From IMG/VR virus record IMGVR_UViG_3300027747_002221, positions 124,001-188,000 of that record: 64,000 bases of DNA. The stretch is one strand, 5' to 3'. Shown here one piece after another: positions 1 to 64,000 of the stretch. The notes under the pieces were generated by a model. The model made no database searches. It saw only the letters and a list, made by a program, of their open reading frames with translations, and had not been told where the DNA came from. Numbering within the stretch: the stretch's first letter is position 1; every line of letters starts with the position of its first letter. A program made the translations under genes and the position numbers.

Positions 1-434
1 GGTTGAGAATTTTTGTCAGTTTTTACCACATAGGTATTATCCTGATTAACTAAAGCTTCCCCGCCGGAACTTTTAACAACATTATTTATGGATTTATCCT
101 GTGCTTGTCTAACCAATGATGCTACAGACGGAGAGGGTTTGCCCGCAAGTGTTCCTATAATTAACGGGCGTTGCATCTCCGATCCATCCATAAACCAACC
201 CACAACCCAAGTTCCTGGTACTATACCTACAGGTGCAGAACCTACTCCTGACGTTGCTGCAGATGTTATAGACTGCATAGGTAGGGCCCATGGTAAATCT
301 GAGGTAGGCAATGCTGTAGTATCCGCAGTATGATGACCGAATACTCTTACCCGGCATCTTCCTAGTTTTTCTGGATCGTCTCTATCCTCAACAACTCCAG
401 TCCACCAGACAAGCTCATTATTACCAAATATCAT
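1..434 (-). CDS. gp5: Baseplate hub/tail lysozyme gp5, N-terminal OB-fold part (runs off the window start)
   Basis: Manual translation from ATG at 434: MIFGNNELVWWTGVVEDRDDPEKLGRCRVRVFGHH...LPWA...GTWVVGWFMDG; classic gp5 N-terminus; ATGA overlap with the upstream gene. Not in the ORF track. Confidence 0.93.
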   Translation of the reverse strand, partial: MIFGNNELVWWTGVVEDRDDPEKLGRCRVRVFGHHTADTTALPTSDLPWALPMQSITSAATSGVGSAPVGIVPGTWVVGWFMDGSEMQRPLIIGTLAGKPSPSVASLVRQAQDKSINNVVKSSGGEALVNQDNTYVVKTDKNSQ

Positions 435-1774
435 TTTCTAGCCTTGTTATATTCTGTCTTTGAAAAAGAATCCTTAACCACATTCATAGTAATATAATGT
501 GTTTTTGGATTTATTTTATGAGATAAATTTGTTATTAGGTAATACCCGGTATATGCCTCATCTCGTTTTGAGGATGTTTTATCCTCGGATGTAGGTGCAC
601 CCGGTTCTCCTTTTGGAAAAATTATTTTTATAATGTTTCCTACTTCTACATCCGTTCTTCCGGGAATTACAATTTCCATTTTAAAATTATTTAATTCCAG
701 CAAATTTGATCTTCTATTACCAAACGTAACCTTTGGTATTTGATCAAAATTGTTTTCCACCTTAGTGAATAATTTAGGAGTACTATAATTAGTTTTTTGG
801 TATGAGTATGGATTTCTTAATATATTCTTATCAAACATTGGGTAGGAATCTTTACTATTTAGATGTGCGTATTTGTCAAATTCCTCGGGATGTTCATATT
901 CTTTTATCTCATATGTTTTGTTGTACACATCGATATCTACTAAAGAACTTGCAAGATATCCTAGTCTACTGTTGTCCAATTGATTTACTGCGGTTTCCAC
1001 AGATAAGGATTTTATCGCATACATAGCCTTGTGTTTTTCATCTACAGATAAAGTTTTTATATATGCCTCAGAATAAACATATTCACCTATTGAGAATGCC
1101 TCTAAATTGGATAATATACTATCCATACTACCAAAATAAAATCCTTTGGTAGTTTCCCAGAATAAAAAATTTGCAGCTTTTCCTGCAGATGGTAAGCATT
1201 TTCCTGCCAACCAATTAATACATTGGATTGGTGTCCACCCGGGACTAATAAATTTTAGTATATTTTTTGGATATTCTAAAAACGTTAAAGTAGTCTTTAT
1301 GCTAGGTCCTGTAATTATATTCCTATTAGCTTGTATGTAATCTATAAAAATATCGTTTATTACTTTTGATGGAGTTCCTTCAAAAGATTTGTATATGGGA
1401 TTTAACACATCATTAAATCCCTCAGTAGACATGATACCTAATTCATAAATTATTGTACTACTATCGTTCACATAATTTTTATTTTCTAATGAATATATTC
1501 TAAAAGTTTTATATATACTATCTTTGTCAGTTAAGCTGGGGGTTTTTACATTTATAAAAAGATATTCATCTCCTATTAATGGAAAAAGTGAGGTTAAATT
1601 TCTGCTATCAGATAAAATTATTGATCCTGTAACAATAGGATCGAATACGCTTTCATAAAGATTAATTTCTACAAGATAATCTAAAAGACTTATACTTATA
1701 CCTTTATTTAATGAAATTAACTTGATTTCATTTATTTCTATTTGCCCGGGGGCTTGTAATATTTCTTGAGACAT
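431..1774 (-). CDS. Baseplate hub/tail protein (gp27/GpD-like)
   Basis: 447 aa between gp53 and gp5; C-terminal IVIPGRTDVEVGNIIKIIFP...YTGYYLITNLSHKI resembles contractile-tail hub proteins. Confidence 0.6.
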   Translation of the reverse strand: MSQEILQAPGQIEINEIKLISLNKGISISLLDYLVEINLYESVFDPIVTGSIILSDSRNLTSLFPLIGDEYLFINVKTPSLTDKDSIYKTFRIYSLENKNYVNDSSTIIYELGIMSTEGFNDVLNPIYKSFEGTPSKVINDIFIDYIQANRNIITGPSIKTTLTFLEYPKNILKFISPGWTPIQCINWLAGKCLPSAGKAANFLFWETTKGFYFGSMDSILSNLEAFSIGEYVYSEAYIKTLSVDEKHKAMYAIKSLSVETAVNQLDNSRLGYLASSLVDIDVYNKTYEIKEYEHPEEFDKYAHLNSKDSYPMFDKNILRNPYSYQKTNYSTPKLFTKVENNFDQIPKVTFGNRRSNLLELNNFKMEIVIPGRTDVEVGNIIKIIFPKGEPGAPTSEDKTSSKRDEAYTGYYLITNLSHKINPKTHYITMNVVKDSFSKTEYNKARK

Positions 1775-2382
1775 TATTGATTTATTAATGCATTATAATC
1801 TGCAAGAACTCTCTCAACAATAGGTGCCTTTAAGATTTTAATTAATCTATAACTCTCATTAGTTAATTCCTCTACCTCATAATTACTTTGAAAATCTGTT
1901 CCTATTTCCGATTCTTTATATGCAATGGGTGTATTAATACCACCATCATCGGGAGTTTCTATGATTAATCTTTTTGGATTTTTGTGTGTAGAGTCTTCCA
2001 ATAAAACAAAGAATGTGTCGACCTGATATCCTTTTGCATTTACCGCTCTATTAGTAGTAAAAATATCTCTTTCGGTGCCATACTTACTTTGTGTTTGTTT
2101 TATTAAATTATCCTGACTAAGAGGCCATTCAAATCTAGGATCTATAATATTATTCGTTAGTAATATTAACCAATGCAAATTAGGTGTGCCATAAAATCTA
2201 AAAGATAATTGTTCGGGGGTTTCCCCACCCAACACCTCATAAGTTTCAAAATAGGAATTGTTATCCTGAAATTCTTTAGATAAAATTGCTCTCTTAAATA
2301 TATCCTGTATTACCTGTTCGGACTGATTATCATCTAAGGTATAAGCAATTCTCGGAAAGTTCTCAAAAAAATTAGTAGCCAT
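1774..2382 (-). CDS. gp53: Baseplate wedge subunit gp53
   Basis: FFENFPRIAY; GETPEQLSFRFYGTPNLHWLILLTNNIIDPRFEWPLS. Confidence 0.9.
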   Translation of the reverse strand: MATNFFENFPRIAYTLDDNQSEQVIQDIFKRAILSKEFQDNNSYFETYEVLGGETPEQLSFRFYGTPNLHWLILLTNNIIDPRFEWPLSQDNLIKQTQSKYGTERDIFTTNRAVNAKGYQVDTFFVLLEDSTHKNPKRLIIETPDDGGINTPIAYKESEIGTDFQSNYEVEELTNESYRLIKILKAPIVERVLADYNALINQ

Positions 2383-3496
2383 TTGCTTGTATTCCTTCAG
2401 ATGTCATCTGTTCTAATTCTTGAAACTTAAGAGACATTCCGATTTCAATAGGAGCACCATCAGGAAATGTTACAAATTGGTCCCCGCCATAATCAACAAC
2501 TAGATCTGTTAAGGCGCATCTGGCAAATTTATGTAAATAATTATTTTCTTTATCTTTATAGTAATACTTTATATCAAATTCAGAAGGATATATGTAAAAA
2601 AATTTAGTTGCGGAAAGTTCTGGATGCATATGTTTTTTAAATGTGGCTATAATATTTTTTACCTTGTCAGTTTCTTGAGGGGTTTTTGGTAAAAATCTAT
2701 AATTAAATTGAAATGTTCTATAATTAACAGATTCAAATAACACTTCTCTAAATGGATTCGTTTTTGTTCTAGAACTTAATTCTAATAAATCAGAAATAAC
2801 TCCTCCTCCTCCAGATTTTAATGTAGGAATTTTAGCTATTTCCGCAAGTGCTCTTGCCCGCGTTTCAGCATCCCCTAGACTTTCAAGTTTTGTTTTAGCA
2901 GAACTTTGAATTAATATGCCTGCTATGGCACCTATATCTTTATTAGTATAGTTTACTCCATATTGAACCACGGGTTTTTCTGATACATGTAATGTAATTA
3001 CATCAGTAAGTCTAGATGTACTACCTGATTTAAAAGCAGGTAAATCTATTGCTTGTACTATTTCAGATATAGCTGCCCCTGCAACCCCTGCGCCTATGGT
3101 TTTTAACACCAGACCTTTCCAATCTCTAACCTTAGACCCGCTTCCAATTGCAACAGCAGCAGCGGTTCCCGCTGCAATAGTTCCTGCATTATCTAATACG
3201 TTTTGGCCTCCAGAAAAAATTTGATCTTGTGCTAACCTAGAACCACGATTATTTAATGCGTTTATTTCTTTTTGTTTGGCGTCGCTTACGAAAAATGATC
3301 GTTGCTCGTTATTCTTTCCAGTTTTTGCTTTATCTCTAGTATTGATAAAAAATGCAACATAGTTTTGTAAATCTGGTTTTTCCCGCAGACCTTCTGGATA
3401 CTCTAACGCACCAACATTATAATCTGTTAGATATTGATTTTTAAAATTTTTTGTTATGTAATCTTCTATTTCAGATGCGCTACCTAAATTAGACAT
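2372..3496 (-). CDS. gp48: Baseplate tail-tube cap gp48
   Basis: NPFREVLFESVNYRTFQFNYRFLPK...YPSEFDIKY...CALTDLVVDY. Confidence 0.88.
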   Translation of the reverse strand: MSNLGSASEIEDYITKNFKNQYLTDYNVGALEYPEGLREKPDLQNYVAFFINTRDKAKTGKNNEQRSFFVSDAKQKEINALNNRGSRLAQDQIFSGGQNVLDNAGTIAAGTAAAVAIGSGSKVRDWKGLVLKTIGAGVAGAAISEIVQAIDLPAFKSGSTSRLTDVITLHVSEKPVVQYGVNYTNKDIGAIAGILIQSSAKTKLESLGDAETRARALAEIAKIPTLKSGGGGVISDLLELSSRTKTNPFREVLFESVNYRTFQFNYRFLPKTPQETDKVKNIIATFKKHMHPELSATKFFYIYPSEFDIKYYYKDKENNYLHKFARCALTDLVVDYGGDQFVTFPDGAPIEIGMSLKFQELEQMTSEGIQANGY

Positions 3497-3505
3497 ATAT
3501 TTCTT

Positions 3506-3513
3506 TATAAATA
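3506..3513 (+). promoter_or_regulatory. T4-type late promoter TATAAATA for gp4/gp2/gp54/gp26
   Basis: Exact TATAAATA 28 nt upstream of the gp4 start. Confidence 0.8.
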
Positions 3514-3528
3514 TTGTTGGGACACTAT

Positions 3529-3536
3529 TATTTATA
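3529..3536 (-). promoter_or_regulatory. T4-type late promoter TATAAATA for gp48/gp53/hub/gp5
   Basis: tatttata on the plus strand, just upstream of gp48; paired with the 3506 promoter in the same 45-nt intergenic gap. Confidence 0.8.
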
Positions 3537-3540
3537 TTAA

Positions 3541-3999
3541 ATGCTATATACCAAAACCTATAAGGGTAAGTTTAGAACCAAGAATCCTTCGAAATATAGA
3601 GGGGATGTGAACAATATTGTATATCGTTCCTTATGGGAATTGCGTTTTATGAAATGGTGTGATTCAAATTCTTCTGTTCAAGAATGGGGATCTGAAACGG
3701 TAATTGTGCCATATATTTCTCCATTGGATAAAAAAGTGCACAGATATTTTGTAGATTTCTACATCAAAGTATTGGATAAAACTGGAGGATTACAGAAATA
3801 CCTAATAGAAATAAAACCTGAAAGATTCACTAAACCCCCAACTATCCCTGCAAGGAAAACAAAAGCATTCATAGATGAAGTATTTCAATATGGTGTAAAT
3901 GAAGCTAAATGGAAAGCAGCATTCGAATTTTGTCAGGACAGAAATATGAAATTTATGGTATTAACCGAAAAGGATTTAGGACTAATTAATGGCAGATAA
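3541..3999 (+). CDS. gp4: Head completion protein gp4
   Basis: YRSLWELRFMKWCD...WGSETVIVPYISPLD...HRYFVDF...IEIKP. Confidence 0.93.
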   Translation: MLYTKTYKGKFRTKNPSKYRGDVNNIVYRSLWELRFMKWCDSNSSVQEWGSETVIVPYISPLDKKVHRYFVDFYIKVLDKTGGLQKYLIEIKPERFTKPPTIPARKTKAFIDEVFQYGVNEAKWKAAFEFCQDRNMKFMVLTEKDLGLINGR

Positions 4000-4570
4000 T
4001 ATATTCCAAACTGTTAGTATGAAAGCAGGTGACACTGAAAAGTCATACAATTGGTATAGAGAACAAGTTAAAAATCTTGGATCTAACTTATCCGGTACTC
4101 AAATACTAAGAAATGAAAAATTAACTTCAAGAATACGCCCAGGTGAAATGTACTTGTTTATGTACGATCCAAAACTTAAAAAGACTTTGCCCTATTATGA
4201 CGCGGTTCCCTTAGTATTACCTTTTCAAATTGTAAAAGATGGGTTTCTAGGTATTAACCTTCACTATCTACCGTATCTTGCAAGATTCAATCTATTGGGC
4301 GAATTAAACAAATTGACATTAGATAAAAGAATAACTGAAAATACAAGAATACAAATATCCTGGCAAATACTAAATAGTTCATCTAAGTATTTAGCAGCAA
4401 CTGCCTGTGTTAAACATTACTTAACCTCACATTTAAGATCAAGATTTTTAAAAATAAATTATACAGATTGGATCACTGCATCTATGTTACCTGTTGAAAG
4501 ATTTAAATCTGATTCAGGAAACGATCCGTCAAAGGCAAAAGTTTGGCGGGACACTTCGAAGAAAATATAG
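3989..4570 (+). CDS. gp2: DNA end protector gp2
   Basis: PGEMYLFMYDPKLKKTLPYYDAVPLV...GFLGINLHYLP. Confidence 0.92.
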   Translation: MADNIFQTVSMKAGDTEKSYNWYREQVKNLGSNLSGTQILRNEKLTSRIRPGEMYLFMYDPKLKKTLPYYDAVPLVLPFQIVKDGFLGINLHYLPYLARFNLLGELNKLTLDKRITENTRIQISWQILNSSSKYLAATACVKHYLTSHLRSRFLKINYTDWITASMLPVERFKSDSGNDPSKAKVWRDTSKKI

Positions 4571-4579
4571 GTAACAATA

Positions 4580-5230
4580 ATGCCATCAGCTTTAGAAAAT
4601 TTTATTTCTCAGATACGTACTTCCGGTGTTGCGCGCCCTAATAGATTTTCTGTTGAAATCTATGCACCACCCTGTATGACCAACTCAAAATTAGATGGAG
4701 TAAGTGCAATACCGCAATTAATTAATTTATATTGTCAGACTGCATCTTTTCCTGGCCAAAATATTGGCGTGAAAGATTTAAGAATAACTGGTCCAACATA
4801 TAAAAGACCAGTTAATATAGATTACGGTGGAGAGGGAATTACCCTTACTTTTTTAGTAGATGGTAAATTTAATGTAAAATCTTTTTTTGATGTATGGATG
4901 CACAAAATAATAGATCCATTTCAATTTCATGCAAATTACGATCATGAAGATACTTCATATACCACAAGTATAGTAATTAATCAAATTAATGAAGTGAAAT
5001 TCCCTGTTGCTAGAGGGACGAGAATCCTTGAGACGACTCTTGAGACACAACCTTATCGGATTGTACTCGAAAATGCTTTTCCTAGAAATATAGGAATGAT
5101 GGAATTGGATCAAAGTTCTCAAAGCACTGCTCATAAAATGAGTGTAACATTTGCTTATAGAAAATTAATTCAGGGAAGTCCAATAACTAAATCTGTAGAA
5201 TATAGTCCAATTGAACCGAATCTACAATAA
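4580..5230 (+). CDS. gp54: Baseplate tail-tube initiator gp54 (gp19-fold)
   Basis: GVARPNRFSVEI...LYCQTASFPG...ITLTFLVD...FFDVWM...AFPRNIG...VTFAYR. Confidence 0.75.
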   Translation: MPSALENFISQIRTSGVARPNRFSVEIYAPPCMTNSKLDGVSAIPQLINLYCQTASFPGQNIGVKDLRITGPTYKRPVNIDYGGEGITLTFLVDGKFNVKSFFDVWMHKIIDPFQFHANYDHEDTSYTTSIVINQINEVKFPVARGTRILETTLETQPYRIVLENAFPRNIGMMELDQSSQSTAHKMSVTFAYRKLIQGSPITKSVEYSPIEPNLQ

Positions 5231-5245
5231 CAAACAAGGAATATT

Positions 5246-5938
5246 ATGTCTTTACCAAAATTACAAACACCTACATATGAATTGATTTTACCTTCTACTG
5301 GGGATAAAATAAAATTTAGACCCTTTCTTGTAAAAGAATATAAAATACTATTAACAACTTTAGATTCGGAAAATGAAGAAATAAATCGAGTGGTTACGGA
5401 ATTGGTTGATGCCTGTACATTCAACAAATTAAAAATAGACGCACTTGCAAATTTTGATATCGAATATATCTTTTTAAATATAAGAGCAAAATCGATAGGA
5501 GAGATTACTAATCTCTTATTAAATTGTAATAATTGTGATAATCAAATATCGTTTGATTTAAATTTAACAAAAGCCGAAGTCGAAAAATCTCCAGAACACA
5601 GTTCAAAAATTAATTTAACTGATAAAATTATTATTGAAATGAGATATCCTAAATTTGATGAAATGATTGATATCTATCAAAATTTTAAATCTGACAGGAT
5701 AGTCGAATTATTAAGTAAATGTATAAAAGCCGTATACACCGAAGATACTGTATATGAAGAGTATACTAAAGAAGAGCTATTGGAATTTGTAAACTCTTTC
5801 TCAAAAAATCAGTTTGAGATGATAGAAAACTTCTTTTTAACTATGCCGAAATTGGTTCAGAATATAGAACAGGATTGTAACGAATGCGGCGCACATAATG
5901 AATTAAAACTTGAGGGTTTGCAGAATTTTTTCGTCTGA
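5246..5938 (+). CDS. gp26: Baseplate hub assembly protein gp26
   Basis: MSLPKLQTPTYELILPSTGDKIKFRPFLVKE...FDIEYIFLNIRAKSIGE; two CxxC motifs; ends EGLQNFFV. Confidence 0.92.
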   Translation: MSLPKLQTPTYELILPSTGDKIKFRPFLVKEYKILLTTLDSENEEINRVVTELVDACTFNKLKIDALANFDIEYIFLNIRAKSIGEITNLLLNCNNCDNQISFDLNLTKAEVEKSPEHSSKINLTDKIIIEMRYPKFDEMIDIYQNFKSDRIVELLSKCIKAVYTEDTVYEEYTKEELLEFVNSFSKNQFEMIENFFLTMPKLVQNIEQDCNECGAHNELKLEGLQNFFV

Positions 5939-6129
5939 CCCTTTCCCATGAGGGGTTGTTAAATTATTTTACGCTAAATTCTACTATGATAACCAAATAT
6001 AATTATTCTCTTACAGAAATAGAAGATATGATACCATGGGAAAGAGACACTTATATATCATTAATTATTACACAAATCAACGAAGAAAACGAAAAGATAA
6101 AACAAAGAAATTTCAGGGATAATCTATAA
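5932..6129 (+). CDS. gp51: gp51-like baseplate hub assembly module (ATG at 5986, or reached by -1 frameshift from gp26)
   Basis: Manual translation: RLTLSHEGLLNYFTLNSTMITKYNYSLTEIEDMIPWERDTYISLI...; YSLTEIE.MIPWERD motif; not in the ORF track. Confidence 0.85.
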   Translation, partial: RLTLSHEGLLNYFTLNSTMITKYNYSLTEIEDMIPWERDTYISLIITQINEENEKIKQRNFRDNL

Positions 6130-8036
6130 TGCTACCAACAAATCCACAATCTATGTCTACTGCCGACAAATCTATTTTAGAAAATTTGAGAGAGCAAGGC
6201 GCACAAATAGATAGACAAACTAGAGTAATGGAAAAACTTGTTGACAGAATTGCAAGGATGATGACTGCTGAAGAAAGAGTGGAAAAGAAAACTAAAAAGA
6301 AAGATAATAGAATTGAAGGTGATACTAAAATAAAAGATGTGCCCGGTTTACTTATAGATAATCTAGCAGATAAAATAGAGGATTCTATTACTAAACAATT
6401 TCTTAAAATTAAGGATAGTTTTAAAAAAGAAAAACAAGAACCTATAGATAGATCGCAGGAACCTGCGTTAACGGAAAAAGAAAAAGAAAAAAAACCAAAA
6501 GATGAAACTGATACTTTAAGAACCATACTAAATAGTATGGTTAGTAATTCTAAATATCAGGAACAGATGACGGAAAATTCTAAAGCATTACAATCTATTG
6601 CAGACAAAACTCTTACTAATGTAGACAATCTAAATGATAATTTAAAAAATATAGAACAACCTGAAGCAAATACTACTGAAAAAGAAAATAAAACTGAAGA
6701 AAAAAATAATAAAAAAGAAGGCAAATTAAATAACAATCAGAAATTAGCTATTGCCATAGGCGCTTCTATAGCTGCGGCATTAAAACCTCAATTTGATACG
6801 TTAGGTAAAACTTTGAAAGAAGCGTTGGAACAGGGTTTTGCAAATTTAGCGTCTTCTATAGATAATATGAGCGGCATGAGTGGCCCTGGAGTAGATATTC
6901 CCCTGGGAGGACCAGACGGCAAGGATGACAAGGGTGGCAAGGGTGGCAAGGGTGGCAAGGGTGGCAAGCTACCAAACCTTATGGATAAGCCAGGGCTCTC
7001 CAGACTCTTCCGGGACCCCCGCACTGCATTAGCTACTGCTGTGGTAGGATCAATAGTTGCAGCCGACCAGTCTAAACCTGAAACAGATGCGTACTTTGAA
7101 GAACAAAGGAAGAAAAAAGAAGCGGAAGAAGCAGCAGCTAAAGCAAGCAGATCTGCCGAGGGCAAAGTGACACAGCGCAAGGAAATTGGCGCGCCCACAA
7201 ATACACTTACACCCAAACAAATTAACGAGCTTAATGAAAAAATTAAAGATGGCACAAATACAAATATAGATAAAGATGGTAAAGTAGTTAGACAAGCGGC
7301 GCCTGCTCCAGTAATTAGCCTAGATAAGATAACCCCGGTCGCGTCCGAAAAAAAGCTAAAAGCTGAAGTTAAGAAAGACGACACGCCAGCTATTGTGGGA
7401 GATTTAAACAGGGTACTCGATATTGACGCCCCAACAAAGCGGCATCCGCTTGCTAACAAACTTGACCAAACAGCTGCAGAGCTTAATATTAACCAAAATG
7501 AAAGCACTTTTAACGATCAAATGAAAAATGATAGCAGGGCGCAAGCAAAGGCATTATCTGCTAAAAAACGAGAAGAAAATGAAAGACTAAAAGCTGCTGA
7601 GAAGATTGATCCGAAAGCTTTAGAATGGGCGAAAAAACGCTATAAAGATCCAAATTTGAGTGATCCTGGATACCTATCTCAAGAAAAAAATAAATCGATA
7701 TTAGAGTGGCTTCAGCAAGAGAAGAATCAAGATTATATCAAACAAAACCCAAATTATAATTTAGAACCAAAGGTGGCTCCGGAAAAGAAATCTGGGGTCA
7801 ACCAACAGAAAAATGATAAAATGGGAATGCTTAACGAAGTAACCGACACAAAAATGGCATTGGCAGACAGTAAAAAAGAACAGCCAATCATTATTACTAA
7901 TAATAATACTAATACCGGGGGTGGTTCAGATCCTGCTCCTATTGGTTTTGGATCCGCTTCGCCGAGAAATACATCTACAGCAATAAATGATTATTTTAGA
8001 AATAATGGTAGGCTACACGATGCTGCTTACGGATAA
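6129..8036 (+). CDS. gp29-like baseplate hub/tape-measure protein
   Basis: 635 aa, helical and low-complexity, directly after gp26/gp51; call rests mainly on synteny. Confidence 0.5.
   Translation: MLPTNPQSMSTADKSILENLREQGAQIDRQTRVMEKLVDRIARMMTAEERVEKKTKKKDNRIEGDTKIKDVPGLLIDNLADKIEDSITKQFLKIKDSFKKEKQEPIDRSQEPALTEKEKEKKPKDETDTLRTILNSMVSNSKYQEQMTENSKALQSIADKTLTNVDNLNDNLKNIEQPEANTTEKENKTEEKNNKKEGKLNNNQKLAIAIGASIAAALKPQFDTLGKTLKEALEQGFANLASSIDNMSGMSGPGVDIPLGGPDGKDDKGGKGGKGGKGGKLPNLMDKPGLSRLFRDPRTALATAVVGSIVAADQSKPETDAYFEEQRKKKEAEEAAAKASRSAEGKVTQRKEIGAPTNTLTPKQINELNEKIKDGTNTNIDKDGKVVRQAAPAPVISLDKITPVASEKKLKAEVKKDDTPAIVGDLNRVLDIDAPTKRHPLANKLDQTAAELNINQNESTFNDQMKNDSRAQAKALSAKKREENERLKAAEKIDPKALEWAKKRYKDPNLSDPGYLSQEKNKSILEWLQQEKNQDYIKQNPNYNLEPKVAPEKKSGVNQQKNDKMGMLNEVTDTKMALADSKKEQPIIITNNNTNTGGGSDPAPIGFGSASPRNTSTAINDYFRNNGRLHDAAYG
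6930..6968 (+). repeat. In-frame 9-bp tandem repeat (AAGGGTGGC)x4 encoding (KGG)4
   Basis: Four exact copies plus AAG read directly. Confidence 0.95.
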
Positions 8037-8042
8037 GTAAAA

Positions 8043-8060
8043 ACCCCGCCGAAGCGGGGT
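8043..8060 (-). terminator. Intrinsic terminator with cUUCGg loop between the convergent gp29-like gene and gp32
   Basis: Minus strand ACCCCGC-TTCG-GCGGGGT followed by TTTT. Confidence 0.88.
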
Positions 8061-8079
8061 CTAATTAAAAGAAGATATT

Positions 8080-9009
8080 TTAATCTTCTGCTAATTTTGC
8101 GAAGTAAGATAAAGACTCATCATCATCTTCAAAATCTACTTCTTTAGCAGGCGCCTTAACGGGCGCTTTTTCTGCCTTTGGAGATAGGCTTGGCTTTGGA
8201 GCTGATACTTGTTCGTCAAGATCAATCTCTTCAGCACGCTTACCCGGAACAGCTCCGGCACTTAATCCCATAACCATTTCGAATTTCTTCTTTAATTCGT
8301 CATAGGATTTAAAGTGTTTCTCATCCAAAAACTGTGTCAATGAATGTTGCTTAGACCAGATTTTCTCAATGTCAGCATCATCTTCAGCAATGTTGCTTGT
8401 TGCTTCAAATTCTGACTTATCATAATTACGATAACCTTCAACCTGACGAATCTTCAACTTGAAGTTTGCGCCTTCCCAAAAATCAAACACATTAATAGGT
8501 TTTTCATCTTGGAATTGTGGTTCAGCCATGTCCTTAATCTTATCAAAGATCTTCTTACCAAATTTATAAAGGAATACTTTACCTTCATTCTCTGGATGAG
8601 CAGGATCCTTAACAATAAGGATGTTGGTTGTGTAGCTTAGCTTACGCTTTTGTTTGCGAGCAATTTCTTTATTTGCTTCAGAACCAGAGTTCCATAGTTC
8701 TGTGTTATGTTCAGAAACAGGATCTGCTTTACCTATAGAAGTTAAGGAATTTTCGATGTACCATTTTCCTCCTGGACCTTGGAATCCATGATTCCAAACT
8801 CTAACCCAGGGCAAGTCTTCGCCTTTAGGTGCAGGTAAAAATCGTAAGACAGCATAACCGTTGCCTGCCTTGTCTACTTCTGGAGACCAGAAGCGATCAT
8901 CAGCGCCACGAGATTCTGCTTGGGGGTTTGCGATCTTTTCTACCTCTTTCATGAGGGAGTCAAATCCGCCGCGGGATTTTCTTAGATCAGATAGTGATGT
9001 GAATGCCAT
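8080..9009 (-). CDS. gp32: Single-stranded DNA-binding protein gp32
   Basis: DDRFWSPEVDKAGNGYAVLRFLP...WYIENSLTSIG...FLYKFGKKIFDKI...GANFKLKI; acidic C-tail. Confidence 0.96.
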   Translation of the reverse strand: MAFTSLSDLRKSRGGFDSLMKEVEKIANPQAESRGADDRFWSPEVDKAGNGYAVLRFLPAPKGEDLPWVRVWNHGFQGPGGKWYIENSLTSIGKADPVSEHNTELWNSGSEANKEIARKQKRKLSYTTNILIVKDPAHPENEGKVFLYKFGKKIFDKIKDMAEPQFQDEKPINVFDFWEGANFKLKIRQVEGYRNYDKSEFEATSNIAEDDADIEKIWSKQHSLTQFLDEKHFKSYDELKKKFEMVMGLSAGAVPGKRAEEIDLDEQVSAPKPSLSPKAEKAPVKAPAKEVDFEDDDESLSYFAKLAED

Positions 9010-9053
9010 AATTTGCCTTTCGTATTAGCGGTGTATAAATTGTATGTTTAGTA

Positions 9054-9242
9054 TTAACGTCGTTTGATTTTGAGTACTGTCGCGTAATCATAATCTAACT
9101 CTCCATTGTCATCATCTAATTTCTTAGCTGATGCAATATTATATATAAGATTCTTATGCTTGTCTATAGCATTTTTCTTCTTAATTGCCCGAAACTTTGT
9201 TTCTTTTTCCCGTTCGGTTTCATTATATCTTTTCTTACTCAT
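9054..9242 (-). CDS. Hypothetical small protein
   Basis: 62-aa ORF co-oriented in the operon. Confidence 0.6.
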   Translation of the reverse strand: MSKKRYNETEREKETKFRAIKKKNAIDKHKNLIYNIASAKKLDDDNGELDYDYATVLKIKRR

Positions 9243-9265
9243 TTGAATTTTTTAATAAACTCCTA

Positions 9266-9490
9266 TTAATTATCTTTCTCTGACGAGACTGCAATGAATG
9301 GCCAATGAGAGACCTTGCGTGTAACGTCTGCCTGATTGTATGCCAATTTTACCAGATACCTTTGAGTCTCTTTTAATGACTCAATAGTCTGTCCTAATAT
9401 TTCTCTTGTCACTTCAATCTCTTTCTCAAGACGCAGAATCTTCTGCGATGTTATGTCCAACTCTTCGTCTAAGTATTCCATTAAACTTTT
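9266..9490 (-). CDS. Hypothetical coiled-coil protein
   Basis: ORF-track 9266..9499; MEYLDEELD start is more likely; co-oriented. Confidence 0.55.
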   Translation of the reverse strand, partial: KSLMEYLDEELDITSQKILRLEKEIEVTREILGQTIESLKETQRYLVKLAYNQADVTRKVSHWPFIAVSSEKDN

Positions 9491-10055
9491 CCTTATCAAA
9501 CTGTAAAAATGGTTTGTATTTTCTTATCAGTCTTGATATATCTGGCCACATAATGTCATTACTGAGGTCTGTGTCAAAGTGTACCAGAAAAGGATTAATC
9601 TTTTCTAATATAACTAAAGTTTCCAGTGTTATCGTTTTTCTAAGAAATGCTTTAATTATATATGGATGCTGTGTTTTTGTGATTTTAAAAGCATCTTCAA
9701 ATTGTTTATTATCTGATTCAAGATCTTCTATTAGGTTATCCAAATCGTTAGTAAAAATATAGGATAAACTTTCAATTCTTTTTTTCCATTCTGCGTAGCG
9801 TTCACTTGCTTCAGAATCAAATAGGCCTCCCCAACGATCTCCTGATGTAAAGTTGGCAACTAAAAAATTTGCTACTTCCTCATCCGAATATGTTTTAGAT
9901 ACCTTTTTAATAGAATATAAATCTTTACGTTTTGCGAAAGCTTGTCGGCTAGCTCTTACTTTACCTCGTTGAGCTATAACATCATAATTTTCGGTAGTAA
10001 AATGTAATTTCAAAGCAATATACATCTTATACACTGAGTATTCATCCATAATCAC
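9426..10055 (-). CDS. gp59: Helicase loader gp59
   Basis: VYKMYIALKLHFTTENYD...RKDLYSIKKVSK...NFLVANF...ITLETLVIL. Confidence 0.9.
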   Translation of the reverse strand: MIMDEYSVYKMYIALKLHFTTENYDVIAQRGKVRASRQAFAKRKDLYSIKKVSKTYSDEEVANFLVANFTSGDRWGGLFDSEASERYAEWKKRIESLSYIFTNDLDNLIEDLESDNKQFEDAFKITKTQHPYIIKAFLRKTITLETLVILEKINPFLVHFDTDLSNDIMWPDISRLIRKYKPFLQFDKEKFNGILRRRVGHNIAEDSAS

Positions 10056-10318
10056 AGGGGTAACTTCCCTCTCTTTTTAAAATAGTTGCCGTCTTCTGCT
10101 TCTATTTGAACCTTATCTTTTAAGGATTGATTTATTAGTTTAGAAATAGATTCAATGTCTATATCTACTTCTTCGCAATATTGAATTATTGCTTCCATAT
10201 AACTAATATCCTGTGCTGCAACTCTACCCTCAATATAAAGTGAAAATTCATTAGGCGATCTAAATTTCTTGGTTATAATTAAGCTATCTGTTAATATGTA
10301 TTGTAATTCTTCACTCAT
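10052..10318 (-). CDS. gp33: Late-transcription coactivator gp33
   Basis: FSLYIE...ISYMEAIIQYCEE..ID.E.ISKLIN.SLKDKVQIEA. Confidence 0.9.
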   Translation of the reverse strand: MSEELQYILTDSLIITKKFRSPNEFSLYIEGRVAAQDISYMEAIIQYCEEVDIDIESISKLINQSLKDKVQIEAEDGNYFKKRGKLPL

Positions 10319-10989
10319 ACTTTTTCCTGGAATAATACGTCATCCATAAAACTCATAAACGTATCTTTATCCACACCAAAATTAACCATCATTGCCGGTG
10401 TGTGAGGATTCTTTTTCTGAAACCTACAATAATGATTATGCTTTTCGTAATAGTCTCTATCCGCATAGGGCACTCCTACATTATAAAGGTAAAAGTTTAA
10501 ATTGTCAATAACTGTTTGTTTAAGTTGATCTAATTCTTCCTGCGTTTGTATATTGCCCGCAGCCAGCATATTTGGACTAAAAATTTCAAGTGCCCATTCA
10601 GGTAACTGTCTTGGTTTAGACCAAGTTAATTTAGACATCTTAGTCTGATACCATTCATATAAAAATGAATCTCCAACTTTAGAAAAATCATGAAATGCCC
10701 CAGTAATTTTATTTTGTCCGCAAACTATATCAAAACCAAATATAGGATCAGGGCAATTATAGTGAGGAAAAATACACATATGCATAACCCACATCTTTTT
10801 AGTTGCAGATGCATCTACAATTTCTATATGTGCTCTTCTAAAATTTTTACTAGTCCAGACATAATTTTTCCAAGAAAAATCCACATCAGTATGCGAATAT
10901 TTAGGATTAATTTCTTCTATACTATATAATTTAAATTTATCTATAAGTGTTGTTGATAATGCTTGCGCCTGCGAAAACATTTCAATCAT
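10315..10989 (-). CDS. Ferredoxin-dependent bilin reductase (PcyA/PcyX family)
   Basis: FRRAHIEIVD, VMHMCIFP, PIFGFDIV, GAFHDFS, LPEWALEIFS, QKKNPHT; adjacent to heme oxygenase. Confidence 0.85.
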   Translation of the reverse strand: MIEMFSQAQALSTTLIDKFKLYSIEEINPKYSHTDVDFSWKNYVWTSKNFRRAHIEIVDASATKKMWVMHMCIFPHYNCPDPIFGFDIVCGQNKITGAFHDFSKVGDSFLYEWYQTKMSKLTWSKPRQLPEWALEIFSPNMLAAGNIQTQEELDQLKQTVIDNLNFYLYNVGVPYADRDYYEKHNHYCRFQKKNPHTPAMMVNFGVDKDTFMSFMDDVLFQEKV

Positions 10990-11518
10990 TATATTCTTTT
11001 ACCATTTCAATGTTATGTTTAAATGCTATAATAGCTTCATCTGCTAAAGACACATCCAATTTAGATCTTACTGTTTTAATAAGTGTAGGAATATCCTCAA
11101 ACTTATACATATGCCCACTGCCAGGAGTTAACTTAGCTAGTTGTTGCCCTCCAAACATATCTCCCATATGTCTAACATATACATGAGCTAATAACTTCTT
11201 AGGATCATCTTGTATACTGTCTAAGTATTGTAGATATGTTAGGGTAGACGGTCTAATCTTAAAAACGGTAGTTGCAAGATCTTCACAAAGTTCAGCCCAA
11301 TCCTGTTGTGCTAATTTTGCTCTTTTAAGATCTTCTATACCGTCAAATATAGCATGTTTGGAAGCTAATATTTCCATTAGTCCATATACATGAAATAATT
11401 GATAAACATAATCTGCATATTTTTCTTTATTTACATTGCCTGCAAATATAGATTTTATAAATGGCTGAGATTCTGCTTCCGCATGAACATCGGCTGTCAA
11501 TTCTTTTAGTGTGCTCAA
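10982..11518 (-). CDS. Heme oxygenase (HemO/Ho1-like)
   Basis: LKELTADVHAEAE (proximal His), LLAHVYVRHMGDMFGGQ distal-helix motif. Confidence 0.92.
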   Translation of the reverse strand: MSTLKELTADVHAEAESQPFIKSIFAGNVNKEKYADYVYQLFHVYGLMEILASKHAIFDGIEDLKRAKLAQQDWAELCEDLATTVFKIRPSTLTYLQYLDSIQDDPKKLLAHVYVRHMGDMFGGQQLAKLTPGSGHMYKFEDIPTLIKTVRSKLDVSLADEAIIAFKHNIEMVKEYND

Positions 11519-12141
11519 TTTGTTTTCCTTGAATTTGCTGCAGTACCGATATATGGTCTATGATCCCATTTATAGTCACGGTAATTGCCATTCTTATTTA
11601 CATAGTGTAAAAATGCTTGTGTTTGTCTTTGACCTTGATACGCATCACGCCAATGATTTAACGTATCGCCTTTATAAACAATAAGATCACCTGGCCATAA
11701 GTTAATGGCTTTCTTTTCACCTGTTAAAGTTTCAAACCAAATTTCCCATGGCTCTTCATCAATGGAAATATTAACGGTTGCTGAATACTCGCAACTTGGT
11801 CTATCCTTGTGTATAGCCATTGTTGCCCCATTATAATATATCCTAGCATACGTGTACGTAGGATATAAATTTTTACCTGTTATTTCTTCTATAAGAGGTT
11901 GAAGTTGTAAGGATAATGCTTCGAACGGGAGTGCAGAATAATATGCGAAACTATTGGATATCTGCTCATCATTAAATGCAAATTTATTATCTTCACTTTG
12001 TCCGTTTGCCATGTATTGTAATTTTCTTAGCAACTCAAACTCTAAATCCATATGGTCTAGTTGTTCTAGAGGAAGTACTCCCCGTACAATCTCATATAAA
12101 TCTGTCGCAAACGTTGGTTCATCTAATGTAGTTGTAGTCAT
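11515..12141 (-). CDS. 2OG-Fe(II) oxygenase superfamily protein
   Basis: HKDRPSCEYSATV (HxD), PGDLIVYKG..LNHWR, QAFLHYV. Confidence 0.88.
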   Translation of the reverse strand: MTTTTLDEPTFATDLYEIVRGVLPLEQLDHMDLEFELLRKLQYMANGQSEDNKFAFNDEQISNSFAYYSALPFEALSLQLQPLIEEITGKNLYPTYTYARIYYNGATMAIHKDRPSCEYSATVNISIDEEPWEIWFETLTGEKKAINLWPGDLIVYKGDTLNHWRDAYQGQRQTQAFLHYVNKNGNYRDYKWDHRPYIGTAANSRKTN

Positions 12142-12163
12142 ATCATTATCCTAAAAAATTTGT

Positions 12164-12187
12164 GTTAGCTTTTAAGGATAAGCTAAC
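12164..12187 (-). terminator. Probable intrinsic terminator after rubrerythrin
   Basis: GTTAGCTT-N8-AAGCTAAC stem; T-run downstream on the minus strand. Confidence 0.55.
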
Positions 12188-12215
12188 AAACCCGTATTAT
12201 ATTAGAAACTACTTG

Positions 12216-12653
12216 TTACTGTGTTTCTTTATGCGCAGCTAATGCCTTGGTAAAACGATTAGCATGGCTACGTTCAGCTTTTGCTAATGTTTCAAACCAA
12301 TCTGCTACTTCTTTAAACCCTTCGTCACGAGCAGTCTTAGCCATACCTGGATACATGTCAGTGTATTCATGTGTTTCGCCGTGAATAGCTGATTCCAAAG
12401 CTTCAGTAGTAGTTTTAGCACTCATACCTGTACCTGGATCACCCGCACCACCCTCGATCAAATATTCCATGTGGCCATGGGCGTGACCAGTCTCACCTTC
12501 AGCAGTACTACGAAACAAGGCGGCAATATCATTATCACCTGCTACATCTGCCATGTTTGCAAAATATAAGTATCTACGATTAGCTTGCGATTCCCCTGAG
12601 AATGCAGCCTTCAAGTTTTCCTCTGTGCGAGTACCTTTAATTTTTTCACTCAT
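12216..12653 (-). CDS. rbr: Rubrerythrin (short form lacking the rubredoxin domain)
   Basis: [23 protein letters not shown]...[10 protein letters not shown]...[14 protein letters not shown]...AERSHA diiron motifs. Confidence 0.93.
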
Positions 12654-12668
12654 ATAATTTTCCTAAAA

Positions 12669-13217
12669 TCAAAAGCTGCGTGTATACTGTAGACGTACTG
12701 CGTCTTTTTCTTCGTCACCGAATGACCGGCTCCAACGAACTGCAACTGCGTCTTGTTTGGTAAGTGCATAACCCACTGCAACGTGTGCGCGTGTTGTCTC
12801 AAACAATTTCTTTGATTCAAAAGAATTACGATAGCGTCCACCTACATCTGCAGTCAAGCCTGCAACTAATGGAAACTTAACACCTGCATCAATAGCGTAA
12901 TGGCTGAAGTGATCTGAGCTGGTAATTTTTTCACCAAGGCGTCCACCTAAATACAATGCACCAAAGCTTTTCTTTGCACGAACTTCAATACCTTGAGAAA
13001 TAGCACCGCTACCAATTTCTGTTTGGCTGTTTTCCATTTTAATACTGTAATCAATACCATCTACTTTGTTACCAACAACAAGTGCTTCCTTGATGTTTTC
13101 TGCGCCGGTTTTGCGATTGCTTTCATCATAGTATTCCAATGATGCATAACCTTGAGCCAATGCGGCACCTGCACTAAATAAAAATGATACTGCTACTAAC
13201 TTAATAATTTTTTTCAA
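12669..13217 (-). CDS. Outer-membrane beta-barrel protein (porin-like)
   Basis: TTG start with AGGAG SD; Sec signal ending AALA; alternating amphipathic strands; C-terminal ...VRLQYTRSF. Confidence 0.8.
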   Translation of the reverse strand: MKKIIKLVAVSFLFSAGAALAQGYASLEYYDESNRKTGAENIKEALVVGNKVDGIDYSIKMENSQTEIGSGAISQGIEVRAKKSFGALYLGGRLGEKITSSDHFSHYAIDAGVKFPLVAGLTADVGGRYRNSFESKKLFETTRAHVAVGYALTKQDAVAVRWSRSFGDEEKDAVRLQYTRSF

Positions 13218-13239
13218 AATAAACTCCTTTTTGTTTTTG

Positions 13240-13289
13240 AATAATAGGTTATTCTGTTGTGAGGAAACCTACCAAAACCCTAGGCAGCG
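13240..13289 (-). repeat. Direct repeat copy B (44/50 identical to 14901-14950, the tmRNA 3' end)
   Basis: Manual alignment, 6 mismatches in 50 nt. Confidence 0.92.
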
Positions 13290-13298
13290 ATTATACTG

Positions 13299-14015
13299 CT
13301 ATTTAGCACTCCAGTATTTAGAGTAATCCAAATTTTTCCAATAATGTTCGTTATTACGATACCAAAAGTTTTTAATAAGATACCATGCCATACCAAAGTA
13401 TCCCATCTGTTGAAATCTTCTATTGTCCTGCCCAAAATAATGTTTTACTAGTTTAAATTTTTTAACGTCATACTTTTTAGAAAGAAAGAAATCTTCACTT
13501 GTACCAAACTTCTCAGGGAACCCACCCAATTTGTCAAACTGTTCTTTTCGTGTTAGCATAAATGCACCAATAGCAAAAGGTACTTTATATTTCATAATAT
13601 TATTTACAGCATTAAACAACATAAAACCAAGCTGCGCTCTTATATCATTATCGTAACATTTTACATACAATCCGACTAAATCAAGATTGCTAGATTCTAA
13701 TTCGTCTACTGCATCACGAATAGTATTAACATTAAAGAAACGAACATCGGCATCGATGAATAGAATATAAGGTGTAGTAACCAATTCAGCCCCTCGGTTC
13801 TTAGCAAAGCTCACAGGACCGCCGTCGATAATTTCAATATTCAATCTACCCTTGTTTGCTTCAATAACATCTCGAGTACTGTCTGTAGAACAGTCTGAAA
13901 TAATAATTCTTGTACTACCTATCATTTGGTAGCGAAGATGCGTCAAGAGATTACATATATAATTTTCCTCATTCTTACATGGGACAACTATTGTTATTTT
14001 ATCACTTAATTGCAT
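13299..14015 (-). CDS. Glycosyltransferase family 2
   Basis: ITIVVPCKNEE, DCSTDST, AKNRGA, LFIDADV (DxD). Confidence 0.9.
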   Translation of the reverse strand: MQLSDKITIVVPCKNEENYICNLLTHLRYQMIGSTRIIISDCSTDSTRDVIEANKGRLNIEIIDGGPVSFAKNRGAELVTTPYILFIDADVRFFNVNTIRDAVDELESSNLDLVGLYVKCYDNDIRAQLGFMLFNAVNNIMKYKVPFAIGAFMLTRKEQFDKLGGFPEKFGTSEDFFLSKKYDVKKFKLVKHYFGQDNRRFQQMGYFGMAWYLIKNFWYRNNEHYWKNLDYSKYWSAK

Positions 14016-14133
14016 ACGTGTGTTTATGATCTATGGACTTTCGTAATGCTTTTAACCACAATTTCTTTTCTTTAACTTTATCATGATTGATACACGCTTG
14101 ATACAACTTCTTTACTATTTTTTGAACTTTCAT
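14002..14133 (-). CDS. Possible small basic protein (43 aa)
   Basis: Manual: MKVQKIVKKLYQACINHDKVKEKKLWLKALRKSIDHKHTYAIK; overlaps the tail of the PlcP-like gene. Confidence 0.4.
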   Translation of the reverse strand: MKVQKIVKKLYQACINHDKVKEKKLWLKALRKSIDHKHTYAIK

Positions 14134-14884
14134 TATCGTTTTCCTTAGTCCAGGTTACAATTTCCCATCGTCCATTATAATGTTCAACAAGAGCAGTACA
14201 AGATTCAACCCAGTCTCCGTCGTTCATATATATGATTCCATCAATCTCTTTAATCTCAGCATGATGTATATGTCCACAAATAACTCCATCATACCCTCGC
14301 TTTTTACAATATCCTGCGAGGTTGTTTTCAAACTGAAACATAAAGTCTGATGCTTTTTTTACTCTATGTTTTAAATACTTAGATAACGACCAATATCCAA
14401 ATCCAAATTTATGACGAACCCAATTAAAACGAGAATTCCAATCTAGAACTAAATCGTATAACTTATCGCCTAGAAATGCTAACCAAGGTGCAAGTCTAGT
14501 AATACCATCAAATAAATCACCGTGCGTTATCAGGTAGTGTTTACCATCAACACCTATATGTTCCGTTTGATTTTTTATTTCAATTAAACCAAAACTGAAA
14601 CCATATGGTATCATTGGCCTTAAGAATTCATCATGATTACCAGCAATGTAGATTACTCTTGTACCTCGTTTAGCGTGTCCAAGAATTCTTCGTACAACAT
14701 TGGTATGAGATTGCTTCCACCGCCATTTATTCTGTTGTATTTTCCATACATCAATAATATCACCTACAAGATATAAAGTCTCGCAAGTATTATGTTTTAA
14801 AAAATTATTTAACTTATCAGCTTGACAATCTCGAGTACCTAAATGAACATCACTTATGAATATTGTTTTATAGGTTCTTTGCAT
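14081..14884 (-). CDS. PlcP-like phospholipase C (LpxH/LpxH2-family metallophosphoesterase)
   Basis: TIFISDVHLGTRDCQA, LYLVGDIID, GNHDEFLR, HGDLFD, WLAFLGD, YWSLS, DGVICGHIHHA, NDGDWVESCTA. Confidence 0.85.
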   Translation of the reverse strand: MQRTYKTIFISDVHLGTRDCQADKLNNFLKHNTCETLYLVGDIIDVWKIQQNKWRWKQSHTNVVRRILGHAKRGTRVIYIAGNHDEFLRPMIPYGFSFGLIEIKNQTEHIGVDGKHYLITHGDLFDGITRLAPWLAFLGDKLYDLVLDWNSRFNWVRHKFGFGYWSLSKYLKHRVKKASDFMFQFENNLAGYCKKRGYDGVICGHIHHAEIKEIDGIIYMNDGDWVESCTALVEHYNGRWEIVTWTKENDNESSKNSKEVVSSVYQS

Positions 14885-14897
14885 AAGTTACCTTTAA

Positions 14898-15213
14898 ATT
14901 AATGATAGGTTATTCTGTTACGAGGAAACCTACCGAAACCCTAAGCAGTGTTTAGGCTGCTAATGCGAACTGTTCGTCGTTTGCGTTTACGTTTTTTGCT
15001 TGATTAACGGTCATCGCCTACCGTGCTGTCCACGCTGTTACTATTTGCCCTGTCGAAACCAATGTCAGGCCCATTAGAAAGAACTCTTTAGTATAGTCTA
15101 TAGCACTTGTCTGTCTCTATACAGGATGAAAAATTCTTTCTGGTGGACCTGGCGGGAGTCGAACCCGCGTCCAGAACATATTTCTCTTTGCTTCATACAG
15201 CAATAACTTACTC
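14898..15213 (-). ncRNA. ssrA: tmRNA, circularly permuted two-piece form
   Basis: Minus strand: T-arm GCGGG-TTCGACT-CCCGC and ...CAGGTCCACCA (ends 15141) come before GGGCCTGACATTGGTTTCGACAGG (starts 15072); 7-bp acceptor stem with G3:U; tag frame ANDEQFALAA-TAA (14984-14952). Outer ends are approximate. Confidence 0.95.
14901..14950 (-). repeat. Direct repeat copy A (3' part of the tmRNA coding piece)
   Basis: See 13240-13289. Confidence 0.92.
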
Positions 15214-15315
15214 TTTTACATTATAAAAAAGACTTTTTGCTATCCAGAACATATAGTTGACTACAACTAAGATGCCCCACATATAAACCCAATGCCAATT
15301 TTCAAACATAAGAAC

Positions 15316-15450
15316 TCACTTACCTTGACCTCTATACTTTTTAAAACTAGTACGTCTGGTTTTATTCATAGCACTTGTTTTAGGTTTGCTACCACCTTGG
15401 CAGGTGCGCTTACTAATAACGTGACCTTTTGTATTTCTACCTGCTGCCAT
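15316..15450 (-). CDS. Small basic conserved-type phage protein (44 aa)
   Basis: Manual: MAAGRNTKGHVISKRTCQGGSKPKTSAMNKTRRTSFKKYRGQGK; GGAG SD. Confidence 0.7.
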   Translation of the reverse strand: MAAGRNTKGHVISKRTCQGGSKPKTSAMNKTRRTSFKKYRGQGK

Positions 15451-15514
15451 AATCTACTCCTTATTATATATGAACTACTAACAAAAATCAAGACAATAGT
15501 TGTTCAAACCATGT

Positions 15515-16168
15515 CTAAATTAATTTTATACGCTTATATTCTAATCTTAAATCCCTAAAACCATTTATCCATGTATTACGTTTTTCCACAAAGATTAATG
15601 GGTCTTCCTCATCCACCGCAATTAAAATTACTATTTGAGGTACAGGGATCTTTGTCATTTCTTCAAAAGCAACGGCATATGCGGAACATTGCATAAAATA
15701 GTCGTGAATATTATCCTTTTCTTTAATCCTTTTAGATGTTTTAAAGTCTATAACAGACATTTTACCATTATATTCTGCAATACAGTCTACTGTACCAGCA
15801 ACTTCTAAATGATCAGAAAATAACGATTGTTCTAACGCATATATGTTGTTTATATTATGTAGTATAGGTTTAAACTTATTCCACATCTCTATATCAAACA
15901 TATCTGGATTCACAGTTTCGTTCAATAGATATTTTTCAGCTAAAGAATGAATTCGAGTACCACGTCTTGCAGCAGTACTCGAAATTCTGTTCGCTTCTTC
16001 TTCACCCACTCGCTTTCGCCATGCCATAATAGATTGTTTTTTAAGCAATCCGGTAACAGTAGTAACTGATGGATATTTGTTACCTGTTGGTGTTTGATAT
16101 ACCCTAGTACCGTCTTCATTTGTAACACGGTTGAGCTTTGGTAGCTCACATTCTATATGATTAAACAT
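15515..16168 (-). CDS. PD-(D/E)xK exonuclease (Cas4/ExoA-like)
   Basis: YPSVTTV, RGTRIH, EVAGTVDCIAEYNGKMSVIDFKTS, YFMQCSAYA. Confidence 0.88.
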   Translation of the reverse strand: MFNHIECELPKLNRVTNEDGTRVYQTPTGNKYPSVTTVTGLLKKQSIMAWRKRVGEEEANRISSTAARRGTRIHSLAEKYLLNETVNPDMFDIEMWNKFKPILHNINNIYALEQSLFSDHLEVAGTVDCIAEYNGKMSVIDFKTSKRIKEKDNIHDYFMQCSAYAVAFEEMTKIPVPQIVILIAVDEEDPLIFVEKRNTWINGFRDLRLEYKRIKLI

Positions 16169-16518
16169 TAAATAAATTTAGTTAAGTCTGGGGGTGTCCA
16201 ACCTTCTGGTTTTAAAATTTTACCATCTTCACGTCGAATAACCTTACCTGTTTTCGCATCAATCTTCCAAAGATTAGATGTTGTAACTTCATTCCATGCA
16301 CCTCGTACATCATATCCTTTCATATGGCAATAACCTAGCGTAACCCAGATTAGATCCATACAAGCATCAAGCTGTTCGACCTCATCTTTATTTTGATATG
16401 CCTCTAAAAACTCATTAAACTCTTCATTTATAAGTTTGTGATATAAGGTGGCATTTTCCTCACTAGGTGTTTGATCACATGCTGTTTGAAATACTTGTAC
16501 ATCTAAAGCCATATTCAT
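16168..16518 (-). CDS. MazG-like/all-alpha NTP pyrophosphohydrolase
   Basis: LINEEFNEF...EQLDACMDLIWV...SNLWK...REDGKILKPEGW. Confidence 0.82.
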   Translation of the reverse strand: MNMALDVQVFQTACDQTPSEENATLYHKLINEEFNEFLEAYQNKDEVEQLDACMDLIWVTLGYCHMKGYDVRGAWNEVTTSNLWKIDAKTGKVIRREDGKILKPEGWTPPDLTKFI

Positions 16519-16531
16519 AATTATATTTTCC

Positions 16532-17155
16532 TTAAGCTAGAACTTGCATATTATGCTCGTAATGTTTTTTACGATCTTCAAGTCCTATTGTACCACCATT
16601 TATCTTTTTTGTCATTGCGAGAACATCCTTTTTATCGGCAATAGCATTAAGTTTGTTCTTTTGCCAAAACCAACAAGCAGATTCTATAGCACCATCCATT
16701 GTTGAGCAATAGGTAATGGCATCTTCCAGGGTTAATCCTATCGAATTAGCAAATGCCTGATAGTTTAGTTTACCTGTAAGTTGAATGGCCCCGCGGCCAC
16801 GGTGTGCCCAGCCATCGCCAGACTCCTCGGGGCCATTCCCCATACGATTTGCATAAATTTTATTTGCAATTTTTTCAGGCTTACGTTCATACTGTTTTGC
16901 CAAAGCTTCATTAGGGAAATACTTTTTAAATAGCCCTAATAATCCCTTTGCACCATAATTTAAATTTTCTTGAAGGACAGTAAAGTCCAAAGACTCATGC
17001 CCACATTGTGCTAAAAATGCAGCAACTCTTTCTACAGTGGTAATCTCATATTTAGGTAATACCTTTTCTAAAGATTCAAATAGATCGCGCGGATTTTTGT
17101 TTCTTGATAAACACTTCTTTAATTTTTCTTCTGTGAAATCGAATTCAAAACTCAT
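16532..17155 (-). CDS. Endolysin, glycoside hydrolase family 19
   Basis: AAFLAQCGHES, ENLNY, YANRMGNG, RGRGAIQLTGK, TKKINGG. Confidence 0.93.
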   Translation of the reverse strand: MSFEFDFTEEKLKKCLSRNKNPRDLFESLEKVLPKYEITTVERVAAFLAQCGHESLDFTVLQENLNYGAKGLLGLFKKYFPNEALAKQYERKPEKIANKIYANRMGNGPEESGDGWAHRGRGAIQLTGKLNYQAFANSIGLTLEDAITYCSTMDGAIESACWFWQKNKLNAIADKKDVLAMTKKINGGTIGLEDRKKHYEHNMQVLA

Positions 17156-17173
17156 AGTTTCTCCTTATAGTTA

Positions 17174-17926
17174 TTATACCAGTTCATACTGGGTTTCGTA
17201 TTTTAACCTTGCTAATATATATTCCTTTACTATAGCAGATCTAACTATATCATCAACTCCGAATTCGAATGTTTTAAAACTTGGCATCATGTCAGCAATG
17301 ACCATAAATTTTTTCAATCCCGACATATCGCTTTTCTTGTATAAATCTGTTTGTCTAAAATCACCGCAAAATATAATTTTGGATCTAACCCCCACTCTAG
17401 TCATTATGGAATTCAATTCCATATCAGTCATGTTTTGACATTCGTCAACTAAAATTATAGAATTGCTTAAAGTTATCCCTCTGACAAAAGATGTAATCAT
17501 AAATTGAACTGCTTTTTGTTCACTCAATCTTTGGAATGCATCTGTTCTATCAAATAGATCCTTGCAAATTTCTACATATGGTTCAGTATATACTTCTGTT
17601 TTTTCTTTTTCGTCCCCAGGTAAATGTCCTATATCCCTGCTAGGTACTGCTGACCTAACTATTACTACTCTCTGATACTGATTCTGTTTATTTAATACTT
17701 CCTCTAATGCGTGATATAATGCTATGTAAGTTTTGCCTGTTCCTGCAACACCGTGTAATAACATAACTTTTGCTTTATCGTATGAATCAAAGAATCCTTT
17801 CTGATTATCTGTTAATGGCTTAATTGTTTTCATGTCATCTAGACACAGTTTCAGTTTATTATTGGCTAATGTTAACTGAGGGGTTTGACTAGATTGCGGT
17901 TGAACACTTGTTCTTGTTTTTGCCAT
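17174..17926 (-). CDS. phoH: PhoH-like ATPase
   Basis: GVAGTGKT, GHLPGDEKEK, SFVRGITL, ILVDECQN, GDFRQTD. Confidence 0.93.
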   Translation of the reverse strand: MAKTRTSVQPQSSQTPQLTLANNKLKLCLDDMKTIKPLTDNQKGFFDSYDKAKVMLLHGVAGTGKTYIALYHALEEVLNKQNQYQRVVIVRSAVPSRDIGHLPGDEKEKTEVYTEPYVEICKDLFDRTDAFQRLSEQKAVQFMITSFVRGITLSNSIILVDECQNMTDMELNSIMTRVGVRSKIIFCGDFRQTDLYKKSDMSGLKKFMVIADMMPSFKTFEFGVDDIVRSAIVKEYILARLKYETQYELV

Positions 17927-18008
17927 GAATTGTCCTCTTAGAATAGTAAGTAAGGAGGCAACGTTATGTATTGACCTCCCAAGTTAAAGAAAGATAACTT
18001 ATCATATA

Positions 18009-18269
18009 TTAGCTTCTGCTCAATTTGTTTTTAAGGTCAGCCTGACGTCCGTTGTTAGACCCAACCCTAGACAACACCTCTCGAAACCCATCATCCACAG
18101 TTCTGATGCCAAGACGAACAGGGTCGCCAAACGCAGGCATAGCAGTATGATGGGATTCGTATTTGGGGGATTTGCAAGAAGGACACTCTTGCGATTCTCG
18201 TTTAGAGATAGAACACATAACTGAAAATATTTCATCGCAGTTAGAACATTTGAAATCATAAAATGGCAT
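18009..18269 (-). CDS. FmdB-family zinc-ribbon protein
   Basis: MPFYDFKCSNC...ECPSC. Confidence 0.8.
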   Translation of the reverse strand: MPFYDFKCSNCDEIFSVMCSISKRESQECPSCKSPKYESHHTAMPAFGDPVRLGIRTVDDGFREVLSRVGSNNGRQADLKNKLSRS

Positions 18270-18307
18270 TAATTAACTCCTGATACATTATATATTATAA
18301 CCTGATG

Positions 18308-18847
18308 CTAGTAATACCAAATAGGTACTTCCCGTTTTTTCCAATTTGCTAGATGCTGTTTAGCGCCTATATAGTAGTTTTTGTAAGAACTTATTGAAGA
18401 TGACACAATAAATTGAGTGGGCATGGCAGGAGTAGGTTCAGACCAGCCTTGTTTGCCAATATTCTTCGGAATGTTTTTTAGAAGGACATAGCAAAGGCCA
18501 TCACGTTCCACTTTGTGAGTTTTACCATAACGATAAGTGTATTCTTCACACAATGTAACCAGCATATTAGATAGCCAAAGATAATTCTCGGTTGATTGTC
18601 TTACCCATATAGCAGAGGGATGATTGGCATGAGTGGATTTATATAGTTTAGAATCCAAATCAGATTCTAATTTCCACCTACGAATTTTTCTGCTAGCTGC
18701 TGTTAGTTCTGTAACCTCGTATCCATCAAGAACTCTGTGTGCGGTAGAAAGTAGTTGCGCATATTCAAGAATCATTTTAACAACATGCTTATCGTTATGT
18801 TGTTTTGCGCATTCTACTGGGTCATTATGTAAATAAAATATGTTCAT
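18308..18847 (-). CDS. Pyrimidine-dimer DNA glycosylase/DenV-like family protein
   Basis: MNIFYL...DKHVVKMILEYAQLLSTAH, HANHPSAIW, EYTYRYGKTH. Confidence 0.72.
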   Translation of the reverse strand: MNIFYLHNDPVECAKQHNDKHVVKMILEYAQLLSTAHRVLDGYEVTELTAASRKIRRWKLESDLDSKLYKSTHANHPSAIWVRQSTENYLWLSNMLVTLCEEYTYRYGKTHKVERDGLCYVLLKNIPKNIGKQGWSEPTPAMPTQFIVSSSISSYKNYYIGAKQHLANWKKREVPIWYY

Positions 18848-19113
18848 AGTGTTTCTATAGATTTCAATATTTCTTGTATAGTATTTTTAGTTTTAATAGA
18901 AAAAACGCCAGACGATTTTGCTTCGACTAGCGCTTTTATAACTGTTAAAGGTTCGTAATCTTCTAAGGTTTTTTCAGTTACCTTTTCTGTAAGATTACCA
19001 AAGACATTTAAAGATATGATTGTCAAAAATATCTGCTCCTCTGTATAAAGAGGAATTTTGTAACCTCGATAATATGTTCTTCTCTCAGGAAACTTGTAAA
19101 TTTTTGCGGGCAT
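18844..19113 (-). CDS. Hypothetical protein
   Basis: 89-aa ORF with ATGA overlap. Confidence 0.6.
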   Translation of the reverse strand: MPAKIYKFPERRTYYRGYKIPLYTEEQIFLTIISLNVFGNLTEKVTEKTLEDYEPLTVIKALVEAKSSGVFSIKTKNTIQEILKSIETL

Positions 19114-19134
19114 ATGATTAACCTCATTCCCGTT

Positions 19135-19142
19135 TATTTATA
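19135..19142 (-). promoter_or_regulatory. Late promoter TATAAATA
   Basis: tatttata in the gap after ligase. Confidence 0.6.
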
Positions 19143-19143
19143 A

Positions 19144-20472
19144 TTATTTGATAGATTTACTAGATTCTGCTTTATCTTTATCTTCACGTAATTCTATAAA
19201 TACGGGAAGGAATAAACTCTCGACCCCTGATCTATCCTTAATACGAGCATTATACTTAACAGTTATAATTTTACCAATAACTTTTTTGGTATATTCATCT
19301 CGTTGTTCATCAGAATACCCAGATCCAACATTTACTCGTATTACGCCGTCACTTGATTCGCAAACCAATGCTCCTAAGCGGCCTACATTCTTACCCGTGC
19401 CTTCTTCCCAATCTACAACTTTTAATTCGCATTCAAGCTCGCCCTTAAACTTGATCTGAGTCTTAGAACGCTTGTCTTCCCAAATACCATCTTTGGATTT
19501 TAAGATTGTGCCTTCTTGACCCTCGGATAAAAACTTTTCAAATATTTTCTGAGCAGTAGCAATATCGTTTACCTGTTTATTCCATACAAATTCAATATAG
19601 TGACCTATCTGTCCTTTTTGCCCTCTCATGTATGACATAGCCTTACTTAGCTTGTCCATCCTTGCACTATAAACTTCCTTATCGATACCTTGTGAGAACT
19701 TTTCAAATGTAATAGCATCCCACAGAGTAGCTCTTACATTGGTTGCTTCTTCCTCACTCATTGTACCTTTGATCGATTTGGATAAAATGCCATTACCTGT
19801 TTGTCTATTGACAGGGTCACCCGTTACGCCTACAACTAGCAATTCACCATCAAAGACCATATCTTCACCATAGAATTTCGCCATGGTAATAAATGGTATA
19901 TCAAATACTTTATTAGGAATAGTTAATTCTTTGCCGTTGCGAGATCTATATTCTACTACTTCGCCCCTGACGATTGCGTTGAATCGCATTCCGTCGAGTT
20001 TAAGTTGGACATAGGCGGGGAATTGGATTTTGTCGACAAGTTTTTGGTCGTATCCAGAAGCCAACATAACTGGGTATGACGGGATAGTTCCTGGCCAAAT
20101 TTTATTAATGGTTGCTTCGGAGACTCCGCAACGCATGTCTTTTGCAATAATACGCTCAATGATTTTTGCATCTTCTTTACTCAGCGATCCTAAAATAAAT
20201 TGTAAGTGATTAATTGCTGCGTGACCTGTCATAACCCTATCAGACAAAACACTAAGATTATCTAGTGCTTCTTGTAAGGACTTATGATTAACATCTTTAG
20301 CAGTATCATAACTTGGGATTTTTCTGATATAAAATTGAACAAATGGATTCAAAGCTAATTTAAACACTCGCTTTAATAATTCATTGGTAGCATTCTTCTT
20401 TAGAATAGCTTCCTTAGCAAGACGAGAATTGTCTAATGCTAATTGTTCAATAACGGTATAAATTGCGCTCAT
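19144..20472 (-). CDS. gp30: ATP-dependent DNA ligase gp30
   Basis: VQLKLDGMR (KxDG), FDGEL, EGTILK, WEDKRS, LFLPVF. Confidence 0.95.
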   Translation of the reverse strand: MSAIYTVIEQLALDNSRLAKEAILKKNATNELLKRVFKLALNPFVQFYIRKIPSYDTAKDVNHKSLQEALDNLSVLSDRVMTGHAAINHLQFILGSLSKEDAKIIERIIAKDMRCGVSEATINKIWPGTIPSYPVMLASGYDQKLVDKIQFPAYVQLKLDGMRFNAIVRGEVVEYRSRNGKELTIPNKVFDIPFITMAKFYGEDMVFDGELLVVGVTGDPVNRQTGNGILSKSIKGTMSEEEATNVRATLWDAITFEKFSQGIDKEVYSARMDKLSKAMSYMRGQKGQIGHYIEFVWNKQVNDIATAQKIFEKFLSEGQEGTILKSKDGIWEDKRSKTQIKFKGELECELKVVDWEEGTGKNVGRLGALVCESSDGVIRVNVGSGYSDEQRDEYTKKVIGKIITVKYNARIKDRSGVESLFLPVFIELREDKDKAESSKSIK

Positions 20473-20491
20473 TTCTGCTCCTTAATGCCTT

Positions 20492-20520
20492 ATTATAACA
20501 TCTTTTAGGAAAGAAGTCAA
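20492..20520 (-). promoter_or_regulatory. sigma70-type early promoter for ligase
   Basis: TTGACT-17-TATAAT. Confidence 0.88.
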
Positions 20521-20714
20521 GCAACTGCATTGAAAAACGGGTTAAAGTGCGGGGTAATAGAAAATTGTAAAGAATACTTGGTTTCTTCCGCAAGTAAATT
20601 CTTTTTAGCTTCCTCTACCTTATCTAAATTAGCATATACCCCGACAATGAGTTTACGTTTAACTCGTTTAATGGCATCCAGATATTTGGCTTCGAGAATA
20701 TATTGATTATACAT
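20517..20714 (-). CDS. Hypothetical protein
   Basis: 65-aa ORF in the operon. Confidence 0.55.
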   Translation of the reverse strand: MYNQYILEAKYLDAIKRVKRKLIVGVYANLDKVEEAKKNLLAEETKYSLQFSITPHFNPFFNAVA

Positions 20715-20910
20715 GAAAATAAAGTCCTTTCGCAGGAACTTCTTGATTTACATATTCATCATCAACAAAATCTAAAGTACCATCAAAATGATATCCCGCC
20801 CCTCGTAAAAACATCTCAATATTTTCTAGAACTTCGGGTAAAAAGTCTTTTTCAAATTCGACAGTTGTTTTCTCATTTCCGTGATCACAAATAAGTGTAA
20901 ATTTAGACAT
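20707..20910 (-). CDS. Hypothetical protein
   Basis: 67-aa ORF in the operon. Confidence 0.6.
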   Translation of the reverse strand: MSKFTLICDHGNEKTTVEFEKDFLPEVLENIEMFLRGAGYHFDGTLDFVDDEYVNQEVPAKGLYFHV

Positions 20911-21181
20911 GGTCTTTACTCATGGTTGTAGTTGTTGTAATTGTTTGATACATAGTCTCAAACTCTTCGTGTTCTTCAAGTTCCAAACTGAAGTTTTGCT
21001 TGTGATATACTTTTGCCATTCGACGAAATGTCTTTTTGGAAAGTTGATACTTATCACAAATTTCTTTAATAGCTTCACGCATAAACTCTCGCTCGCCTTC
21101 GGTGCGAGTCATAGATGCACTAATTTCTTTCATGCAGTCTAAGATAGCTTTACGATCTACTGGGCTTGATGGTATTGTCAT
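20903..21181 (-). CDS. dsbA: DsbA-like double-stranded DNA-binding protein
   Basis: Start corrected to MTIPSS (ATGA overlap); MKEISASMTRTEGEREFMREAI...SKKTFRRMAKVYHKQNF. Confidence 0.8.
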   Translation of the reverse strand: MTIPSSPVDRKAILDCMKEISASMTRTEGEREFMREAIKEICDKYQLSKKTFRRMAKVYHKQNFSLELEEHEEFETMYQTITTTTTMSKDHV

Positions 21182-21951
21182 AATAAAGGTTTCCTTTCTA
21201 TATCTTCTTCGACACAATTATCACCATATTGTATTTCTACAATTTTTAATGGCTTATCAGTTTCATTACAAAGCTGATGCCATTTTGTTTTACTAATATG
21301 AAGACTATCAAATTTTTGATAAACTCCCAAAAGGTAAACATCGGTACCTACATCTATAGTATAGACTGTGGCTGTTCCTTCAGATACAAACCAATGTTCT
21401 GCTCGATCTTGATGCCTTTGCATACTCAAGCATTTTCCTGGTTCTACTGTTAATTCTTTTACCTTGACTTCTTTACCCTGTTCGTGTAAAACCCTATAGT
21501 AGCCCCATGGTCTTTCTGTTTTAGGAGCCTTCCACTCTTGAAGAATCCACGAACTGGAATTCATTTTATTTTCGCCACCAACACCAAATGCGAATGATAA
21601 ATTACAATCTACAACATCCATTTCTGGAATATTATCTTTAGTCCTGTCGCCGCCGTTGGCAAATATAAGTTCGGCATCGGGATAATGTGCTCTTGTCTGT
21701 TGAATAAAATGTTTTGCCGATCCGTCGTCGTCATCAAAGGTAAAAACTTCGTCGACCATTGATAAATTATTAATAACACAAAGTCTTTCGTTCCATGGCA
21801 TAAAGGCTGCACCTTTTTTACGAACAAGCCAATCGTCAGAATTTAATCCAACAATTAATATGTCACCTAAAGTTTTTGCAGCTTTAAAATAAGCAATATG
21901 CCCAGAATGTAGGGGATCAAATCCGCCAGTGATTAAAACAATTTTAGACAT
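21178..21951 (-). CDS. Cytidylyltransferase-like domain fused to mannose-6-P isomerase-type cupin
   Basis: TGGFDPLHSGH (HxGH), FANGGDR; C-terminal ERPWGYY...LSMQRHQDRAEHWFV...IVEIQYG. Confidence 0.88.
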   Translation of the reverse strand: MSKIVLITGGFDPLHSGHIAYFKAAKTLGDILIVGLNSDDWLVRKKGAAFMPWNERLCVINNLSMVDEVFTFDDDDGSAKHFIQQTRAHYPDAELIFANGGDRTKDNIPEMDVVDCNLSFAFGVGGENKMNSSSWILQEWKAPKTERPWGYYRVLHEQGKEVKVKELTVEPGKCLSMQRHQDRAEHWFVSEGTATVYTIDVGTDVYLLGVYQKFDSLHISKTKWHQLCNETDKPLKIVEIQYGDNCVEEDIERKPLL

Positions 21952-22343
21952 TAGCGTCTCATACTTGAAATAGATTTTGCCTCATCATCACTAAAGATGG
22001 GCACGGCATTGGACTTGTGCATTGTTCCAATGCCAATCATTTTTGTTCCTGTATATTGTGGAATTTGTTTTTTGGCAGCAATACCGTCGCCCGTATTTAA
22101 ACTGGGGATGTGCTTAGTTGATTGTCTACCTGCAGGCGCAGATAATTTATAAGACAACGGTTCCGCTGTCATTGCTCTTTTGCGAGATTTTTCTTCTTGC
22201 TCGATGCCTTGATTTTTAAGCAGTTGTTTCCAAGCTGCATCTAACTCTCTTGCCTTACGAGCCTCATCTGCATTACGAAATTTAACTTTGCCTTTTTTCT
22301 TACCCGAAGTAGAAAGCCAAGGACCCACAATATGCATTGTCAT
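21951..22343 (-). CDS. Conserved T4-like hypothetical protein
   Basis: YTGTKMIGIGTMHKSNAVPIFS C-terminal motif. Confidence 0.7.
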   Translation of the reverse strand: MTMHIVGPWLSTSGKKKGKVKFRNADEARKARELDAAWKQLLKNQGIEQEEKSRKRAMTAEPLSYKLSAPAGRQSTKHIPSLNTGDGIAAKKQIPQYTGTKMIGIGTMHKSNAVPIFSDDEAKSISSMRR

Positions 22344-22366
22344 ACGAACTCCAATAATATAATTAT

Positions 22367-22395
22367 ATTATAACACCTTTTTTAATGCTTGTCAA
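22367..22395 (-). promoter_or_regulatory. sigma70-type early promoter
   Basis: TTGACA-17-TATAAT with extended -10 TG. Confidence 0.92.
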
Positions 22396-22512
22396 ATGCT
22401 CTGTATTTATATTCTACTCGATATCTTGAATCATACAAAGGTTCGGGTAAAGGGGCTCCTTGATCTGACCATTTTTCTTTTTCTTCTTCTACTGGTTTAT
22501 CTTTGAACCAGG

Positions 22513-23010
22513 TCAGGATACGCTCAAAGATTTTACTTTTTTTGCTTTTGTTGCCGCCTCTACTTTTGCCTCTACTTTTTGCTTTTCTGGTAATAGATTC
22601 GGAAATGCTTCTCGAACAATATCTTCTTTTAAAGATTTATATTTGGTTTGTAACTTTTTGTCCTTTGCCAAACACAATGCCTCTGCTTCAGACCAATGTA
22701 TACCTTCTAACATCTGAATAAACAGTTGTTCTTTTTTATGTCTAGTAAGATTAATATTGGGATCAAGCCAAACATACATACGTCTAAATTCTGCGTATAG
22801 ATTAGTTTCAGAATAACCTACTGGGATAGTAGTATCCTTTTTGAAGGGAGGTTCCCCTTCGGGTAGATCTAATTTTACAGTTGGATCAAAATTAATCTGC
22901 AGCATGCCCTTTAAGATTGGATGATCATAGGCACGTAACACTTTGACCTTAGATTCTTTGCTGCTCGCTTTTTCAACGTCTTCAAATATTTGTGGTATTG
23001 TAGTTTTCAT
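22513..23010 (-). CDS. Conserved T4-like hypothetical protein next to RNase H
   Basis: NFDPTVKLDLPEGEPPF...KKEQLFIQMLEGIH..EAE.L...KDKKL. Confidence 0.75.
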   Translation of the reverse strand: MKTTIPQIFEDVEKASSKESKVKVLRAYDHPILKGMLQINFDPTVKLDLPEGEPPFKKDTTIPVGYSETNLYAEFRRMYVWLDPNINLTRHKKEQLFIQMLEGIHWSEAEALCLAKDKKLQTKYKSLKEDIVREAFPNLLPEKQKVEAKVEAATKAKKVKSLSVS

Positions 23011-23892
23011 TTAAAATTCCTCTATAACTTCTAGCATATTTTTCATTTTATGTTCAACAAAAAAATCTAGTAACTTGCTTTTATCTTTCGATGGGGTATC
23101 CTCATACCTATTTATGATAGAATTTTTAATATGATCAGGAATGCAACTAAAACTAACTAATTTTTTATTGCGTTCGTAATTTTTCTTAAATTCTGCATCT
23201 TGCGGCATAGCATCAAAATCCTTGTACCAAAGATCTAATTTTTCCTGACGTATTGGTTTTTGTCGTACACCATTCACAATACTATCGTCTGCTGATAGCA
23301 CATTAGGAATACCGTCACCCTTGTCACCTTTAATGATATGTTCAAAAATATATTTCTCAGGGCTAATATCAGGTTTAACATACTTCCTTTGTATAGGGGA
23401 GAACTGTTTTACATTCTCATACTTTTGTAATTGAATAAAGTCATGATCCCCGGATAATACTAGGAACGGCTTAGGTTCATCAAATAAAACACTCTTGGTA
23501 TCATTAGTCTGAGACCATTCTGCGAGTACAGCAATGATATCATCTGCTTCTGCGCCTGCAACATTAATAACCTTGTATGGAAAGAACACTTCAATTTCAC
23601 TACGAATAAGATTAATTGCCTCAAAGATTGTTTTCCAATCAAAGCCAGAATCTTCTCTTGCCTTTTTTCTTCCCGCTTTGTAATAAGGAAAATAATCTCT
23701 GCGCCAATAGTTTTGATTATCGCATGCGATAACTATCTCGCCAAATTCTTTACCGAATTTTTGTTTATATCCTCGTATAGAATTTAAGATCATATGTCTC
23801 AATAGAGGCACTTGAATTTCAATATCATTACGACCACCCACCTCAGCCATTAGATTAGAAATGGCTGTTTGATTAAAGTCAACTACTATCAT
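23011..23892 (-). CDS. rnh: RNase H (T4 rnh-type 5'-3' exonuclease)
   Basis: IVVDFNQ, NYWRRDYFPYYKAGRK, AEADDIIA, SGDHDFIQLQ, GDKGDGIPN. Confidence 0.95.
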   Translation of the reverse strand: MIVVDFNQTAISNLMAEVGGRNDIEIQVPLLRHMILNSIRGYKQKFGKEFGEIVIACDNQNYWRRDYFPYYKAGRKKAREDSGFDWKTIFEAINLIRSEIEVFFPYKVINVAGAEADDIIAVLAEWSQTNDTKSVLFDEPKPFLVLSGDHDFIQLQKYENVKQFSPIQRKYVKPDISPEKYIFEHIIKGDKGDGIPNVLSADDSIVNGVRQKPIRQEKLDLWYKDFDAMPQDAEFKKNYERNKKLVSFSCIPDHIKNSIINRYEDTPSKDKSKLLDFFVEHKMKNMLEVIEEF

Positions 23893-25160
23893 TATAAGTT
23901 TAGCTTTCCTGTGTTTAGTGGACCACGATCTTCCAGTGTAAATATCGTCCCTGTTTTTTGATTGTCTACTTCTATTTTGTAACCACTTGATTTTGCTCCC
24001 GCAGCTATTAATTCTTTCTCAACTATTCTAGCTGCAGCAGATGCGTCTCTTGCTTGCACGACTTGCGTAGAAGCAACTGAGCTGCCCGGGCGAGTAACTC
24101 TTACTTCATATGCAATAGTAACTGCCTCGACTGCATCAGGATTTTGTGTTGATGCGGAATCTGTTGTCGTCGATGCAACTGCTACTTCCGAGGTTGGTTT
24201 AGCTATAAGAGTACCGTCCTCGCTGTCTCTAATAGCTGTACCGTCAAGTGCAGCTTGTTTTGCTGCAACGTATGTGGAAACCGCGGTGGCAACATCCGAC
24301 TTCATAATTTTTTCATAAACACTGCCAGAACACCCAGATAATAAATTATAAACTATATGATTAATTTGCGCTTCAATTGCTGCCTTTAGTGCCGCCTTAT
24401 TAATGGAAGTATTGAATAATGAGTTGAATCTTGTAAGTACAGTATTAAAATCATTTAATGCTGTAGTTAATTCATTAATACCCAACCCACTTAACAGTTT
24501 TTGTTCAATTGCTCTAATTAAATCTCCTTGTTCAAGAGACGTTATTAATTCTTTTAGATCTATATCTGGAACAGAGTTATTAGGTGTACAACCATTCCCC
24601 AATAAATCTTGTAATGAACAACCGCCTGCCGCTTCCGCTCCAGATAAGGTCGCCACTCCCGATAATCTATCAGTAAAATTTTTAAAGGTGTCTAATTTTC
24701 CAGAAACAGTATATAATATACTTACCTGCGATGCCAAAGTTGTTTTTTCCTCTGCCGCGGAAGTATAGGGAGAACTTACTGTGAATGACGGGACTGAATT
24801 TGCATTTGCAGTCCATTGATCTATAACTGCTATACGAGAATTTAAGGGGGTTAACCTTGATGTAATTGCTGTGTTGGTTGCATACGCAGGAAACGCAATG
24901 GGATTTTGAAATAATTGCTGTTGTATTGCTTCTACAAGTTTTTGCGCATTTGTAACATCTGTACCTGCAGCATTAATGGCATTTGTAACTCTATCTATTA
25001 GTGCTCTAATTTCTGTAAGTCCACCAGGAATTCCTAGACCAACTGCTACTTGTCTAGAACCCTGTATTGTTGATGTGTATAATTGTTCTAATGGATTACC
25101 GCCGATTTGCGATAAAACAATTTTTATAAGTTGACAATAACTTAAACTAATACCTGCCAT
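23892..25160 (-). CDS. Hypothetical protein (422 aa)
   Basis: Long ORF; no recognised motif. Confidence 0.7.
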   Translation of the reverse strand: MAGISLSYCQLIKIVLSQIGGNPLEQLYTSTIQGSRQVAVGLGIPGGLTEIRALIDRVTNAINAAGTDVTNAQKLVEAIQQQLFQNPIAFPAYATNTAITSRLTPLNSRIAVIDQWTANANSVPSFTVSSPYTSAAEEKTTLASQVSILYTVSGKLDTFKNFTDRLSGVATLSGAEAAGGCSLQDLLGNGCTPNNSVPDIDLKELITSLEQGDLIRAIEQKLLSGLGINELTTALNDFNTVLTRFNSLFNTSINKAALKAAIEAQINHIVYNLLSGCSGSVYEKIMKSDVATAVSTYVAAKQAALDGTAIRDSEDGTLIAKPTSEVAVASTTTDSASTQNPDAVEAVTIAYEVRVTRPGSSVASTQVVQARDASAAARIVEKELIAAGAKSSGYKIEVDNQKTGTIFTLEDRGPLNTGKLNL

Positions 25161-25163
25161 ATG

Positions 25164-26288
25164 TTACCTCGTAATTTTTAGGATGATTGTATCTATATTT
25201 ATCCTACCATTGACAGCCTGTTCTTTAGATTTAATATTATCTAGGAAAGTTCTTAATTTAACCTTACCCAAAGCGAGCAAATCTTTAATTTGTTCTTCGG
25301 GTTTTCTCAAAGTCTTTTGTTTGGATTTTTCTGGAGACCAATTTTGTAAAGTCGTACCCTTTACAGTCATACCTTTTGTTGATTCGGATGTGTATACCGA
25401 TAATTTTCTTGTTTTCGTATTAAATAACCATACTTGCTCTGCACCTACAAGATCAAATGCCTTCGCAGATGTTAAACCTAATTCATCATCCTTAAGTTTA
25501 TACTTTAAGCTCTTAATTTGTGCAACTGCAGGTTTTTCTCTTGTTGCTCTGACTTTTCGGTTGGCTTTCTTGAACTGACCATACTTGTTACAGTCCTCAA
25601 CGAAAGATTCGAACAATTTTACAATCTTGGTAATCTTACGTTTAGGAAAATTCGAATAACCCTCAACAATTTGAGAGTCTTTAGAATCAGCTACCTCATT
25701 CCATTGATCTAATTTCTTTACTGCCCAAGTTTTTACGAATGTAGTATATGGGGCAGGGATTTGGTTACCCTTTAAATGGGTATATAGATTAAAGTCTTTA
25801 TCCGCAGTACAAAACTCATCTACAAACCCCTCAAGCTCACCAATATACTCAGATGCCTTGTCTTTAATTGCATCTTGAATAGATGGACGCTTAACCACTG
25901 CCACAGGGGTTGTTACTGTGATGACATTTTTCTTAGCATCAAGACGTTTCTTGCCGATCTCGAATAACCGGTTCAATTCTTTATTAAATCCGTCCAAGTG
26001 ATCTTTGCGAATATTGGCGCCTTGCAATAACATACGAGCCATCCAGCCATATGTCATGTGTACATCTTTTTCGTCAACCTCAGCAAATAATTTAGATGAG
26101 CTGGGCATATTATGCTTTACATATTGTGCAAAATACTTGTGAGCATCGCCTCTAGTTTTATCAGTACTATACCAATTATTGATTCTAATCAATGTAATGA
26201 CATAGTCGTTAGCAGTTGGATCTAACTTAGAAACCAACGGTTCAGATAATAGAACTTTGCCTGCGTCGTGCTCACGTTTAGTAGCCAT
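25164..26288 (-). CDS. Conserved hypothetical protein (374 aa)
   Basis: Long ORF; C-terminal LVGAEQVWLFNTKTRKL...KTLRKPEE...GRINIDTIILK. Confidence 0.75.
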   Translation of the reverse strand: MATKREHDAGKVLLSEPLVSKLDPTANDYVITLIRINNWYSTDKTRGDAHKYFAQYVKHNMPSSSKLFAEVDEKDVHMTYGWMARMLLQGANIRKDHLDGFNKELNRLFEIGKKRLDAKKNVITVTTPVAVVKRPSIQDAIKDKASEYIGELEGFVDEFCTADKDFNLYTHLKGNQIPAPYTTFVKTWAVKKLDQWNEVADSKDSQIVEGYSNFPKRKITKIVKLFESFVEDCNKYGQFKKANRKVRATREKPAVAQIKSLKYKLKDDELGLTSAKAFDLVGAEQVWLFNTKTRKLSVYTSESTKGMTVKGTTLQNWSPEKSKQKTLRKPEEQIKDLLALGKVKLRTFLDNIKSKEQAVNGRINIDTIILKITR

Positions 26289-26615
26289 TTATTCTCCAAG
26301 GGTAAATTTGATCTGTTTAATTGAATCGTACCTGCAAGAACGCCATTCATTCTTTTCAATATCGAATACTGAAATGACATTGTCGTTTTCTTTGCGAACA
26401 CGATCTGTCTTTTTCTCAATTTCAGGCAATTTTTCTTCAGCTAAGGTACATTTCATTTCCCTTATTGTATCATCTTTCTTCTTGAAAGTCAAGCCCACGG
26501 TATTTGTCTTCAAAACACTCACTAACCATTCGCGAAATTGTGCTTGTTCCTTGACAGAGGCAGTTTTATACCAATCTGTCATTTCAGACAAATCTGCAGA
26601 CTCGAATTTTTTCAT
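26289..26615 (-). CDS. WYL-like SH3-fold protein (DUF2693-type)
   Basis: LTFKKKDDTIREMKCTL...VFDIEKNEWRSCR. Confidence 0.75.
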   Translation of the reverse strand: MKKFESADLSEMTDWYKTASVKEQAQFREWLVSVLKTNTVGLTFKKKDDTIREMKCTLAEEKLPEIEKKTDRVRKENDNVISVFDIEKNEWRSCRYDSIKQIKFTLGE

Positions 26616-26645
26616 ATTTTCACCTTAAAATAATGTAATTTAAAA

Positions 26646-26810
26646 TTATCGGCCTCGGCCGACTTTTTTCATGATAGTTTTGTTGACTTGGGGAATGTTT
26701 TTTGGTTTTGTATTCTTTGCCAATGCTTGTAAATGAACAAGTGGCTTCGAATTTAATGCTGGCTTGCTGTTTTTAGGCAATTTTTGGTCAATTTCTTTAT
26801 GATCACTCAT
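26646..26810 (-). CDS. Small basic hypothetical protein
   Basis: Start corrected to MSDHKE (AGGAG SD, promoter upstream). Confidence 0.6.
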   Translation of the reverse strand: MSDHKEIDQKLPKNSKPALNSKPLVHLQALAKNTKPKNIPQVNKTIMKKVGRGR

Positions 26811-26831
26811 ATCAACTCCTAATATAGAATA

Positions 26832-26860
26832 ATTATAACACCTTTTGTGGAAGATGTCAA
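26832..26860 (-). promoter_or_regulatory. sigma70-type early promoter
   Basis: TTGACA-17-TATAAT, extended -10. Confidence 0.92.
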
Positions 26861-26865
26861 GCAAT

Positions 26866-26885
26866 AAGTGGGCCGAAGCCCACTT
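26866..26885 (-). terminator. Intrinsic terminator with cUUCGg loop
   Basis: AAGTGGGC-TTCG-GCCCACTT on the minus strand. Confidence 0.82.
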
Positions 26886-26886
26886 T

Positions 26887-27303
26887 TTAAGCAACTCCGG
26901 CTACTTTTTCTTTTGTTCTGCCATAAGCAGCAATTCCAAGAACAGCACCCATTGCAATATGGTATAACCCTGCACCCTGAAGGGTTAATGGCATCCATTG
27001 GCTTGTAACTTGTCCTGCAGACATTGCTTGTAGCATCGACCACAAGATCGGAAACAATACAAAGTCACATGTACAAGTTAACATATAAATCCAACCCATC
27101 ATGGGTCGCATTTTCTTATTGATCCAATCAGTAGAATCCTTATCCAATGCTACTGTGGACTCACCACCTTGACTTAATGCACCACCGCCGCTTTTGAGCA
27201 TCTCAGGATTACCAGATTGGAATCCATTTGGTGGTACTGCATTTGTATTAAATGGTGTAGGGTTTTTTACTTCAGCTGCTGCGTGAGAATCCCAATCTGC
27301 CAT
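26887..27303 (-). CDS. Holin-like membrane protein (3TM/GTA-holin type)
   Basis: MRPMMGWIYM...WMPLTLQGAGLYHIAMGAVLGIAAYGRTKEK. Confidence 0.65.
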   Translation of the reverse strand: MADWDSHAAAEVKNPTPFNTNAVPPNGFQSGNPEMLKSGGGALSQGGESTVALDKDSTDWINKKMRPMMGWIYMLTCTCDFVLFPILWSMLQAMSAGQVTSQWMPLTLQGAGLYHIAMGAVLGIAAYGRTKEKVAGVA

Positions 27304-27377
27304 AACTAACTCCTTTTATTGTTATTATTGATATCATATAAAATGGTGTAGTTGTTATGTCAAATCAACATTCTAGA

Positions 27378-27593
27378 TTACTCGGGCGTTGTGCCCGCTT
27401 TTTTACGAGGACGCTTGACAACTGCCTTTACATCTTCGGTATTTACCTTGCCGTCTTTGTTGACGTCCAAAGTTTCTTTAATTTCTTGTTCTGTTTTGAC
27501 CAAGGCTTCATTTAAAGTCATAGGAGTATTTAGAAACTTATAGCCCCAAACCAATACTCCACCTACGAACACACCCAATAAAAATAATCCCAT
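27378..27593 (-). CDS. Small membrane-anchored protein with EF-hand-like loop
   Basis: N-terminal hydrophobic helix; DVNKDGKVNTED. Confidence 0.6.
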   Translation of the reverse strand: MGLFLLGVFVGGVLVWGYKFLNTPMTLNEALVKTEQEIKETLDVNKDGKVNTEDVKAVVKRPRKKAGTTPE

Positions 27594-27666
27594 AAGATCT
27601 CCCTTTTTCAGTTTTTACATTAGTCCGGCCCGAAACGGCCCAGATTGCTACATATTATATATACCT

Positions 27667-28128
27667 TTACTTCCAATCCTGTAAGGCCTCGTCGAAGTCC
27701 GAGAATCTCTTGACCACGAATCGTTTTGGTAAGGTATCGAAATATCCAAAGTCTTCGGAAGTTTTATCCAGTCGAACTTTAGACTTTATTTGTTCGTTGT
27801 TTAGATCCCCGACAAACACCAAACTAAACGAGGAATACTCAGTTTGGGCTTCGAAAGCAGACTCAGTATAATTATCCTCATAAAAGCCAATAGGTATCAA
27901 GTCTCCGGTATATTTGATTCCAATCTCTTCGAAAATCTTTCGGCGAGCTGCGGCATCTACGGATTCTCCCTTATGGACACGTCCACCAATAGGCCAGTAA
28001 ATGCCTTTACATGGCTCATCTGCTCTTTTAATGAGTAATACTTTATCCTTGTATCTCAATATAATATCAACGCATAAAATGGGTATCTTTTGTATAATTT
28101 TTTTGTATTCATTCGCTTGTATAAACAT
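27667..28128 (-). CDS. NUDIX hydrolase (GDP-mannose hydrolase-like)
   Basis: IPILCVDII, WPIGGRVHKGES...AARRKIFEEIGI. Confidence 0.82.
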   Translation of the reverse strand: MFIQANEYKKIIQKIPILCVDIILRYKDKVLLIKRADEPCKGIYWPIGGRVHKGESVDAAARRKIFEEIGIKYTGDLIPIGFYEDNYTESAFEAQTEYSSFSLVFVGDLNNEQIKSKVRLDKTSEDFGYFDTLPKRFVVKRFSDFDEALQDWK

Positions 28129-28157
28129 AATCTCTTTCTTAATGTATACAGTATTTA

Positions 28158-28550
28158 TTAGTTATCAGCATGGGGTAAATTAGCTATCTGTTTAATAAAC
28201 GCTATTGCTTGTTTAATTTGATCGATATCTTTACGCATAAACGCTGTGCCAATATAGTATCCTTTTATGTTGGATAATCCCATTAGTGTATAACGATCTC
28301 TTACGTATATGTATTCTTTACCGTAGTTATCCGCGAGTTTCTTATGGACGTAGTTATCGAATTCTGCACGGTTGCCCGCCACAATGTATGTTTCCTGTTT
28401 GTCGAGCTTAATATCCTCATCCTCATCCTCGATCATATCATTGAGATCTTCCATTGTGTAGACACCCTTTTTAATCAACATATTACCGAGGCTCTCCTCT
28501 GCTCGTTGTATTTCTTCTTCGGTAAAGACACCCTTTGTATTGAAGGTCAT
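28158..28550 (-). CDS. Hypothetical protein
   Basis: 130-aa ORF. Confidence 0.6.
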   Translation of the reverse strand: MTFNTKGVFTEEEIQRAEESLGNMLIKKGVYTMEDLNDMIEDEDEDIKLDKQETYIVAGNRAEFDNYVHKKLADNYGKEYIYVRDRYTLMGLSNIKGYYIGTAFMRKDIDQIKQAIAFIKQIANLPHADN

Positions 28551-28712
28551 ATTATAGTAACTTTTTTCTGGAGAAATTTTTCTGGGAAATTTTTTTATAG
28601 GGAGATTTTTAAAATCAAGGTTAATATTAGCAGGCCGCTATATGCTATATAAGCATACTAGCACTTTCTGTGTGCTAATTAGGGGGGTCTGTGCTAGAGA
28701 GCTAAAATCCTG

Positions 28713-28886
28713 TTAGGACACTATACGGTATGGGTCTCCTGCCATATCCTCGTGGTAACGCTGTTCGTCTAGATATGCGATACCTTGCTCTACGAGCTCT
28801 ACGTCTACACCTAGCATAACCGCTATGCTATATGCGTTATACCCCTGGTCCATTAGAGGTTCTATATCTATGATCAGATCTTTCAT
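28713..28886 (-). CDS. Small HTH-like protein (57 aa)
   Basis: Manual: MKDLIIDIEPLMDQGYNAYSIAVMLGVDVELVEQGIAYL... Confidence 0.65.
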   Translation of the reverse strand: MKDLIIDIEPLMDQGYNAYSIAVMLGVDVELVEQGIAYLDEQRYHEDMAGDPYRIVS

Positions 28887-28895
28887 GCTATACCC

Positions 28896-29153
28896 TTATG
28901 CGTATTCGTAGAACTTAACTGTGGGGTCTAATGCTGTCAATTGCTTCGCAACTTTGGTCAACTGCTTGTGACGGGCAATAACTGTTGCTCGGGGCAACTC
29001 GCCATCGCAGGTCAAGTTCTCAGGGGATAAATCTGAGTCGATCATATCGGCAATGCGCTGACGGTCTTCTCGAGATGCTAGGCTCAGACCTTTCTTGTTG
29101 AATATCGCATTCCACGAGTTCTTTTGATTCACGTACTCTTTGAGTTCTTTCAT
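28896..29153 (-). CDS. Hypothetical early protein
   Basis: Start corrected to MKELKE (AGGAG SD, promoter upstream). Confidence 0.7.
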   Translation of the reverse strand: MKELKEYVNQKNSWNAIFNKKGLSLASREDRQRIADMIDSDLSPENLTCDGELPRATVIARHKQLTKVAKQLTALDPTVKFYEYA

Positions 29154-29178
29154 GCTTGCTCCTTTGTTACTATGTCTT

Positions 29179-29207
29179 ATTATAACACCGTTTGGTACGA
29201 AAGTCAA
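29179..29207 (-). promoter_or_regulatory. sigma70-type early promoter
   Basis: TTGACT-17-TATAAT, extended -10. Confidence 0.9.
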
Positions 29208-29233
29208 CAATAACCCTTTGGGATACTGGGGTA

Positions 29234-29262
29234 TTGACTCCTGCCCCTTTTGGTGTTATAAT
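29234..29262 (+). promoter_or_regulatory. Plus-strand sigma70-type promoter, antisense to the ATPase gene
   Basis: TTGACT-17-TATAAT with GGTGT immediately before the -10. Confidence 0.75.
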
Positions 29263-30164
29263 TACGCACCTTGAGTAATAACATACTTAGCCAAGTTCTT
29301 CCAATTGCCACCCTCTGCGCGAATCTTTGTCGTTGCTATCAGAGTACGCAAACTCAAATTCTTGATGCTGTTCATGTTGTCGCGCAAAAAGTTGATTGCG
29401 TCTGCTTTGTACGCTGTACTGTATTCCTCGAGAAACTCAGGATCTGCTACAAGCACTTCCATGCGCTCGATCTTTTGACCTTGCGTCATGCTTAGGTCAA
29501 CGCACATTGCTCGCGAACGAACTGCTTGGTCTAAACGCTCGAGGTCTTTGTTTGAGATGAAAATAATTGTACCTGTGAACTTGAATGACCTGGGCAGATC
29601 CTCGTCTTTCATATCTGCGTTCCAGCTGATCCAACGCTCGCCGTATGAGTCAAGAGCGCCTTTAAGCAAATTCAATGCTACGGGGTCTGTCAACACACTG
29701 TCACAGTCGTCAAACACTAGCACTTGGCCGTTGCCTTCGAACAGCGTACGATACAAGCCCTTTGCTGTAGAGAAGCCTTTAATCACCTTATAAGACTTAG
29801 GTGTATTAATGCGAGCACCTACCTCAAACTTAGTGAGGTCTGTGGTGTCTGCCATGCCGTTGGTCTTAAGAGCTTTCAACACCGTGTGCGTCTTACCCAG
29901 GCCGCCTTGACCTGTGATAATTGCTGATGCGATTGTCTTTTTAGCGACCATGCCGACCATCTGCTCTACGAATTCAAAGCGCTCGTTGATACCAAATTCG
30001 GATGCCTTCTCAGTCACATCGTTCTGCACCTGACCTACCACAAAGCCCAGCTTTGCTAACTGGTCTTTTACATAAGATTCGTGTCGTGAGCGTGATACCA
30101 TTTTGCCATCTACGAAACCCTCGAAACGATTCTTGGTGCTGTTGAACTTGACTGCTATTTCCAT
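29262..30164 (-). CDS. AAA+/P-loop ATPase
   Basis: Walker A GQGGLGKT, Walker B VLVFDDCD, IIFISN, AVRSRA; start corrected to MEIAVK. Confidence 0.85.
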   Translation of the reverse strand: MEIAVKFNSTKNRFEGFVDGKMVSRSRHESYVKDQLAKLGFVVGQVQNDVTEKASEFGINERFEFVEQMVGMVAKKTIASAIITGQGGLGKTHTVLKALKTNGMADTTDLTKFEVGARINTPKSYKVIKGFSTAKGLYRTLFEGNGQVLVFDDCDSVLTDPVALNLLKGALDSYGERWISWNADMKDEDLPRSFKFTGTIIFISNKDLERLDQAVRSRAMCVDLSMTQGQKIERMEVLVADPEFLEEYSTAYKADAINFLRDNMNSIKNLSLRTLIATTKIRAEGGNWKNLAKYVITQGA

Positions 30165-30194
30165 TTTGTTTCCTTTTTGCTGTAACATGTCTTA

Positions 30195-30223
30195 ATTATA
30201 TGTGCTTTTGATTAAGCTGTCAA
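30195..30223 (-). promoter_or_regulatory. sigma70-type early promoter
   Basis: TTGACA-17-TATAAT. Confidence 0.9.
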
Positions 30224-30405
30224 CCAAAAACCCTTTGAGCATCAGGGTCATTCTCATAATACTCATTCTCGGCATCTTCGAATATAGCGTTGGTCTCAGA
30301 CCAGAGCTCTAGCTCGCTGACATCTATAGTGGGTCTGGTCTCATATAAGCATCCTAAGACCATACTGATTTGAGTATCAGTTAATTGTATTGTTACTTTT
30401 CTCAT
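30220..30405 (-). CDS. Hypothetical early protein
   Basis: 61 aa, ATGA overlap. Confidence 0.6.
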   Translation of the reverse strand: MRKVTIQLTDTQISMVLGCLYETRPTIDVSELELWSETNAIFEDAENEYYENDPDAQRVFG

Positions 30406-30557
30406 AGTGATTCCTCATATACAATTTCGTCTATAGCACATGCTAAAGCATTAAACGCATTTTGCACAGCATCATTTTCGTCTAAACCGAGTTCGTCTAA
30501 AGCATTTTGCACGCTAATTAATAAGCTGTCTAATTGTTGTTTTTGTAAATTTTGCAT
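30402..30557 (-). CDS. Small acidic early protein
   Basis: Start corrected to MQNLQK (AGGA SD). Confidence 0.62.
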   Translation of the reverse strand: MQNLQKQQLDSLLISVQNALDELGLDENDAVQNAFNALACAIDEIVYEESL

Positions 30558-30584
30558 TTTGTTTCCTTTTCTTAATATGCCTCT

Positions 30585-30613
30585 ATTATAGCACAATTTG
30601 GTGAACCTGTCAA
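30585..30613 (-). promoter_or_regulatory. sigma70-type early promoter
   Basis: TTGACA-17-TATAAT. Confidence 0.9.
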
Positions 30614-30645
30614 CCAATAACCCTATACCCTTACGGGTTATAATG

Positions 30646-30822
30646 TTACTTGCTATAATCATCTACAAAATGCATCAGCTCCTCGTAAACGCACTCATAT
30701 GCATCTGTCATTACGCTATCCAAATCATCATAGTTATCACTACAATATTTGACTGCTTCTGTAATTGAGAGACCGTTGTCTCTAGCAAAATTTGCAAATA
30801 CTACTAGGGGATGCTTACTCAT
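30646..30822 (-). CDS. Small acidic early protein (58 aa)
   Basis: Manual: MSKHPLVVFANFARDNGLSITEAVKYC...; SD and promoter upstream. Confidence 0.65.
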   Translation of the reverse strand: MSKHPLVVFANFARDNGLSITEAVKYCSDNYDDLDSVMTDAYECVYEELMHFVDDYSK

Positions 30823-30856
30823 TTTTAATTTCCTTTTCTTTTCTTAATATGCCGCT

Positions 30857-30885
30857 ATTATAGCACATTCTGACCAAACCGTCAA
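30857..30885 (-). promoter_or_regulatory. sigma70-type early promoter
   Basis: TTGACG-17-TATAAT. Confidence 0.88.
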
Positions 30886-30971
30886 GCAAAGACCCTATAG
30901 CCGAGTAGGACATAGGGTTTTTAAAAATGCAAAAGAATGCAAATTGCAAAACTATTGTATGGGGGATTCTG

Positions 30972-31095
30972 ATAGGCGATTGCTATAATAGAGAATGCCT
31001 ATCGGTTCCTGGATTCTGATAGTCTCCGTCTATAATAGAAGCCGCCTATGGGAAATGCTCTGCAATAGACACAGACTATAATAGTCGCAGGCTAT
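30972..31095. repeat. Three spaced repeats ATAG-N7-CTAT-A-ATAG-N7-CTAT (period 47/46 bp); candidate iterons
   Basis: Units at 30972-31002, 31019-31049 and 31065-31095, in a non-coding gap of about 400 bp next to an AT-rich tract. Confidence 0.85.
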
Positions 31096-31291
31096 GAGGT
31101 TTTGATTTCAAATTTAAAAAATTAATAATAAACTCCGGGATTCTTCACCATATACACACTTTTACGCCATATAAATACCGTCTAATATAGGCTCGATTAT
31201 ACGAGCTCTTGCGAGTTCTAGATAATGCAAATCACGATTCTAGCAGCATCTTATATTGCGTTTAACTATTATAGCAACATAATACTTAACT

Positions 31292-31441
31292 CTACATTCC
31301 ATGTCTTGAGGCAACTTTTCGATCCATCTCTGAGCGCAACTCTGTAGGCAACTCTATACGTGATCCTATAGCCATGCCTATACCGTATCCTAATAGAAAC
31401 CCTATAAAAAGGCCTAATACTATGCACATAACGTATTCCAT
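31292..31441 (-). CDS. Small membrane protein (49 aa)
   Basis: Manual: MEYVMCIVLGLFIGFLLGYGIGMAIGSR... Confidence 0.5.
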   Translation of the reverse strand: MEYVMCIVLGLFIGFLLGYGIGMAIGSRIELPTELRSEMDRKVASRHGM

Positions 31442-31613
31442 ATTATAAAGTACTTTCTAGTTCTTTGATTCGATTGTTCATATTATCCCCAAATACTTTG
31501 ATATATTGCGTAGAAAAAGACAAACATGGTCATAAAGAAAAGCAAAGGTTGCAATATGATAAACCATAAGAACATTATGATAAAATCCGGGTTTAAATAT
31601 TTTAAATATTTTT

Positions 31614-31796
31614 TCATTTTTCAATCCTTACACATCGCATATTCACATATCCTTTTTTACCCTTTGCATCCGCTTCAAATGCACGAATAGCCTGTTCACA
31701 TTTTTCAAAGGTATTAAATTCCATTGTGGGAATCACTGTATTGGTAAAATGCCCATTACTGTTTAACACAATCAAAACAAATACAATAGTGTTCAT
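31614..31796 (-). CDS. Hypothetical protein
   Basis: 60 aa, GGAG SD. Confidence 0.6.
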   Translation of the reverse strand: MNTIVFVLIVLNSNGHFTNTVIPTMEFNTFEKCEQAIRAFEADAKGKKGYVNMRCVRIEK

Positions 31797-31933
31797 TCTT
31801 CAAACTCCAAAAAGATATAGTATGGTACTATTAGTATACCTGTTATCGTCATCAATGCGATGCCGGCCATTAGGTATACTAGATAAAATGGTGTTAGTAC
31901 CCATTCAATTAAATCAACATCAAGACTCATCAT

Positions 31934-32359
31934 TTACTCCCAAGTTCTATGAACTTCTGCAATATGCTCAAGTCCATCATATTCTTCAACAGTATATTCA
32001 ACACCGTCAGGAATATCCACAACTCTCAGGTTGGCGCAATGACCATTGGCAACATCACCTAGTTCTTCAACTACTTGGGCCAATACTGGGTCGTGACGTT
32101 CAATATCTCGTTCATAAAACGATTGTTCAGAACACAATTTATTATATGCTTGGCGATCATTCATAGGCATTGCATAAAATGCTTCACCTTCTTTTCTCTC
32201 AACACGATCTTCTGATTTTACCAACCAATAGGTCCAGAATCCCCAATAACTTTTATCCTGTTCTGGGTAAACAACAATATCTTTAATTTCAAGATATCGC
32301 ATAACAGCTTCGTGACTCAAGTTAAAGCCACCATAACATTTATTGATTACTACTTTCAT
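31934..32359 (-). CDS. Conserved phage hypothetical protein
   Basis: MKVVINKCYGGFNLSHEA...RHDPVLAQVVEELG...VEEYDGLEHIAE. Confidence 0.75.
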   Translation of the reverse strand: MKVVINKCYGGFNLSHEAVMRYLEIKDIVVYPEQDKSYWGFWTYWLVKSEDRVERKEGEAFYAMPMNDRQAYNKLCSEQSFYERDIERHDPVLAQVVEELGDVANGHCANLRVVDIPDGVEYTVEEYDGLEHIAEVHRTWE

Positions 32360-32361
32360 TA

Positions 32362-32760
32362 TCAATCTCCAAAAACTGTTCCACGTTGTTGCTCATAATC
32401 ATAGAATGCTACTAGCTTAGCTGGCTCGTTATTTTCTGGCTTAGCATAATAAACAGTTAAGCCACCTAGATCACGCGATGCATAAAACTGCGTCTCGTTA
32501 AAAATAGTAAGTTCAGCTAACACTTCTAGCTCATCAGAATACTCACGATCGCTGTAGTCTATAGTATAGACTTTAGTGTTATTAATTTTCTCAGATTCTT
32601 TGTCAGTTATTTGATGCACAATGTTGCCCTCGTTTACGTTGGTCTGAAGTTTGTTGAATGCATAATACAAATGCTTCACGTCTGCATCGTCAGAGTACTT
32701 GCCATATACTTTGTCGATAGCTGAAAACATATACTGAAAGTGTTGTTGCTGTGTCTGCAT
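32362..32760 (-). CDS. Hypothetical early protein
   Basis: 132 aa, GGAG SD, promoter upstream. Confidence 0.7.
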   Translation of the reverse strand: MQTQQQHFQYMFSAIDKVYGKYSDDADVKHLYYAFNKLQTNVNEGNIVHQITDKESEKINNTKVYTIDYSDREYSDELEVLAELTIFNETQFYASRDLGGLTVYYAKPENNEPAKLVAFYDYEQQRGTVFGD

Positions 32761-32786
32761 AGTATTCTCCGAGTTGCTAGATCTTA

Positions 32787-32815
32787 ATTATAACACCTTT
32801 GGCATTCTATGTCAA
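32787..32815 (-). promoter_or_regulatory. sigma70-type early promoter
   Basis: TTGACA-17-TATAAT, extended -10. Confidence 0.92.
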
Positions 32816-32829
32816 GCGCTTTCTAGCAT

Positions 32830-33024
32830 TCAATCTCTATCCACTCCAACGCAGATATAGGACTTTCGGTTATCCTGATTTTTCTTGGACAACCGTTTTT
32901 CCTCTCTAAAGCATTCTGTCCAATTATCATAATACTTTAGTGGTTCATACCTAAGATCAACCTTTTGAGTTGTTGGATCCTGTGTAAGAATGGCTACTAC
33001 TAATACTATATCTGGAAAAATCAT
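32830..33024 (-). CDS. Hypothetical protein
   Basis: Likely start MIFPDIVLV. Confidence 0.55.
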   Translation of the reverse strand: MIFPDIVLVVAILTQDPTTQKVDLRYEPLKYYDNWTECFREEKRLSKKNQDNRKSYICVGVDRD

Positions 33025-33028
33025 ATTG

Positions 33029-33256
33029 TTAAATGTAAAAACATTCTCCGCGTTTGTCTGCACCGATAGAATCATACACATACTCACGGACAACAGTATC
33101 CAATGCCTCGCCGTATAGATCATGGTTGCTATCTGCTAATTGCACAAGTTCTTCGTATGTTTGTGCCCAAGTATAATTATTTTGTATTGCTCGCAACACA
33201 ATGCCGTGAATTTCGTTGTTGCCTTCAGGTGAATACATTCCGTAATTGTTTACCAT
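33029..33256 (-). CDS. Hypothetical protein
   Basis: 75-aa ORF. Confidence 0.6.
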   Translation of the reverse strand: MVNNYGMYSPEGNNEIHGIVLRAIQNNYTWAQTYEELVQLADSNHDLYGEALDTVVREYVYDSIGADKRGECFYI

Positions 33257-33564
33257 GCCAATTCCTTTGCTTTAAATCTGATCTGACCTTCATACTCAAA
33301 CTGAGACTTCTCAAAGTCTGTCATATAGTCGTTATCAACCAATTCCCATCCCATCACCTCACGGCGAAAGTATTCGCTGTTCTCTTCAATCTGACTGCGA
33401 AGAGCCATGACCGCTTCGGTGGCTTCTTTCTCACCGCCTTTAAACTTGGGCACAAAGAAGTCTTCGCCACCTTTGAACTTCCAATACTGGGGGCACTCAC
33501 CTTTGCCGTCCCAATCATGTGCGCCATAGTTCTCTTGATCCTGTGTCCAAATGTGCAATTTCAT
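33250..33564 (-). CDS. Conserved phage hypothetical protein
   Basis: MKLHIWTQDQENYGAHDWDGKGECPQYWKFKGG; AGGA SD. Confidence 0.72.
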   Translation of the reverse strand: MKLHIWTQDQENYGAHDWDGKGECPQYWKFKGGEDFFVPKFKGGEKEATEAVMALRSQIEENSEYFRREVMGWELVDNDYMTDFEKSQFEYEGQIRFKAKELAW

Positions 33565-33594
33565 TGTCTGTTCCTTTTTGCTGTTCATGTCATT

Positions 33595-33623
33595 ATTATA
33601 ACACCTTTTGGTCAACCAGTCAA
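33595..33623 (-). promoter_or_regulatory. sigma70-type early promoter
   Basis: TTGACT-17-TATAAT, extended -10. Confidence 0.92.
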
Positions 33624-33654
33624 GAAAAACCCTGCACAGAGCAGGGTTACTATA

Positions 33655-33680
33655 GGTAATAAAAAGGTTTTACCTTTTAG
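33655..33680. repeat. 26-bp exact repeat (also at 36066-36091) containing an AAAAGGT-TTT-ACCTTTT hairpin
   Basis: ggtaataaaaaggttttaccttttag at both positions. Confidence 0.9.
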
Positions 33681-33877
33681 AGATACGTATCTATTTGAGA
33701 TCCCTTAGCTCTAATAGCTTGTATAAAGGCTCTTTGTGTATAAATGATGTCTGCAACTGTCGCGACGAATTGCGTATTTTGCACTTCCACTCTTTCAGGT
33801 AAAGAATGTGCATCTGTACGTCTAAGTTCAGTCACAAGGTTAATAGTAGGGACAACTTCTGCAGAATGAATTCTCAT
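33677..33877 (-). CDS. Hypothetical protein
   Basis: 66 aa, ATGA overlap. Confidence 0.55.
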   Translation of the reverse strand: MRIHSAEVVPTINLVTELRRTDAHSLPERVEVQNTQFVATVADIIYTQRAFIQAIRAKGSQIDTYL

Positions 33878-34011
33878 GTTATAATTTCTTTTATAATATC
33901 TAATGCTATACGAACTGTGTCTAAATCTACGTTTAGACTGGCAGCAATTTCTAGTACATCAAATTTACGTTCAAATAGCTCTCTAATTTGATTTAATAGG
34001 TCTCTTTTCAT
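33874..34011 (-). CDS. Small HTH-like protein (45 aa)
   Basis: Manual: MKRDLLNQIRELFERKFDVLEIAASLNVDLDTVRIALDII...; AGGA SD. Confidence 0.65.
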   Translation of the reverse strand: MKRDLLNQIRELFERKFDVLEIAASLNVDLDTVRIALDIIKEIIT

Positions 34012-34140
34012 TGTAAATTCCTTTTAGTTATTTATACCAACCCCTTAGAGAGATATAGGTGCCGTCAGTATACTCTGCTTCTATTGAGAATGCGCAAAGG
34101 CATACAAGATAAACAAAAATCCATAATAGTGATCTAAACA

Positions 34141-34323
34141 TTACATTTCACCTGCTTGCTGTTGTCGAATATACTCTCCATATAAAAGATTGTATGCTTT
34201 TTGTATTTCATCAGATAGAATAGTTGCATCTTTTTCAATTTGATTAGCAATGGCATTTGCCAATGCTCTGGATAAAAAAATCTCTCGTGTATGCCCAGTA
34301 GGTTCGATTTCAACATTACTCAT
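34141..34323 (-). CDS. Hypothetical protein
   Basis: Likely start MSNVEI. Confidence 0.55.
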   Translation of the reverse strand: MSNVEIEPTGHTREIFLSRALANAIANQIEKDATILSDEIQKAYNLLYGEYIRQQQAGEM

Positions 34324-34732
34324 ACTCTTCTTCCTCATAACTAGGAGTAGTTTCAATTACTACATGACCAAACTGAATTCTTCCGTCCCAATCAGATTCG
34401 CCTCGACCACCCACGGTCACAAAATCCTCATCAAATTCAAGAATAGCGCCTACATCTAAAAATTGGTCAAAATTATCAACATACTTGATATCGTCTAAAA
34501 GAATACAACCAATTGATCCTGAATCTACACTATATGAAAAGCCATAATGATCATGGTATGTTCCATCACCATATGCTGTGCTGTACATTGCAAATCTACG
34601 ACCATCTTTTAATTGAAATTCGCCTTCAAGGACTCGTGTACCCTGTATGGTGATATCACAAATATCTAGCCATTCATCATCGGCCATTACATAGCACAAG
34701 TCGCCAATATAATATTTTCCTGCTGGCATCAT
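34316..34732 (-). CDS. Conserved phage hypothetical protein
   Basis: PAGKYYIGDLCYV...TAYGDGTY...VDSGSIGCI. Confidence 0.72.
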   Translation of the reverse strand: MMPAGKYYIGDLCYVMADDEWLDICDITIQGTRVLEGEFQLKDGRRFAMYSTAYGDGTYHDHYGFSYSVDSGSIGCILLDDIKYVDNFDQFLDVGAILEFDEDFVTVGGRGESDWDGRIQFGHVVIETTPSYEEEEYE

Positions 34733-34734
34733 AA

Positions 34735-35004
34735 TTACAACACTCCTAGTTGTTTCTGAATAACGTAAACAATTTCTTCACGCATACCTGAAGTCATTTC
34801 AAGATATGCCCATGCTGGAAGATATTCATCTAAACGATGTATATCTAAGGGTTTTGGTTGAGCCTGTTTAGTATATTCTTCTAGTTGATCCAGTGTAAAT
34901 GCCCAGTTTGGTCCTTCGACCTCGGCACCCACACTCGATGCTAGTTTTACAATATCTAATCTATTCAAGAAGTTTCTCCGACTGATTCTACAATACGTTG
35001 CCAC
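34735..35004 (-). CDS. Hypothetical protein
   Basis: 89-aa ORF. Confidence 0.55.
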   Translation of the reverse strand: MATYCRISRRNFLNRLDIVKLASSVGAEVEGPNWAFTLDQLEEYTKQAQPKPLDIHRLDEYLPAWAYLEMTSGMREEIVYVIQKQLGVL

Positions 35005-35132
35005 CGATATGCAACAACATTCTCAACCATAGTTACGGGGATATCCAAAACTGCAGCAATTTCATCAATCATAAGATTTGTGCTGCTAAGCAGATCATTA
35101 ATCTCTGCATCCAATTCTGACATTTTACTCAT
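34965..35132 (-). CDS. Small HTH-like protein (55 aa)
   Basis: MSKMSELDAEINDLLSSTNLMIDEIAAVLDIPVTMVENVVAY; AGGAG SD. Confidence 0.68.
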   Translation of the reverse strand: MSKMSELDAEINDLLSSTNLMIDEIAAVLDIPVTMVENVVAYRWQRIVESVGETS

Positions 35133-35142
35133 AGTTTGCTCC

Positions 35143-35412
35143 TTAAAATAAATCAACTTGAACTTGCTTACCTATTTGAGTCGTATTGTAACTGGTCATA
35201 CCACAACCTGTTGGTAACGCCTCACCTTTTCTCTTTGCCTCATAACGCAAATGCGACAAACGCAAAACACCATCGCACGCAGCCTGCCGAAGACTATGAG
35301 TGGCAAACACGCTGGCAACACCACCTACAGTTGTGTAGATTCCAAACCCATCAATTATCACACGGATTTTCTGTGAGTTCTTAAAACCATCGATGAAAGT
35401 CTTTGTACGCAT
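35143..35412 (-). CDS. Hypothetical protein
   Basis: Likely start MRTKTF. Confidence 0.6.
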   Translation of the reverse strand: MRTKTFIDGFKNSQKIRVIIDGFGIYTTVGGVASVFATHSLRQAACDGVLRLSHLRYEAKRKGEALPTGCGMTSYNTTQIGKQVQVDLF

Positions 35413-35413
35413 T

Positions 35414-35623
35414 TTAATCCTTCTTAGGGAAACGAGCAGTCGGGTCAACTAACTTCTTCATACCTGAATTTGATTTGCCTCGAGCTGAGACTGGCTTAGG
35501 ATTTTTGCGACCTTTCAGAACTTCTACAGTTCCGCCGTTAGCTAAAAACTTTGCTAGTGCATCTTCTTGCATTTCTCGTGCTACATCCTTGGGGACTACT
35601 GGGAGATCTTTTACTTCTTGCAT
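35414..35623 (-). CDS. Small basic early protein
   Basis: 69 aa, AGGA SD, promoter upstream. Confidence 0.65.
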   Translation of the reverse strand: MQEVKDLPVVPKDVAREMQEDALAKFLANGGTVEVLKGRKNPKPVSARGKSNSGMKKLVDPTARFPKKD

Positions 35624-35649
35624 CTTGTTTCCTTTTTTGCTATGTGCTT

Positions 35650-35678
35650 ATTATAACATCTAATGGAAAATTACTCAA
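35650..35678 (-). promoter_or_regulatory. sigma70-type early promoter
   Basis: TTGAGT-17-TATAAT. Confidence 0.82.
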
Positions 35679-35702
35679 GCAATAACCATTAGAGTTAACG
35701 GG

Positions 35703-36008
35703 TTACTGTGTATTTAATGTTGGTAAGCACTCACCAATAAGCTGACGCTCAATAGCATGTGCTGCAACTTTACCTCTCACTACAGCTAATTGCTGTGCCA
35801 CGAATGATTCTGGACCAAAAGAGCGAATTGCTTCGCACAATGTCCAGGATTTGCCCTCAGTCAATGCCCGTCGTACATGCTTTTGCACACGTATTTTCAG
35901 ATCACGCTGACGAAATCCCTGCGTAATGCCTATATAGAAATCGCCTGTGACACAATTGGTCAGGCAATATACTATATGTCTACGATCAATTCTCTTTTTT
36001 CTTTTCAT
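35703..36008 (-). CDS. Stand-alone GIY-YIG nuclease domain protein
   Basis: HIVYCLTNCVTGDFYIGIT...R.QKH...AIRSFG.ESF. Confidence 0.8.
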   Translation of the reverse strand: MKRKKRIDRRHIVYCLTNCVTGDFYIGITQGFRQRDLKIRVQKHVRRALTEGKSWTLCEAIRSFGPESFVAQQLAVVRGKVAAHAIERQLIGECLPTLNTQ

Positions 36009-36014
36009 GCTATA

Positions 36015-36043
36015 ATTATAACACCTTTTGGCAAACTTGTCAA
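36015..36043 (-). promoter_or_regulatory. sigma70-type early promoter
   Basis: TTGACA-17-TATAAT, extended -10. Confidence 0.92.
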
Positions 36044-36065
36044 GTATAACCCGTCAGAGAGTAAG

Positions 36066-36091
36066 GGTAATAAAAAGGTTTTACCTTTTAG
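36066..36091. repeat. Second copy of the 26-bp repeat
   Basis: Identical to 33655-33680. Confidence 0.9.
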
Positions 36092-36306
36092 GTTTGTGTT
36101 CCAAACTTATCAGTTTCGTAAGCCCAGTGTACTGTGATCCAATCATCAATACACATTCTTTCAGTTATTTTAGGATCTGCAGGTATATTTTTGCCCGCCT
36201 TTGCCATTAACTCATACCATTTTGGAAAGTATGAAGTTAGTATTGTGTTTTCTGATAGTGTAACCGATACATCCATATCAGGTTCAGAATAAGACCAATA
36301 TTTCAT
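36088..36306 (-). CDS. Hypothetical protein
   Basis: 72-aa ORF. Confidence 0.62.
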   Translation of the reverse strand: MKYWSYSEPDMDVSVTLSENTILTSYFPKWYELMAKAGKNIPADPKITERMCIDDWITVHWAYETDKFGTQT

Positions 36307-36563
36307 TAATCATTACTCTTTTCGTGCAGTTTAGGTTGATAGAATCTTTTTTCCTGAATAGTTAATTCTTTAAAGATTTTCCTAGGGCTTGCACACATAA
36401 TACATTTAGGATTGCCACAGTCCAAAGCATGCTGTTTGACAAACTTGTGTGGTTCCTTTACATCTATACCGTGTGACTTGGCAATCTTTGTTTGCTTTTT
36501 GATATGGACTTCATCCTGATGAAGTCTTGAACTATGTTTTAGTTTGTCCTGTTCCGCGCTCAT
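36306..36563 (-). CDS. Conserved hypothetical protein with C-x4-C-x2-C motif
   Basis: HALDCGNPKCIMCASPRK; start MSAEQD. Confidence 0.68.
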   Translation of the reverse strand: MSAEQDKLKHSSRLHQDEVHIKKQTKIAKSHGIDVKEPHKFVKQHALDCGNPKCIMCASPRKIFKELTIQEKRFYQPKLHEKSND

Positions 36564-36765
36564 TATTAGCACCTTTCTCATTTTCAATTTTAGTATTAAC
36601 TTGTTCTGGATAAAAAATGGGTGCTGCCCATACACCAAATTGAATTGGCTTCCAAAACTTGTGGAAGAGATTATTTAGTAATATTAATATTACCCCAATC
36701 ACAACAAACCCTAACCCAGATAAAATGCAGCCAATTAAAAAATTTGCTGCTTGATCTATTGTCAT
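36532..36765 (-). CDS. Small membrane protein
   Basis: Hydrophobic N-terminal half. Confidence 0.6.
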   Translation of the reverse strand: MTIDQAANFLIGCILSGLGFVVIGVILILLNNLFHKFWKPIQFGVWAAPIFYPEQVNTKIENEKGANNERGTGQTKT

Positions 36766-37001
36766 AATCCTTTCTTTCTATATGCTTGCTTTTCTTCTAA
36801 TCCCACTGTCATTTTTTCATAATCTTTTTTGGTAATTTCCTTAAAAGAATGTTCCTCCACCATCTCTAATGACTTTTCAAATTCTAATAAAGAATGTAGA
36901 TTGTAACCTCTTGCAGGCACTTTAAATTTAAAGCCATCTACCAATACTACACTTATTTGGTAATAGCCATCTCTACTTATCTTTTTAGTGGTTACAGTCA
37001 T
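36762..37001 (-). CDS. Hypothetical protein
   Basis: 79 aa, ATGA overlap. Confidence 0.58.
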   Translation of the reverse strand: MTVTTKKISRDGYYQISVVLVDGFKFKVPARGYNLHSLLEFEKSLEMVEEHSFKEITKKDYEKMTVGLEEKQAYRKKGL

Positions 37002-37026
37002 AACTTCTTAGGTATTTGAAATAGTA

Positions 37027-37269
37027 TCATAGCATGAATTGTTTAAGTAATGTCTTTGCTTGCGGAAACTTGTTTGTGTTTTCCCATTCTGAGTCTGCAA
37101 CCTCAAGTATAATCAAGCGTTGTAATATATCGCAAGTGTTTTGTTCTTCTTTGGATAATGTCTCATACCAATCGAAGAATTCATTCATGTCATCAAGAGA
37201 CCACATCATATCGAGCATTTCAACTTGCTCATAGGTTAACCCGCTTATTTTGACATCTCGGGGATTCAT
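37027..37269 (-). CDS. Hypothetical early protein
   Basis: 80 aa, promoter upstream. Confidence 0.68.
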   Translation of the reverse strand: MNPRDVKISGLTYEQVEMLDMMWSLDDMNEFFDWYETLSKEEQNTCDILQRLIILEVADSEWENTNKFPQAKTLLKQFML

Positions 37270-37297
37270 AGGATTTCCTTTTGGTTGATATGTCTAT

Positions 37298-37326
37298 ATT
37301 ATATAGTCTTTTGTATTAGTTGTCAA
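37298..37326 (-). promoter_or_regulatory. sigma70-type early promoter
   Basis: TTGACA-17-TATAAT. Confidence 0.9.
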
Positions 37327-37492
37327 GTCTTTTTATACTGAGGGATTACAAGGGGGACAAAGGGGAGTTTTTGCTTTATGAGCATCTTATCCTCTTCAAA
37401 ACCTTTACTTGTAGTCCAATATTTATTTTGATTGCTAGTTTTCTTTCTTGCAATCTCATACAGTTCTCGCAAGTAATCCCGGTTAATCTCAG

Positions 37493-37636
37493 TCATAGAA
37501 GATTATTTACCTGTAAGAATTTATATAGTTTTATATAATAGGAAAAGGATGCAGGATACACTTCGGGATCGGGTAATTTCTCACCCCAGCGTTCCTGCAT
37601 TTTGGTATAAAAATCAATTATTTCTTGATCTGTCAT
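37493..37636 (-). CDS. Small conserved-type phage protein (47 aa)
   Basis: Manual: MTDQEIIDFYTKMQERWGEKLPDPEVYPASFSYYIKLYKF...; ATGA overlaps at both ends. Confidence 0.65.
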   Translation of the reverse strand: MTDQEIIDFYTKMQERWGEKLPDPEVYPASFSYYIKLYKFLQVNNLL

Positions 37637-38490
37637 ACATCAACATACTTTAAAGTAAATCTTTCAGCACGTTCTTCATAATTGTCATATCCTCTTGGAT
37701 TGCATACAATACGAGTAGAACCAATCATATAATCAAAATCCTCGTGTGTATGTCCGTGAGTCCACAACTTAATCTGAGGATGATCTAATATGAATGCAGA
37801 TAGATCTGAACTATAGCCACCGTTCATTATTTCTTCATCTTTGTATCGAGGATGAGTCGATAGTTTAGATGGTGCATGATGCCCGACAACTACAAACTTT
37901 TGATTAAATTTACCCTCAGTCATAATGCGAATGTATTCCAACATTTCTCTGTGGTCAACAACTGCATCTTCTGGTGCAAAACGACTTTTACGTTTATGAA
38001 ATTTACCATCCTCATCTTTAAAGATTGTTACCCGATTACTATTTTGAACACAACGGAAGTCATTCATCATGCTTTTCATGTGAAGTAAGGTGATTGGATC
38101 TTCATTATTCATATCAGTCCACAAGGTGCCACCGATGAATGTAGTGTCATCAATAACTTTAGTCTCCTTGTCTAGCAAATACACATTGCTTAACATATTA
38201 GAATCAAGCATTGATTGTAGTTTGTTTTTAGACTCACCAAAATCTCCGTTGTAATGCTCATGGTTACCCATGATAAAGATTACGTGTGGAAATTCGAATG
38301 AACAACGCTTAAAGAAATCTGTAATGCGATTACTGCGAGAACCCTCAAGGAAATTGTGTGGATCAGGTTGACCGATATCGGCAGCAACACAGATATCACC
38401 GCCAAGAATTAATACATCGGCGTTGTCTGTGTTTTGTAAATTGATATCACCAAACTCGAGGTGAATATCTGAGCAAATTGCTACTCTCAT
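37633..38490 (-). CDS. Calcineurin-like metallophosphoesterase
   Basis: SDIHLEF, GGDI, MGNHEHY, GGTLWTD, HHAPS, WTHGHTH, CNPRGY. Confidence 0.9.
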   Translation of the reverse strand: MRVAICSDIHLEFGDINLQNTDNADVLILGGDICVAADIGQPDPHNFLEGSRSNRITDFFKRCSFEFPHVIFIMGNHEHYNGDFGESKNKLQSMLDSNMLSNVYLLDKETKVIDDTTFIGGTLWTDMNNEDPITLLHMKSMMNDFRCVQNSNRVTIFKDEDGKFHKRKSRFAPEDAVVDHREMLEYIRIMTEGKFNQKFVVVGHHAPSKLSTHPRYKDEEIMNGGYSSDLSAFILDHPQIKLWTHGHTHEDFDYMIGSTRIVCNPRGYDNYEERAERFTLKYVDV

Positions 38491-38493
38491 AAA

Positions 38494-38799
38494 TTATTTG
38501 AATAAAATCAAAGCCATTAAAACTGCCTGTGCTATAAAACCTACACCTATAGTAATTATATTGAGTGCATCTTTAAGTACAACTGCTCTTGTGAATAATA
38601 AAACCAATCCTGCCCACATCATTAACACCACATCAAGGCTGGGTGGTTTATCACTTAGTCCTGTAAGTAATGCTAGTAATGAAGGAAGTGTTGCGCAATG
38701 TATTACTATTACTGCCAGCCAACCCATAGTGTCGGCAGAAATTTTATATAGATGCTCATTTAAAAAATTTCTAACAGCATTGATGTTAAAGAAGTTCAT
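38494..38799 (-). CDS. Membrane protein (about 3 TM)
   Basis: Hydrophobic 101-aa ORF. Confidence 0.65.
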   Translation of the reverse strand: MNFFNINAVRNFLNEHLYKISADTMGWLAVIVIHCATLPSLLALLTGLSDKPPSLDVVLMMWAGLVLLFTRAVVLKDALNIITIGVGFIAQAVLMALILFK

Positions 38800-39374
38800 G
38801 TTCTTTCTCCGTAAAAGATGTGTCTACCGATCTGTTCTATCTTTGGTTTTTTCCAATTTGGATTTACATAATCCGCGTGATAATATAATGCGTTATTTAG
38901 AGAAGGTAATCTAAAATTCTCTAATAGAACTTTCTTTGCTACCAATTCACTTTCTTCCCATAGGGGTTTGTATATTGGTCTGATTTTGTGTGTATTCTCA
39001 CAATACCAACTAAATTGACAAACTACCTTTGCATAAAAGATGTTTTTCTGATAAACAACTTCGCATACTGAATTCGCAAACTTTCCAGAATTTACTCTGT
39101 TCATAGTTACTTGTGCCACGCCTACCTTGCCTTCAAACGGTTCGGATGCCGCTTCCCAATATATGTTTCTAGTTAGGCAATCCAATTCTTTCATTCTTGT
39201 GGATGCACTAATATAGTCGGGTGGCCATGATGATTGAGTTTCTTTGAGGTTGCCTAATTTGACTTTACATGTAATTGCCACGGCGGACACTACAAGTGCA
39301 AATCCTATTATTTTAAAGAATTTCGCGGCAAAATCAACAATGGTTGCACTGTTGGTTTTTAAACTAATATCCAT
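38796..39374 (-). CDS. Cell wall hydrolase SleB/Hydrolase_2 family
   Basis: CLTRNIYWEAASEPFEGKVGVAQVTMNRV, CQFSW, ALYYHADYV.P.W, IGRHIFY. Confidence 0.92.
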   Translation of the reverse strand: MDISLKTNSATIVDFAAKFFKIIGFALVVSAVAITCKVKLGNLKETQSSWPPDYISASTRMKELDCLTRNIYWEAASEPFEGKVGVAQVTMNRVNSGKFANSVCEVVYQKNIFYAKVVCQFSWYCENTHKIRPIYKPLWEESELVAKKVLLENFRLPSLNNALYYHADYVNPNWKKPKIEQIGRHIFYGERT

Positions 39375-39464
39375 TTTTTCTCCTATTTGGATCCCCTCTC
39401 AAAAACTGAGACAAAGAGTGCATAGGGCACTATTTTTCTAAGGGATTTATTTGGTCACAGGATA

Positions 39465-39493
39465 ATTATATAGGACTTGACTAGGTTTGTCAA
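39465..39493 (-). promoter_or_regulatory. sigma70-type early promoter
   Basis: TTGACA-17-TATAAT. Confidence 0.9.
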
Positions 39494-39495
39494 GC

Positions 39496-39518
39496 GACCC
39501 GGACAACTAATCCGGGTC
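39496..39518. terminator. Perfect inverted repeat GACCCGGA-N7-TCCGGGTC (terminator or binding site)
   Basis: Read directly; separates the late block from the early block. Confidence 0.6.
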
Positions 39519-39535
39519 TCTGCTAATCCGTAAGA

Positions 39536-39931
39536 TTAAGCTTGTGTTTCTAATTTTGGCACAGTAACTGCTGTCCAATTTAATATGGATTCATCCCATG
39601 TATAGAATGTTCCTTCTGTTTCTGTTGTTGGCATAACTGCCTCAGGTTGTGCAACAGGCGGCTGCCAATAGCATGTGTTCTCATCCAAAATCCAGCTTGC
39701 AAAAGGTTGAGGTGCATAAAATGCATCTCTGCCTGCATCATATACATAACCAATGCCTGCGTAGTTTTTACGCAAAGGAGTGCCACCGTTGCGGTGTGTA
39801 CCACCTTGGGTATTGTAACTTGTTTGAACCCAAGTGCCGGGGTCTCCTACAGCACCTGTGTCAATAAAATCTTGATCAGCAACAATAACTTGTGTTACTG
39901 TTCCGTTTTCTACTTTAGCAAAATGTCCCAT
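39536..39931 (-). CDS. Tail-fibre-associated conserved protein
   Basis: MGHFAKVENGTVTQVIV...WVQTSYN...LRKNYAGIGYVYD..RDAFYAPQPF.SW.LDE.TC.W.PP. Confidence 0.7.
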   Translation of the reverse strand: MGHFAKVENGTVTQVIVADQDFIDTGAVGDPGTWVQTSYNTQGGTHRNGGTPLRKNYAGIGYVYDAGRDAFYAPQPFASWILDENTCYWQPPVAQPEAVMPTTETEGTFYTWDESILNWTAVTVPKLETQA

Positions 39932-39980
39932 TTTTTCTCCTAAAAATTTACCATTGTTGGTAATTGCTACATTGTTTATT

Positions 39981-39988
39981 TATTTATA
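39981..39988 (-). promoter_or_regulatory. Late promoter TATAAATA
   Basis: tatttata upstream of the gene starting at 39931. Confidence 0.72.
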
Positions 39989-40041
39989 TGCCTATTATAT
40001 CTAAAGTGTGTTTTTGATGTTTGAAGTTATTCGGTCTTAGT

Positions 40042-42168
40042 TTACTGTGCAAATGCAATGTAGTAATATGTGCGCCCAGAGGTGTTCAAGGTTGTGCTTG
40101 ATGCCAGTTGAAACCCGCCATTCACTTGAAGACAAACATCCCCAAGAACAGCATTTGCAACTGTTCCACTTAAATTCATACTGTAATTGTTGCCTGTGGT
40201 CATTCCTATAGCCTGGGTAAACATGAACATCCCCTCAGTAGCTTCAAAAATTATTATTGCGCCAACGGTGAAGTTGGTAAAAATTGTTTGAGCCGCGCCT
40301 GCGCCAGCATATTTGCCCGTCACTTGCACGCCAGCGCTATCAGCCCACACCATCCATGCCGACGCTTGGCCTGAAGTAAACCCATTTCCGTACGCAATCC
40401 AAGCCTCACCATCGGTATTCGGCGGGTTGTTCCAAGGGCTTGTTCCAGTCCTTGTAAAGGTACCTGAGCCAAGCGTGTAACGAGCACTTGGATCGTGCGC
40501 ATGCCACAAATACCAAGTTGCGCCAGTTGTTTCCATGTTTTTGAGCATGAAAAAAGTTGGGCGTTGCTGTAGATTCCACGCTACTTGCCCACCATCAAGT
40601 ACACTGCCAACCGTCGATCCATGATCAAACATATTGGGGTAATGATAATTTACCAATACCGCATAATTTGTGGTTGAAACAAGGTTGTTTATCTGCAAAT
40701 TTTCCCCGTCCCATCCACCTGTGTCTGTAGCAGTATTTGTGGCACCGTTTAGAGTCCATGCAAGCTGAGTGTTAGACCCTGATTGATTGTAGTATGAAAA
40801 ATGACGGCTATAAATTTTGTTAGCAACCGCACCTGTTCCGTTTCCTGAGATAACCCAAATAGTTGCCATGTTCATTGGGTATCTGTTGGGGTTTATTGAT
40901 ATGGTGGCAGATGTTGCACCCGCAGTAATTTTTTGCTGTGATTTAAACCCAGCTTGAAATGGTCTGTACTTAGCCGCATTTACATAATAGTCAGAAACTG
41001 GCTGTAGAAAACTGTAGTAATAATAAGCAATTCCGCTCACATTCCAGCCCCCAGTTCCAGCGCTGTAAGAGTAAATGCTTGTAGGGTTAACGTACTGCAC
41101 AACACTACCTGTGCCTGTGGTTAAAGCAAATGGATTGGGCGTAAGGGCACCTGCGGCACTGACTGCGGCGCTTGTTCCAAACCCATCCATAGTCCATCCC
41201 GTTGGGTGATTGGCAGCAGTGCGCGTGAACATCCCCATTGAAAGGCCGTGAGTCCATAGTTGCGATGGCGTTATTGCAGTGGTTTTTGCGGTTCCATCAC
41301 CAACGTAAAATGAACGATTGAATGCCTTTTGCGCCGCCTTGGCTCCATAACTTGCTGCCGAGTCAAACATCCAGACAACATAGGTGCTTGATGATTCGTT
41401 TGTAAACGTACCAGAGGCGTTGTAGCCAACGGTAATTGTATCAGCGCCGGCGCCAACACCTGTCCCCCATATACTGGTTCGGGACGTGTCCATCTGCGCG
41501 ACGGTTTGAACGCTTCCCGAATAACCTGTAAGCAACGTATGTGCGCTTCTAGACTGAGAGGAATTCCACCAAGACATGACGCCATCCGACTTCATAACCA
41601 TTGCCATATTTGGTTGCCAAGCCACTGCAGGTCCAGCGCCAGCGATTGCTCTGTTTGTGGCGTTGTTACCACTATAATAGTTTCTTGTAAACCCAAATGA
41701 AGTATCGCCCGCGTGAAAAGCAAAATACTTCCAAACTACCTTAGTTGTTGCATTTCCCGAGGTAATGGCCGCAGTACCAAAATTAAAAATTAAATCGGTA
41801 CCTGTGGTGCCGCCTCCATCAACTGAAGTAAGGGACTGTGCGTCAAACGATTGGCCTACTGCTCCATTTTGAATATAAGACCCGGCGCCGGGGCCAGAGT
41901 CAAAAATCAACATTGTTCCACTCTCATAACTGCGTGTCCCACTCACCACTTTACCAACCTTTATCAACATCAGGCCCCAGCCATTCGATGTGGTGACTTT
42001 GCCCGGCATCCCTGCGCAGGTAATGCTCCAAGCTGTTCCCAACCCTGTCATTACAGTGCCTGTTTGGAAAAAGTTTTCAATTGGCACACCCGAAAGAACA
42101 GCGGGTAACTTGAGATTTTGCCCAAGACCTTGCGCTGAACCTGATCCTGCTGTTGAGACAAATGGCAT
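40042..42168 (-). CDS. Putative tail fibre/receptor-binding protein
   Basis: 708 aa, G/T/S/A/aromatic-rich, recurring Y.G.G units; GC higher than flanks. Confidence 0.6.
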   Translation of the reverse strand: MPFVSTAGSGSAQGLGQNLKLPAVLSGVPIENFFQTGTVMTGLGTAWSITCAGMPGKVTTSNGWGLMLIKVGKVVSGTRSYESGTMLIFDSGPGAGSYIQNGAVGQSFDAQSLTSVDGGGTTGTDLIFNFGTAAITSGNATTKVVWKYFAFHAGDTSFGFTRNYYSGNNATNRAIAGAGPAVAWQPNMAMVMKSDGVMSWWNSSQSRSAHTLLTGYSGSVQTVAQMDTSRTSIWGTGVGAGADTITVGYNASGTFTNESSSTYVVWMFDSAASYGAKAAQKAFNRSFYVGDGTAKTTAITPSQLWTHGLSMGMFTRTAANHPTGWTMDGFGTSAAVSAAGALTPNPFALTTGTGSVVQYVNPTSIYSYSAGTGGWNVSGIAYYYYSFLQPVSDYYVNAAKYRPFQAGFKSQQKITAGATSATISINPNRYPMNMATIWVISGNGTGAVANKIYSRHFSYYNQSGSNTQLAWTLNGATNTATDTGGWDGENLQINNLVSTTNYAVLVNYHYPNMFDHGSTVGSVLDGGQVAWNLQQRPTFFMLKNMETTGATWYLWHAHDPSARYTLGSGTFTRTGTSPWNNPPNTDGEAWIAYGNGFTSGQASAWMVWADSAGVQVTGKYAGAGAAQTIFTNFTVGAIIIFEATEGMFMFTQAIGMTTGNNYSMNLSGTVANAVLGDVCLQVNGGFQLASSTTLNTSGRTYYYIAFAQ

Positions 42169-42172
42169 AATA

Positions 42173-42928
42173 CTAGGTGTAGTTGGTTCTAGATGCTAAA
42201 ACGGTGTAGGTTGCTGAGGCTGTTTTCATAATTGTGTACACGTACATATCAATACCAGTGCCAGCGCTGTTTGTTGGGGCTGTTCCAGTTGCCCATTTTG
42301 GGGTAACTGAAGTACCGTCAATCGAGAATGCTGATTGATAAAAAGTTATTGAATTTGCTGCTTGGGCGTGAGCAATTGTTATTGCGCTTCCAACAGACAA
42401 TACTGAGTTCAATGTGGTTGTTGAATTAGCCCTGACGTTCAACGTCCAGTTGTTTACGGCGTTAGCTGTATTGTACAAAACTGATTGCGTACTTACGTCG
42501 TAGTTGAATGTTGCTGTCGGCGCGGGTGATGAAATTGTTGCGGTTTCAATTAACGCAGTCACAACCGAATTATTTGCAATACTTCCACTTGCACTGTTAC
42601 TTGTAACAGTAACTGCACTACCTACGACTGTAGCAGTTACTCCAGTACCTACAAAATTAATACTTGTTGTGGCTGTGGATAAAATGTTACCCTCATCAGA
42701 CACGGTTAACGCACTACCACCGCCCCCACTTACGTTGGCAGTTATTGTATTATTTGCAGAAATAAGAATATTATTACCTGCATTTAATACAACAGGAGAG
42801 TAATCATCCCACTGAACAGATGTTCCCCTCAATGCAATTAACTTATATAACTTATTAGTTGTGGGATTATACCATTCATCCCCGAGAGCCCCATTTGGGG
42901 GCTGGGTTGTAGATACTATATGAGCCAT
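42173..42928 (-). CDS. Virion structural/tail-fibre protein
   Basis: 251 aa; C-terminal TPKWATGTAP...GIDMYVYTIMKT domain. Confidence 0.6.
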   Translation of the reverse strand: MAHIVSTTQPPNGALGDEWYNPTTNKLYKLIALRGTSVQWDDYSPVVLNAGNNILISANNTITANVSGGGGSALTVSDEGNILSTATTSINFVGTGVTATVVGSAVTVTSNSASGSIANNSVVTALIETATISSPAPTATFNYDVSTQSVLYNTANAVNNWTLNVRANSTTTLNSVLSVGSAITIAHAQAANSITFYQSAFSIDGTSVTPKWATGTAPTNSAGTGIDMYVYTIMKTASATYTVLASRTNYT

Positions 42929-42930
42929 TT

Positions 42931-45900
42931 TTATGCCTGTGCTTCTGTCCAGCTGATACGAGCGTTAATGTTTGCTGGTACGCCTGCAGGAGACAAGTTT
43001 GTTGCACACAATGTAATCATATCAGGACCATCTGGATACTTACCTAGTAAAGTATTAGCCAGTAAAGATGTACCACCACCTAAAATACTTGTACCAATAT
43101 CTCTGGCCAATGACATATCCTGTTGAGTCGTACCTGAAGCATTCGTGAAGAATGAGAACATATTCTCACCGCCAACGATTGGAGTGGCATTAGCATGTAA
43201 AATATATTGTGCCAAGCTTGAACCACCGACGTTTTGCCAACGACCTTCTGCAGGAGTTCCGTTCAGAATAACCTCAATACGATAAGGTGATGTTGTCAAC
43301 GCATCCATTTGGCGTAGAACCAACTGCATACGATTATTAATTTCTCTTGCACCCATTAATCCTGTTAAACCGCTATCGACGCTAGGTGCAACTCGCAAGC
43401 TAATCATAGCATATCTGTTGTTTGTAGGTAAATTGGCAAGAGCAACGTTTTGACCAATGTTAAACACCAACGATTTATCGTCATCATATTTACCATCCAT
43501 AATTACAGATGAACCCCAGTGACTCATTGTAGAAGCAACTTGAGGCGAATACAATGATACTTGTGTTGGTGTATTTGAAGAATATGTAAATTGACTTGGA
43601 GTAATTGTGCCGCCAGCTGTTGCTCTGTTACCTATTGTTAATGCATTGCCTGTCTTTGCAGTATATGTGATATACTCAATATTAGCATTTCTATTTCCTG
43701 CCTGTTGTACAATTACTGTACCTACATTCGGGAAGTTATTTGCATCTAATACTGTTATAGTAGCACCTGTTGTAGCAGAGCTTGCTAATGTTGCGCCTAA
43801 TATTGTATATGGTGCATATGTAGATGTTTCATATCTTGAAGCCATATTACCAGAACGCATATAAGCTTCAGTATTAAAGTTATTATTAACAATACGATGG
43901 CAATATATTACCTCGCCTCTGTTATTTTTAACACCGAATCTAATAGCACCTGCACCATACCATGAGAAGTCCATGTACCACATCTGCATTCTTGATAAAT
44001 CAAGAGTGTATAAACTATGTCCTGTACCGTCTAATTTATCTATGTTCCATATGCTTTGCGGATACTTGGTATCTATTGTTTTACTTACTAAAGAGTTAAT
44101 TACGTTAACTCCTCTGTATTCTGGGAATATATTTAGAACAGTATCAGATTCAATAGATTGAATTTTATAACTTGTTCCTCTGATTACAATCATATCGCCA
44201 GGTTGTAGTTGAGTACCAAATTTAGTAGCATTACCTGTAACGATTATGTTACCTGTGTTGGCAGAAACCGTTCCAGTAATTTGTTGTGTACTAGATCTCT
44301 TAACACAATATATTTGTTGTCCATCATACTCAAAGAAGAAACCATTTTGTTCGTCAAACATACCTAATCTATTTCTTGAACCATACCATGAGTATGGAGA
44401 AACAACGATTGGGAATCCTGTTGTCGTTGTAGCACTTGGTGTAGTATTGCTTGTGTATGTTAGAGTCAATGGAGAAGGTGCACCTGTTACTGCCCATAAA
44501 CCATTATATCCTGATTCATTTACACCACTTACTGTAATGTTTGCACCAACACCTAAACCGTGAGGTACTTTAGTTAAAACTGTTACTGTTGTACCTGATG
44601 ATGTAATATTATCAGGTGTGATGGATGGTCTAAAAATAGAACCAGTACTAAATTGTACACCTTTACCTGATTGATAGCGGAAATATCTACGAGTTTGTCT
44701 TACAAACTGAGAGTTATGTGCTGGTAATTGATTTGTAAATTGAACACCACCGTCAAACGCTCTGTGCTGTACATAACCTGCTGGTCTCATATACAACGTA
44801 TTTGCTGCGGTATTTAGAGTTGCTGCACCTGCAGTCCAAGTAGTTCCAATGTAGCCGTTAGCAATTAAAGTGTTACTTGTTGGTGTGTTTGCCACATTCC
44901 AAATACCATTTAAACCTGTACTTGCTAGAACACCGACGCCTGTAACGCTTGATGTATTGGTAAGCATAATCTGATTGCCAGGTGTTAAACCGTGGGCATT
45001 GGTAGTGTTAACATAAATTACACCACCTGTAACTGATACGTTATTTACTGCAATCGCTGAATTAGAATAGAATGCACCTGCAAATACATATGTCTTAGTT
45101 GGGTCATATAAAATGTTAGATCCAACAACTGAACTTGGTAGACTCGTTACGGGAATAGTTGTTGTTCTATAAGAGAAACTTACGTTACCTGTAATCTGTT
45201 CAATAACGAACCAACCATCTGCATTTGCTGTGTCAAGTGTACCTTGAACATAAATTGGTTGACCAACATAAATGTTAGGAGAAATTGTATCTGCAATGCT
45301 AACAGTAATTTGTGTATTACCGCCACCTGAATGGAATACGTTAGAGATATTCAATTGACCAGGTTGCGCACCCCAAGTTGTAGTTGGGAAGTTAGGTAAG
45401 CCACCGTTAGCAGGTGGAATTCCAGGAGCAGGGGCATTTAAAAAGAATGCTGTTGGTCTGTTATTCATTAGGGAAATACTTTCCCACTTTGTTGGCTGTG
45501 TGCCATATTCAAAGTCTGTATCAATTAATGACTGAGGTTCCGAAACTCTCATCTTACCTACAGGATCAAGTTGTGATTCCGCAGGAGTTGTTTCTTGATA
45601 TGTCTCTTCAACTAAAATCGACAACTTATCTGTACTGCTCATTGCAGTAGTATTATACGCCAAAAGAATAGTTGTTGATTCTACGTTTGTACCTATACCA
45701 GGACCGCCTTGTGTAGCGGTCATGGCATTAACAAATGATGTAGCGGCCAAATTAGGATCGCTAAAGTTGTAGATTACAGTATTACGTGTTACGTTAGTAA
45801 TTAATAATAATTGTTCTCTGCGGATATTCTTACCATTTACAACAACTGTTCTTGTTGCCGGTGTAAATGTGTAACCTTCTAATATTACGTGCTTTGCCAT
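42931..45900 (-). CDS. Large virion structural/tail-fibre protein
   Basis: 989 aa; KMRVSEPQSLIDTDFEYGTQPTKWE, RQTRRYFRYQSGKG; repeated 'T..AHGL..G..I' beta modules. Confidence 0.65.
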   Translation of the reverse strand: MAKHVILEGYTFTPATRTVVVNGKNIRREQLLLITNVTRNTVIYNFSDPNLAATSFVNAMTATQGGPGIGTNVESTTILLAYNTTAMSSTDKLSILVEETYQETTPAESQLDPVGKMRVSEPQSLIDTDFEYGTQPTKWESISLMNNRPTAFFLNAPAPGIPPANGGLPNFPTTTWGAQPGQLNISNVFHSGGGNTQITVSIADTISPNIYVGQPIYVQGTLDTANADGWFVIEQITGNVSFSYRTTTIPVTSLPSSVVGSNILYDPTKTYVFAGAFYSNSAIAVNNVSVTGGVIYVNTTNAHGLTPGNQIMLTNTSSVTGVGVLASTGLNGIWNVANTPTSNTLIANGYIGTTWTAGAATLNTAANTLYMRPAGYVQHRAFDGGVQFTNQLPAHNSQFVRQTRRYFRYQSGKGVQFSTGSIFRPSITPDNITSSGTTVTVLTKVPHGLGVGANITVSGVNESGYNGLWAVTGAPSPLTLTYTSNTTPSATTTTGFPIVVSPYSWYGSRNRLGMFDEQNGFFFEYDGQQIYCVKRSSTQQITGTVSANTGNIIVTGNATKFGTQLQPGDMIVIRGTSYKIQSIESDTVLNIFPEYRGVNVINSLVSKTIDTKYPQSIWNIDKLDGTGHSLYTLDLSRMQMWYMDFSWYGAGAIRFGVKNNRGEVIYCHRIVNNNFNTEAYMRSGNMASRYETSTYAPYTILGATLASSATTGATITVLDANNFPNVGTVIVQQAGNRNANIEYITYTAKTGNALTIGNRATAGGTITPSQFTYSSNTPTQVSLYSPQVASTMSHWGSSVIMDGKYDDDKSLVFNIGQNVALANLPTNNRYAMISLRVAPSVDSGLTGLMGAREINNRMQLVLRQMDALTTSPYRIEVILNGTPAEGRWQNVGGSSLAQYILHANATPIVGGENMFSFFTNASGTTQQDMSLARDIGTSILGGGTSLLANTLLGKYPDGPDMITLCATNLSPAGVPANINARISWTEAQA

Positions 45901-45904
45901 TTCT

Positions 45905-46372
45905 TTAGTCTCCTAATACGACTCCACCCGCCGTAAACGGGTAACGTCTTGTTTGAATTGATCTACTGATGTTTCTGATAATTATTGAGCAATCGCTTCC
46001 CGGTGAAGGCGCTATGTAAAATACAATATTGTCATTTTCTACTCTATAACCTTGTCTAAATGAATCATATGGTGTTATCCAGGGCCAAGTTGTTTGCCCT
46101 ATATAAGGTTTAACGAGCTGACCTCCCATTGAAACATCTAAATCTTTTGAATCTAATATTGAAGTATTTATAACATTAGAAACAGTCGTTGTATCGACTG
46201 CTAATGTAAAAACTGTTTTATCTCCATCAAATTGAGGAGAGATATCATCCATTACTAAGGGTAATGCAAATCCATTTGCAGCAAGTGTACCGTCTGCTTG
46301 GACAGTTACAACTGCACCAACACTTGCCGTGTTGGGTACTTTAATTTGCGATAGTATTATTTGTGTTGACAT
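45905..46372 (-). CDS. Virion structural protein
   Basis: DDISPQFDGDKTVFTL. Confidence 0.6.
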   Translation of the reverse strand: MSTQIILSQIKVPNTASVGAVVTVQADGTLAANGFALPLVMDDISPQFDGDKTVFTLAVDTTTVSNVINTSILDSKDLDVSMGGQLVKPYIGQTTWPWITPYDSFRQGYRVENDNIVFYIAPSPGSDCSIIIRNISRSIQTRRYPFTAGGVVLGD

Positions 46373-46399
46373 AATAGTCTTCCGTTATTCTAATACTTA

Positions 46400-47296
46400 T
46401 TAGAATGTGATTGTACCTGAGCTATAGAATTTATATACAACATATCCGCCTGAAGATGTTACGACTACATTAGATCCTGTGGTACTTGCAGCAGAAAATT
46501 CTGTAGGATGACGTAAAACAACTATACCAGAACCACCTTGTCCAAATTGCCCAGCACCCGATTGTCCGCCACCTCCACCTCCACCTCCGCCGGTGTTAGT
46601 TAAACCATTATTAACTGCGCCGCCGCTTGAAGGTTGTCCTCGGCCACCGCCCCCCGCACCGCCATTTCCTCCGGGTGTGCCGTCGCCACTTCCCCCGCCG
46701 CCGCCGGCATAGGCAACATTTGCACCTGTAATTAAACTATATCTTCCGTCCCCACCGTTACCCACCGTTACACCGTTGCTACCTACAGCACCTGCGCCCC
46801 CTCCCCCGGCGCCAAAGCCGGCGGCGGTTCCACCTGCAAATCCTTCTACCGGAGTATAGCTACCTGCATTGCCCGGACCTGCCTGCCCAATAGTTTGATC
46901 GCCTGCTGATACATAACCGCCACCGCCGCCGCCGGATCCGCCTGATCTACCATGTCTGTTTGCAGGTGTGACAGAATATGTTCCTCCACCTCCACCTCCA
47001 GATGCGGTTATTGTGGAAAATACAGAATTTGTTCCGTTAGCTCCAAAAGTGGCTGCAGTAGTTCCCCCGGCACCTACGGTGACCGTTATTGGGGTTCCCG
47101 GGGTGAAATCACTATAACCTGTATTAGTTCTGTAGCCGCCGCCCCCACCTCCGCCACCTGCTGAATTACCGCCTGAGCCGCCCCCAGCAACAACTAAATA
47201 TTCTAATGTGAGGACAGAACGGAGAGGAACATTTGCCGAATTTAATCGGTTGTTAACATTATTAAAATTTCTTGCCGTATGGCGTTTTGTTGACAT
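46400..47296 (-). CDS. Glycine-rich (polyglycine II) adhesin-like protein 1
   Basis: EYLVVAGGGSGG...GGGGGGG...YAGGGGG...GGSGIVVLR...VYKFYSSGTITF. Confidence 0.75.
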   Translation of the reverse strand: MSTKRHTARNFNNVNNRLNSANVPLRSVLTLEYLVVAGGGSGGNSAGGGGGGGGYRTNTGYSDFTPGTPITVTVGAGGTTAATFGANGTNSVFSTITASGGGGGGTYSVTPANRHGRSGGSGGGGGGYVSAGDQTIGQAGPGNAGSYTPVEGFAGGTAAGFGAGGGGAGAVGSNGVTVGNGGDGRYSLITGANVAYAGGGGGSGDGTPGGNGGAGGGGRGQPSSGGAVNNGLTNTGGGGGGGGGQSGAGQFGQGGSGIVVLRHPTEFSAASTTGSNVVVTSSGGYVVYKFYSSGTITF

Positions 47297-47628
47297 TAGT
47301 ATATCTCTGAACCAAACAGATTAAAGGTTACGTTACCTTGTAACGAGTAAACTTGCACAGTATCTGTTGCATCCAAAGTCATACCAAGTGTTAATGCAAT
47401 TGCATCCTGTGCAGGTAATGCGGTATCATATGCAATATAGGCATTAGATGGTGTTGGGCTGGTACCTCTGGGAATTACTGCAATCCTAAATGTTACATTG
47501 GATTGAGATAAACTACATATATTTAATGTGGAAATAACTGCACTATTTCCTGCAGGTACGGTATATAATGTTGCATTTGCATTTGCTGCAGGAAAAGCCT
47601 GTCCTAGAATTTTATATTTAATTGTCAT
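47296..47628 (-). CDS. Virion structural protein
   Basis: YKILGQAFP...TLYTVPAG..AVISTLNIC. Confidence 0.62.
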   Translation of the reverse strand: MTIKYKILGQAFPAANANATLYTVPAGNSAVISTLNICSLSQSNVTFRIAVIPRGTSPTPSNAYIAYDTALPAQDAIALTLGMTLDATDTVQVYSLQGNVTFNLFGSEIY

Positions 47629-47638
47629 TTTTTTTTCC

Positions 47639-47794
47639 TTACATTCCCGCCAATAGGAATGGACTTAGTGTTTCTATTACAAGAACGGTTTGTCCTGAAG
47701 AATTAATGGTTACAGAGCCTCCACTAATTGTTGCATGAACCGCAGTAATTGCGTTTGCCGATAGTCCATCTTGTTGAATTTGTGTTAGAGCCAT
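47639..47794 (-). CDS. Small structural protein (51 aa)
   Basis: Manual: MALTQIQQDGLSANAIT...LSPFLLAGM; late promoter upstream. Confidence 0.6.
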   Translation of the reverse strand: MALTQIQQDGLSANAITAVHATISGGSVTINSSGQTVLVIETLSPFLLAGM

Positions 47795-47817
47795 TGTTTT
47801 CTCTTATGTTATACTTA

Positions 47818-47825
47818 TATTTATA
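47818..47825 (-). promoter_or_regulatory. Late promoter TATAAATA
   Basis: tatttata upstream of the 47794 operon. Confidence 0.72.
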
Positions 47826-48662
47826 TTAATTCAAATCTTTGTTCTTGATGGAAAAGACCGAACCTTTGTCTATTTCTATTGAATTCCTCAAATTTCTAAT
47901 TTTTGGTCTCCTTTTTTCGCTCTGTAGCATAGAGTTTGCCCCTATTACTAATAGAATAGCTAACGGATCAAACACTATGATTATGAGTAAAATCATCCAT
48001 GATACTGCTTTTTCCAATATACTTGTGTCCGTTGCCCCATACATAAATGCTGCAATATACTTTATAGGACCTACTTCGGCCTCGACCTTTCGTACTTCAG
48101 CTGCGATTGGCGCACGCTCCTCGCTAATGGCAGCAACAATTTTCTGTTCGGCTTGGATCTCAGACTGAAGCCTTGCACGTTCTTTCTGCTGGGCACGTCT
48201 AATAGTAACTGCCTTCTCCGCACCCGTTTCTGAACTGCTTCTTGCCATGACTTGGTCCACTGCCTCATCCATTTGTTTAAGAGCTTTACGGTTCGCATCA
48301 ATATTATCCTTTGCTGCTTTAATCTTTTCGTCATATATGGATATTTTTGCCAGCACGTCACCTGACACTAAATTTTGATCGCTATGGGCTTTGGATAAGA
48401 ATCCGAATATACCCATGGATGTTAGTAGGGATAAAACTACAACACTGGTAATAAAATACGTTTTCATCAATGTGTTTATTTTGTTCCATTGTCTATATAC
48501 GTAGGATGCTGTTACAAGTTTGCCCACTTCAAGAGCTGCGCCCATTATTAGAATAGGAGTTGGGCTAGCTGAAAAGATATAGGTCAATCCCATGATTGAA
48601 AAATATCCTGCTATACCTGAAATAGCTAAAGCTGTTCCCAATAATATAGCTGCAAAAATCAT
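47826..48662 (-). CDS. Membrane protein with central coiled coil
   Basis: Three N-terminal TM segments, coiled coil, EVGPIKYIA, IIIVFDPLAI TM. Confidence 0.72.
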   Translation of the reverse strand: MIFAAILLGTALAISGIAGYFSIMGLTYIFSASPTPILIMGAALEVGKLVTASYVYRQWNKINTLMKTYFITSVVVLSLLTSMGIFGFLSKAHSDQNLVSGDVLAKISIYDEKIKAAKDNIDANRKALKQMDEAVDQVMARSSSETGAEKAVTIRRAQQKERARLQSEIQAEQKIVAAISEERAPIAAEVRKVEAEVGPIKYIAAFMYGATDTSILEKAVSWMILLIIIVFDPLAILLVIGANSMLQSEKRRPKIRNLRNSIEIDKGSVFSIKNKDLN

Positions 48663-49300
48663 TGAGCCATTAACCTATCTACAAAATTTAACAGTAAGGC
48701 GTGATGCTCACCGTTATGGTATTTTCCTTTTAGCCAACTGTAACTATCATACCAAAATTGTTCGCTTTCAGGATGGCAACCTATAAGTCCTATGTTCTTT
48801 TGAATAATCGCCATCGCATCACCGTTTGCATAAGTAGCGATTGTTTTGTAGTTTCCATTACCAACCAGAGCACAACCATCGTAAAAAAACATCTTTGTGT
48901 CAATTCCATCCCAGTTGATTTCAATATTCTTAGCATGAGGTCTCCTTGTGTCAGTTTTTGGTTGCGTGATATATTGTACTGCATCCACTTTATTTAATAT
49001 GTTAAGATAATGACTACCTGCCCAATAGGCACCCATACAGATGCCTAGATATTTGCCGCCACGATTGACAAAATCAATAACACTAGTTTCGTTATGTTTG
49101 AATAAATTTTTGTAACTATTGCTATCCCCAATGCCGCCAGGAACAGCTATCATATCTACATCGTCAAAGAAATTATTTTCTAGTTTATTTTTGGAAAATA
49201 GTTTAAAACTATACTTATTCCCTAACGATTTCATAATACCATTGCCACTCTGCACTGAGCATTTTGGGTCATGGATAAATAATGCTATAGTTTTTTGCAT
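48659..49300 (-). CDS. BPL_N/class I glutamine amidotransferase-like protein
   Basis: VPGGIGD, YLGICMGAY (nucleophile Cys), GLIGCHPE. Confidence 0.8.
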   Translation of the reverse strand: MQKTIALFIHDPKCSVQSGNGIMKSLGNKYSFKLFSKNKLENNFFDDVDMIAVPGGIGDSNSYKNLFKHNETSVIDFVNRGGKYLGICMGAYWAGSHYLNILNKVDAVQYITQPKTDTRRPHAKNIEINWDGIDTKMFFYDGCALVGNGNYKTIATYANGDAMAIIQKNIGLIGCHPESEQFWYDSYSWLKGKYHNGEHHALLLNFVDRLMAQ

Positions 49301-49301
49301 T

Positions 49302-50057
49302 TTAAAATGGTTTCGTTGCGCTCTGTGTCACTGTGCCGTTGTTGGTGACAGTTTGTGTACTTGATGAATCTGTAGTAACAGCTGCACCCAACATTAAATA
49401 TTCAGTATATGCATCAATCGTTAGTTCTATACTGGGAGCTGATACTGTACTATTATTCGTATCATATCTTGCTTCACCTATAGTAACTCTAAAATTAGTT
49501 ATGTAACCGGGAAAATATCCACCATAGTATCTACCCACTTGATCAGATGAACCATACCAATCATACGAATCTATACAAGTTCCTGCAGGAAAACTAGTAG
49601 GATCAAAATTACCTGCTGCAAATGATGCACGATAGCATGTAACAGGTGCACCTGGACTACCCAATGTGCCTACATACATTGTTTCTAAACCATTGGGGTT
49701 GCGGTTTAAAATAATATATTGCCATGTGTTTGTTTGTAATGTTCCAGGAGACCAAGTATAAGTTATTGTGCCATGTCCGCCAGATACATCTAACATGATA
49801 TTATAATCATCAGTTGTAAATAGATGCATACCATATTCATTGGTAGTACCTAACCATCCCCTGGAAGTAAAATCGCTATTATTATAAAACCAGCCTTCTA
49901 TTGTAAAAGCTCCAGCGCTCATAGTTAAACCTGGATTTAAACTCAAATATTGATTGGTGCCGTTAAAACTTAAACTACCTCGTAGTGTGGGACCAGGGAG
50001 AGGCGGGGGAGGAGAAACTGTTATTCCTCCGTTAATTCTTGTCCCATTTATTAGCAT
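49302..50057 (-). CDS. LamG/concanavalin A-like domain virion protein
   Basis: SLSFNGTNQYL, FTIEGWF, WQYI, GYITNFRV. Confidence 0.82.
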   Translation of the reverse strand: MLINGTRINGGITVSPPPPLPGPTLRGSLSFNGTNQYLSLNPGLTMSAGAFTIEGWFYNNSDFTSRGWLGTTNEYGMHLFTTDDYNIMLDVSGGHGTITYTWSPGTLQTNTWQYIILNRNPNGLETMYVGTLGSPGAPVTCYRASFAAGNFDPTSFPAGTCIDSYDWYGSSDQVGRYYGGYFPGYITNFRVTIGEARYDTNNSTVSAPSIELTIDAYTEYLMLGAAVTTDSSSTQTVTNNGTVTQSATKPF

Positions 50058-50065
50058 ATATTTCC

Positions 50066-50746
50066 TTAGAACGGATTCAATGAAGAACTTGTTACAGCAC
50101 CATTATTAGTAATTGTTATATTATTTGTTGACGAATCTTTTAGGAAATTAGCATCATTCGAGGTGTTTAATAATAATTGGGTACCCCCGATTGCACTCAA
50201 TGGTGAGGTAGGGACAGTAATTGTTGATCCGATGTAAAGTGCTGTGCCGCTAACAATTCTAAAATTGCTTATACGACCATTAAAATAACCATTACCTTGC
50301 ACCGCACTATATGCAATATCAATTGATCTATTTGCTGTACTATTATATCCTATGCCACTTTGGGACATTACAGAAACTCCGTTTACATAAAGTGTAAGAG
50401 TTCCACTTGCTCTTACTAATGCAATATGATGCCAGGTCCCTACAGTTATTACTGTATTAGTAGCACTATTGCGTATACCGCCTTCACCAAAGTAGTAAAT
50501 ACCCCCATTACCATTAAGATCTACATTATCACGATCAGAACTAAAATACCACAAACGCCCAGAAAGATTATTGGGGTAAATCCAGGTTTCCATAGTAAAA
50601 TCGTTTGTTCCAAAAGCAAACGCAGAACTTGACGGGGTATTTAAATATTGACTTGTGCCATTAAAGGATAAACTACCCTGCAATACGGGGGCTGCCGGAG
50701 GAGAAATTGTCATTCCACCTTGTTGTCTCATTCCTGTTATTATCAT
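50066..50746 (-). CDS. LamG/concanavalin A-like domain virion protein
   Basis: SLSFNGTSQYL, DFTMETWIY, WHHIALVR...LYVNG, FNGRISNFRIV. Confidence 0.88.
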   Translation of the reverse strand: MIITGMRQQGGMTISPPAAPVLQGSLSFNGTSQYLNTPSSSAFAFGTNDFTMETWIYPNNLSGRLWYFSSDRDNVDLNGNGGIYYFGEGGIRNSATNTVITVGTWHHIALVRASGTLTLYVNGVSVMSQSGIGYNSTANRSIDIAYSAVQGNGYFNGRISNFRIVSGTALYIGSTITVPTSPLSAIGGTQLLLNTSNDANFLKDSSTNNITITNNGAVTSSSLNPF

Positions 50747-50750
50747 ACGG

Positions 50751-51695
50751 TTATCCGGTAAATGTTATCGTTCCTGGTCCAGTAAATGTATAATATACAT
50801 TGCCATTTGAAGTAGTAACAGTGTTACTACCTGTAATATTAGATGTTGCAGTAAAATATGCAGGATGTGCAAAAATAGCCACGCCTGATCCGCCAGCTCC
50901 GCTTGCCGATGTGGCGGTGTGTGCACCAGCACCACCTCCACCGCCGGTATTTACGTTACCGGCAACAGCCTGGAATGCTGTACCTGGCGGATTCTCTCCG
51001 CCGCTCCGTCCGCCTCCGCCGAGGCCACCGGGACTAGGAGCAACGGGAGAAAAACTATAATCTGCAGCTCCACCGCCGCCGCCGGCATAATAATTACCAT
51101 TTACCCATGCATTACCATCGCCGCCATATCCTTGTAATGTTCCAGTTTTTCCTGTAGTACCAGCGCCACCGCCCCCACCGCCATACTGTCCGCCACCTGT
51201 TCTTGAATTTCCTGGGGCGCCAGGATTTCCCTGTCCTGCTGTACCTGTACCGCCCGTATTGTTTGGGCCTCCACTACCTGCTGAATTTCCTGCACCTCCG
51301 CCCGATCCCCCGGGACGACCATTGTACTGTGGTGAGAAGTATCCTGTGCCGCCACCGCCACCGCCTGCAGCAGTTAATGTGCCTGTTAACGGAGAAGCTA
51401 AGATTGAGGGTGTACCGGGTTCGCCCCAGTTACCGCCATATGGCGCGCCAGCATTTCCTGCACCACCGCCACCTATTTGTGTAACGGCAAAGCTAGCAAA
51501 CACTCCTGTTGATAATACAAAACTGTTTGCAATATATCCACCTGCACCACCGCCGCCACCATAATAATTGGCACCTCCACCGCCGCCTCCGCCAACCAAT
51601 AGATATGATAATGTAAAGGGCGGGGGTGGGGGTGGCGGTGGTTCGATGTATTGTGCGCCGCCAGATAATACTGCGCCGCCTGTTAAAATTAACAT
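50751..51695 (-). CDS. Glycine-rich adhesin-like protein 2
   Basis: Leader + poly-Pro + polyglycine motifs; ends TFTGPGTITFTG. Confidence 0.75.
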   Translation of the reverse strand: MLILTGGAVLSGGAQYIEPPPPPPPPFTLSYLLVGGGGGGGANYYGGGGGAGGYIANSFVLSTGVFASFAVTQIGGGGAGNAGAPYGGNWGEPGTPSILASPLTGTLTAAGGGGGGTGYFSPQYNGRPGGSGGGAGNSAGSGGPNNTGGTGTAGQGNPGAPGNSRTGGGQYGGGGGGAGTTGKTGTLQGYGGDGNAWVNGNYYAGGGGGAADYSFSPVAPSPGGLGGGGRSGGENPPGTAFQAVAGNVNTGGGGGAGAHTATSASGAGGSGVAIFAHPAYFTATSNITGSNTVTTSNGNVYYTFTGPGTITFTG

Positions 51696-51704
51696 ATTAT
51701 TTCC

Positions 51705-52847
51705 TTAAAATAAGATTGTACCTGAGCTGGTAAATTGATAAACTCTATATCCACCACTTACTGTTATTGTAGGTGAGCCGGTAGTTGTAGTAGCTGCTGT
51801 GTAAGTATCAGGATAACGTATAATTACTATACCTTTACCGCCTGCACCGCTTGGACCACCGCCACCTCCGCCTCCACCGGTATTTTCTGCTCCGTCTAAT
51901 ATGCAGTTTGCAATGGCATTAGTTTGCCCTGGTTTTGCACCACCGCCGCCTGCGCCGCCATACCCTACTCTACGTCCTGCGCCGCCACCTGCATAATACC
52001 TACCTGTACTAGTAATTGCTACTCCTGTATTTGTAGCTGTACCGTTTACATTCATGTAATAAATACCTGTACTACCTGTACCCGTACCTCTTGCAATTAT
52101 ATACGAATTAGCTGGAATTCCGGTACCAGTAACTTGTGTACCTACATCAATTATTCCATCACTAACTGCGGTTACAGTTAATGTATTATTTGAGGAAAAT
52201 ACTGATGCTGTTCCAGTGAAAGGAATTGTTGCATTGCTTTTTACCCCAATGCCACCAAAGCCCTCTGTAGCGGCTGTGCCACCTTGACCACCTGCACCAC
52301 CACCACCCGAACCGTTATCGTTACTATTATTTGTACCGCAATCATATCCCTGGCCGGTAGTTCCTAAACCTTGTACACCCATAATTTGGGCGGCACCTCC
52401 ACCACTACCACCATTACCAACACCTTCTGTGTCATAACGGCGAGGCGAAGTGCCAGAGCTGTTTGGTCCGCCAGCGCCGCCACCAAGTGATGTAATTGTT
52501 GTTATACCACTACCAGATATGGACGAGTTACTACCTTTAAATCCGGAAGTTTCTTCACCATTTACGCTTGCACCACCTGCACCAACTGTAATAGTGTATG
52601 TTACATTTGAACTAATACCAGTTAAGACAGATTCTGCATTTGCACCTCTACCTGAAGATTCGCCGGCGATTGAAGAACGATATCCACCAGCACCACCGCC
52701 ACCTGAGCCAATTGCATCATATCCTCCACCGGAGCCGCCGCCTGCAACAACTATAAATTCTAACGTAGTAGGGGGAGGAGGTGGGGGAGGAGGTATATAT
52801 GTTGCGCCTCCAAATATTGTTGCTCCGCCTGTGATTGTAATTGGCAT
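51705..52847 (-). CDS. Glycine-rich adhesin-like protein 3 (with inserted domain)
   Basis: Same scaffold; extra segment of about 70 aa before YYAGGG. Confidence 0.75.
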   Translation of the reverse strand: MPITITGGATIFGGATYIPPPPPPPPTTLEFIVVAGGGSGGGYDAIGSGGGGAGGYRSSIAGESSGRGANAESVLTGISSNVTYTITVGAGGASVNGEETSGFKGSNSSISGSGITTITSLGGGAGGPNSSGTSPRRYDTEGVGNGGSGGGAAQIMGVQGLGTTGQGYDCGTNNSNDNGSGGGGAGGQGGTAATEGFGGIGVKSNATIPFTGTASVFSSNNTLTVTAVSDGIIDVGTQVTGTGIPANSYIIARGTGTGSTGIYYMNVNGTATNTGVAITSTGRYYAGGGAGRRVGYGGAGGGGAKPGQTNAIANCILDGAENTGGGGGGGGPSGAGGKGIVIIRYPDTYTAATTTTGSPTITVSGGYRVYQFTSSGTILF

Positions 52848-52859
52848 CTTATTTCCTAA

Positions 52860-53816
52860 TTAAAATGTGATTGTTCCTGAGCTGGTCCAAATATATATTC
52901 TATATCCACCTTCTATAATAACATTTGGACTGCCCGTAGTATTCGATGCGGCTGTGTATGTATCTGCATATCTAATAATAGCTACACCTTTTCCGCCGTT
53001 CCCTCCACTTGCTGATCCTGCTGGGTATGAAACTCCTCCACCACCACCGCCTGTGCCTGAAGTTCCATTTGTTCCTGGTATACTCGCGCCGGTGGCGCCT
53101 GCTCCGCCACCACCAGCTCCACCAGCTCCACCTGCGGCACTTGCTCCACCCCCACCGCCGCCGCCGGCGAAATATACATTACTGCCAACAACATTTCCTA
53201 TATTATAAGTTGTGGCTTGTGTTGTAGTAATGATTGTCGAAACTTTACCGATACCACCCGCTTTGCCTGTAGTGCCAACGCTCGCCCCGTCCTCACCTGC
53301 AGCACCTGCTCCACCTCCGCCTCCGCCTGAATAAGCTCCGCCAGTACCACCACGATTACCAAATCCTCCACTAGCACTAGTAGGTTGTAGTCCTGCCCCA
53401 TATGTGGTATGATCGGCTCCGTTCCACGATGCTCCGCCACCTGAACCACCTGCTGTGGCATTTGTATATGGACCATAAAAACCACCCGTGCCTCCACCAA
53501 TAGCTATAACATTACTCGAAGCCAAGATAGATGAGTTCGAACCATTATTGCCGCCGCCGCCGGTGCCGCTTACGCCTGTTCCACCTGCTCCAACAATTAC
53601 TGTTATGAGAGACCCTATGGTAATAGGTAATGCAGTATTTGCTACATATCCTCCTGCACCACCACCACCGCACCCTAAATTAGGAGCACTTGCGCCCGAA
53701 CCACCGCCAGCTACTACCAGATATTCTACTGAACTAAGTACCGGTGGAGGAGAAGGTGGAGGAGGTGTTAAATTAAATCCTGAAAGTGATACGCCGCCTG
53801 AGATTGTAATTGGCAT
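52860..53816 (-). CDS. Glycine-rich adhesin-like protein 4
   Basis: Same scaffold; ends WTSSGTITF. Confidence 0.75.
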   Translation of the reverse strand: MPITISGGVSLSGFNLTPPPPSPPPVLSSVEYLVVAGGGSGASAPNLGCGGGGAGGYVANTALPITIGSLITVIVGAGGTGVSGTGGGGNNGSNSSILASSNVIAIGGGTGGFYGPYTNATAGGSGGGASWNGADHTTYGAGLQPTSASGGFGNRGGTGGAYSGGGGGGAGAAGEDGASVGTTGKAGGIGKVSTIITTTQATTYNIGNVVGSNVYFAGGGGGGGASAAGGAGGAGGGGAGATGASIPGTNGTSGTGGGGGGVSYPAGSASGGNGGKGVAIIRYADTYTAASNTTGSPNVIIEGGYRIYIWTSSGTITF

Positions 53817-53824
53817 CTTATTTC

Positions 53825-53884
53825 CTACCTAAATGTAATTGTTCCAGATTGCCAGAATCTGAAAATGATGTTTTGCGTTTGCAT
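53825..53884 (-). pseudogene. Orphan C-terminal remnant of a glycine-rich paralog (19 codons)
   Basis: MQTQNIIFRFWQSGTITFR, versus NIIYRFWQSGTIIFN at the end of 54824..55774. Confidence 0.8.
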
Positions 53885-53888
53885 AAAT

Positions 53889-54815
53889 TTATCCAACGAA
53901 TCTTATTGTGCCAGGACCAGTAAATGTATAATATACATTGCCATCTAAAGTAGTAACAGTATTACTACCTGTAATATTAGATGTTGCGGTAAAGTACGAA
54001 GGATGTGCAAAAATAACTACCCCTGATCCTCCAGATCCTCCGGCAGTGGCTCCACCTGCCGGATGGGAACCTGCGCCGCCACCGCCCCCAGTATTTACGT
54101 TGCCTGCAAGAGCAAGGAATGTTGTTCCCGGAGGATTTGCGCCGGATCCTCGACCGCCGCCGCCTAAACCACCAGGAGAAGGTGATAGGTTAGCAAAATT
54201 ATAATCTTGCCCACCTCCTCCTCCGCCTGCATAGTAATTACCATTTATCCATGCATTACCGTCACCACCTTGACCTTGCAAGGGACCTGTTCTTCCTGCA
54301 GTACCAGCACCACCGCCCCCACCTCCAGTTTGTCCAAGGGGTGGTCTTGAATTTGCAATTCCGCCAGGATTTCCTTGTCCAGCTGTACCTGCACCTCCAG
54401 TATTAGCTGGTCCTGAGTTGCCAGATGGATTTGCTGCTCCGCCACCCGATCCGCCAGATAGTCCATTAAAGTTAACGCCATCATTTGTACCGCCACCACC
54501 ACCACCTACGGCAATAAGATTTGCACTAAATGCTGCAGAAGATAGGGTTGACGGGGTGCCACTTGCACCTGCTGCACCGCCCCCAGCACCCCCGCCCCCC
54601 AGTGTAAAATTAAAACTATACGAAGATAAGGTGGGCACCACAATACTATTGGCAATATAGCCTCCAGCACCGCCGCCTCCAGCATAAAATGCCCCGCCGC
54701 CGCCACCCCCGCCTGCTACTAATAGATAACTTAATGTAAAGGGTGGTGGTGGCGGAGGTGGAGGGGTAAGGGTAAGCCCTGAAAATATTACACCGCCGCT
54801 AATTGTTAATGCCAT
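53889..54815 (-). CDS. Glycine-rich adhesin-like protein 5
   Basis: Close paralog of 50751..51695. Confidence 0.75.
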   Translation of the reverse strand: MALTISGGVIFSGLTLTPPPPPPPPFTLSYLLVAGGGGGGGAFYAGGGGAGGYIANSIVVPTLSSYSFNFTLGGGGAGGGAAGASGTPSTLSSAAFSANLIAVGGGGGGTNDGVNFNGLSGGSGGGAANPSGNSGPANTGGAGTAGQGNPGGIANSRPPLGQTGGGGGGAGTAGRTGPLQGQGGDGNAWINGNYYAGGGGGGQDYNFANLSPSPGGLGGGGRGSGANPPGTTFLALAGNVNTGGGGGAGSHPAGGATAGGSGGSGVVIFAHPSYFTATSNITGSNTVTTLDGNVYYTFTGPGTIRFVG

Positions 54816-54823
54816 ATTGTTTC

Positions 54824-55774
54824 CTAATTAAAAATAATTGTTCCGGATTGCCAGAATCTGTAGATGATGTTGGCATTGGCATAGGTTACGTTTGGTGAAC
54901 CTGTGGTTGTTGCAGTTGCAAATGTATTTGGATAACGAATAAACGCAATACCAGAACCACCAGCAACACCATTAATAAATGGTGATCCGCTTGGGGAGGT
55001 TCCTCCACCGCCTGCACCACCTCCAGTATTTACGGTACCTACAGTACCCAAACCTGAGCCCACCGCCCCTGCGCCACCGCCACCTAAACCGCCTGTGCCT
55101 GCAGTTCCTCTACCGTTCCATGTGCCGCCACCACCACCGCCAGCATAATACACATTAGCACCTGTTATTGTAGAGGGTGATCCGTCTCCGCCTGAACCAG
55201 CACCACCAGCTCCGCCAGATCCACCAACTGCTCCTGCACCACCTCCACCCCCACCTCCATAATTATTACCAGGTGAACCCGACCCACCAGGATTGCCTTG
55301 TCCAGGCGTCCCTGTTCCGGCAGCACCTGCCGTTGGAGCAGGACCATAGCCTCCACCTCCACCTGATCCTCCAGGTTTTCCTGCATAACCAGTAGCAGAA
55401 GTTATACCGCCACCGCCACCGCCGCCAATGGCAATTACATTTGATGCATAGGATGCTGCAGTTATCGAAGTATTTGCGCCATTTGCACCTGCAAGAGTAG
55501 CTTCTACGTTAGCAGAACCTATACCTCCAGCACCACCTGCGCCAACTGTTATTGTATATAACGTACCGGGAGTGACTGCCAATGCACTATTGGTTATTAA
55601 TCCTCCTGCGCCAGCTCCAGCAACACCACCATCATTACCAACAGTGGCCCCTGAACCACCGCCCCCCGCAACAACTAAATATTGTACTGAACTAAGTGGG
55701 ACAGGTGGAGGTGGTTCAGATGCATATAACGCGCCGCCTACTAATGCCATTCCGCCTGTGATTGTAATTGACAT
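54824..55774 (-). CDS. Glycine-rich adhesin-like protein 6
   Basis: Same scaffold; ends RFWQSGTIIFN. Confidence 0.75.
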   Translation of the reverse strand: MSITITGGMALVGGALYASEPPPPVPLSSVQYLVVAGGGGSGATVGNDGGVAGAGAGGLITNSALAVTPGTLYTITVGAGGAGGIGSANVEATLAGANGANTSITAASYASNVIAIGGGGGGGITSATGYAGKPGGSGGGGGYGPAPTAGAAGTGTPGQGNPGGSGSPGNNYGGGGGGGAGAVGGSGGAGGAGSGGDGSPSTITGANVYYAGGGGGGTWNGRGTAGTGGLGGGGAGAVGSGLGTVGTVNTGGGAGGGGTSPSGSPFINGVAGGSGIAFIRYPNTFATATTTGSPNVTYANANIIYRFWQSGTIIFN

Positions 55775-55783
55775 ATTATGTTC

Positions 55784-56701
55784 CTAACTAAATGTGATTG
55801 TTCCTGAGCTATAGAAGTTGTATACAACATTTCCACCTGAAGATGTTACAACTACATTAGCTCCTGTGGTATTTGCAGCAGAATATGCAGAAGGATGACG
55901 CAAAACAACTAATCCAGACCCGCCGGTTGCTCCCACCCCTCCATACGAACTAGCCCAACCGCCACCGCCACCGCCACCACCAGTATTAGTATTACCATCT
56001 ATGCCGGCATTATTACTGAAATTACCAGCGCCACCGCCGCCTGTGCCACCTGTACCTTGTGTACCTGGTCCATTTCTAGTTCCGCCTCCACCGCCGCCTG
56101 CGTAATTTAATCCAGTTATACTAGATGATGTGCCAGCTCCACCATTACCAGCAACACCCGGTGTTATCCCATTTGCATTTACACCTGCAGAAGCAGAGCC
56201 ACCGCCACCGCCACCCAAATACGCGGGTGAAGTAGTGCCTGTGCCGCCTGCGTATCCTTCTACCGGACTATAACTGCCTTCATTTCCTGTGCCTCCTAAT
56301 GGGTGTCCTCCAGAACCACCTCCGCCGGATCCGCCATTTTGTCCCGGAAGCGTACCTGGCCCTTGATCTGCGCCGACCCCGCCACCTCCGCCAGTAGTGG
56401 AAATACTAACCACACCGCCTATTAATGATGAATTGGCGCCTTTGCCGCCCTGTTGAAGAGCACCGGCATTGGCCTGCCCTGCAGAACCTCCGCTGCCAAC
56501 AGTAATAGTATATGGGGTGCCTGGGGCAATAGTTACGGTAGATTGTCTTAATCCTCCAGCACCACCGCCTCCCCCGCTATTACCGGCACCTCCGCCCCCA
56601 CCTGCAACTATTAGATAATCTATTAAACTAAGTGGGGGAAGCGGCACAAATACGGATAGCCCGTTTGATATTGCCACTCCGCCTGTGAATATAACTGGCA
56701 T
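55784..56701 (-). CDS. Glycine-rich adhesin-like protein 7
   Basis: C-terminus closely matches 46400..47296. Confidence 0.75.
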   Translation of the reverse strand: MPVIFTGGVAISNGLSVFVPLPPLSLIDYLIVAGGGGGAGNSGGGGGAGGLRQSTVTIAPGTPYTITVGSGGSAGQANAGALQQGGKGANSSLIGGVVSISTTGGGGGVGADQGPGTLPGQNGGSGGGGSGGHPLGGTGNEGSYSPVEGYAGGTGTTSPAYLGGGGGGSASAGVNANGITPGVAGNGGAGTSSSITGLNYAGGGGGGTRNGPGTQGTGGTGGGGAGNFSNNAGIDGNTNTGGGGGGGGWASSYGGVGATGGSGLVVLRHPSAYSAANTTGANVVVTSSGGNVVYNFYSSGTITFS

Positions 56702-56702
56702 A

Positions 56703-57107
56703 TTATTTTCCTATTTTTATATGCGTTCTATGTACTCTGCATTGTATTTGGCCATTATAATAATCTTCAGTTTCCAATACTCTGCGATCCATTTGTTCTC
56801 TTGCCTCAAGATAATTACAAGATCCCTTATTGGGACAAATATGTAATATCTCTCTTATAAATTTATCTGTTCCAACTGTCTCTACATCCTTTTTAACTTC
56901 TTCGGATGAGGACCAATAATCTCGCCAATCTGATTCGACCTTTATACGCTTCTTTTTGCCCTTAACCTGTTTAGTTTTACGAAACCAAAAAAGTTTTTTA
57001 CCTATGTATTTCCGTCCAGTAACAGTATTTGTAATCAAATATACATAACCATACGCAGTTTCTGGTATTTCCTCAAAGGGAATATTATTATAAAGCCACA
57101 TAAACAC
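56703..57107 (-). CDS. GIY-YIG nuclease (Seg-like, short)
   Basis: YGYVYLITNTVTGRKYIGKK...WRDYWSS...REILH. Confidence 0.82.
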   Translation of the reverse strand: MFMWLYNNIPFEEIPETAYGYVYLITNTVTGRKYIGKKLFWFRKTKQVKGKKKRIKVESDWRDYWSSSEEVKKDVETVGTDKFIREILHICPNKGSCNYLEAREQMDRRVLETEDYYNGQIQCRVHRTHIKIGK

Positions 57108-57123
57108 CTATCTAAATAAGTAT

Positions 57124-57492
57124 TTATTGTTCTATAATTTCCCATATATCTCCATCTTCGGAGTATCTGTCGGTATCCACACGGGGTGGGACTATGAAAT
57201 AGTCCTCAGGATCCGTCATTACATCCTCGAGTCGCTCGGTTGCCAAACCTTTGCCCATTGTGCCAGTCTTAATGAACATGGATGTCTGTACAGATTTCTT
57301 ATATCTGTGATATTCTGACTCATCCCGAGCCATATAATCTTTTTGCTTTTCAGAGAATACTTGTTTCTGTTCCTCCGACCATTGCCTTGAATTGGCACAA
57401 GCCCGGGTGCAAAATTTACCGGGCTTGTTGTGTTGTATCCCACACTTAGGACAGGTCTTCGTCGTCGTTGTCGAGATCTTCGTATTGCTCAT
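57124..57492 (-). CDS. Hypothetical zinc-finger protein
   Basis: CPKC...FCTRACAN. Confidence 0.6.
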   Translation of the reverse strand: MSNTKISTTTTKTCPKCGIQHNKPGKFCTRACANSRQWSEEQKQVFSEKQKDYMARDESEYHRYKKSVQTSMFIKTGTMGKGLATERLEDVMTDPEDYFIVPPRVDTDRYSEDGDIWEIIEQ

Positions 57493-57625
57493 CTATTTGA
57501 TCTTCATCTATAGTGGCACCGCAGAATGGACAAAACCCTACATTATAATGACGTTCGTCAAGATCATGTTTTATCTTGAAGACGGCATCACATTCGATGC
57601 ACTCGTGGTGTTTATTTTTTGCCAT
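57446..57625 (-). CDS. Small zinc-ribbon protein with acidic tail (59 aa)
   Basis: Manual: MAKNKHHECIECDAVF...FCPFCGATIDEDQ... Confidence 0.65.
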   Translation of the reverse strand: MAKNKHHECIECDAVFKIKHDLDERHYNVGFCPFCGATIDEDQIDEQYEDLDNDDEDLS

Positions 57626-58065
57626 GTGTCGATTCCTCTCTTCTTTGCTTCAGTTTCAAATACTCTTGTTCTTAGATCTGATGAACTAAAGTAATGATCT
57701 CGCTTGTTAAAATAAATGTCAATTTTTCTTTTCTCACAGATAACTTTGCCTGTGTACTCAGTATCTCTATACTCTTCACCCAAGATACGAACATCAATAG
57801 GTAAAGACATAAAGATATCTTCAAGTTCTTTTTCTGTAGAATATACAATAATCTCATCGACGTGTTTACAAGCTGCAACTTGTATTTGTCGTTCGATTAT
57901 GGATTGTACGGGTTTGTTTTTACTTAACCTGTCGATTGTTGGGTCGACTTGGATTGCTGCGATTAAATGATCGCATTGTCTTTTTGCCTCTTCAAGCATG
58001 ATAACATGACCAGCATGAAAGAGATCAAAAGTACTGCAAGTAATTCCTATAATTTTATTACTCAT
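57571..58065 (-). CDS. Glycerol-3-phosphate cytidylyltransferase-like (TagD family)
   Basis: STFDLFHAGH, QVDPTIDR..KNKPVQSIIER, RDHYFSSSDLR. Confidence 0.88.
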   Translation of the reverse strand: MSNKIIGITCSTFDLFHAGHVIMLEEAKRQCDHLIAAIQVDPTIDRLSKNKPVQSIIERQIQVAACKHVDEIIVYSTEKELEDIFMSLPIDVRILGEEYRDTEYTGKVICEKRKIDIYFNKRDHYFSSSDLRTRVFETEAKKRGIDTWQKINTTSASNVMPSSR

Positions 58066-58529
58066 ATTTGCTCCACTTCAATTTTACATTGATTTAAAAA
58101 TTCTATACCATTAGTATTTCTATAAGGGGTACGATAGAATACTTTATTTATACCTGCCACATGAATCATTTTACTACATTCAAAACAAGGTGCATGGGTA
58201 ATATACATTGTAGCGCCCTCGCCTGATTCTGTCGAACGAGCTAATTTACCTATAGCATTTGACTCAGCATGAATTACCTCAGCTTTAGTCTTTAATGTAT
58301 AGTTTGCACCTTCGTATTCTTCGATGGATTGACCGACACCATAAGTAAAAGTTTCTCGTATTACATCTTCACAGTTGTTATCCCATCCCGCAGGAGTACC
58401 ATTATAACCTATAGATATAACCCTATCATCTTTAGTTATAATAGCACCAACCTTTAATCTTCTCGCATAAGATAGATCTGCATATGCCTCCGCAGCCGTC
58501 ATATGTGCATAATCAATTTTCTTCGGCAT
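58062..58529 (-). CDS. cd: dCMP deaminase
   Basis: ISIGYNGTP, HAESNAI, THAPCFECSK. Confidence 0.93.
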   Translation of the reverse strand: MPKKIDYAHMTAAEAYADLSYARRLKVGAIITKDDRVISIGYNGTPAGWDNNCEDVIRETFTYGVGQSIEEYEGANYTLKTKAEVIHAESNAIGKLARSTESGEGATMYITHAPCFECSKMIHVAGINKVFYRTPYRNTNGIEFLNQCKIEVEQI

Positions 58530-58695
58530 TCCATTTACCTTCAGGGCATTTTTCCCATTTAATTAATGTCTTGCCCCATATGGCGCAACCGCACGAATCA
58601 CAAAATTTTGCACCAATAATAATTTTTTTATGTTCACACGTATCACAAATTTGTCTGCGAACTATTACGTAGTTTGTTTTTTTATCGGAATCCAT
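58513..58695 (-). CDS. Small Cys-rich protein
   Basis: ICDTC...CDSCGC...KCPEGKW. Confidence 0.65.
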   Translation of the reverse strand: MDSDKKTNYVIVRRQICDTCEHKKIIIGAKFCDSCGCAIWGKTLIKWEKCPEGKWNAEEN

Positions 58696-58883
58696 TTTTT
58701 ACACCAATAATTAGGTTTCACCTTAGCATCCCAGGTTTTACAATATTTTGTTCCTGGTACATATGCCCCACAATTTGCGCAATTTTCTTTACTATTACCT
58801 AAAGCATATGCAGGAGGTAATTTTTTATTAATTAAAGTACCATCAGGATACTTTCTTTCTCTTATCTCATCAAAATTTTTCAT
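58665..58883 (-). CDS. HiPIP-like small Fe-S protein
   Basis: Y...ENCANC...YC..W...V..NYWCKKW four-Cys pattern; start MKNFDE. Confidence 0.5.
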   Translation of the reverse strand: MKNFDEIRERKYPDGTLINKKLPPAYALGNSKENCANCGAYVPGTKYCKTWDAKVKPNYWCKKWIPIKKQTT

Positions 58884-59863
58884 GCAGCCTTTCCCCACAC
58901 ATCATGCCAGTTTCCTGACAAGGCACCTTTTGCGTAGTCTGTTGCTCTGTTTTCAAAGAAATTAGTATGCGTTGGAGCATTGATCATTTCTTCAACCCAT
59001 GGTAAAGGATTCTTTTTACGCTTAAAGATGCCTTTTAGTCCAAGACTAATTAGACGTCTGTCAGCAATGTAACGAATATATTCCTTTACGTCGTTCTCTG
59101 TTAACCCTTCGATAGCGCCAGATTTGAAAGACAGTTCAATAAACTTATCTTCAAGACTAACCATCTTCTCCGCAATCGAGTAGATCTTTTCTTTGAGAGT
59201 ATCATTCCATATCTCCTTATTTTCTTCGATGTAGTTACGGAATAATTTAATCATGCCCTCGGCGTGTTGTGTCTCATCAACAATAGACCAAGTAACAATT
59301 TGTCCCATACCGCGCATCTTACCCATACGAGGGAAGTTAAGTAACATAATAAAGGAACTGAATAGTTGCATACCTTCAGTAAATGCGCTGAACACCGCAA
59401 TATGTTCTGCGGTTGAAGCAATCGTACCATTCTTAGATGAAATATCAAGAACAAAGTCATGCTTATCTTTCATTTCTTGATATTCTAGAAATTGATTGTA
59501 AGTTGTTTCTGGTAATCCTAGTGTCTCAATTAAATGAGAATATGCCGCAATATGTAATGCCTCACGGGCTGCAAAACCCATAAGCATCATTCTTATTTCA
59601 GGTTGCGGAAAGTAAGGTAGATAATTTTTGACATATCCACCAGCGACATCAATATCTCCCTGAGTAAAGAATCGGAAGATGTGCGTAAGGAATTGTTTTT
59701 CTTCATTTGATAATTTCTTTTTCCAATCTTTAACATCCTCATGCATGGGTACTTCGGTATGTAACCAATGGCTTTGTTCATGTTTTAACCATGCATCATA
59801 TGCCCAGGGGTAATTAAAGGGTTTAAACGAATTTCTATCATCCGTCATTTTTGTCTTTTTCAT
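58880..59863 (-). CDS. nrdB: Ribonucleotide reductase class Ia beta subunit
   Basis: FFTQGDIDV, EALHIAAYS (E-x-x-H, radical Tyr), EGMQLFSSF, DETQH, NFFE. Confidence 0.96.
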   Translation of the reverse strand: MKKTKMTDDRNSFKPFNYPWAYDAWLKHEQSHWLHTEVPMHEDVKDWKKKLSNEEKQFLTHIFRFFTQGDIDVAGGYVKNYLPYFPQPEIRMMLMGFAAREALHIAAYSHLIETLGLPETTYNQFLEYQEMKDKHDFVLDISSKNGTIASTAEHIAVFSAFTEGMQLFSSFIMLLNFPRMGKMRGMGQIVTWSIVDETQHAEGMIKLFRNYIEENKEIWNDTLKEKIYSIAEKMVSLEDKFIELSFKSGAIEGLTENDVKEYIRYIADRRLISLGLKGIFKRKKNPLPWVEEMINAPTHTNFFENRATDYAKGALSGNWHDVWGKAA

Positions 59864-59878
59864 TTTTGCCTATTCTTT

Positions 59879-60202
59879 TTATACAGAAAAACTACTACCA
59901 CAACCACAGGTTGTTTCCGCATTTGGATTTTTTATAACAAACTGTGAGCCTTGTATATCTTCTTTGTAATCTATGCTTGCACCTTGTAGATACTGCATGC
60001 TCATAGCATCTATTAATATTTTAGTTTTTTCGAGAGGTATTTCAAAATCATCCTCATTCATTACCTCATCAAATGTAAACCCATAGCTCATTCCACTACA
60101 ACCACCACCTTGTACAAATGTCCTTAAACATAAATCGGGATTACCCTCTTCTATAAAAAGATCTAAAATTTTTGTCTTTGCTGATTCTGTTATGGTTATC
60201 AT
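59879..60202 (-). CDS. erpA: A-type Fe-S carrier, ErpA-like
   Basis: [21 protein letters not shown]...[18 protein letters not shown]. Confidence 0.85.
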
Positions 60203-60834
60203 TTTTGTCCCTCGTACATTACTGTGTTAGTTTCGCCGAGTGCCCATTTTGAATCCGTTTCAACTGACCATTTCTTTGTTGCAACTTTAAAGTCTGGGTA
60301 TTTTAGTTCTTTTGGATTACTACTTGGTTCTAATATGATTAAACGATTATTTGGCTGAGCAGCAAACTGACCATTATCACACTGGATGAAATTATAAGAC
60401 TTGTGATCCTCGACATCCTCGCTAAAACCTGTATCAAGTGTGTTAAAATCAGGATGAGCACTATCAACTGTAAAAAGATAAACACCATACATCCAATCTC
60501 CATTTTTTAATTTAAACTTACACTTCATTGATTGTAACTGTGCTTTCTTTATAACAGCTATATCATATGAAAGGCAATCCCACAACTGAAGATAATCTAA
60601 AGGTAGAGGTTCTCCCTCAATTGGTTTCCAACAATATGCATGCAGAGGTAATTTATCATACAATGCGCCATAATTATTTAGATATGATTCAATACGAAAT
60701 GCTTGGCCTCTTAGAGACTTAACACTAACCCACCAGCAAGGTTCAAGTTCTCCGTGACCTTTTTCAAAATCATAAAGAAATTCTTTGCGAACAAAACATT
60801 TTACTGTAGGAAGATTTGCTACGATATGTGCCAT
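60199..60834 (-). CDS. Conserved phage hypothetical protein
   Basis: 211 aa; [23 protein letters not shown]. Confidence 0.75.
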
Positions 60835-61161
60835 TTATACCCTAAAACTTTCTCCGCAACCACAGCGGTCTCGTTCGTTTGGATTTTTAAAATCGAATCC
60901 CTCGTTTAGACCATTTCTAACCCAATCCATGGTCAATCCTTTCAGATATATATCACTTTTTATATCAACTAAAACTATAAAATCTTTATGTGCGTAATTA
61001 ATTACACCTACGGTTTCTTCATACTTATCCACATATTCAAGTGTATATGCCAATCCACTACAACCTGTAGTTTTTACGCCTAGTTTAATACCAACACCCT
61101 TACCCCGTTTCTGAAGTTGAGTTTTAATTTTATCATATGCTTTTTCAGTTAACGAGATCAT
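60835..61161 (-). CDS. iscA: A-type Fe-S carrier IscA
   Basis: RGKGVGIKLGVKTTGCSGLAY...GLNEGFDFKNPNERDRCGCGESF. Confidence 0.92.
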   Translation of the reverse strand: MISLTEKAYDKIKTQLQKRGKGVGIKLGVKTTGCSGLAYTLEYVDKYEETVGVINYAHKDFIVLVDIKSDIYLKGLTMDWVRNGLNEGFDFKNPNERDRCGCGESFRV

Positions 61162-61528
61162 GTTTCTTCTTATAGTCTAATACTGCAGCCTTTATAGCAT
61201 CTTCTGCTAAAATAGAACAATGTATTTTTACTGGCGGGAGAGCAAGTTCTTCAGCAATGGCACTATTTTTGATAGTGAATGCTTCATCCAATGTTTTCCC
61301 TTTGACCCATTCTGTAACGAGTGAACTAGAAGCGATTGCGGAACCACATCCATATGTCTTGAAGCGAGCATCTCTAATAATACCATCTTCTACCTTTATT
61401 TGTAGTTTCATGACGTCGCCACAAGCAGGTGCCCCCACCATACCTGTGCCGATTGTGTCGTCTGTCTCAAACTTGCCTACATTCCGAGGGTTTTCGTAAT
61501 GATCGATTACCTTATCTGAGTAGGCCAT
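61145..61528 (-). CDS. iscU: Fe-S scaffold IscU
   Basis: MAYSDKVIDHYENPRNVG, GAPACGDVM, FKTYGCGSAIASSS, LPPVKIHCS. Confidence 0.96.
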   Translation of the reverse strand: MAYSDKVIDHYENPRNVGKFETDDTIGTGMVGAPACGDVMKLQIKVEDGIIRDARFKTYGCGSAIASSSLVTEWVKGKTLDEAFTIKNSAIAEELALPPVKIHCSILAEDAIKAAVLDYKKKHDLVN

Positions 61529-61531
61529 ATA

Positions 61532-61780
61532 TTACCAAGTTACTTCGCCGCTAGAAATCTTTCTTAGGCCCATATTAATAGCACCCATTAAAAGCATTTG
61601 ATATTCCGCAGGAACTACAAAGCCATAATTTGTTTGTACTATTACTAATACACCTGCTACAATATTAGCCCAGAAAGTTTTACTATAGTACCACTTTTTG
61701 CCTGTTGCTTCGCTTACCATTGCTTCGTTAACTGCTTCAATAATTTTTTCGTTAACTACTGTTTCTTTTTTCGTTGCCAT
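61532..61780 (-). CDS. Small membrane protein (holin-like)
   Basis: KKWYYSKTFWAN followed by two hydrophobic segments. Confidence 0.5.
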   Translation of the reverse strand: MATKKETVVNEKIIEAVNEAMVSEATGKKWYYSKTFWANIVAGVLVIVQTNYGFVVPAEYQMLLMGAINMGLRKISSGEVTW

Positions 61781-61838
61781 TTTATTTCCTTATTTTTAGA
61801 TGTTTACCGCCGCATAATGGGCATTCTTCTTACATAAT

Positions 61839-62006
61839 TTAATTATTTCCCTTGACAATATTATCGTCTTTATCTCGGCATTCCGCGCATTCGCACTTAT
61901 TACAAGAACAAGGGTTAGAAGGGCAGGAGCCCTGACAATGAGCGTCGTGTCCACACCTTTGGCATGTGTATCTGACGTATTGTTCATGTAAAAATGGTGT
62001 TTGCAT
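61839..62006 (-). CDS. Small Cys/His-rich protein (55 aa)
   Basis: CQRCGHDAHCQGSCPSNPCSCNKCECAEC. Confidence 0.6.
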   Translation of the reverse strand: MQTPFLHEQYVRYTCQRCGHDAHCQGSCPSNPCSCNKCECAECRDKDDNIVKGNN

Positions 62007-62008
62007 AT

Positions 62009-63820
62009 TTAACCTTCGCAAGCCAAACAAGTATCACCCTCAATTATTGCTTTCATATCTAATTCTTTAATAACTTCTCTTTCAATTCTTTTAGAGACTT
62101 TATCTGCTTTGCCAATCTTTTCAGAGCGGCAATAGTAAAGGGTTTTCAATCCTTGCTTCCATGCCATAAAATGTACAGCATGCAAATACATAATATTTGC
62201 ATCTGGTCTAAAGAACAGATTAACAGATTGTGCTTGATCTATATATTGCTGTCTATCGGCGGCGTGTTGGATAACCCAGCGTTGGTCTATTTCCATAGAT
62301 GTTTTAAATACATCTTTTGTCCAATCATTCATCCAAGTTAAGTGTTGTACTGACCCGTCATTCGCAATAATTGAAGACCAAATGTCATTATAATCATTTT
62401 GAGATATTGTTCCACTATCGCTAGATAAATGATCTTGAATAACTCTATCAAGCCATTTATTTTTATTAAGCATAGAACCACTTAGTGTATCTTGTCTATA
62501 GGCGTTAGCACGTAATGGCTCAACGGAAGGAGAAGTATTTCCCATAATAATAGAAGAAGAAGCGTTAGGAGCAATAGCAAGCATATGAGAAAAACGTCTA
62601 CCTGTACCTGCAGCATCGGGCGCCTCGCCCCTCTCATGTCCTAATTTAAGATTTGCTTCATCTAATCCTTTTCGAATATGCTTAAAAATTTGTAGGTTTC
62701 TTCCCACTGCCATGGACGATTCCCAAGGAATATTATTTTTTTGTAAAAAGGCGTGCCAGCCTAGGGCTCCAATACCAATGCTACGCTCATTCCGAGCAGA
62801 GTAAATAGCCCTGGAAATGGCACTAGGTGCATTATCAATAAAATACTGTAGAACATTATCAAGCATTTCAGCAACATCAGCAAGGAAGAGAGGGTCAGAT
62901 TTCCATTCATCGTAGTACTCCAAATTTAAAGATGACAAACAACATACCGCGGTGCGTTCTTTATCTGTAGGTAAAATAATCTCAGAACATAAATTAGATT
63001 GTTTGATACTTAAACCAAGCTTCTTCTGAAAATCTGGCATCGCTCTGTTACTGGTATCAATAAAATGTAGATATGGTTCACCTGTTTGCATTCTCATTTC
63101 AATAATACGTTGCCATAATTCTCTAGCTGAAATAGTATCACGTACTTCTCCGGAATGAGGATCTTTTAATTCCCATGTATCATCTGCATCTTTATCCAAC
63201 ATACATTTTTCAACTAATTGCATAAAGTTATCAGTAATATTAATACCGTGATGTAAATTAAGTGTCCTCATATTAGGATCACCTGTTGGTTTACGCATTT
63301 CTAAAAATATGAGAATATCCGGATGAGAAATATCAAGATAAGCGGCATAACTACCCCTACGAGTCCTACCTTGTCTATAAGCGAGAGATGATGCGTCATA
63401 TGTGCGAAGGTGGGGCATAACTCCAACCGACTTATCATCCGCTGAACGAATTCCAATACCAATTCCAACTCCTCCGCCCAGCATACTGAGCCAATTTACT
63501 TCCGCCAAACAATCAACCAAGCCTTCAGCACTATCATGTAGATAAGGGAGAAAGCAAGAAATAGGAAGACCACGCTTACTGCGACCAAAGCTAAGAATGG
63601 GAGTAGAATAAGAAAGCCAATGCTTGGATGAGTACTCATAAAGTCTCTGTGAATGCTTCTCATTAGTGCCAAACGCTTTGGATACATATGCGAACCTTTC
63701 CTGAGGAGAAACCTCATCTTCTGTCATATAACTTTCTTTTAATCTTTTAATTCCCAATTCATCAAATAAACTATCTCTAGTATAATTGACATTAATCCCA
63801 TGGACTACATCTTTAGTCAT
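62009..63820 (-). CDS. nrdA: Ribonucleotide reductase class Ia alpha subunit (short; no ATP cone evident)
   Basis: PISCF, QGRTRRGSYAAYL, QSNLCSEI, AIAPNASSS, KTLYY, C-terminal CLACEG. Confidence 0.96.
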   Translation of the reverse strand: MTKDVVHGINVNYTRDSLFDELGIKRLKESYMTEDEVSPQERFAYVSKAFGTNEKHSQRLYEYSSKHWLSYSTPILSFGRSKRGLPISCFLPYLHDSAEGLVDCLAEVNWLSMLGGGVGIGIGIRSADDKSVGVMPHLRTYDASSLAYRQGRTRRGSYAAYLDISHPDILIFLEMRKPTGDPNMRTLNLHHGINITDNFMQLVEKCMLDKDADDTWELKDPHSGEVRDTISARELWQRIIEMRMQTGEPYLHFIDTSNRAMPDFQKKLGLSIKQSNLCSEIILPTDKERTAVCCLSSLNLEYYDEWKSDPLFLADVAEMLDNVLQYFIDNAPSAISRAIYSARNERSIGIGALGWHAFLQKNNIPWESSMAVGRNLQIFKHIRKGLDEANLKLGHERGEAPDAAGTGRRFSHMLAIAPNASSSIIMGNTSPSVEPLRANAYRQDTLSGSMLNKNKWLDRVIQDHLSSDSGTISQNDYNDIWSSIIANDGSVQHLTWMNDWTKDVFKTSMEIDQRWVIQHAADRQQYIDQAQSVNLFFRPDANIMYLHAVHFMAWKQGLKTLYYCRSEKIGKADKVSKRIEREVIKELDMKAIIEGDTCLACEG

Positions 63821-63837
63821 TCTTACTCCAATTTTTA

Positions 63838-64000
63838 TTATTTTACTGATTCAAAAATTTGTTTTTGAATTCGATACCATTCAACCCATGCATCATTTTT
63901 GACTGCACATTCATAATATGTCGTATAATTTATTGCTACTGTTTTAGATATATCACTTAGCTTAGCATCTTCTTTTAATTTTTCAAGTTGAGGACACTTA
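63838..64000 (-). CDS. Probable outer-membrane spanin (Rz1-like), 3' part only
   Basis: Manual: KCPQLEKL...NYTTYYECAVKNDAWVEWY..QKQIFESVK; starts beyond the window. Confidence 0.55.
   Translation of the reverse strand, partial: KCPQLEKLKEDAKLSDISKTVAINYTTYYECAVKNDAWVEWYRIQKQIFESVK

What the first reader, a model, noticed from the sequence alone, without database searches (positions are those of the whole stretch)
5910..6129. Predicted programmed -1 frameshift fusing gp26 to the gp51 module, upstream of the tape-measure-like gene
Seen: gp26 ends CAG AAT TTT TTC GTC TGA, which contains the heptamer T-TTT-TTC (5926-5932). An SD-like GAGGG lies about 10 nt upstream (5912-5916). A hairpin ACCCTT/AGGGGT (5938-5956) starts 5 nt downstream. 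The -1 frame is open through the heptamer and reads RLTLSHEGLLNYF...YSLTEIEDMIPWERD, but its first ATG (5986) comes after the conserved-looking LSHE..LNY segment. Known: a slippery heptamer with upstream SD and downstream hairpin is the dnaX/IS-type -1 signal, and lambda gpG/gpGT tail chaperones use a -1 shift just upstream of the tape-measure gene. Inference: one locus makes a 230-aa gp26 and a fused product of about 294 aa, extending the G/GT rule to T4-like phages, where I do not recall it being described.
Basis: partly seen in the sequence, partly recalled or inferred. Interest (0 to 1): 0.8.

Follow-up and report, generated by a model that had tools for sequence, protein, structure and literature searches.

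The report
Conserved frameshift in tail chaperone gene
A freshwater T4-like phage almost certainly makes a short and a long version of its tail-assembly chaperone by letting ribosomes slip back one base on a run of six T's, a real and deeply conserved signal that was already reported for T4-like phages in 2022.

Summary
gp26 (5246-5938) ends CAG AAT TTT TTC GTC TGA, with T_TTT_TTC at 5926-5932. The -1 frame is open from there to 6129.

In one sequence the heptamer and the hairpin are no better than chance. The comparison is what counts:
- All 70 intact related loci (53 distinct junctions, gp26 identity down to 32%) keep the T6 run in the same register.
- It is the only invariant block at the junction.
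- Third-codon-position variability switches from the 0 frame to the -1 frame exactly there.
- No start codon for a separate "gp51" is conserved.
- T4 gp51 is a gp26-like domain (residues 1-201) followed in frame by this module. That is exactly the predicted 294-aa fusion.
- Phages with two separate genes (T4, Aeromonas 25, 44RR2.8t) lack the T run.

An upstream SD-like GAGG is supported by codon bias. The hairpin is not supported.

The biology is not new. Vladimirov, Gautam and Davidson (Virology 2022) identified gp26/gp51 as the tail assembly chaperones of T4-like phages. A citing paper says they reported poly-T -1 slip signals. I could not read the primary paper. No protein-level evidence exists here.

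The parts
5246..5938 (+). gp26-type ORF (short chaperone form, TAC-N), 230 aa including Val230, stop TGA at 5936-5938
   Evidence: PF12322 T4_baseplate E 2e-60 and phrog_150 E 7e-64. More than 7,700 database homologs; nearly all of the best 120 are also exactly 230 aa. AlphaFold model pLDDT 86, pTM 0.81.
5912..5916 (+). SD-like GAGGG, 9 nt upstream of the heptamer (overlaps the Glu-Gly codons of the conserved LEGL motif)
   Evidence: At this Glu codon GAG is used in 34 of 46 junctions, against 19% GAG among 1,320 Glu codons elsewhere in the same genes. The motif is absent or weak in the most distant clades.
5926..5932 (+). Slippery heptamer T_TTT_TTC (proposed -1 shift site)
   Evidence: T6 is in the same register in 70 of 70 intact loci, 53 distinct junctions and 16 clusters at 60% aa identity. 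It is the only invariant block in the 96-nt alignment. Synonymous choices are biased towards the run. The run is absent in two-gene phages.
5937..5957 (+). Hairpin 4-5 nt downstream of the heptamer (8 bp with 3 G-U pairs, 5-nt loop); possible stimulator, not established
   Evidence: -8.7 kcal/mol, z -0.69. 70.6% of cells paired across 51 distinct sequences, only slightly above controls. RNAalifold finds no consensus structure.
5932..6129 (+). -1 frame extension (gp51 C-terminal module, TAC-C), 65 codons plus TAA; with gp26 residues 1-229 it gives a 294-aa product
   Evidence: phrog_634 'baseplate hub assembly catalyst' E 1e-19 from residue 2, and the C-terminal tail of phrog_150. It aligns to T4 gp51 residues 201-245. 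tblastn matches in 367 phage records start at residue 1 and overlap the end of gp26. -1 frame codon periodicity starts at the heptamer.
6129..8036 (+). 635-aa ORF directly downstream; probable tape measure protein (inferred)
   Evidence: Position, size close to T4 gp29 (590 aa), and low-complexity content. A protein-language-model lead points to a T4_Tape_measure cluster (score 0.90, lead only). There is no sequence match to T4 gp29, PF25671, the HTVC008M tape measure protein or the PDB.
4580..5230 (+). Upstream neighbour, tail-tube-like protein (context: tail/baseplate module)
   Evidence: phrog_45 tail tube E 2e-29. The syntenic gene is annotated 'baseplate tail tube initiator' in Mosig and phiM9.

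Best explanation
This is the tail-assembly-chaperone locus of a T4-like phage.

Most ribosomes translate gp26 in frame and stop at TGA 5936-5938, giving the 230-aa short form. A minority slip back one base, with tRNA-Phe in the P and A sites on T_TTT_TTC (5926-5932). They continue in the -1 frame from CGT 5932 to TAA 6127-6129. The result is a 294-aa long form: the gp26 domain plus a 65-residue C-terminal module that is homologous to the C-terminus of T4 gp51.

An SD-like GAGG about 9 nt upstream probably promotes the slip. The short and long forms would then act like lambda gpG and gpGT on the tape-measure-like product of the next gene.

Shown here: the sequence anatomy, its conservation, the coding signature of the -1 frame, and the colinearity with T4 gp51.
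Inferred: that the shift is ribosomal, its efficiency, the role of the SD-like motif, the chaperone function, and the tape-measure identity of the downstream gene.
For: 1. T6 followed by C, T or G lies in the same register at the end of gp26 in all 70 intact loci, 53 distinct junctions and 16 clusters at 60% aa identity. These span freshwater and marine contigs, cyanophages, pelagiphages, Vibrio, Sinorhizobium and Pseudomonas phages. The 0-frame stop follows within 2-10 codons, usually after one more codon.
2. Columns T31-T36 are the only invariant block in the gap-free 96-nt alignment.
3. The most variable codon position switches from 0-frame third positions upstream to -1-frame third positions immediately downstream of the heptamer. 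The -1 codons directly after the site are therefore translated.
4. The first ATG in the -1 ORF falls at codon 3, 4, 5, 9, 12, 13, 15, 19, 20, 33 or 44, or upstream at -15. In 13 junctions it is only at codon 33, after half of the conserved module. The window's TTG 5956 is lost in a 99%-identical relative and in an RNA contig. Its ATG 5986 is CTG or CTA (Leu) in 87%-identical relatives.
5. Synonymous choices favour the run:
   - first Phe codon TTT 53/53, against 73% elsewhere;
   - second codon TTC 48/53, against 27% elsewhere;
   - preceding codon NNT 53/53 across Asn, Ser, Asp and His, against about 77%.
   In phiM9 the second codon is TTG (Leu), so the nucleotides are kept rather than the residue.
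6. T4 gp51 residues 1-201 match the full gp26 Pfam profile (E 4e-52), and residues 201-245 align to -1 residues 1-45. A natural protein with the predicted fusion architecture therefore exists.
7. Two-gene phages lack the run. T4 gp26 encodes FF as TTC TTT after GAG. Aeromonas 25 and 44RR2.8t gp26 end in LGVK.
8. T4 gp26 and gp51 are listed as hub assembly chaperones, and gp51 is absent from virions (PMC3004832). Prior identification as tail assembly chaperones is reported by citing papers.
Against: - There is no protein, ribosome-profiling or reporter evidence. The fusion product has not been seen for this phage or, in anything I could read, for any relative.
- The hairpin is weak and not conserved, and the SD-like motif is missing in several distant clades. 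The stimulators are therefore uncertain.
- Some lineages have an ATG 3-5 codons after the site, sometimes overlapping the stop as TAATG or TGATG: Vibrio D484, phiM9, phiN3, S-PM2, Syn1 and S-WAM1. A separate small product is possible there.
- A homopolymer run could also act through RNA polymerase slippage.
- Counts over related sequences are not independent events.
Confidence: 0.8

Rival explanations
1. Transcriptional slippage. RNA polymerase stutters on the T6 run and adds one U to a fraction of the mRNAs. Standard translation of those mRNAs then yields the same fusion.
For: The conserved element is a homopolymer. A few lineages lengthen it to T7 or T8 (L060, L064, phiN3, HTVC008M). [quoted passage not shown] One citing paper reads that as the two-gene solution, but I could not check.
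Against: - From general knowledge, bacterial RNA polymerase slips appreciably only on runs of about 8-9 or more.
- The run is held at exactly six in 48 of 53 junctions by a C, although TTT is the preferred Phe codon. That is selection against lengthening, the opposite of what this model predicts.
- The SD-like codon bias upstream makes sense for a ribosomal event only.
- One metatranscriptome contig spans 5892-6082 with no indel. Contigs hide rare variants, so this is weak.
Confidence: 0.1
2. There is no recoding. The module is made as a separate small 'gp51' protein, as databases annotate it, by initiation at a nearby ATG/GTG/TTG or by termination-reinitiation after the gp26 stop.
For: Public records annotate 43-59-aa gp51 ORFs. 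In some clades an ATG sits 3-5 codons after the site and overlaps the gp26 stop (TAATG in Vibrio D484, TGATG in phiM9 and phiN3). That layout is typical of translational coupling.
Against: - The start position is not conserved and is often far inside the conserved module (codon 19-20, 33 or 44).
- In the window, GAGGGG abuts TTG 5956 with no spacing, and that TTG is not conserved.
- -1 frame purifying selection begins at the heptamer, upstream of any start.
- This model does not explain the invariant T6 and its synonymous bias, nor why two-gene phages drop the run.
- T4 gp51 carries the module fused, not free.
Confidence: 0.07
3. The overlap is an assembly or sequencing error at a homopolymer, or a decaying pseudogene of a once-fused gene.
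For: Homopolymers are error-prone. One contig (L049) does carry a 188-nt deletion across the junction.
Against: The same T6 and the same frame relation are seen in 70 independent assemblies, in finished genomes of cultured phages and in contigs of a DNA run. Nearly all of the 120 closest database homologs end at residue 230. Both frames show purifying selection.
Confidence: 0.01

Closest known systems
Tail assembly chaperones of T4-like phages: gp26 (short form) and gp51 (long form), Vladimirov, Gautam & Davidson, Virology 2022 (known to me only through citing papers)
   Same: Same protein family (PF12322) and same C-terminal module. The short and long forms share the N-terminal domain. A poly-T slip signal lies at the end of the short-form gene.
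   Different: T4 and its close relatives encode the two forms as separate, divergently transcribed genes with no T run. The window uses one gene plus a -1 overlap. This phage is an uncultured freshwater relative whose locus is unannotated.
Lambda gpG/gpGT, and the conserved tail-gene frameshift of long-tailed phages (Levin 1993; Xu, Hendrix & Duda 2004; from general knowledge and reference lists)
   Same: A -1 shift a few codons before the stop of the first ORF. The second ORF has no start of its own. Both forms share the N-terminus. The locus sits directly upstream of the presumed tape measure gene.
   Different: Lambda's heptamer is G_GGA_AAG. No sequence similarity was found and fold similarity is insignificant (best PDB chaperone hit HK97 2ob9, E 2.2). 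gp26 is about twice the size of gpG and carries a Cys4 motif.
T7 gene 10A/10B frameshift at G_GUU_UUC (general knowledge; mentioned in PMC12846349)
   Same: A U-rich slip site with tRNA-Phe on UUC in the A site. The Ackermannviridae relative Serratia phage 2050H1 has exactly G_GTT_TTC at its gp26 end.
   Different: It is a capsid gene with a different function. T7 needs distant 3' elements.
E. coli dnaX tau/gamma -1 signal (A_AAA_AAG, SD 10 nt upstream, hairpin downstream)
   Same: An SD-like motif lies about 9-10 nt upstream of the heptamer, and codon bias supports selection for it.
   Different: The downstream hairpin is weak and not conserved. The shifted frame extends the protein instead of terminating it.

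Membership tests
T4 gp26/gp51 baseplate-hub chaperone family (PF12322, phrog_150/634) | N-terminal domain matches the T4_baseplate profile over its full length | tested here: met
   Window gp26 residues 9-229 match profile positions 2-218 of 219, E 2e-60. T4 gp26 and T4 gp51 residues 1-201 match the same profile. The predicted fold matches BFVD 'baseplate hub' models at TM 0.8 or more.
T4 gp26/gp51 baseplate-hub chaperone family (PF12322, phrog_150/634) | C-terminal module homologous to the C-terminus of T4 gp51 | tested here: met
   phrog_634 E 1e-19. BLASTP to T4 gp51 residues 201-245, E 2e-7. Sullivan 2010 noted the same similarity for the short cyanophage gp51.
Frameshift-made tail assembly chaperone pair (lambda G/GT type) | Second ORF overlaps the first in the -1 frame and has no conserved start of its own | tested here: met
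Frameshift-made tail assembly chaperone pair (lambda G/GT type) | Conserved slippery heptamer in X_XXY_YYZ register within the overlap | tested here: met
   T_TTT_TTY (TTG in one case) in 53 of 53 distinct junctions, with synonymous bias.
Frameshift-made tail assembly chaperone pair (lambda G/GT type) | Located immediately upstream of the tape measure gene | tested here: inconclusive
   The next gene (6129-8036, 635 aa) has a fitting size and position and a language-model lead to T4_Tape_measure. HMM, BLAST and PDB searches find nothing. HTVC008M annotates a tape measure two genes downstream.
Frameshift-made tail assembly chaperone pair (lambda G/GT type) | Both products are made, at a fixed low ratio of long to short | not testable with these tools
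   This needs a reporter assay, proteomics or ribosome profiling. RNA contigs only show that the junction carries no indel.
Frameshift-made tail assembly chaperone pair (lambda G/GT type) | Chaperone fold shared with solved tail assembly chaperones | tested here: inconclusive
   A confident model (pLDDT 86) has no significant PDB match. HK97 chaperone 2ob9 appears at E 2.2, probability 0.15, TM 0.21/0.37.
dnaX-type stimulated -1 signal | SD-like element about 10 nt upstream of the heptamer | tested here: met
   GAGGG at 5912-5916. GAG is used in 74% of junctions at this codon against 19% elsewhere. It is not present in every distant clade.
dnaX-type stimulated -1 signal | Stable, conserved downstream hairpin | tested here: inconclusive
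   -8.7 kcal/mol with z -0.69. There is no consensus structure and the covariation is marginal.

The most novel reading that the evidence does not exclude
I could not read the 2022 paper, so I cannot exclude that several results here go beyond it:
- the one-gene-plus-slip layout is the widespread and probably ancestral state, found in Kyanoviridae-like phages, pelagiphages, KVP40-like vibriophages, rhizobiophages, Otagovirus and Ackermannviridae, with T4's two genes a derived duplication;
- an upstream SD-like stimulator is under selection;
- the T run is lost precisely where two genes exist.

The invariant CTTTC block downstream of the site may also be an unrecognised stimulator.
Probability: 0.2. 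Interest if true: 0.45.

Novelty: already known. Interest (0 to 1): 0.27.

Why it matters
This closes the apparent exception of T4-like phages to the rule that long-tailed phages make two chaperone forms from one start. It also explains why "gp51" looks 80% truncated in cyanophages and vibriophages.

The practical value is in annotation. None of the 13 one-gene records inspected marks the slippage. The module is annotated with arbitrary starts (43-59 aa) or not at all, so the long form is missing from protein databases. The T4 lineage offers a natural comparison of frameshifting against gene duplication for setting the ratio of the two forms.

Tried and rejected
- L049 looked like a natural in-frame gp26-module fusion. 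It is a 188-nt deletion variant of L035 with a stop at the break.
- Hairpin covariation across 53 junctions was marginal. RNAalifold gave no consensus.
- The gp26 model has no significant PDB fold match.
- The 635-aa ORF has no match to T4 gp29, PF25671, the HTVC008M tape measure protein or the PDB.
- The homolog search for longer natural fusions returned only near relatives, nearly all of 230 aa, among the 120 listed.
- Read-laying was limited to contigs, so rare RNA insertions at the T run could not be assessed.
- Keyword searches with gp26/gp51/frameshift, 'baseplate hub assembly catalyst' and cyanophage/frameshift found nothing relevant. The prior work surfaced only through the PRFect paper.
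- The primary paper is not held in the library.

Full report
**The sequence**

The window carries a 230-aa ORF at 5246-5938 (+). It is a full-length member of the T4 gp26 family (PF12322, E 2e-60; phrog_150, E 7e-64). Its last codons are CAG AAT TTT TTC GTC TGA, so T_TTT_TTC lies at 5926-5932 in X_XXY_YYZ register.

The -1 frame is open from 5911 to the TAA at 6127-6129. From 5932 it reads RLTLSHEGLLNYF... Its first canonical starts are TTG 5956 and ATG 5986. GAGGG is at 5912-5916. The arms ACCCTT and AGGGGT are at 5938-5943 and 5951-5956. A shift at the heptamer would give 229 + 65 = 294 residues.

**Chance**

Taken alone, the elements are unremarkable in this AT-rich DNA. TTTTTTC occurs 39 times in the window against 28 +/- 5 expected. 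The hairpin folds at -8.7 kcal/mol with z = -0.69. The case rests on comparison with relatives.

**The module**

The 65-residue -1 peptide matches phrog_634 ('baseplate hub assembly catalyst', gp51) at E 1e-19, starting at its residue 2. That is upstream of any start codon. It also matches the C-terminal tail of the gp26 profile phrog_150.

tblastn finds the peptide in 367 phage records. The matches begin at residue 1 and overlap the annotated end of gp26. Sullivan et al. 2010 had noted that cyanophage and vibriophage 'gp51' are only about 20% of the T4 length and resemble its C-terminus. They did not mention a frameshift (PMC3037559).

**Conservation of the junction**

I collected these loci:
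- 63 IMG/VR loci, with gp26 identity from 100% down to 32%;
- ten cultured phages from distant clades: S-WAM1, Mosig, Syn1, DSL-LC03, Vibrio D484, Sinorhizobium phiN3 and phiM9, Pseudomonas Astolliot, HTVC008M and S-PM2.

Results:
- All 70 intact loci have exactly one site where a T6 run in this register ends a long 0-frame ORF, a stop follows within 2-10 codons, and 55-68 -1 codons follow.
- There are 53 distinct junctions in 16 clusters at 60% aa identity.
- In the gap-free 96-nt alignment, the only invariant block is the six T's.
- Per-column entropy shows the variable codon position switching from 0-frame third positions upstream to -1-frame third positions immediately after the heptamer. 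The -1 codons next to the site are therefore under protein-coding constraint.

**No conserved start**

The first ATG of the -1 ORF sits at codon 3, 4, 5, 9, 12, 13, 15, 19, 20, 33 or 44 after the site, or upstream at -15. In 13 junctions, including 87%-identical relatives of the window, it is only at codon 33.
- The window's TTG 5956 is TTA in a 99%-identical contig and in a metatranscriptome contig.
- Its ATG 5986 is CTG or CTA (Leu) in close relatives.

**Nucleotide-level selection**

| Position | At the site | Elsewhere in the same genes |
|---|---|---|
| First Phe codon | TTT 53/53 | 73% TTT |
| Second codon | TTC 48/53 | 27% TTC |
| Preceding codon | NNT 53/53 (Asn, Ser, Asp, His) | about 77% |
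| Glu codon in the upstream SD-like motif | GAG 34/46 | 19% GAG |

In phiM9 the second codon is TTG (Leu), so the T run survives an amino-acid change. These counts are over related sequences, but the pattern holds across the 16 clusters.

**T4 as the key**

In T4, gene 26 is on the minus strand and gene 51 on the plus strand. T4 gp51 residues 1-201 match the whole gp26 Pfam profile (E 4e-52). Residues 201-245 align to residues 1-45 of the window's -1 peptide.

The join is colinear to the residue...DVF-KLLVNPDE... in T4 gp51 against ...NFF-RLTLSHEG... in the window. T4 gp51 is therefore a natural protein with the predicted fusion architecture, and T4 gp26 is the short form.

Where two genes exist, the slip site is gone:
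- T4 gp26 keeps Phe-Phe but spells it TTC TTT after GAG.
- Aeromonas phages 25 and 44RR2.8t end gp26 with LGVK, and their gp51 reads through in frame.

**Stimulators**

The SD-like motif has codon-bias support but is missing in several distant clades.

The hairpin is kept in the window's clade, but it coincides there with the conserved peptide LSHEG. Across all junctions 70.6% of cells pair, only slightly above controls, and RNAalifold returns no consensus.

One oddity remains. CTTTC (5941-5945) is invariant in 41 junctions although CTT is a minor Leu codon. It persists in a subclade that has lost the 3' arm of the hairpin.

**Function**

The T4 tail review lists gp26 and gp51 as hub assembly chaperones and states that gp51 is not in the particle (PMC3004832).

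The next gene (6129-8036, 635 aa) is placed and sized like a tape measure gene. A language-model search gives a lead to a T4_Tape_measure cluster. No HMM, BLAST or PDB search confirms it.

A confident gp26 model (pLDDT 86) matches many 'baseplate hub' models of large myoviruses. It has no significant solved-structure match. The HK97 tail chaperone appears only at E 2.2. The G/GT-like role is an inference from architecture and from the T4 literature.

**Ribosomal or transcriptional**

A metatranscriptome contig spans the junction without an indel, but contigs hide rare variants. Selection holds the run at exactly six with a C, against the codon preference for TTT. That, together with the SD-like bias, favours a ribosomal event. 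This is an inference.

**Prior knowledge**

Direct keyword searches found nothing. [quoted passage not shown]
- The PRFect paper summarises it as follows: some T4-like phages carry one short gene and one longer fused gene instead of frameshifting (PMC10885494).

The primary paper is not held, so I cannot say exactly which clades and signals it covers.

**Verdict**

- The frameshift interpretation is strongly supported by comparison but not shown at the protein level.
- The hairpin is unsupported.
- The tape-measure neighbour is inferred.
- The phenomenon is already described.

What remains useful is annotation. None of the 13 one-gene records inspected marks the slippage. The module is given arbitrary starts or left unannotated, as in S-WAM1, DSL-LC03 and the Ackermannviridae phage 2050H1. 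In 2050H1 it follows G_GTT_TTC in the -1 frame.

Noticed in passing
L077:2421-2660 (Serratia phage 2050H1, Ackermannviridae): The gp26-like gene ends CAG GTT TTC ATC TGA. The gp51-like module (..SMFEISDMMPWHLD..) lies unannotated in the -1 frame right after G_GTT_TTC, a T7 gene-10-type slip site. The same layout therefore extends beyond the T6 clades.
   Followed up: partly
window 5941-5945: CTTTC is invariant in 41 distinct junctions although CTT is only 14% of Leu codons elsewhere in gp26. It persists in the L050-L055 subclade, where the 3' arm of the hairpin is lost, so the hairpin alone does not explain it.
   Followed up: partly
L049:2040-2200: This contig has a 188-nt deletion relative to L035. 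It removes the end of gp26, the slip site and the first half of the module, and leaves a stop. It is either a defective genome or an assembly artefact.
   Followed up: yes
window 5958: G>A turns the only early start candidate (TTG 5956) into TTA. It is seen in a 99%-identical contig (L006) and in a metatranscriptome contig (X20).
   Followed up: yes
window 6880-6993: A Lys-Gly-Gly repeat (KGGKGGKGGKGG) inside the 635-aa ORF attracts short pieces of unrelated contigs when reads are laid, giving a local depth bump and many loose ends.
   Followed up: no
L001, L004, L002, L003, L069-L074 (public phage records): Annotation of 'gp51' is inconsistent. It is absent in S-WAM1 and DSL-LC03. Elsewhere it is 43-59 aa, with starts at non-homologous positions. 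No ribosomal slippage is annotated in any of the 13 one-gene records inspected.
   Followed up: yes
L069:1195-1215, L070:1195-1220, L071:1195-1210: In Vibrio D484, phiN3 and phiM9 an ATG overlaps the gp26 stop (TAATG or TGATG) 3-4 codons after the T run. These lineages might make a free module by coupling as well as the fusion.
   Followed up: no
window 8080-9009 (-): A 309-aa ORF on the minus strand directly after the tape-measure-like gene looks like a T4 gp32-type single-stranded DNA binding protein by eye. It was not tested.
   Followed up: no

What the first reader, a model, noticed from the sequence alone, without database searches (positions are those of the whole stretch)
10315..11518. 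Heme oxygenase + bilin reductase pair with PcyA-type catalytic residues in a non-cyanobacterial-looking phage
Seen: adjacent, overlapping HO and FDBR genes; the FDBR has H-x-E (RAHIE), H (VMHMC) and D (FGFDIV). Known: these match PcyA His74/Glu76, His88 and Asp105 (Synechocystis numbering). Phage ho+pcyA/pebS pairs occur in cyanophages, and hemO+pcyX pairs come from phages assigned to Alphaproteobacteria. From memory, characterised PcyX has Asp rather than Glu at the Glu76 position (verify by alignment). Inference: the product (PCB-type or PEB-type) and its role in an apparently betaproteobacterial, phycobilisome-free host are open. Options include reprogramming host bacteriophytochromes, antioxidant function, or sinking biliverdin to drive iron release.
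Basis: partly seen in the sequence, partly recalled or inferred. Interest (0 to 1): 0.68.

Follow-up and report, generated by a model that had tools for sequence, protein, structure and literature searches.

The report
Phage haem oxygenase plus bilin reductase
A large freshwater phage that does not look like a cyanophage carries a coupled gene pair that should turn host haem into a plant-type bile pigment. Its reductase comes from the phage "PcyX" lineage but has the catalytic residues of the cyanobacterial enzyme PcyA, and no enzyme with this combination has been tested.

Summary
Window 10982-11518(-) encodes a 178-aa haem oxygenase and 10315-10989(-) a 224-aa ferredoxin-dependent bilin reductase (FDBR). 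The two genes overlap by 8 nt.

- **Residues.** RAHIE, VMHMC and FGFDIV align with PcyA His74/Glu76, His88 and Asp105. Crystallised PcyX has Asp where this protein has Glu.
- **Lineage.** Overall the protein belongs to the PcyX lineage: PcyX 5OWG scores E 4.7e-44 against 2.8e-12 for PcyA, and it has the TGAFHDFS and NPHTP signatures.
- **Clade.** It sits in a large Glu-type clade known only from viral and metagenomic contigs, all of them lake or freshwater sequences. This clade is separated from Asp-type PcyX by one tree split. It also differs at Val68 and Met200, which correspond to PcyA Ile86 and Val225.
- **Synteny.** In the window's subclade the order 2OG-oxygenase, HO, FDBR, gp33, gp59, gp32 is fixed.
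- **Host.** The complete 222-kb T4-like genome has no psbA/psbD, phycobiliprotein, lyase, GAF or ferredoxin gene. It carries a betaproteobacterial-type two-piece tmRNA, as do most Glu-type relatives.
- **Precedent.** The freshwater phage CB_2 FDBR lacks Asp55 and makes phycocyanobilin (PCB), but it is a different, Bradyrhizobium-like sublineage.

The product (PCB favoured, phycoerythrobilin (PEB) possible) and the physiological role are unresolved. I class this as a new variant of a known kind, of moderate interest.

The parts
10315..10989 (-). Ferredoxin-dependent bilin reductase, 224 aa. It is a Glu-type member of the phage PcyX (AX) lineage. Key residues: H54, E56, V68, H70, D87, P195, M200.
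   Evidence: - Pfam PF05996 scores 72.8 bits.
- Best PDB hit is PcyX 5OWG at 4.7e-44; PcyA 2D1E scores 2.8e-12.
- The AF2 model has pLDDT 95.6 and the FDBR fold.
- Clade placement comes; residue tables.
10982..11518 (-). Haem oxygenase, 178 aa, a short phage-type HemO. The proximal His12 and the distal-helix GDMFGGQ motif are kept.
   Evidence: - Pfam PF01126 scores 75.2 bits.
- It aligns to human HO-1 with His25 and the GDLSGGQ region conserved.
- The motif is kept in 92 of 97 related loci.
- An HO gene lies directly upstream of the FDBR in essentially all related loci.
11515..12141 (-). Probable 2OG-Fe(II) oxygenase-like protein, 208 aa. It is the first gene of the overlapping string, and its stop overlaps the HO start.
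   Evidence: - phrog_2954 gives E 6.5e-52; the PHROG label 'ferrochelatase' is not supported by Pfam.
- 2OG-FeII_Oxy_2 is a weak match: 18.6 bits, below the cut-off.
- There is no PDB relative.
- It is conserved upstream of HO in the window's subclade.
10052..10318 (-). gp33-like late-transcription coactivator. Its start overlaps the FDBR stop (ATGA). It ties the cassette to the gp33-gp59-gp32 core module.
   Evidence: PF16805 scores 81.4 bits. The sequence overlap is shown and the synteny.
12163..12188 (-). Terminator-like hairpin with a T-run, lying between the rubrerythrin gene and the 2OG-HO-FDBR string.
   Evidence: Consensus scan. It is a pattern match only.
10480..10508 (-). Perfect sigma-70 consensus (TTGACA-17-TATAAT) inside the 3' part of the FDBR gene, about 160 nt upstream of gp33.
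   Evidence: One search gives a 12/12 match. RNA-library contigs identical to the window cover only 10071-10486 of this stretch. That would fit a gp33 transcript starting here, but it is not shown.
12216..12653 (-). Rubrerythrin-domain protein, 145 aa, without a rubredoxin domain. It is a variable neighbour of the cassette.
   Evidence: PF02915 scores 94.5 bits. NCBIfam rubrerythrin matches positions 2-143 of 194, below the cut-off. It is absent from most relatives' cassettes.
14879..15244 (-). Permuted (two-piece) tmRNA of betaproteobacterial type, with tag ANDEQFALAA. It serves as a clue to the host lineage.
   Evidence: ARAGORN. Rfam RF01850 scores 134.3 bits against a gathering score of 84, and RF04321 scores 137.7 bits.

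Best explanation
This is a translationally coupled haem-catabolic cassette of a freshwater T4-like phage whose host is not a cyanobacterium. The phage is related to pelagimyophages and cyanomyophages.

**Pathway.** The short HemO should open host haem to biliverdin IXalpha, releasing Fe2+ and CO. The FDBR, using host ferredoxin, should reduce biliverdin by four electrons to a phytobilin.

**What the FDBR is.** It belongs to the phage branch of the 'AX' (alphaproteobacterial PcyA / phage PcyX) lineage, in a large and so far uncharacterised freshwater subclade. That subclade combines the PcyX backbone with the full PcyA Glu-His-Asp triad. It also has a swapped pocket pair, Val68/Met200, where PcyX has Met/Val.

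**Likely product.** I consider phycocyanobilin (PcyA-type 18-vinyl plus A-ring reduction) somewhat more likely than phycoerythrobilin (PcyX-type).

**Likely role.** No bilin acceptor is encoded by the phage. The most economical role is haem breakdown to mobilise iron, with the FDBR removing biliverdin so that HO keeps turning over. The bilin would then be a by-product or a signal.

**Shown versus inferred.** Shown here: gene identity, residues, clade, synteny and the absence of photosynthesis genes. Inferred: enzyme activity, product, electron donor, host and role.
For: **Identity.**

**Coupling.** Overlapping stop and start codons.

**Lineage.**
- PcyX 5OWG is by far the best solved relative.
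- The protein has the PcyX signatures TGAFHDFS and NPHTP.
- A 100/100 split separates it from cyanophage PcyA. The CB_2-like PcyA (L099) falls outside the 50-row PcyX-like group.

**Glu-type clade.**
- Among the 112 closest cluster representatives aligned, 109 have Glu, 3 have Gln and none has Asp.
- In the wider set, 148 Glu-type and 30 Asp-type sequences were compared for clade-specific residues. All of the marine pelagiphage-like sequences, Mosig included, are Asp-type.
- The Glu-type sequences form one clade with 89/67 support.

**Pocket positions.** Positions that co-switch with 56 include 68 (PcyA Ile86) and 200 (PcyA Val225). Both are active-site positions studied by PcyA mutant structures.

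**Functional constraint.** Twenty-three columns are invariant across sequences down to about 31% identity. The HO haem-ligand motifs are kept.

**Precedent.** An Asp55-less phage FDBR makes PCB, and short phage HemOs are active (PMC11480375).

**Not a cyanophage.**
- The genome has no psbA/psbD, CpeT or GAF/PAS_2.
- Three complete or nearly complete related phage genomes also lack psbA.
- Most Glu-type carriers have a beta-type tmRNA.

**Habitat.** Every sequencing run that holds the stretch is a lake, freshwater or unspecified metagenome.

**Iron-related context.** Nearby genes include a 2OG-Fe(II) oxygenase-like gene, a rubrerythrin and a class I RNR small subunit.
Against: - No activity data exist for any member of this clade.
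- As I recall the abstract of Ledermann et al. 2018 (FEBS J 285:339; the paper is not held), Asp55 of PcyX is not catalytic and a D-to-E change did not turn PcyX into a PcyA. Glu56 alone therefore does not predict PCB.
- FDBR regiospecificity is described as not reliably predictable from sequence (PMC13193486).
- At PcyA Asp220 the protein has the PcyX state, Pro. At Val225 it matches neither enzyme.
- The phage encodes no ferredoxin, so the electron donor is assumed.
- Transcription of the FDBR gene itself is not shown. RNA-library contigs identical to the window cover only its last ~170 nt, and DNA carry-over is possible.
- The iron-release role rests on gene neighbourhood and general HO enzymology only.
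Confidence: 0.6

Rival explanations
1. It is functionally an ordinary PcyX. Despite Glu56 it makes phycoerythrobilin via 15,16-dihydrobiliverdin, and the Glu/Asp difference is neutral.
For: - Its nearest characterised relative is PcyX.
- It shares the PcyX signatures TGAFHDFS and NPHTP, and Pro at the PcyA Asp220 position.
- In the careful tree the Glu-type clade nests among Asp-type PcyX sequences.
- From memory of Ledermann 2018, Asp55 is dispensable and D55E does not change the product.
Against: - Each state is essentially fixed in its own clade: 148 Glu-type and 30 Asp-type sequences were compared, and only a few sequences in the wider set carry Gln. A neutral site should not behave this way.
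- Position 56 co-switches with two other pocket positions, 68 and 200.
- Wegner et al. attribute PCB synthesis by CB_2 to the absence of Asp55.
Confidence: 0.3
2. It is a cyanophage auxiliary gene pair, an ordinary ho1 + pcyA that supports phycobilisome pigment supply in a freshwater cyanobacterial host.
For: - gp32 is about 55% identical to many Synechococcus phages.
- Cyanomyophages commonly carry ho1 and pcyA.
- The catalytic triad is PcyA-like.
Against: - The complete genome has no psbA/psbD, no CpeT and no above-threshold phycobiliprotein.
- The FDBR is only 26-30% identical to cyanophage PcyA and is split from it with 100/100 support.
- The NCBIfam PcyA equivalog scores 85.8 bits against a cut-off of 206.
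- The tmRNA is beta-type, not cyanobacterial.
- The literature states that PcyX-lineage genes are not found in cyanophages (PMC13193486).
Confidence: 0.05
3. The cassette exists to make a chromophore that reprograms a host bilin sensor (a bacteriophytochrome, or a BBAG/GAF-type protein). Haem breakdown itself is not the point.
For: - CB_2 vPcyA can supply PCB to assemble a functional phytochrome in vitro.
- Bradyrhizobium ORS278 pairs an AX-clade PcyA with a PCB-binding BphP.
- Pre-PcyA clusters in beta- and gammaproteobacteria sit next to bilin-binding globins.
Against: - The phage genome has no GAF, PAS_2, phycobiliprotein or lyase gene.
- The host is unknown, so no target could be examined.
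- The cassette travels with a 2OG oxygenase, not with any sensor.
Confidence: 0.15

Closest known systems
PcyX (phage phycoerythrobilin synthase; PcyX_EBK42635, PDB 5OWG; Pelagibacter phage Mosig homologue)
   Same: - It is the best solved relative (E 4.7e-44) and is 34-40% identical.
- Both have the TGAFHDFS and NPHTP signatures, His and Asp at the PcyA 88 and 105 positions, and Pro at the PcyA Asp220 position.
- Both are phage-borne, with hemO directly upstream.
   Different: - This protein has Glu56 where PcyX has its lineage-specific Asp55.
- It has Val68/Met200 where PcyX has Met/Val, and it also differs at positions 89, 90 and 211.
- It is freshwater rather than marine.
- The cassette is inserted at gp33-gp59-gp32, not near the neck genes as in Mosig.
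- The accompanying tmRNA is beta-type rather than alpha-type.
AX-clade PcyA ('PcyA*': Bradyrhizobium sp. ORS278 BRADO1265 and freshwater phage CB_2 vPcyA, which makes PCB)
   Same: - Both have the Glu-His-Asp triad.
- Both occur outside cyanobacteria.
- CB_2 is also a freshwater phage with a nearby hemO.
   Different: - This protein is only about 30% identical to the CB_2-like L099 protein.
- Those enzymes have TG[AV]FLDLS and NEHT (Glu at the PcyA Asp220 position), not TGAFHDFS and NPHTP.
- L099 falls outside the PcyX-like group in the tree.
- The window's genome has no alaS.
Cyanobacterial / cyanophage PcyA (Synechocystis 2D1E; P-SSM4, P-RSM4)
   Same: Both have the FDBR fold (TM 0.82 to 2D1E). 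His74, Glu76, His88 and Asp105 are all conserved.
   Different: - Identity is 21-30%.
- The NCBIfam equivalog score is far below its cut-off.
- A long 100/100 branch separates the two.
- The cyanophage pcyA genes inspected are not adjacent to ho1.

Membership tests
Ferredoxin-dependent bilin reductase superfamily (Pfam PF05996) | Profile match above the curated cut-off | tested here: met
   72.8 bits against a cut-off of 31, covering profile positions 30-227 of 228.
Ferredoxin-dependent bilin reductase superfamily (Pfam PF05996) | FDBR alpha/beta/alpha fold with a central sheet | tested here: met
   AF2 model with pLDDT 95.6. Foldseek top hits are PcyA (TMq 0.82), PcyX (TMt 0.84), PebB, PebA, HY2 and PebS.
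PcyA (phycocyanobilin:ferredoxin oxidoreductase) | Catalytic triad Glu76 / His88 / Asp105, plus His74 | tested here: met
   E56, H70, D87 and H54 align to these residues with high posterior probability.
PcyA (phycocyanobilin:ferredoxin oxidoreductase) | NCBIfam equivalog NF002760 score at or above 206 bits | tested here: not met
   85.8 bits. Mosig PcyX scores 89.9 and CB_2-like scores 104.2 on the same model.
PcyA (phycocyanobilin:ferredoxin oxidoreductase) | Groups with cyanobacterial or cyanophage PcyA in a phylogeny | tested here: not met
   A 100/100 branch separates it from three cyanophage PcyA sequences. No cyanobacterial PcyA sequence was available to the tree.
PcyA (phycocyanobilin:ferredoxin oxidoreductase) | Converts biliverdin to phycocyanobilin via 18¹,18²-dihydrobiliverdin | not testable with these tools
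   This needs an enzyme assay with HPLC.
PcyX (phage phycoerythrobilin synthase) | Closest to characterised PcyX within the AX clade; phage-encoded, directly downstream of hemO | tested here: met
PcyX (phage phycoerythrobilin synthase) | Asp at the PcyA Glu76 position (the 'PcyX-specific Asp55') | tested here: not met
   This protein has Glu56. Asp is found in Mosig, 5OWG and all 30 Asp-type relatives. The residue definition follows PMC13446030 Table 2 and PMC11480375.
PcyX (phage phycoerythrobilin synthase) | Converts biliverdin to phycoerythrobilin via 15,16-dihydrobiliverdin | not testable with these tools
   This needs an enzyme assay.
AX-clade 'PcyA*' (Bradyrhizobium ORS278 / phage CB_2) | Groups with CB_2 and Bradyrhizobium; has the TG[AV]FLDLS and NEHT signatures | tested here: not met
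   The CB_2-like L099 protein lies outside the 50-row PcyX-like group (94/86 support) and is 30% identical. The signatures differ.
Canonical haem oxygenase (Pfam PF01126) | Profile match above the cut-off; proximal His and distal-helix GxxxG motif | tested here: met
   75.2 bits against a cut-off of 23. His12 aligns to HO-1 His25, and GDMFGGQ aligns to GDLSGGQ. The motif is kept in 92 of 97 related loci.
Canonical haem oxygenase (Pfam PF01126) | Cleaves haem to biliverdin IXalpha | not testable with these tools
   The comparably short CB_2 vHemO (174 aa) is active in vitro (PMC11480375), but it is only about 25% identical to this HO.

The most novel reading that the evidence does not exclude
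The Glu-type clade is a natural hybrid that makes phycocyanobilin on a PcyX scaffold. Under this reading, the coupled switch E56/V68/M200 versus D56/M68/V200 is the PCB-versus-PEB regiospecificity switch that single-site mutagenesis failed to find. The switch would track a host-lineage split: freshwater Betaproteobacteria (beta-type tmRNA) versus marine SAR11-type hosts (alpha-type tmRNA). A more extreme form is that Glu-driven vinyl reduction adds to PcyX chemistry and yields a bilin more reduced than either PCB or PEB.
Probability: 0.3. Interest if true: 0.75.

Novelty: new variant of a known kind. Interest (0 to 1): 0.55.

Why it matters
**Enzymology.** What decides which double bonds an FDBR reduces is an open problem. 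PcyX evolved from PcyA-like enzymes, yet a single back-substitution did not restore PCB synthesis. The clade found here offers hundreds of natural sequences on the PcyX backbone that carry the PcyA triad, together with a short list of co-varying pocket positions. That makes the question directly testable by expressing a few genes.

**Ecology.** Haem-to-bilin cassettes turn out to be a fixed feature of a widespread group of large lake phages. These phages lack photosynthesis genes and probably infect heterotrophs. This sharpens the unanswered question of why a phage of a non-phototroph makes a light-harvesting-type pigment.

Tried and rejected
- **Ordinary cyanophage PcyA.** Rejected on the tree, the NCBIfam score and the absence of psbA.
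- **Member of the CB_2/Bradyrhizobium PcyA* group.** Rejected. I recovered a CB_2-like gene (L099) from IMG/VR with a degenerate pattern. It is 30% identical and branches outside the PcyX-like group.
- **pre-PcyA.** Not applicable. Pre-PcyA proteins lack the Glu76 and His88 equivalents, and this protein has both.
- **Polarity of the Glu/Asp change.** Unresolved. Rooting on cyanophage PcyA alone made the Asp-type a nested clade. Adding the CB_2-like outgroup made the Glu-type the nested clade. The AU test does not reject Asp-type monophyly (p 0.44).
- **Phage-encoded bilin acceptor or partner.** None found.
  - There is no GAF, PAS_2, CpeT, Fer2 or alaS.
  - Two sub-threshold Phycobilisome hits lie in a 1636-aa Thr/Asn-rich fibre-like ORF outside the window. 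I take them as chance.
- **pmoC in related phages.** None found, but the search had no positive control.
- **'Ferrochelatase' label.** The PHROG label on the upstream gene is not supported. It has only a weak 2OG-oxygenase match and no PDB relative.
- **Bacterial homologues.** Only 8 MAG contigs were found, all Asp-type and marine-looking, and they may be phage contamination.
- **Ledermann 2018.** The paper could not be read, so its D55E result is cited from memory only.
- **Searches deliberately not run.** The large representative-protein search was left unused, because the protein was not left open. No complex prediction was run because I make no binding claim.
- **Reads.** Read laying was given 3,228 letters.
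Full report
**1. What is in the sequence**

On the minus strand, four ORFs run head to tail with overlapping stop and start codons:

| Coordinates | Length | Product |
|---|---|---|
| 11515-12141 | 208 aa | 2OG-Fe(II)-oxygenase-like |
| 10982-11518 | 178 aa | haem oxygenase |
| 10315-10989 | 224 aa | FDBR |
| 10052-10318 | 88 aa | gp33-like late-transcription coactivator |

These are followed by gp59 and gp32. The junctions read TTGA, ATGATTGA and ATGA, so the genes are very likely translated as one unit. JGI's gene calls on the source contig give the same ORFs.

- The FDBR matches Pfam Fe_bilin_red at 72.8 bits, and the HO matches Heme_oxygenase at 75.2 bits.
- The HO keeps the proximal haem ligand (His12, equivalent to HO-1 His25) and the distal-helix motif GDMFGGQ.
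- An AlphaFold model of the FDBR is confident (pLDDT 95.6). It superposes on PcyA (TM 0.82) and PcyX (TM 0.84 by target).

**2. The catalytic residues**

HMMER alignments to solved structures give these correspondences:

| Window | PcyA (Synechocystis) | PcyX (5OWG) |
|---|---|---|
| RAHIE (H54, E56) | KMHLE (His74, Glu76) | RAHLD |
| H70 | His88 | His |
| D87 | Asp105 | Asp |

Table 2 of PMC13446030 agrees.

The protein as a whole, however, is PcyX-like and not PcyA-like:

- 5OWG scores E 4.7e-44 against 2.8e-12 for PcyA.
- It has the PcyX signatures TGAFHDFS and NPHTP, with Pro at the PcyA Asp220 position.
- It reaches only 85.8 bits on the NCBIfam PcyA equivalog, whose cut-off is 206.

**3. 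It is one of many**

- The word-indexed protein search found 1,512 relatives.
- Among the 112 closest cluster representatives I aligned (at least 52% identical), 109 have Glu, 3 have Gln and none has Asp.
- IMG/VR holds at least 583 related loci.
- Across the 187 sequences aligned, 148 Glu-type and 30 Asp-type PcyX-like sequences were compared.
- The Asp-type set includes Mosig and all eight MAG contigs from the genome collection.

In a careful ML tree of 54 representatives, the Glu-type sequences form one clade (89/67 support). The CB_2-like PcyA and the cyanophage PcyAs lie outside the whole PcyX-like group.

The direction of the Glu/Asp change is not resolved. With cyanophage PcyA as the only outgroup, the Asp-type clade is the nested one. 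An AU test does not reject Asp-type monophyly (p 0.44).

Six alignment positions separate the two types cleanly:

| Window position | Glu-type | Asp-type | PcyA equivalent |
|---|---|---|---|
| 56 | E | D | Glu76 |
| 68 | V | M | Ile86 |
| 89 | V | I | Val107 |
| 90 | C | A | Ala108 |
| 200 | M | V | Val225 |
| 211 | F | V | – |

Ile86 and Val225 are pocket residues for which PcyA mutant structures exist (titles). The two types therefore differ by a coupled change in the bilin pocket, not by one residue.

**4. Context and conservation**

- A haem oxygenase gene lies immediately upstream of the FDBR in essentially every related locus I could inspect (more than 90).
- In the window's subclade the order 2OG, HO, FDBR, gp33, gp59, gp32 is fixed. 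This holds for a 63%-identical relative on a 214-kb ENA scaffold and for a 76%-identical one on a complete 190-kb IMG/VR genome.
- The genes further upstream in the window vary between relatives. These are the rubrerythrin, a signal-peptide orphan, a GT2 glycosyltransferase and a metallophosphatase.
- In Mosig the HO-FDBR pair sits elsewhere, next to the neck genes. The cassette is therefore mobile within this group of phages.

**5. The phage and its host**

The window is part of a 222,055-bp IMG/VR record that CheckV rates as complete. It is T4-like.

- By gp32 its best cultured relative is pelagimyophage HTVC008M (57.5%), with Synechococcus phages at about 55%.
- The genome has no Photo_RC (psbA/psbD), Fer2 ferredoxin, ALA synthase-type aminotransferase, GAF, PAS_2 or CpeT.
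- Three complete or nearly complete related genomes also lack psbA.
- It carries 25 tRNA genes and a permuted tmRNA.
- Rfam assigns that tmRNA to the betaproteobacterial family at full length and 134 bits.

I then compared tmRNA type with FDBR type across the related phage records that hold a tmRNA.

Glu-type records (11 in all):
- Eight, including the window, pass the beta_tmRNA gathering score.
- Two more fall just under it, with the beta score higher than the alpha score.
- One is alpha-type.

Asp-type records (3 in all):
- Mosig, which infects SAR11, is alpha-type.
- The other two pass neither threshold.

This is suggestive of betaproteobacterial hosts for the Glu-type phages. It is not proof, for two reasons. 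The records are related to each other. And the OM43 phage Melnitz carries an alpha-type tmRNA that does not match its host (PMC9004378).

Every public run that holds the stretch is a lake, freshwater or unspecified metagenome.

In lake metatranscriptome libraries, contigs identical to the window cover gp33 and the last ~170 nt of the FDBR gene (together 10071-10486), the start of the 2OG gene with the rubrerythrin 3' end (11965-12306), and the rubrerythrin 5' part (12465-12653). Contigs about 92% identical, from relatives, cover HO and the 2OG gene. This shows presence in RNA libraries. It does not show an FDBR transcript.

**6. What is known, and where this differs**

- The AX clade joins alphaproteobacterial PcyA (Bradyrhizobium ORS278; Glu-His-Asp; makes PCB) with phage PcyX (Asp-His-Asp; makes PEB) (PMC10151467 and PMC13446030).
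- Wegner et al. 2024 (PMC11480375) showed that the FDBR of freshwater phage CB_2 is a true PcyA. They attributed this to the absence of Asp55.
- In their sequence set, the only AX-clade proteins with H-x-E are CB_2 and Bradyrhizobium.
- Those two carry TG[AV]FLDLS and NEHT. The window's clade does not.
- I found no paper in the held library that describes or assays a PcyX-backbone FDBR with Glu at this position.
- From memory of the abstract of Ledermann et al. 2018 (not held), Asp55 of PcyX is not required for catalysis and D55E did not convert PcyX into a PcyA.
- PMC13193486 states that FDBR structure-function relations are not reliably predictable.

Sequence therefore cannot settle the product.

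**7. Most likely mechanism**

- HO opens host haem to biliverdin IXalpha, Fe2+ and CO.
- The FDBR, drawing electrons from a host ferredoxin, reduces biliverdin by four electrons.
- I favour PCB at roughly 55:35 over PEB. Three points support this: the Glu is fixed across a deep clade; it co-varies with the Ile86-equivalent position, which takes the PcyA-like state (Val); and the only assayed Asp55-less phage enzyme makes PCB.
- Two points count against it: the Pro at the Asp220 position, and the PcyX-like backbone.
- For the physiological role, the evidence is contextual only. The phage encodes no acceptor, while iron-dependent enzymes lie nearby. This leans towards haem breakdown and iron mobilisation, with the FDBR as a biliverdin sink. 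Chromophore supply to a host sensor remains possible.

**8. Verdict**

The pair is a member of a known kind of phage auxiliary cassette (hemO plus an AX-clade FDBR). The FDBR, however, belongs to a large, uncharacterised freshwater variant that mixes PcyX and PcyA features. Interest is moderate. There is no new principle yet, but the finding gives a clean and cheap experimental handle on FDBR regiospecificity and on bilin synthesis in phages of heterotrophs.

Noticed in passing
window 14879-15244 (-): A phage-encoded permuted (two-piece) tmRNA of betaproteobacterial type (RF01850, 134 bits; tag ANDEQFALAA). It lies about 4.5 kb upstream of gp33, and a variable gene island plus the HO-FDBR cassette sit in between. 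In phage Melnitz the tmRNA sits directly upstream of gp33. Most Glu-type FDBR phages checked carry a beta-type tmRNA, whereas Mosig (Asp-type) carries an alpha-type one.
   Followed up: yes
window 46400-47296 and 50751-56701 (-), with 49302-50746: Seven paralogous Gly_rich_2 (PF21722) proteins of about 300-380 aa. Six form a tandem run at 50751-56701 and one lies apart at 46400-47296, with two Laminin_G_3 proteins between them. They fall within the most GC-rich part of the window (up to 52% GC against about 35% elsewhere). They may be a diversified fibre or host-recognition gene array.
   Followed up: partly
window 10480-10508 (-): A perfect 12/12 sigma-70 consensus (TTGACA-17-TATAAT) inside the 3' part of the FDBR gene, about 160 nt upstream of gp33. 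RNA-library contigs identical to the window stop at 10486.
   Followed up: partly
window 12669-13217 (-): A 182-aa protein with a clear signal peptide and a beta-strand-like, outer-membrane-protein-like composition. It has no Pfam, NCBIfam or PHROG family. It is also present upstream of the cassette in the closest relatives (L009-L011, L038).
   Followed up: partly
window 12216-12653 (-): A rubrerythrin-domain protein that lacks the C-terminal rubredoxin domain. Mosig also has a rubrerythrin, next to its gp32.
   Followed up: partly
window 14081-14884 (-): A metallophosphoesterase with a weak, sub-threshold resemblance to LpxH (UDP-2,3-diacylglucosamine diphosphatase). If real, it would be a lipid A-pathway gene and a hint of a Gram-negative host.
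   Followed up: no
window 56703-57107 (-): A SegE-like GIY-YIG homing endonuclease (131 bits), lying between the glycine-rich gene array and the nucleotide-metabolism genes (cytidylyltransferase, dCMP deaminase, RNR small subunit).
   Followed up: no
genome C1:204152-209059 (-), outside the window: A 1636-aa Thr/Asn/Ala-rich ORF with an internal repeat gives two sub-threshold Phycobilisome (PF00502) hits of 19.7 and 18.1 bits, against a cut-off of 22.2. It looks like a fibre protein, and the hits are probably chance.
   Followed up: partly
genome C1:28018-33784, outside the window: A cluster of 25 tRNA genes. This is a large complement for a phage and suggests codon usage unlike the host's.
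   Followed up: no
L062, L084, L086 (IMG/VR records of 55-65 kb with direct terminal repeats): Asp-type HO-FDBR cassettes also occur in small, complete, non-T4-like phage genomes without a tmRNA. The cassette therefore crosses phage families.
   Followed up: partly
L100:815-1501 (-) and L101:9519-10205 (-): A further FDBR variant with Asn at the PcyA His74 position (RRANLDII) and TGAFLDFS, again directly downstream of an HO gene.
   Followed up: no

What the first reader, a model, noticed from the sequence alone, without database searches (positions are those of the whole stretch)
13240..14950. The PlcP/GT cassette is bracketed by a 50-bp direct repeat of the tmRNA 3' end
Seen: 14901-14950 and 13240-13289 are 44/50 identical. 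Copy A is the tail of the tmRNA coding piece, and both copies keep the GTAGGTT...AACCTA stem. Each copy sits 16-23 nt before a start codon (the PlcP-like gene and the porin gene). Known: tmRNA genes are common integration targets and islands regenerate a duplicated end. Inference: either a 1.66-kb module inserted or excised by recombination at the tmRNA end, or the structured RNA end was reused as a processing or stabilising leader for downstream mRNAs. No integrase is present in the window.
Basis: partly seen in the sequence, partly recalled or inferred. Interest (0 to 1): 0.7.

Follow-up and report, generated by a model that had tools for sequence, protein, structure and literature searches.

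The report
Duplicated tmRNA tail flanks phage cassette
In a 222-kb freshwater T4-like phage, the last ~70 bases of the phage's own tmRNA gene are duplicated on either side of a membrane-lipid gene module; the hairpin in the spare copy is kept by selection just upstream of an outer-membrane protein gene, showing how these phages add genes behind a structured RNA gene without an integrase.

Summary
The repeat is real and longer than reported: 13240-13310 matches 14901-14971 at 58/71, and these are the only two copies in the 222-kb phage genome. Copy A is the 3' tail of a two-piece tmRNA: last tag codons, stop-codon helix and terminal hairpin. Copy B is a displaced partial copy lying between the GT2 gene and a 10-stranded outer-membrane barrel gene (porA). 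Empty sites exist. In L033/L034, L048, L039 and L044 the tmRNA tail runs straight into a porA orthologue with a homologous leader. Other relatives carry different cargo at this spot (a 24-aa PqqA gene, a small 'sm9' gene), each followed by another copy of the tail hairpin. There is no integrase in the genome, and the region is a hypervariable stretch of a T4-like phage. In second copies the tmRNA-specific loop and tag remnant decay, but the 8-bp stem stays paired through compensatory changes (97.8% paired; 4 of 8 pairs changed on both sides). The stems differ from the tmRNA stem of the same genome. I conclude that recombination duplicated the tmRNA tail and that its hairpin is now used as an intercistronic RNA element. 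Its exact role (attenuator, processing or stability) is inferred, not shown. The closest known analogue is the PeSL cassette of T4-type phages.

The parts
14879..15244 (-). Two-piece (permuted) tmRNA gene of the phage. The TATAAT at 15220-15225 aligns with the -10-like element in the Rfam model.
   Evidence: Rfam RF01850 134.3 bits (gathering score 84) and RF04321 137.7 bits. ARAGORN calls a permuted tmRNA at 14861-15233.
14952..14984 (-). tmRNA tag reading frame, ANDEQFALAA plus stop.
   Evidence: ARAGORN coding part at 250-282 of the gene; sequence.
14901..14971 (-). Repeat copy A, the 3' tail of the tmRNA coding piece. It holds the last tag codons, the stop-codon helix (14944-14961) and the terminal hairpin (stems 14927-14934 / 14904-14911, 15-nt loop 14912-14926).
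   Evidence: the repeat finder family D1; fold; aligned to positions 278-304 of RF01850. The loop is invariant and the stems covary among phage tmRNAs.
14081..14884 (-). PlcP-like / LpxH-like metallophosphoesterase, first gene of the 1.66-kb module.
   Evidence: Pfam Metallophos 2.5e-10. NCBIfam LpxH models match only below cut-off. Thousands of 80-93% identical homologues in freshwater metagenomes.
14002..14133 (-). Conserved 43-aa ORF overlapping the end of the phosphoesterase gene and the start of the GT gene. Status uncertain.
   Evidence: ORF cluster 16 recurs in L003/L015 and, in a different context, in L009/L024.
13299..14015 (-). Family-2 glycosyltransferase. Its last codons and stop (13299-13301) lie inside copy B.
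   Evidence: Pfam Glycos_transf_2 6.6e-16; sequence.
13240..13310 (-). Repeat copy B, a displaced partial copy of the tmRNA tail. It holds a remnant of the tag end, a remnant of the stop-codon helix (13284-13299) and the hairpin (stems 13266-13273 / 13243-13250, loop 13251-13265 with 2 changes).
   Evidence: L035 keeps a less diverged version of the same junction.
12669..13217 (-). porA: signal peptide plus a 10-stranded outer-membrane beta-barrel ending ...YTRSF. Its leader (13218-13239) is homologous to the tmRNA-to-porA spacer of the empty-site relatives.
   Evidence: Translation. AlphaFold2 pLDDT 85.9 with 10 strands. Foldseek returns only outer-membrane barrels. Leader comparison.
12216..12653 (-). 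Rubrerythrin gene, a further cassette. It is a clean indel against L032/L035/L036 and is bracketed by a ~15-nt duplicate of the last porA codons (12669-12686 vs 12201-12215).
   Evidence: Pfam Rubrerythrin 9.1e-27; identity profile; junction sequences.
12163..12188 (-). Terminator-like hairpin plus T-run, the likely end of the tmRNA-to-rbr transcription unit. The same hairpin follows porA in relatives that lack rbr.
15515..16168 (-). PD-(D/E)XK exonuclease, the conserved left anchor of the variable region.
   Evidence: PHROG 298 1.4e-72; synteny.

Best explanation
Copy A is the functional 3' tail of the phage's two-piece tmRNA. Copy B is a partial duplicate of that tail (about 75 nt, from the last tag codons to the terminal hairpin). 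It arose when two related T4-like phage genomes with different cargo behind the tmRNA recombined out of register, or equivalently when a circular cassette carrying a tail copy recombined into the tail. This used the phage's own recombination system, not an integrase. The usual arrangement in this phage group is tmRNA, about 25 nt, then porA. Here the phosphoesterase-GT2 module separates them, so porA keeps a private copy of the tail as its leader. The spare copy is not a tmRNA: its tag remnant and loop drift. Its hairpin, however, is maintained by selection as an RNA structure about 20-30 nt upstream of the next start codon. Most likely it works as intercistronic punctuation on a transcript that starts at the tmRNA promoter. 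In that role it would be a leaky attenuator or 3'-end-protecting hairpin for whatever lies upstream (tmRNA, pqqA, sm9, GT mRNA) and a structured 5' leader for porA, which in these phages has no promoter of its own. Shown here: the duplication, the empty sites, the alternative cassettes, the lack of an integrase, and the compensatory changes. Inferred: the recombination path and the RNA-level role.
For: Repeat and tmRNA identity. No integrase in 222 kb. T4-like context with gp32, RNR, ligase and PhoH. Hypervariable gene content between the conserved nuclease-tmRNA and c0-c1-gp32 anchors.

Empty sites: L033/L034 (porA 85% aa), L048, L039 and L044 have an ARAGORN-confirmed tmRNA whose tail is followed directly by porA with a leader homologous to the one after copy B. 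DNA-run contigs join 13235 to 14909 at depth 36, against about 5 for the filled form.

Other cassettes bracketed by tail copies: sm9 (L011, L023, L024; spacing 302-310), pqqA (L046, L051/53, L056-60), and GT-hairpin-pqqA-hairpin-porA in L035. The rbr cassette shows the same signature, using the 3' end of porA.

Selection on the hairpin: among 12 second copies, 97.8% of cells are paired and 4 of 8 pairs changed on both sides, against 32-59% paired in the slid controls. The second-copy stems differ from the tmRNA stem of the same genome in L024, L051, L056 and L059, so gene conversion does not explain the pairing. Second-copy loops decay, while tmRNA loops are invariant even in loci fetched through porA rather than through the hairpin.

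Transcription: porA homologues outside tmRNA phages carry TTGACA-17-TATAAT or TATAAATA promoters instead of the hairpin. No promoter-like site lies between the tmRNA and porA on the minus strand. One RNA-library contig of a relative runs from the tmRNA tail into the porA leader.
Against: No transcript ends could be mapped. RNA runs were available only as low-depth contigs and may contain DNA. The hairpin is AU-rich with a large loop: its folding z-scores are not significant and the terminator scan does not call it. Among the closest relatives, copy B is no more conserved than its flanks, so for this particular copy neutral persistence cannot be excluded. One second copy (L024) precedes a gene that is not an outer-membrane protein, so the link to porA may be by descent only. 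Many of the tmRNA copies were found with a pattern that fixed the loop, which inflates the apparent invariance; the porA-anchored subset is small, about 8 lineages.
Confidence: 0.6

Rival explanations
1. Copy B is only a neutral scar of one illegitimate recombination event, and its hairpin survives because the event is fairly recent.
For: Copies A and B are still 82-88% identical. Within the window's own clade, copy B varies about as much as its flanks. Folding energies are not better than shuffles.
Against: Older second copies (pqqA type) have lost the loop and the flanking tmRNA sequence, yet keep perfect 6-9 bp stems of five different sequences. These stems differ from the tmRNA stem in the same genome. 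The element always ends 19-33 nt before a start codon.
Confidence: 0.2
2. The two copies are chiefly recombination sites still in use (PeSL-like). Homologous exchange between them excises the 1.66-kb module as a mini-circle and re-inserts it elsewhere, and the RNA structure is secondary.
For: Filled and empty sites exist, with several cassette types each flanked by tail copies. There is no integrase. PeSL-flanked cassettes and mini-circles are documented in T4-type phages (PMC2839356, PMC4122927).
Against: The longest exact match between copies A and B is only 15 nt. No precise recombinant junction (copy A's left flank joined to copy B's right flank) was found in IMG/VR. No near-identical genome has the empty site, and the empty-site contigs in DNA runs match only 21-27 nt on the shorter side of the joint at >=92% (the porA-leader side), so they belong to other lineages. 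The recombination breakpoints that separate the close relatives lie inside porA, not at copy B. Compensatory divergence of second copies destroys DNA homology while keeping RNA pairing.
Confidence: 0.12
3. This is a classical genomic island integrated by a site-specific integrase into the 3' end of a tmRNA gene, with copy B as the displaced attachment-site fragment.
For: The topology matches: an intact tmRNA gene at one end and a 3' fragment as a direct repeat at the other. tmRNA genes are known island targets (PMC4383910).
Against: No PF00589 integrase in the 222-kb genome, with the control positive in 14/14 genomes. The module encodes only a phosphoesterase, a small ORF and a GT2. The setting is a lytic T4-like phage, not a chromosome. 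The duplication boundaries differ between cassette types.
Confidence: 0.02
4. The repeat is an assembly artefact or chance similarity.
For: None beyond the general risk in metagenome assemblies.
Against: E 2.4e-15 within the genome. The same arrangement appears in independent assemblies from other samples (L016, L018, L032, L036) and in run contigs.
Confidence: 0.01

Closest known systems
PeSL (promoter-early stem-loop) cassettes of T4-type phages (Arbiol et al. 2010, PMC2839356; Comeau et al. 2014, PMC4122927)
   Same: A T4-like phage and a hyperplastic region. A short repeated intergenic motif with a stem-loop sits just upstream of the Shine-Dalgarno sequence and start codon of the next gene and flanks non-essential cargo genes. 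A relative has a single copy at the empty site. No integrase is involved.
   Different: The repeat here derives from the 3' end of a structured RNA gene (tmRNA). No sigma-70 promoter was found in it. There are only two copies in the genome rather than a dispersed family. Mini-circles and terminator activity are untested, and no A x B recombinant junction was seen.
Genomic islands integrated into tRNA/tmRNA genes (Islander database, PMC4383910)
   Same: An intact tmRNA gene at one end of the inserted DNA and a displaced 3' fragment of the gene as a direct repeat at the other.
   Different: There is no integrase and the host replicon is a lytic phage. The repeat is imperfect, and its inner boundary varies between cassette types. 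The fragment's hairpin is under selection in its own right.
Phage-encoded two-piece tmRNA (e.g. Methylophilales phage Melnitz, PMC9004378)
   Same: A permuted ssrA gene in an aquatic T4-like myophage, lying in an operon with downstream genes.
   Different: No glutamine riboswitch was detected here (Rfam gathering scan). Duplication of the tmRNA tail and its use between cargo genes is not mentioned in the passages I retrieved from that paper.
Intercistronic or 5'-terminal stabilising stem-loops and leaky intrinsic terminators in bacterial operons (own knowledge: the ompA 5' UTR hairpin, REP hairpins in malEFG, the hairpin after pqqA)
   Same: A hairpin between cistrons, often followed by a short U-rich run, next to an outer-membrane protein gene and after a pqqA gene.
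   Different: Function here is inferred from covariation only. The stem is AU-rich with a 15-nt loop, which is not typical of a terminator.

Membership tests
Two-piece (permuted) tmRNA, Rfam RF01850 / RF04321 | Full covariance-model match above the gathering score, including the tRNA-like domain, the tag frame and the 3' hairpin | tested here: met
   Copy A lies within a match of 134.3 bits (gathering score 84) and one of 137.7 bits (gathering score 47). ARAGORN calls a permuted tmRNA with tag ANDEQFALAA.
Two-piece (permuted) tmRNA, Rfam RF01850 / RF04321 | Copy B as an independent tmRNA or tmRNA piece (tRNA-like domain, intact tag frame) | tested here: not met
   No Rfam or ARAGORN call at 13240-13310. 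Only the last ~75 nt are present, and the tag remnant is overwritten by the end of the GT gene.
tDNA-targeting genomic island | Intact target gene plus a displaced 3' fragment as a direct repeat at the island ends | tested here: met
tDNA-targeting genomic island | Integrase gene (tyrosine or serine recombinase) in the island | tested here: not met
   No PF00589 match in the whole 222-kb record, with the control positive in 14/14 genomes. The module's genes are a phosphoesterase, a small ORF and a GT2. Serine recombinases were not searched separately.
PeSL regulatory cassette | Location in a hyperplastic region of a T4-like phage, flanking non-essential cargo | tested here: met
   gp32, RNR, ligase and PhoH are present. 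Gene content between the conserved anchors differs in nearly every relative.
PeSL regulatory cassette | Repeated intergenic motif with a stem-loop directly upstream of the Shine-Dalgarno sequence and start codon of the next gene | tested here: met
PeSL regulatory cassette | Strong sigma-70-like early promoter inside the motif | tested here: not met
   No promoter-like site was called in either copy. Copy B has a lone TATAAT at 13290-13295 without a -35 element.
PeSL regulatory cassette | Many dispersed copies per genome | tested here: not met
   Two copies in 222 kb by BLAST and by covariance model.
PeSL regulatory cassette | A relative with a single motif at the empty site | tested here: met
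   L033/L034, L048, L039, L044.
PeSL regulatory cassette | Excised mini-circles; measured terminator and promoter activity | not testable with these tools
   This needs inverse PCR and reporter assays. The in-silico search for the recombinant junction was negative.
Intrinsic (Rho-independent) terminator | GC-rich stem, short loop and a following U-run | tested here: inconclusive
   Not called by the scan. The stem has 3 G-C pairs and a 15-nt loop. Several copies are followed by 4-6 T, but the window's two copies are only weakly so.
H-type pseudoknot (tmRNA PK-like) | A second helix between the purine run 5' of the stem and the start of the loop, supported by covariation | tested here: inconclusive
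   92-95% of cells can pair in two alternative registers, but there are no double-sided changes.

The most novel reading that the evidence does not exclude
The terminal hairpin (possibly a pseudoknot) of a phage tmRNA has been taken over as a portable cis-acting RNA module. It would end or protect the abundant tmRNA while letting some transcription pass. It would be cleaved at the conserved GGUUU just 5' of the stem, giving the next mRNA a hairpin-capped 5' end. Because every phage of the group carries it in near-identical form, it would also serve as an integrase-free docking point where cargo cassettes (lipid-remodelling genes, pqqA, outer-membrane barrels) are exchanged between distant phages. 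On this reading an RNA-gene end acts as both expression signal and cassette dock.
Probability: 0.25. Interest if true: 0.7.

Novelty: new variant of a known kind. Interest (0 to 1): 0.55.

Why it matters
The locus gives a concrete, sequence-resolved example of how large lytic phages gain and reorder auxiliary metabolic genes without integrases. Each insertion carries a short duplicate of the 3' end of the preceding gene, and here that end is a structured RNA whose hairpin is then reused. It links three topics usually treated apart: phage tmRNAs, hyperplastic-region shuffling, and intercistronic RNA structure. It also offers a natural series of second copies, from fresh to strongly diverged, in which to test what a tmRNA 3' hairpin does outside a tmRNA. 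Finally, it marks a hot spot where freshwater phages trade membrane-related cargo: an LpxH/PlcP-like phosphoesterase, a GT2, a hydroxylase, a desaturase, outer-membrane barrels, rubrerythrin and PqqA.

Tried and rejected
- **Integrase-mediated island:** rejected. No PF00589 match in the genome.
- **Dispersed repeat family:** rejected. There are only two copies by BLAST and by covariance model. The weak hit in the tRNA cluster (E 1.5) was inspected and left as a note.
- **Promoter or terminator inside the repeat:** the consensus scan called neither.
- **Thermodynamic support:** z-scores of -1.4 to +0.15, not informative for this AU-rich RNA.
- **Pseudoknot:** compatible in two registers, but without double-sided covariation.
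- **Host tmRNA with the same tail:** the genome-contig scan returned only four MAG contigs. Two (L070, L071) carry permuted tmRNA genes and one (L069) a tag-plus-hairpin tail next to the phage sm9 gene; the fourth (L068) has no tmRNA. No clear bacterial host emerged.
- **Precise A x B recombinant junction:** none in metagenome contigs. That collection holds almost none of these phages, since one search found only the window's own contig, so this negative is uninformative. None in viral contigs either, which is the more meaningful negative.
- **RNA evidence:** only Logan contigs were available. They show very high depth on tmRNA-like sequence and 2-14x on the cargo genes, and they cannot place transcript ends or exclude DNA carry-over.
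- **Copy B as the crossover point between close relatives:** not supported. Identity drops inside porA, after the signal peptide.
- **pqqA in the window's own genome:** the search was uninformative because its control also failed.
- **Sharkady & Williams 2004** (beta-proteobacterial two-piece tmRNA) is not held in the library, so I could not check how that paper names the hairpin.
Full report
**What the window is.**
The window is bases 124001-188000 of a 222,055-bp IMG/VR virus record rated complete. Its genes mark a T4-like myophage from fresh water: gp32, ribonucleotide reductase, ATP-dependent ligase, PhoH, a MazG-like protein and a PD-(D/E)XK exonuclease. The sequencing runs that hold it are lake metagenomes. 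No tyrosine integrase is encoded anywhere in the record, and the control search was positive in 14 of 14 genomes.

**The observation.**
The 50-nt match is 44/50 as stated. It extends to 71 nt at 82% identity: 13240-13310 against 14901-14971, spacing 1661. These are the only two copies in the genome, both by BLAST (E 2.4e-15 for the second copy) and by a covariance model of the hairpin.

On the minus strand, 15244..14879 is a permuted two-piece tmRNA: RF01850 at 134 bits, RF04321 at 138 bits, ARAGORN tag ANDEQFALAA. Copy A covers the last tag codons, the helix whose loop holds the stop codon, and a terminal hairpin of 8 bp with a 15-nt loop. That hairpin aligns to positions 278-304 of the beta-tmRNA model, and its loop resembles the model consensus.

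Copy B has the same two hairpins. The glycosyltransferase gene ends inside it: the stop codon at 13299-13301 touches the first base of the remnant helix. Copy A ends 16 nt before the phosphoesterase ATG. Copy B ends 22 nt before the TTG of a signal-peptide protein.

**The flanking genes.**
- The first gene of the module is a calcineurin-like metallophosphoesterase. It has thousands of close homologues in freshwater assemblies.
- The second gene is a family-2 glycosyltransferase.
- The gene after copy B has no Pfam or NCBIfam match. An AlphaFold2 model built on 17 homologues (pLDDT 85.9) gives a signal helix and ten long strands, and Foldseek returns only outer-membrane barrels. The protein also ends in the typical ...YTRSF. 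I call it porA.

**Relatives.**
A pattern for the hairpin found 27 IMG/VR loci. A search with porA, which does not depend on the hairpin, found 34 more.

All of these phages share a conserved exonuclease-tmRNA block on one side and a c0-c1-gp32 block on the other. The genes in between differ in nearly every lineage. This is a hyperplastic region in the T4 sense.

The empty site exists. In L033/L034 (porA 85% identical, exonuclease only 59%), L048, L039 and L044, an ARAGORN-confirmed tmRNA is followed after about 25 nt by porA. The spacer in those loci is homologous to the leader after copy B in the window.

Run contigs agree. Two DNA runs hold contigs that join 13235 to 14909 at depth 36, against about 5 for the filled form. 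One RNA-library contig runs from the tmRNA tail into a porA leader. These contigs match only 21-27 nt on the shorter side of the joint at 92% (the porA-leader side), so they come from other lineages and are not excision products of this phage.

**More cassettes of the same build.**
- In L011/L062, L023 and L024, a small gene ('sm9') follows the tmRNA and is itself followed by a second hairpin copy 302-310 nt after the first.
- In L046, L051/53 and L056-60, a 24-codon gene that matches Pfam PqqA (37.9 bits, cut-off 21.1) sits between the tmRNA and porA and is followed by a hairpin copy.
- In L035 the order is GT, hairpin, pqqA, hairpin, porA. One DNA-run contig shows the same extra ~130 nt at copy B.
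- The inner boundary of the duplicated tail differs between types. It includes the tag end and stop-codon helix in the GT type, and starts just 5' of the hairpin in the sm9 and pqqA types. These are therefore separate events.
- The rubrerythrin gene downstream of porA shows the same signature, with a ~15-nt duplicate of the last porA codons on either side.
- L015/L003 carry the phosphoesterase and GT without copy B. Behind the tmRNA they keep an internally deleted porA: its first dozen codons, its last codons and its terminator hairpin.

Against that backbone, which is the closest one outside the window's own clade (exonuclease 76%, phosphoesterase 86%, 2OG 82%), the foreign piece in the window is the tail-porA-rbr block rather than the phosphoesterase-GT pair. 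Which of the two moved cannot be settled; the topology is the same either way.

**Selection on the hairpin.**
Among tmRNA copies from loci fetched through porA, the loop is invariant while the stem takes four forms. Three more stem forms appear in the MAG contigs (L069-L071) returned by the loop-fixed genome contigs pattern, so those do not test loop invariance. Over 27 copies, the stem is 97% paired and three pairs changed on both sides.

Among the 12 second copies alone:
- 97.8% of cells pair.
- Four of eight pairs changed on both sides.
- The slid controls pair at 32-59%.

In L024, L051, L056 and L059 the second copy's stem differs from the stem of the tmRNA in the same genome, so copying from the tmRNA does not explain the pairing. 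In the same second copies the loop shrinks or changes and the tag remnant decays. The spare copies are therefore kept as hairpins, not as tmRNA parts. A short purine run 5' of the stem can pair with the start of the loop in every copy, but without double-sided changes a pseudoknot remains only possible.

**How it most likely works.**
- *Shown:* the duplication, the empty and alternative sites, the absence of an integrase, and the compensatory changes.
- *Inferred, step 1:* out-of-register recombination between co-infecting relatives with different cargo, or single-crossover entry of a circle carrying a tail copy, produced the structure tail-cargo-tail-porA. The phage's own recombination functions would do this, as proposed for PeSL cassettes.
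- *Inferred, step 2:* the hairpin acts on RNA. In phages without a tmRNA next to it, porA has its own TTGACA-17-TATAAT or TATAAATA promoter and no hairpin. In the tmRNA phages only 19-33 nt with a ribosome-binding site separate the hairpin from the start codon, and no promoter-like site was found between the tmRNA and porA. Transcription must therefore pass through the hairpin. A terminator-like hairpin follows only after rbr.

A leaky attenuator or 3'-end-protecting structure for the upstream RNA, which at the same time leaves the porA message with a structured 5' leader, fits these facts. It also fits the U-rich runs after many copies, the steep fall in RNA-library depth just past the tmRNA (with the caveats stated there), and the lineages where a tRNA follows the tail after 4 nt. 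None of this has been measured.

**Comparison and novelty.**
Phage two-piece tmRNAs are known (PMC9004378). Repeated stem-loop motifs that flank shuffled cargo in T4-type hyperplastic regions are also known (PMC2839356, PMC4122927). Displaced tmRNA 3' fragments at island ends are known for integrase-driven islands (PMC4383910).

This locus combines the topology of the third with the setting and integrase-free nature of the second. It fails the PeSL tests for an internal promoter and for dispersed copies, and it fails the island test for an integrase. Two things are new. The repeat is the tail of an RNA gene, and its hairpin is then maintained independently in front of, or behind, different cargo genes. 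I rate it a new variant of a known kind, of moderate interest.

**Limits.**
- Many tmRNA copies were ascertained with a pattern that fixes the loop.
- The second-copy set is small and related by descent.
- The RNA data are contigs only.
- No near-identical genome with an empty site and no A x B junction was found, so current mobility is unproven.

Noticed in passing
window 12216-12653 (rbr), with 12669-12686 and 12201-12215: The rubrerythrin gene is a clean insertion relative to L032/L035/L036 and is bracketed by a ~15-nt duplicate of the last porA codons. Its protein is 97-99% identical in phages whose core genes are only 34-40% identical (L044, L037/L038), which points to recent lateral transfer.
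   Followed up: partly
window 12750-13150 (mature part of porA): Between genomes that are 96-100% identical in GT, copy B, the porA signal peptide and the downstream genes, the mature barrel is only 70-85% identical at the nucleotide level. This suggests diversifying selection or allele replacement inside the gene.
   Followed up: partly
L035 546-620; L046 3814-3888; L051 248-322; L056 144-218; L059 488-562: Relatives encode a 24-aa PqqA precursor peptide (Pfam PF08042, 37-38 bits in the two scanned, L035 and L056; cut-off 21.1) between the tmRNA or GT and porA. It is a phage-borne pqqA and hints at a PQQ-using (methylotroph?) host.
   Followed up: partly
window 14002-14133 (-): A 43-aa ORF overlaps the end of the phosphoesterase gene and the start of the GT gene. 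Homologous small ORFs occur upstream of the tmRNA in L009/L024, so it may be a real small gene.
   Followed up: no
L015 4909-5042 and 6633-7915 (also L003): Behind the tmRNA sits an internally deleted porA (14-codon ORF, last porA codons and its terminator hairpin). The cargo there is a phosphoesterase, a GT2, an Asp/Asn beta-hydroxylase-family protein (PF05118) and a fatty-acid desaturase (PF00487), forming a membrane-lipid gene cluster.
   Followed up: partly
G000:C1:31311-31361 (L067 about 1500-1551, minus strand), outside the window: A weak hairpin-model hit (15 bits, E 1.5) with a similar GGGTTTG-stem-15-nt-loop-stem layout lies in a 200-nt spacer of the phage's tRNA cluster, next to a long-arm tRNA-like sequence. 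It could be chance or an old tail remnant.
   Followed up: partly
window 13290-13295 (-): In copy B the loop of the remnant stop-codon helix reads TATAAT where the tmRNA has CCTAAA. No matching -35 element was found. One RNA-library contig (X16, 12888-13289) ends one base downstream of it, which may be coincidence.
   Followed up: partly
L007 1130-1240, L019, L028: In some relatives the tmRNA tail is followed after 4 nt by a tRNA gene and a tRNA cluster, so RNase P cleavage could define the tmRNA 3' end there.
   Followed up: no
L011 8520-8545, L022 196-215 and other tmRNA loci: The helix that carries the tag stop codon shows clean compensatory changes (AGCAG/CUGCU, AGCCG/CGGCU, AGUGG/CCACU). 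Tags vary (ANDEQFALAA, ANESSYRLAA, ANDSSYEYALAA and others) while the terminal loop stays invariant.
   Followed up: partly
window 14880-15147: In lake metatranscriptome contigs, tmRNA-like sequence reaches depths of 875-3763, against 2-14 on the neighbouring cargo genes. In DNA runs the same bins are only about 10-40x above their neighbours, so phage or related tmRNAs are probably abundant RNAs in these lakes.
   Followed up: partly
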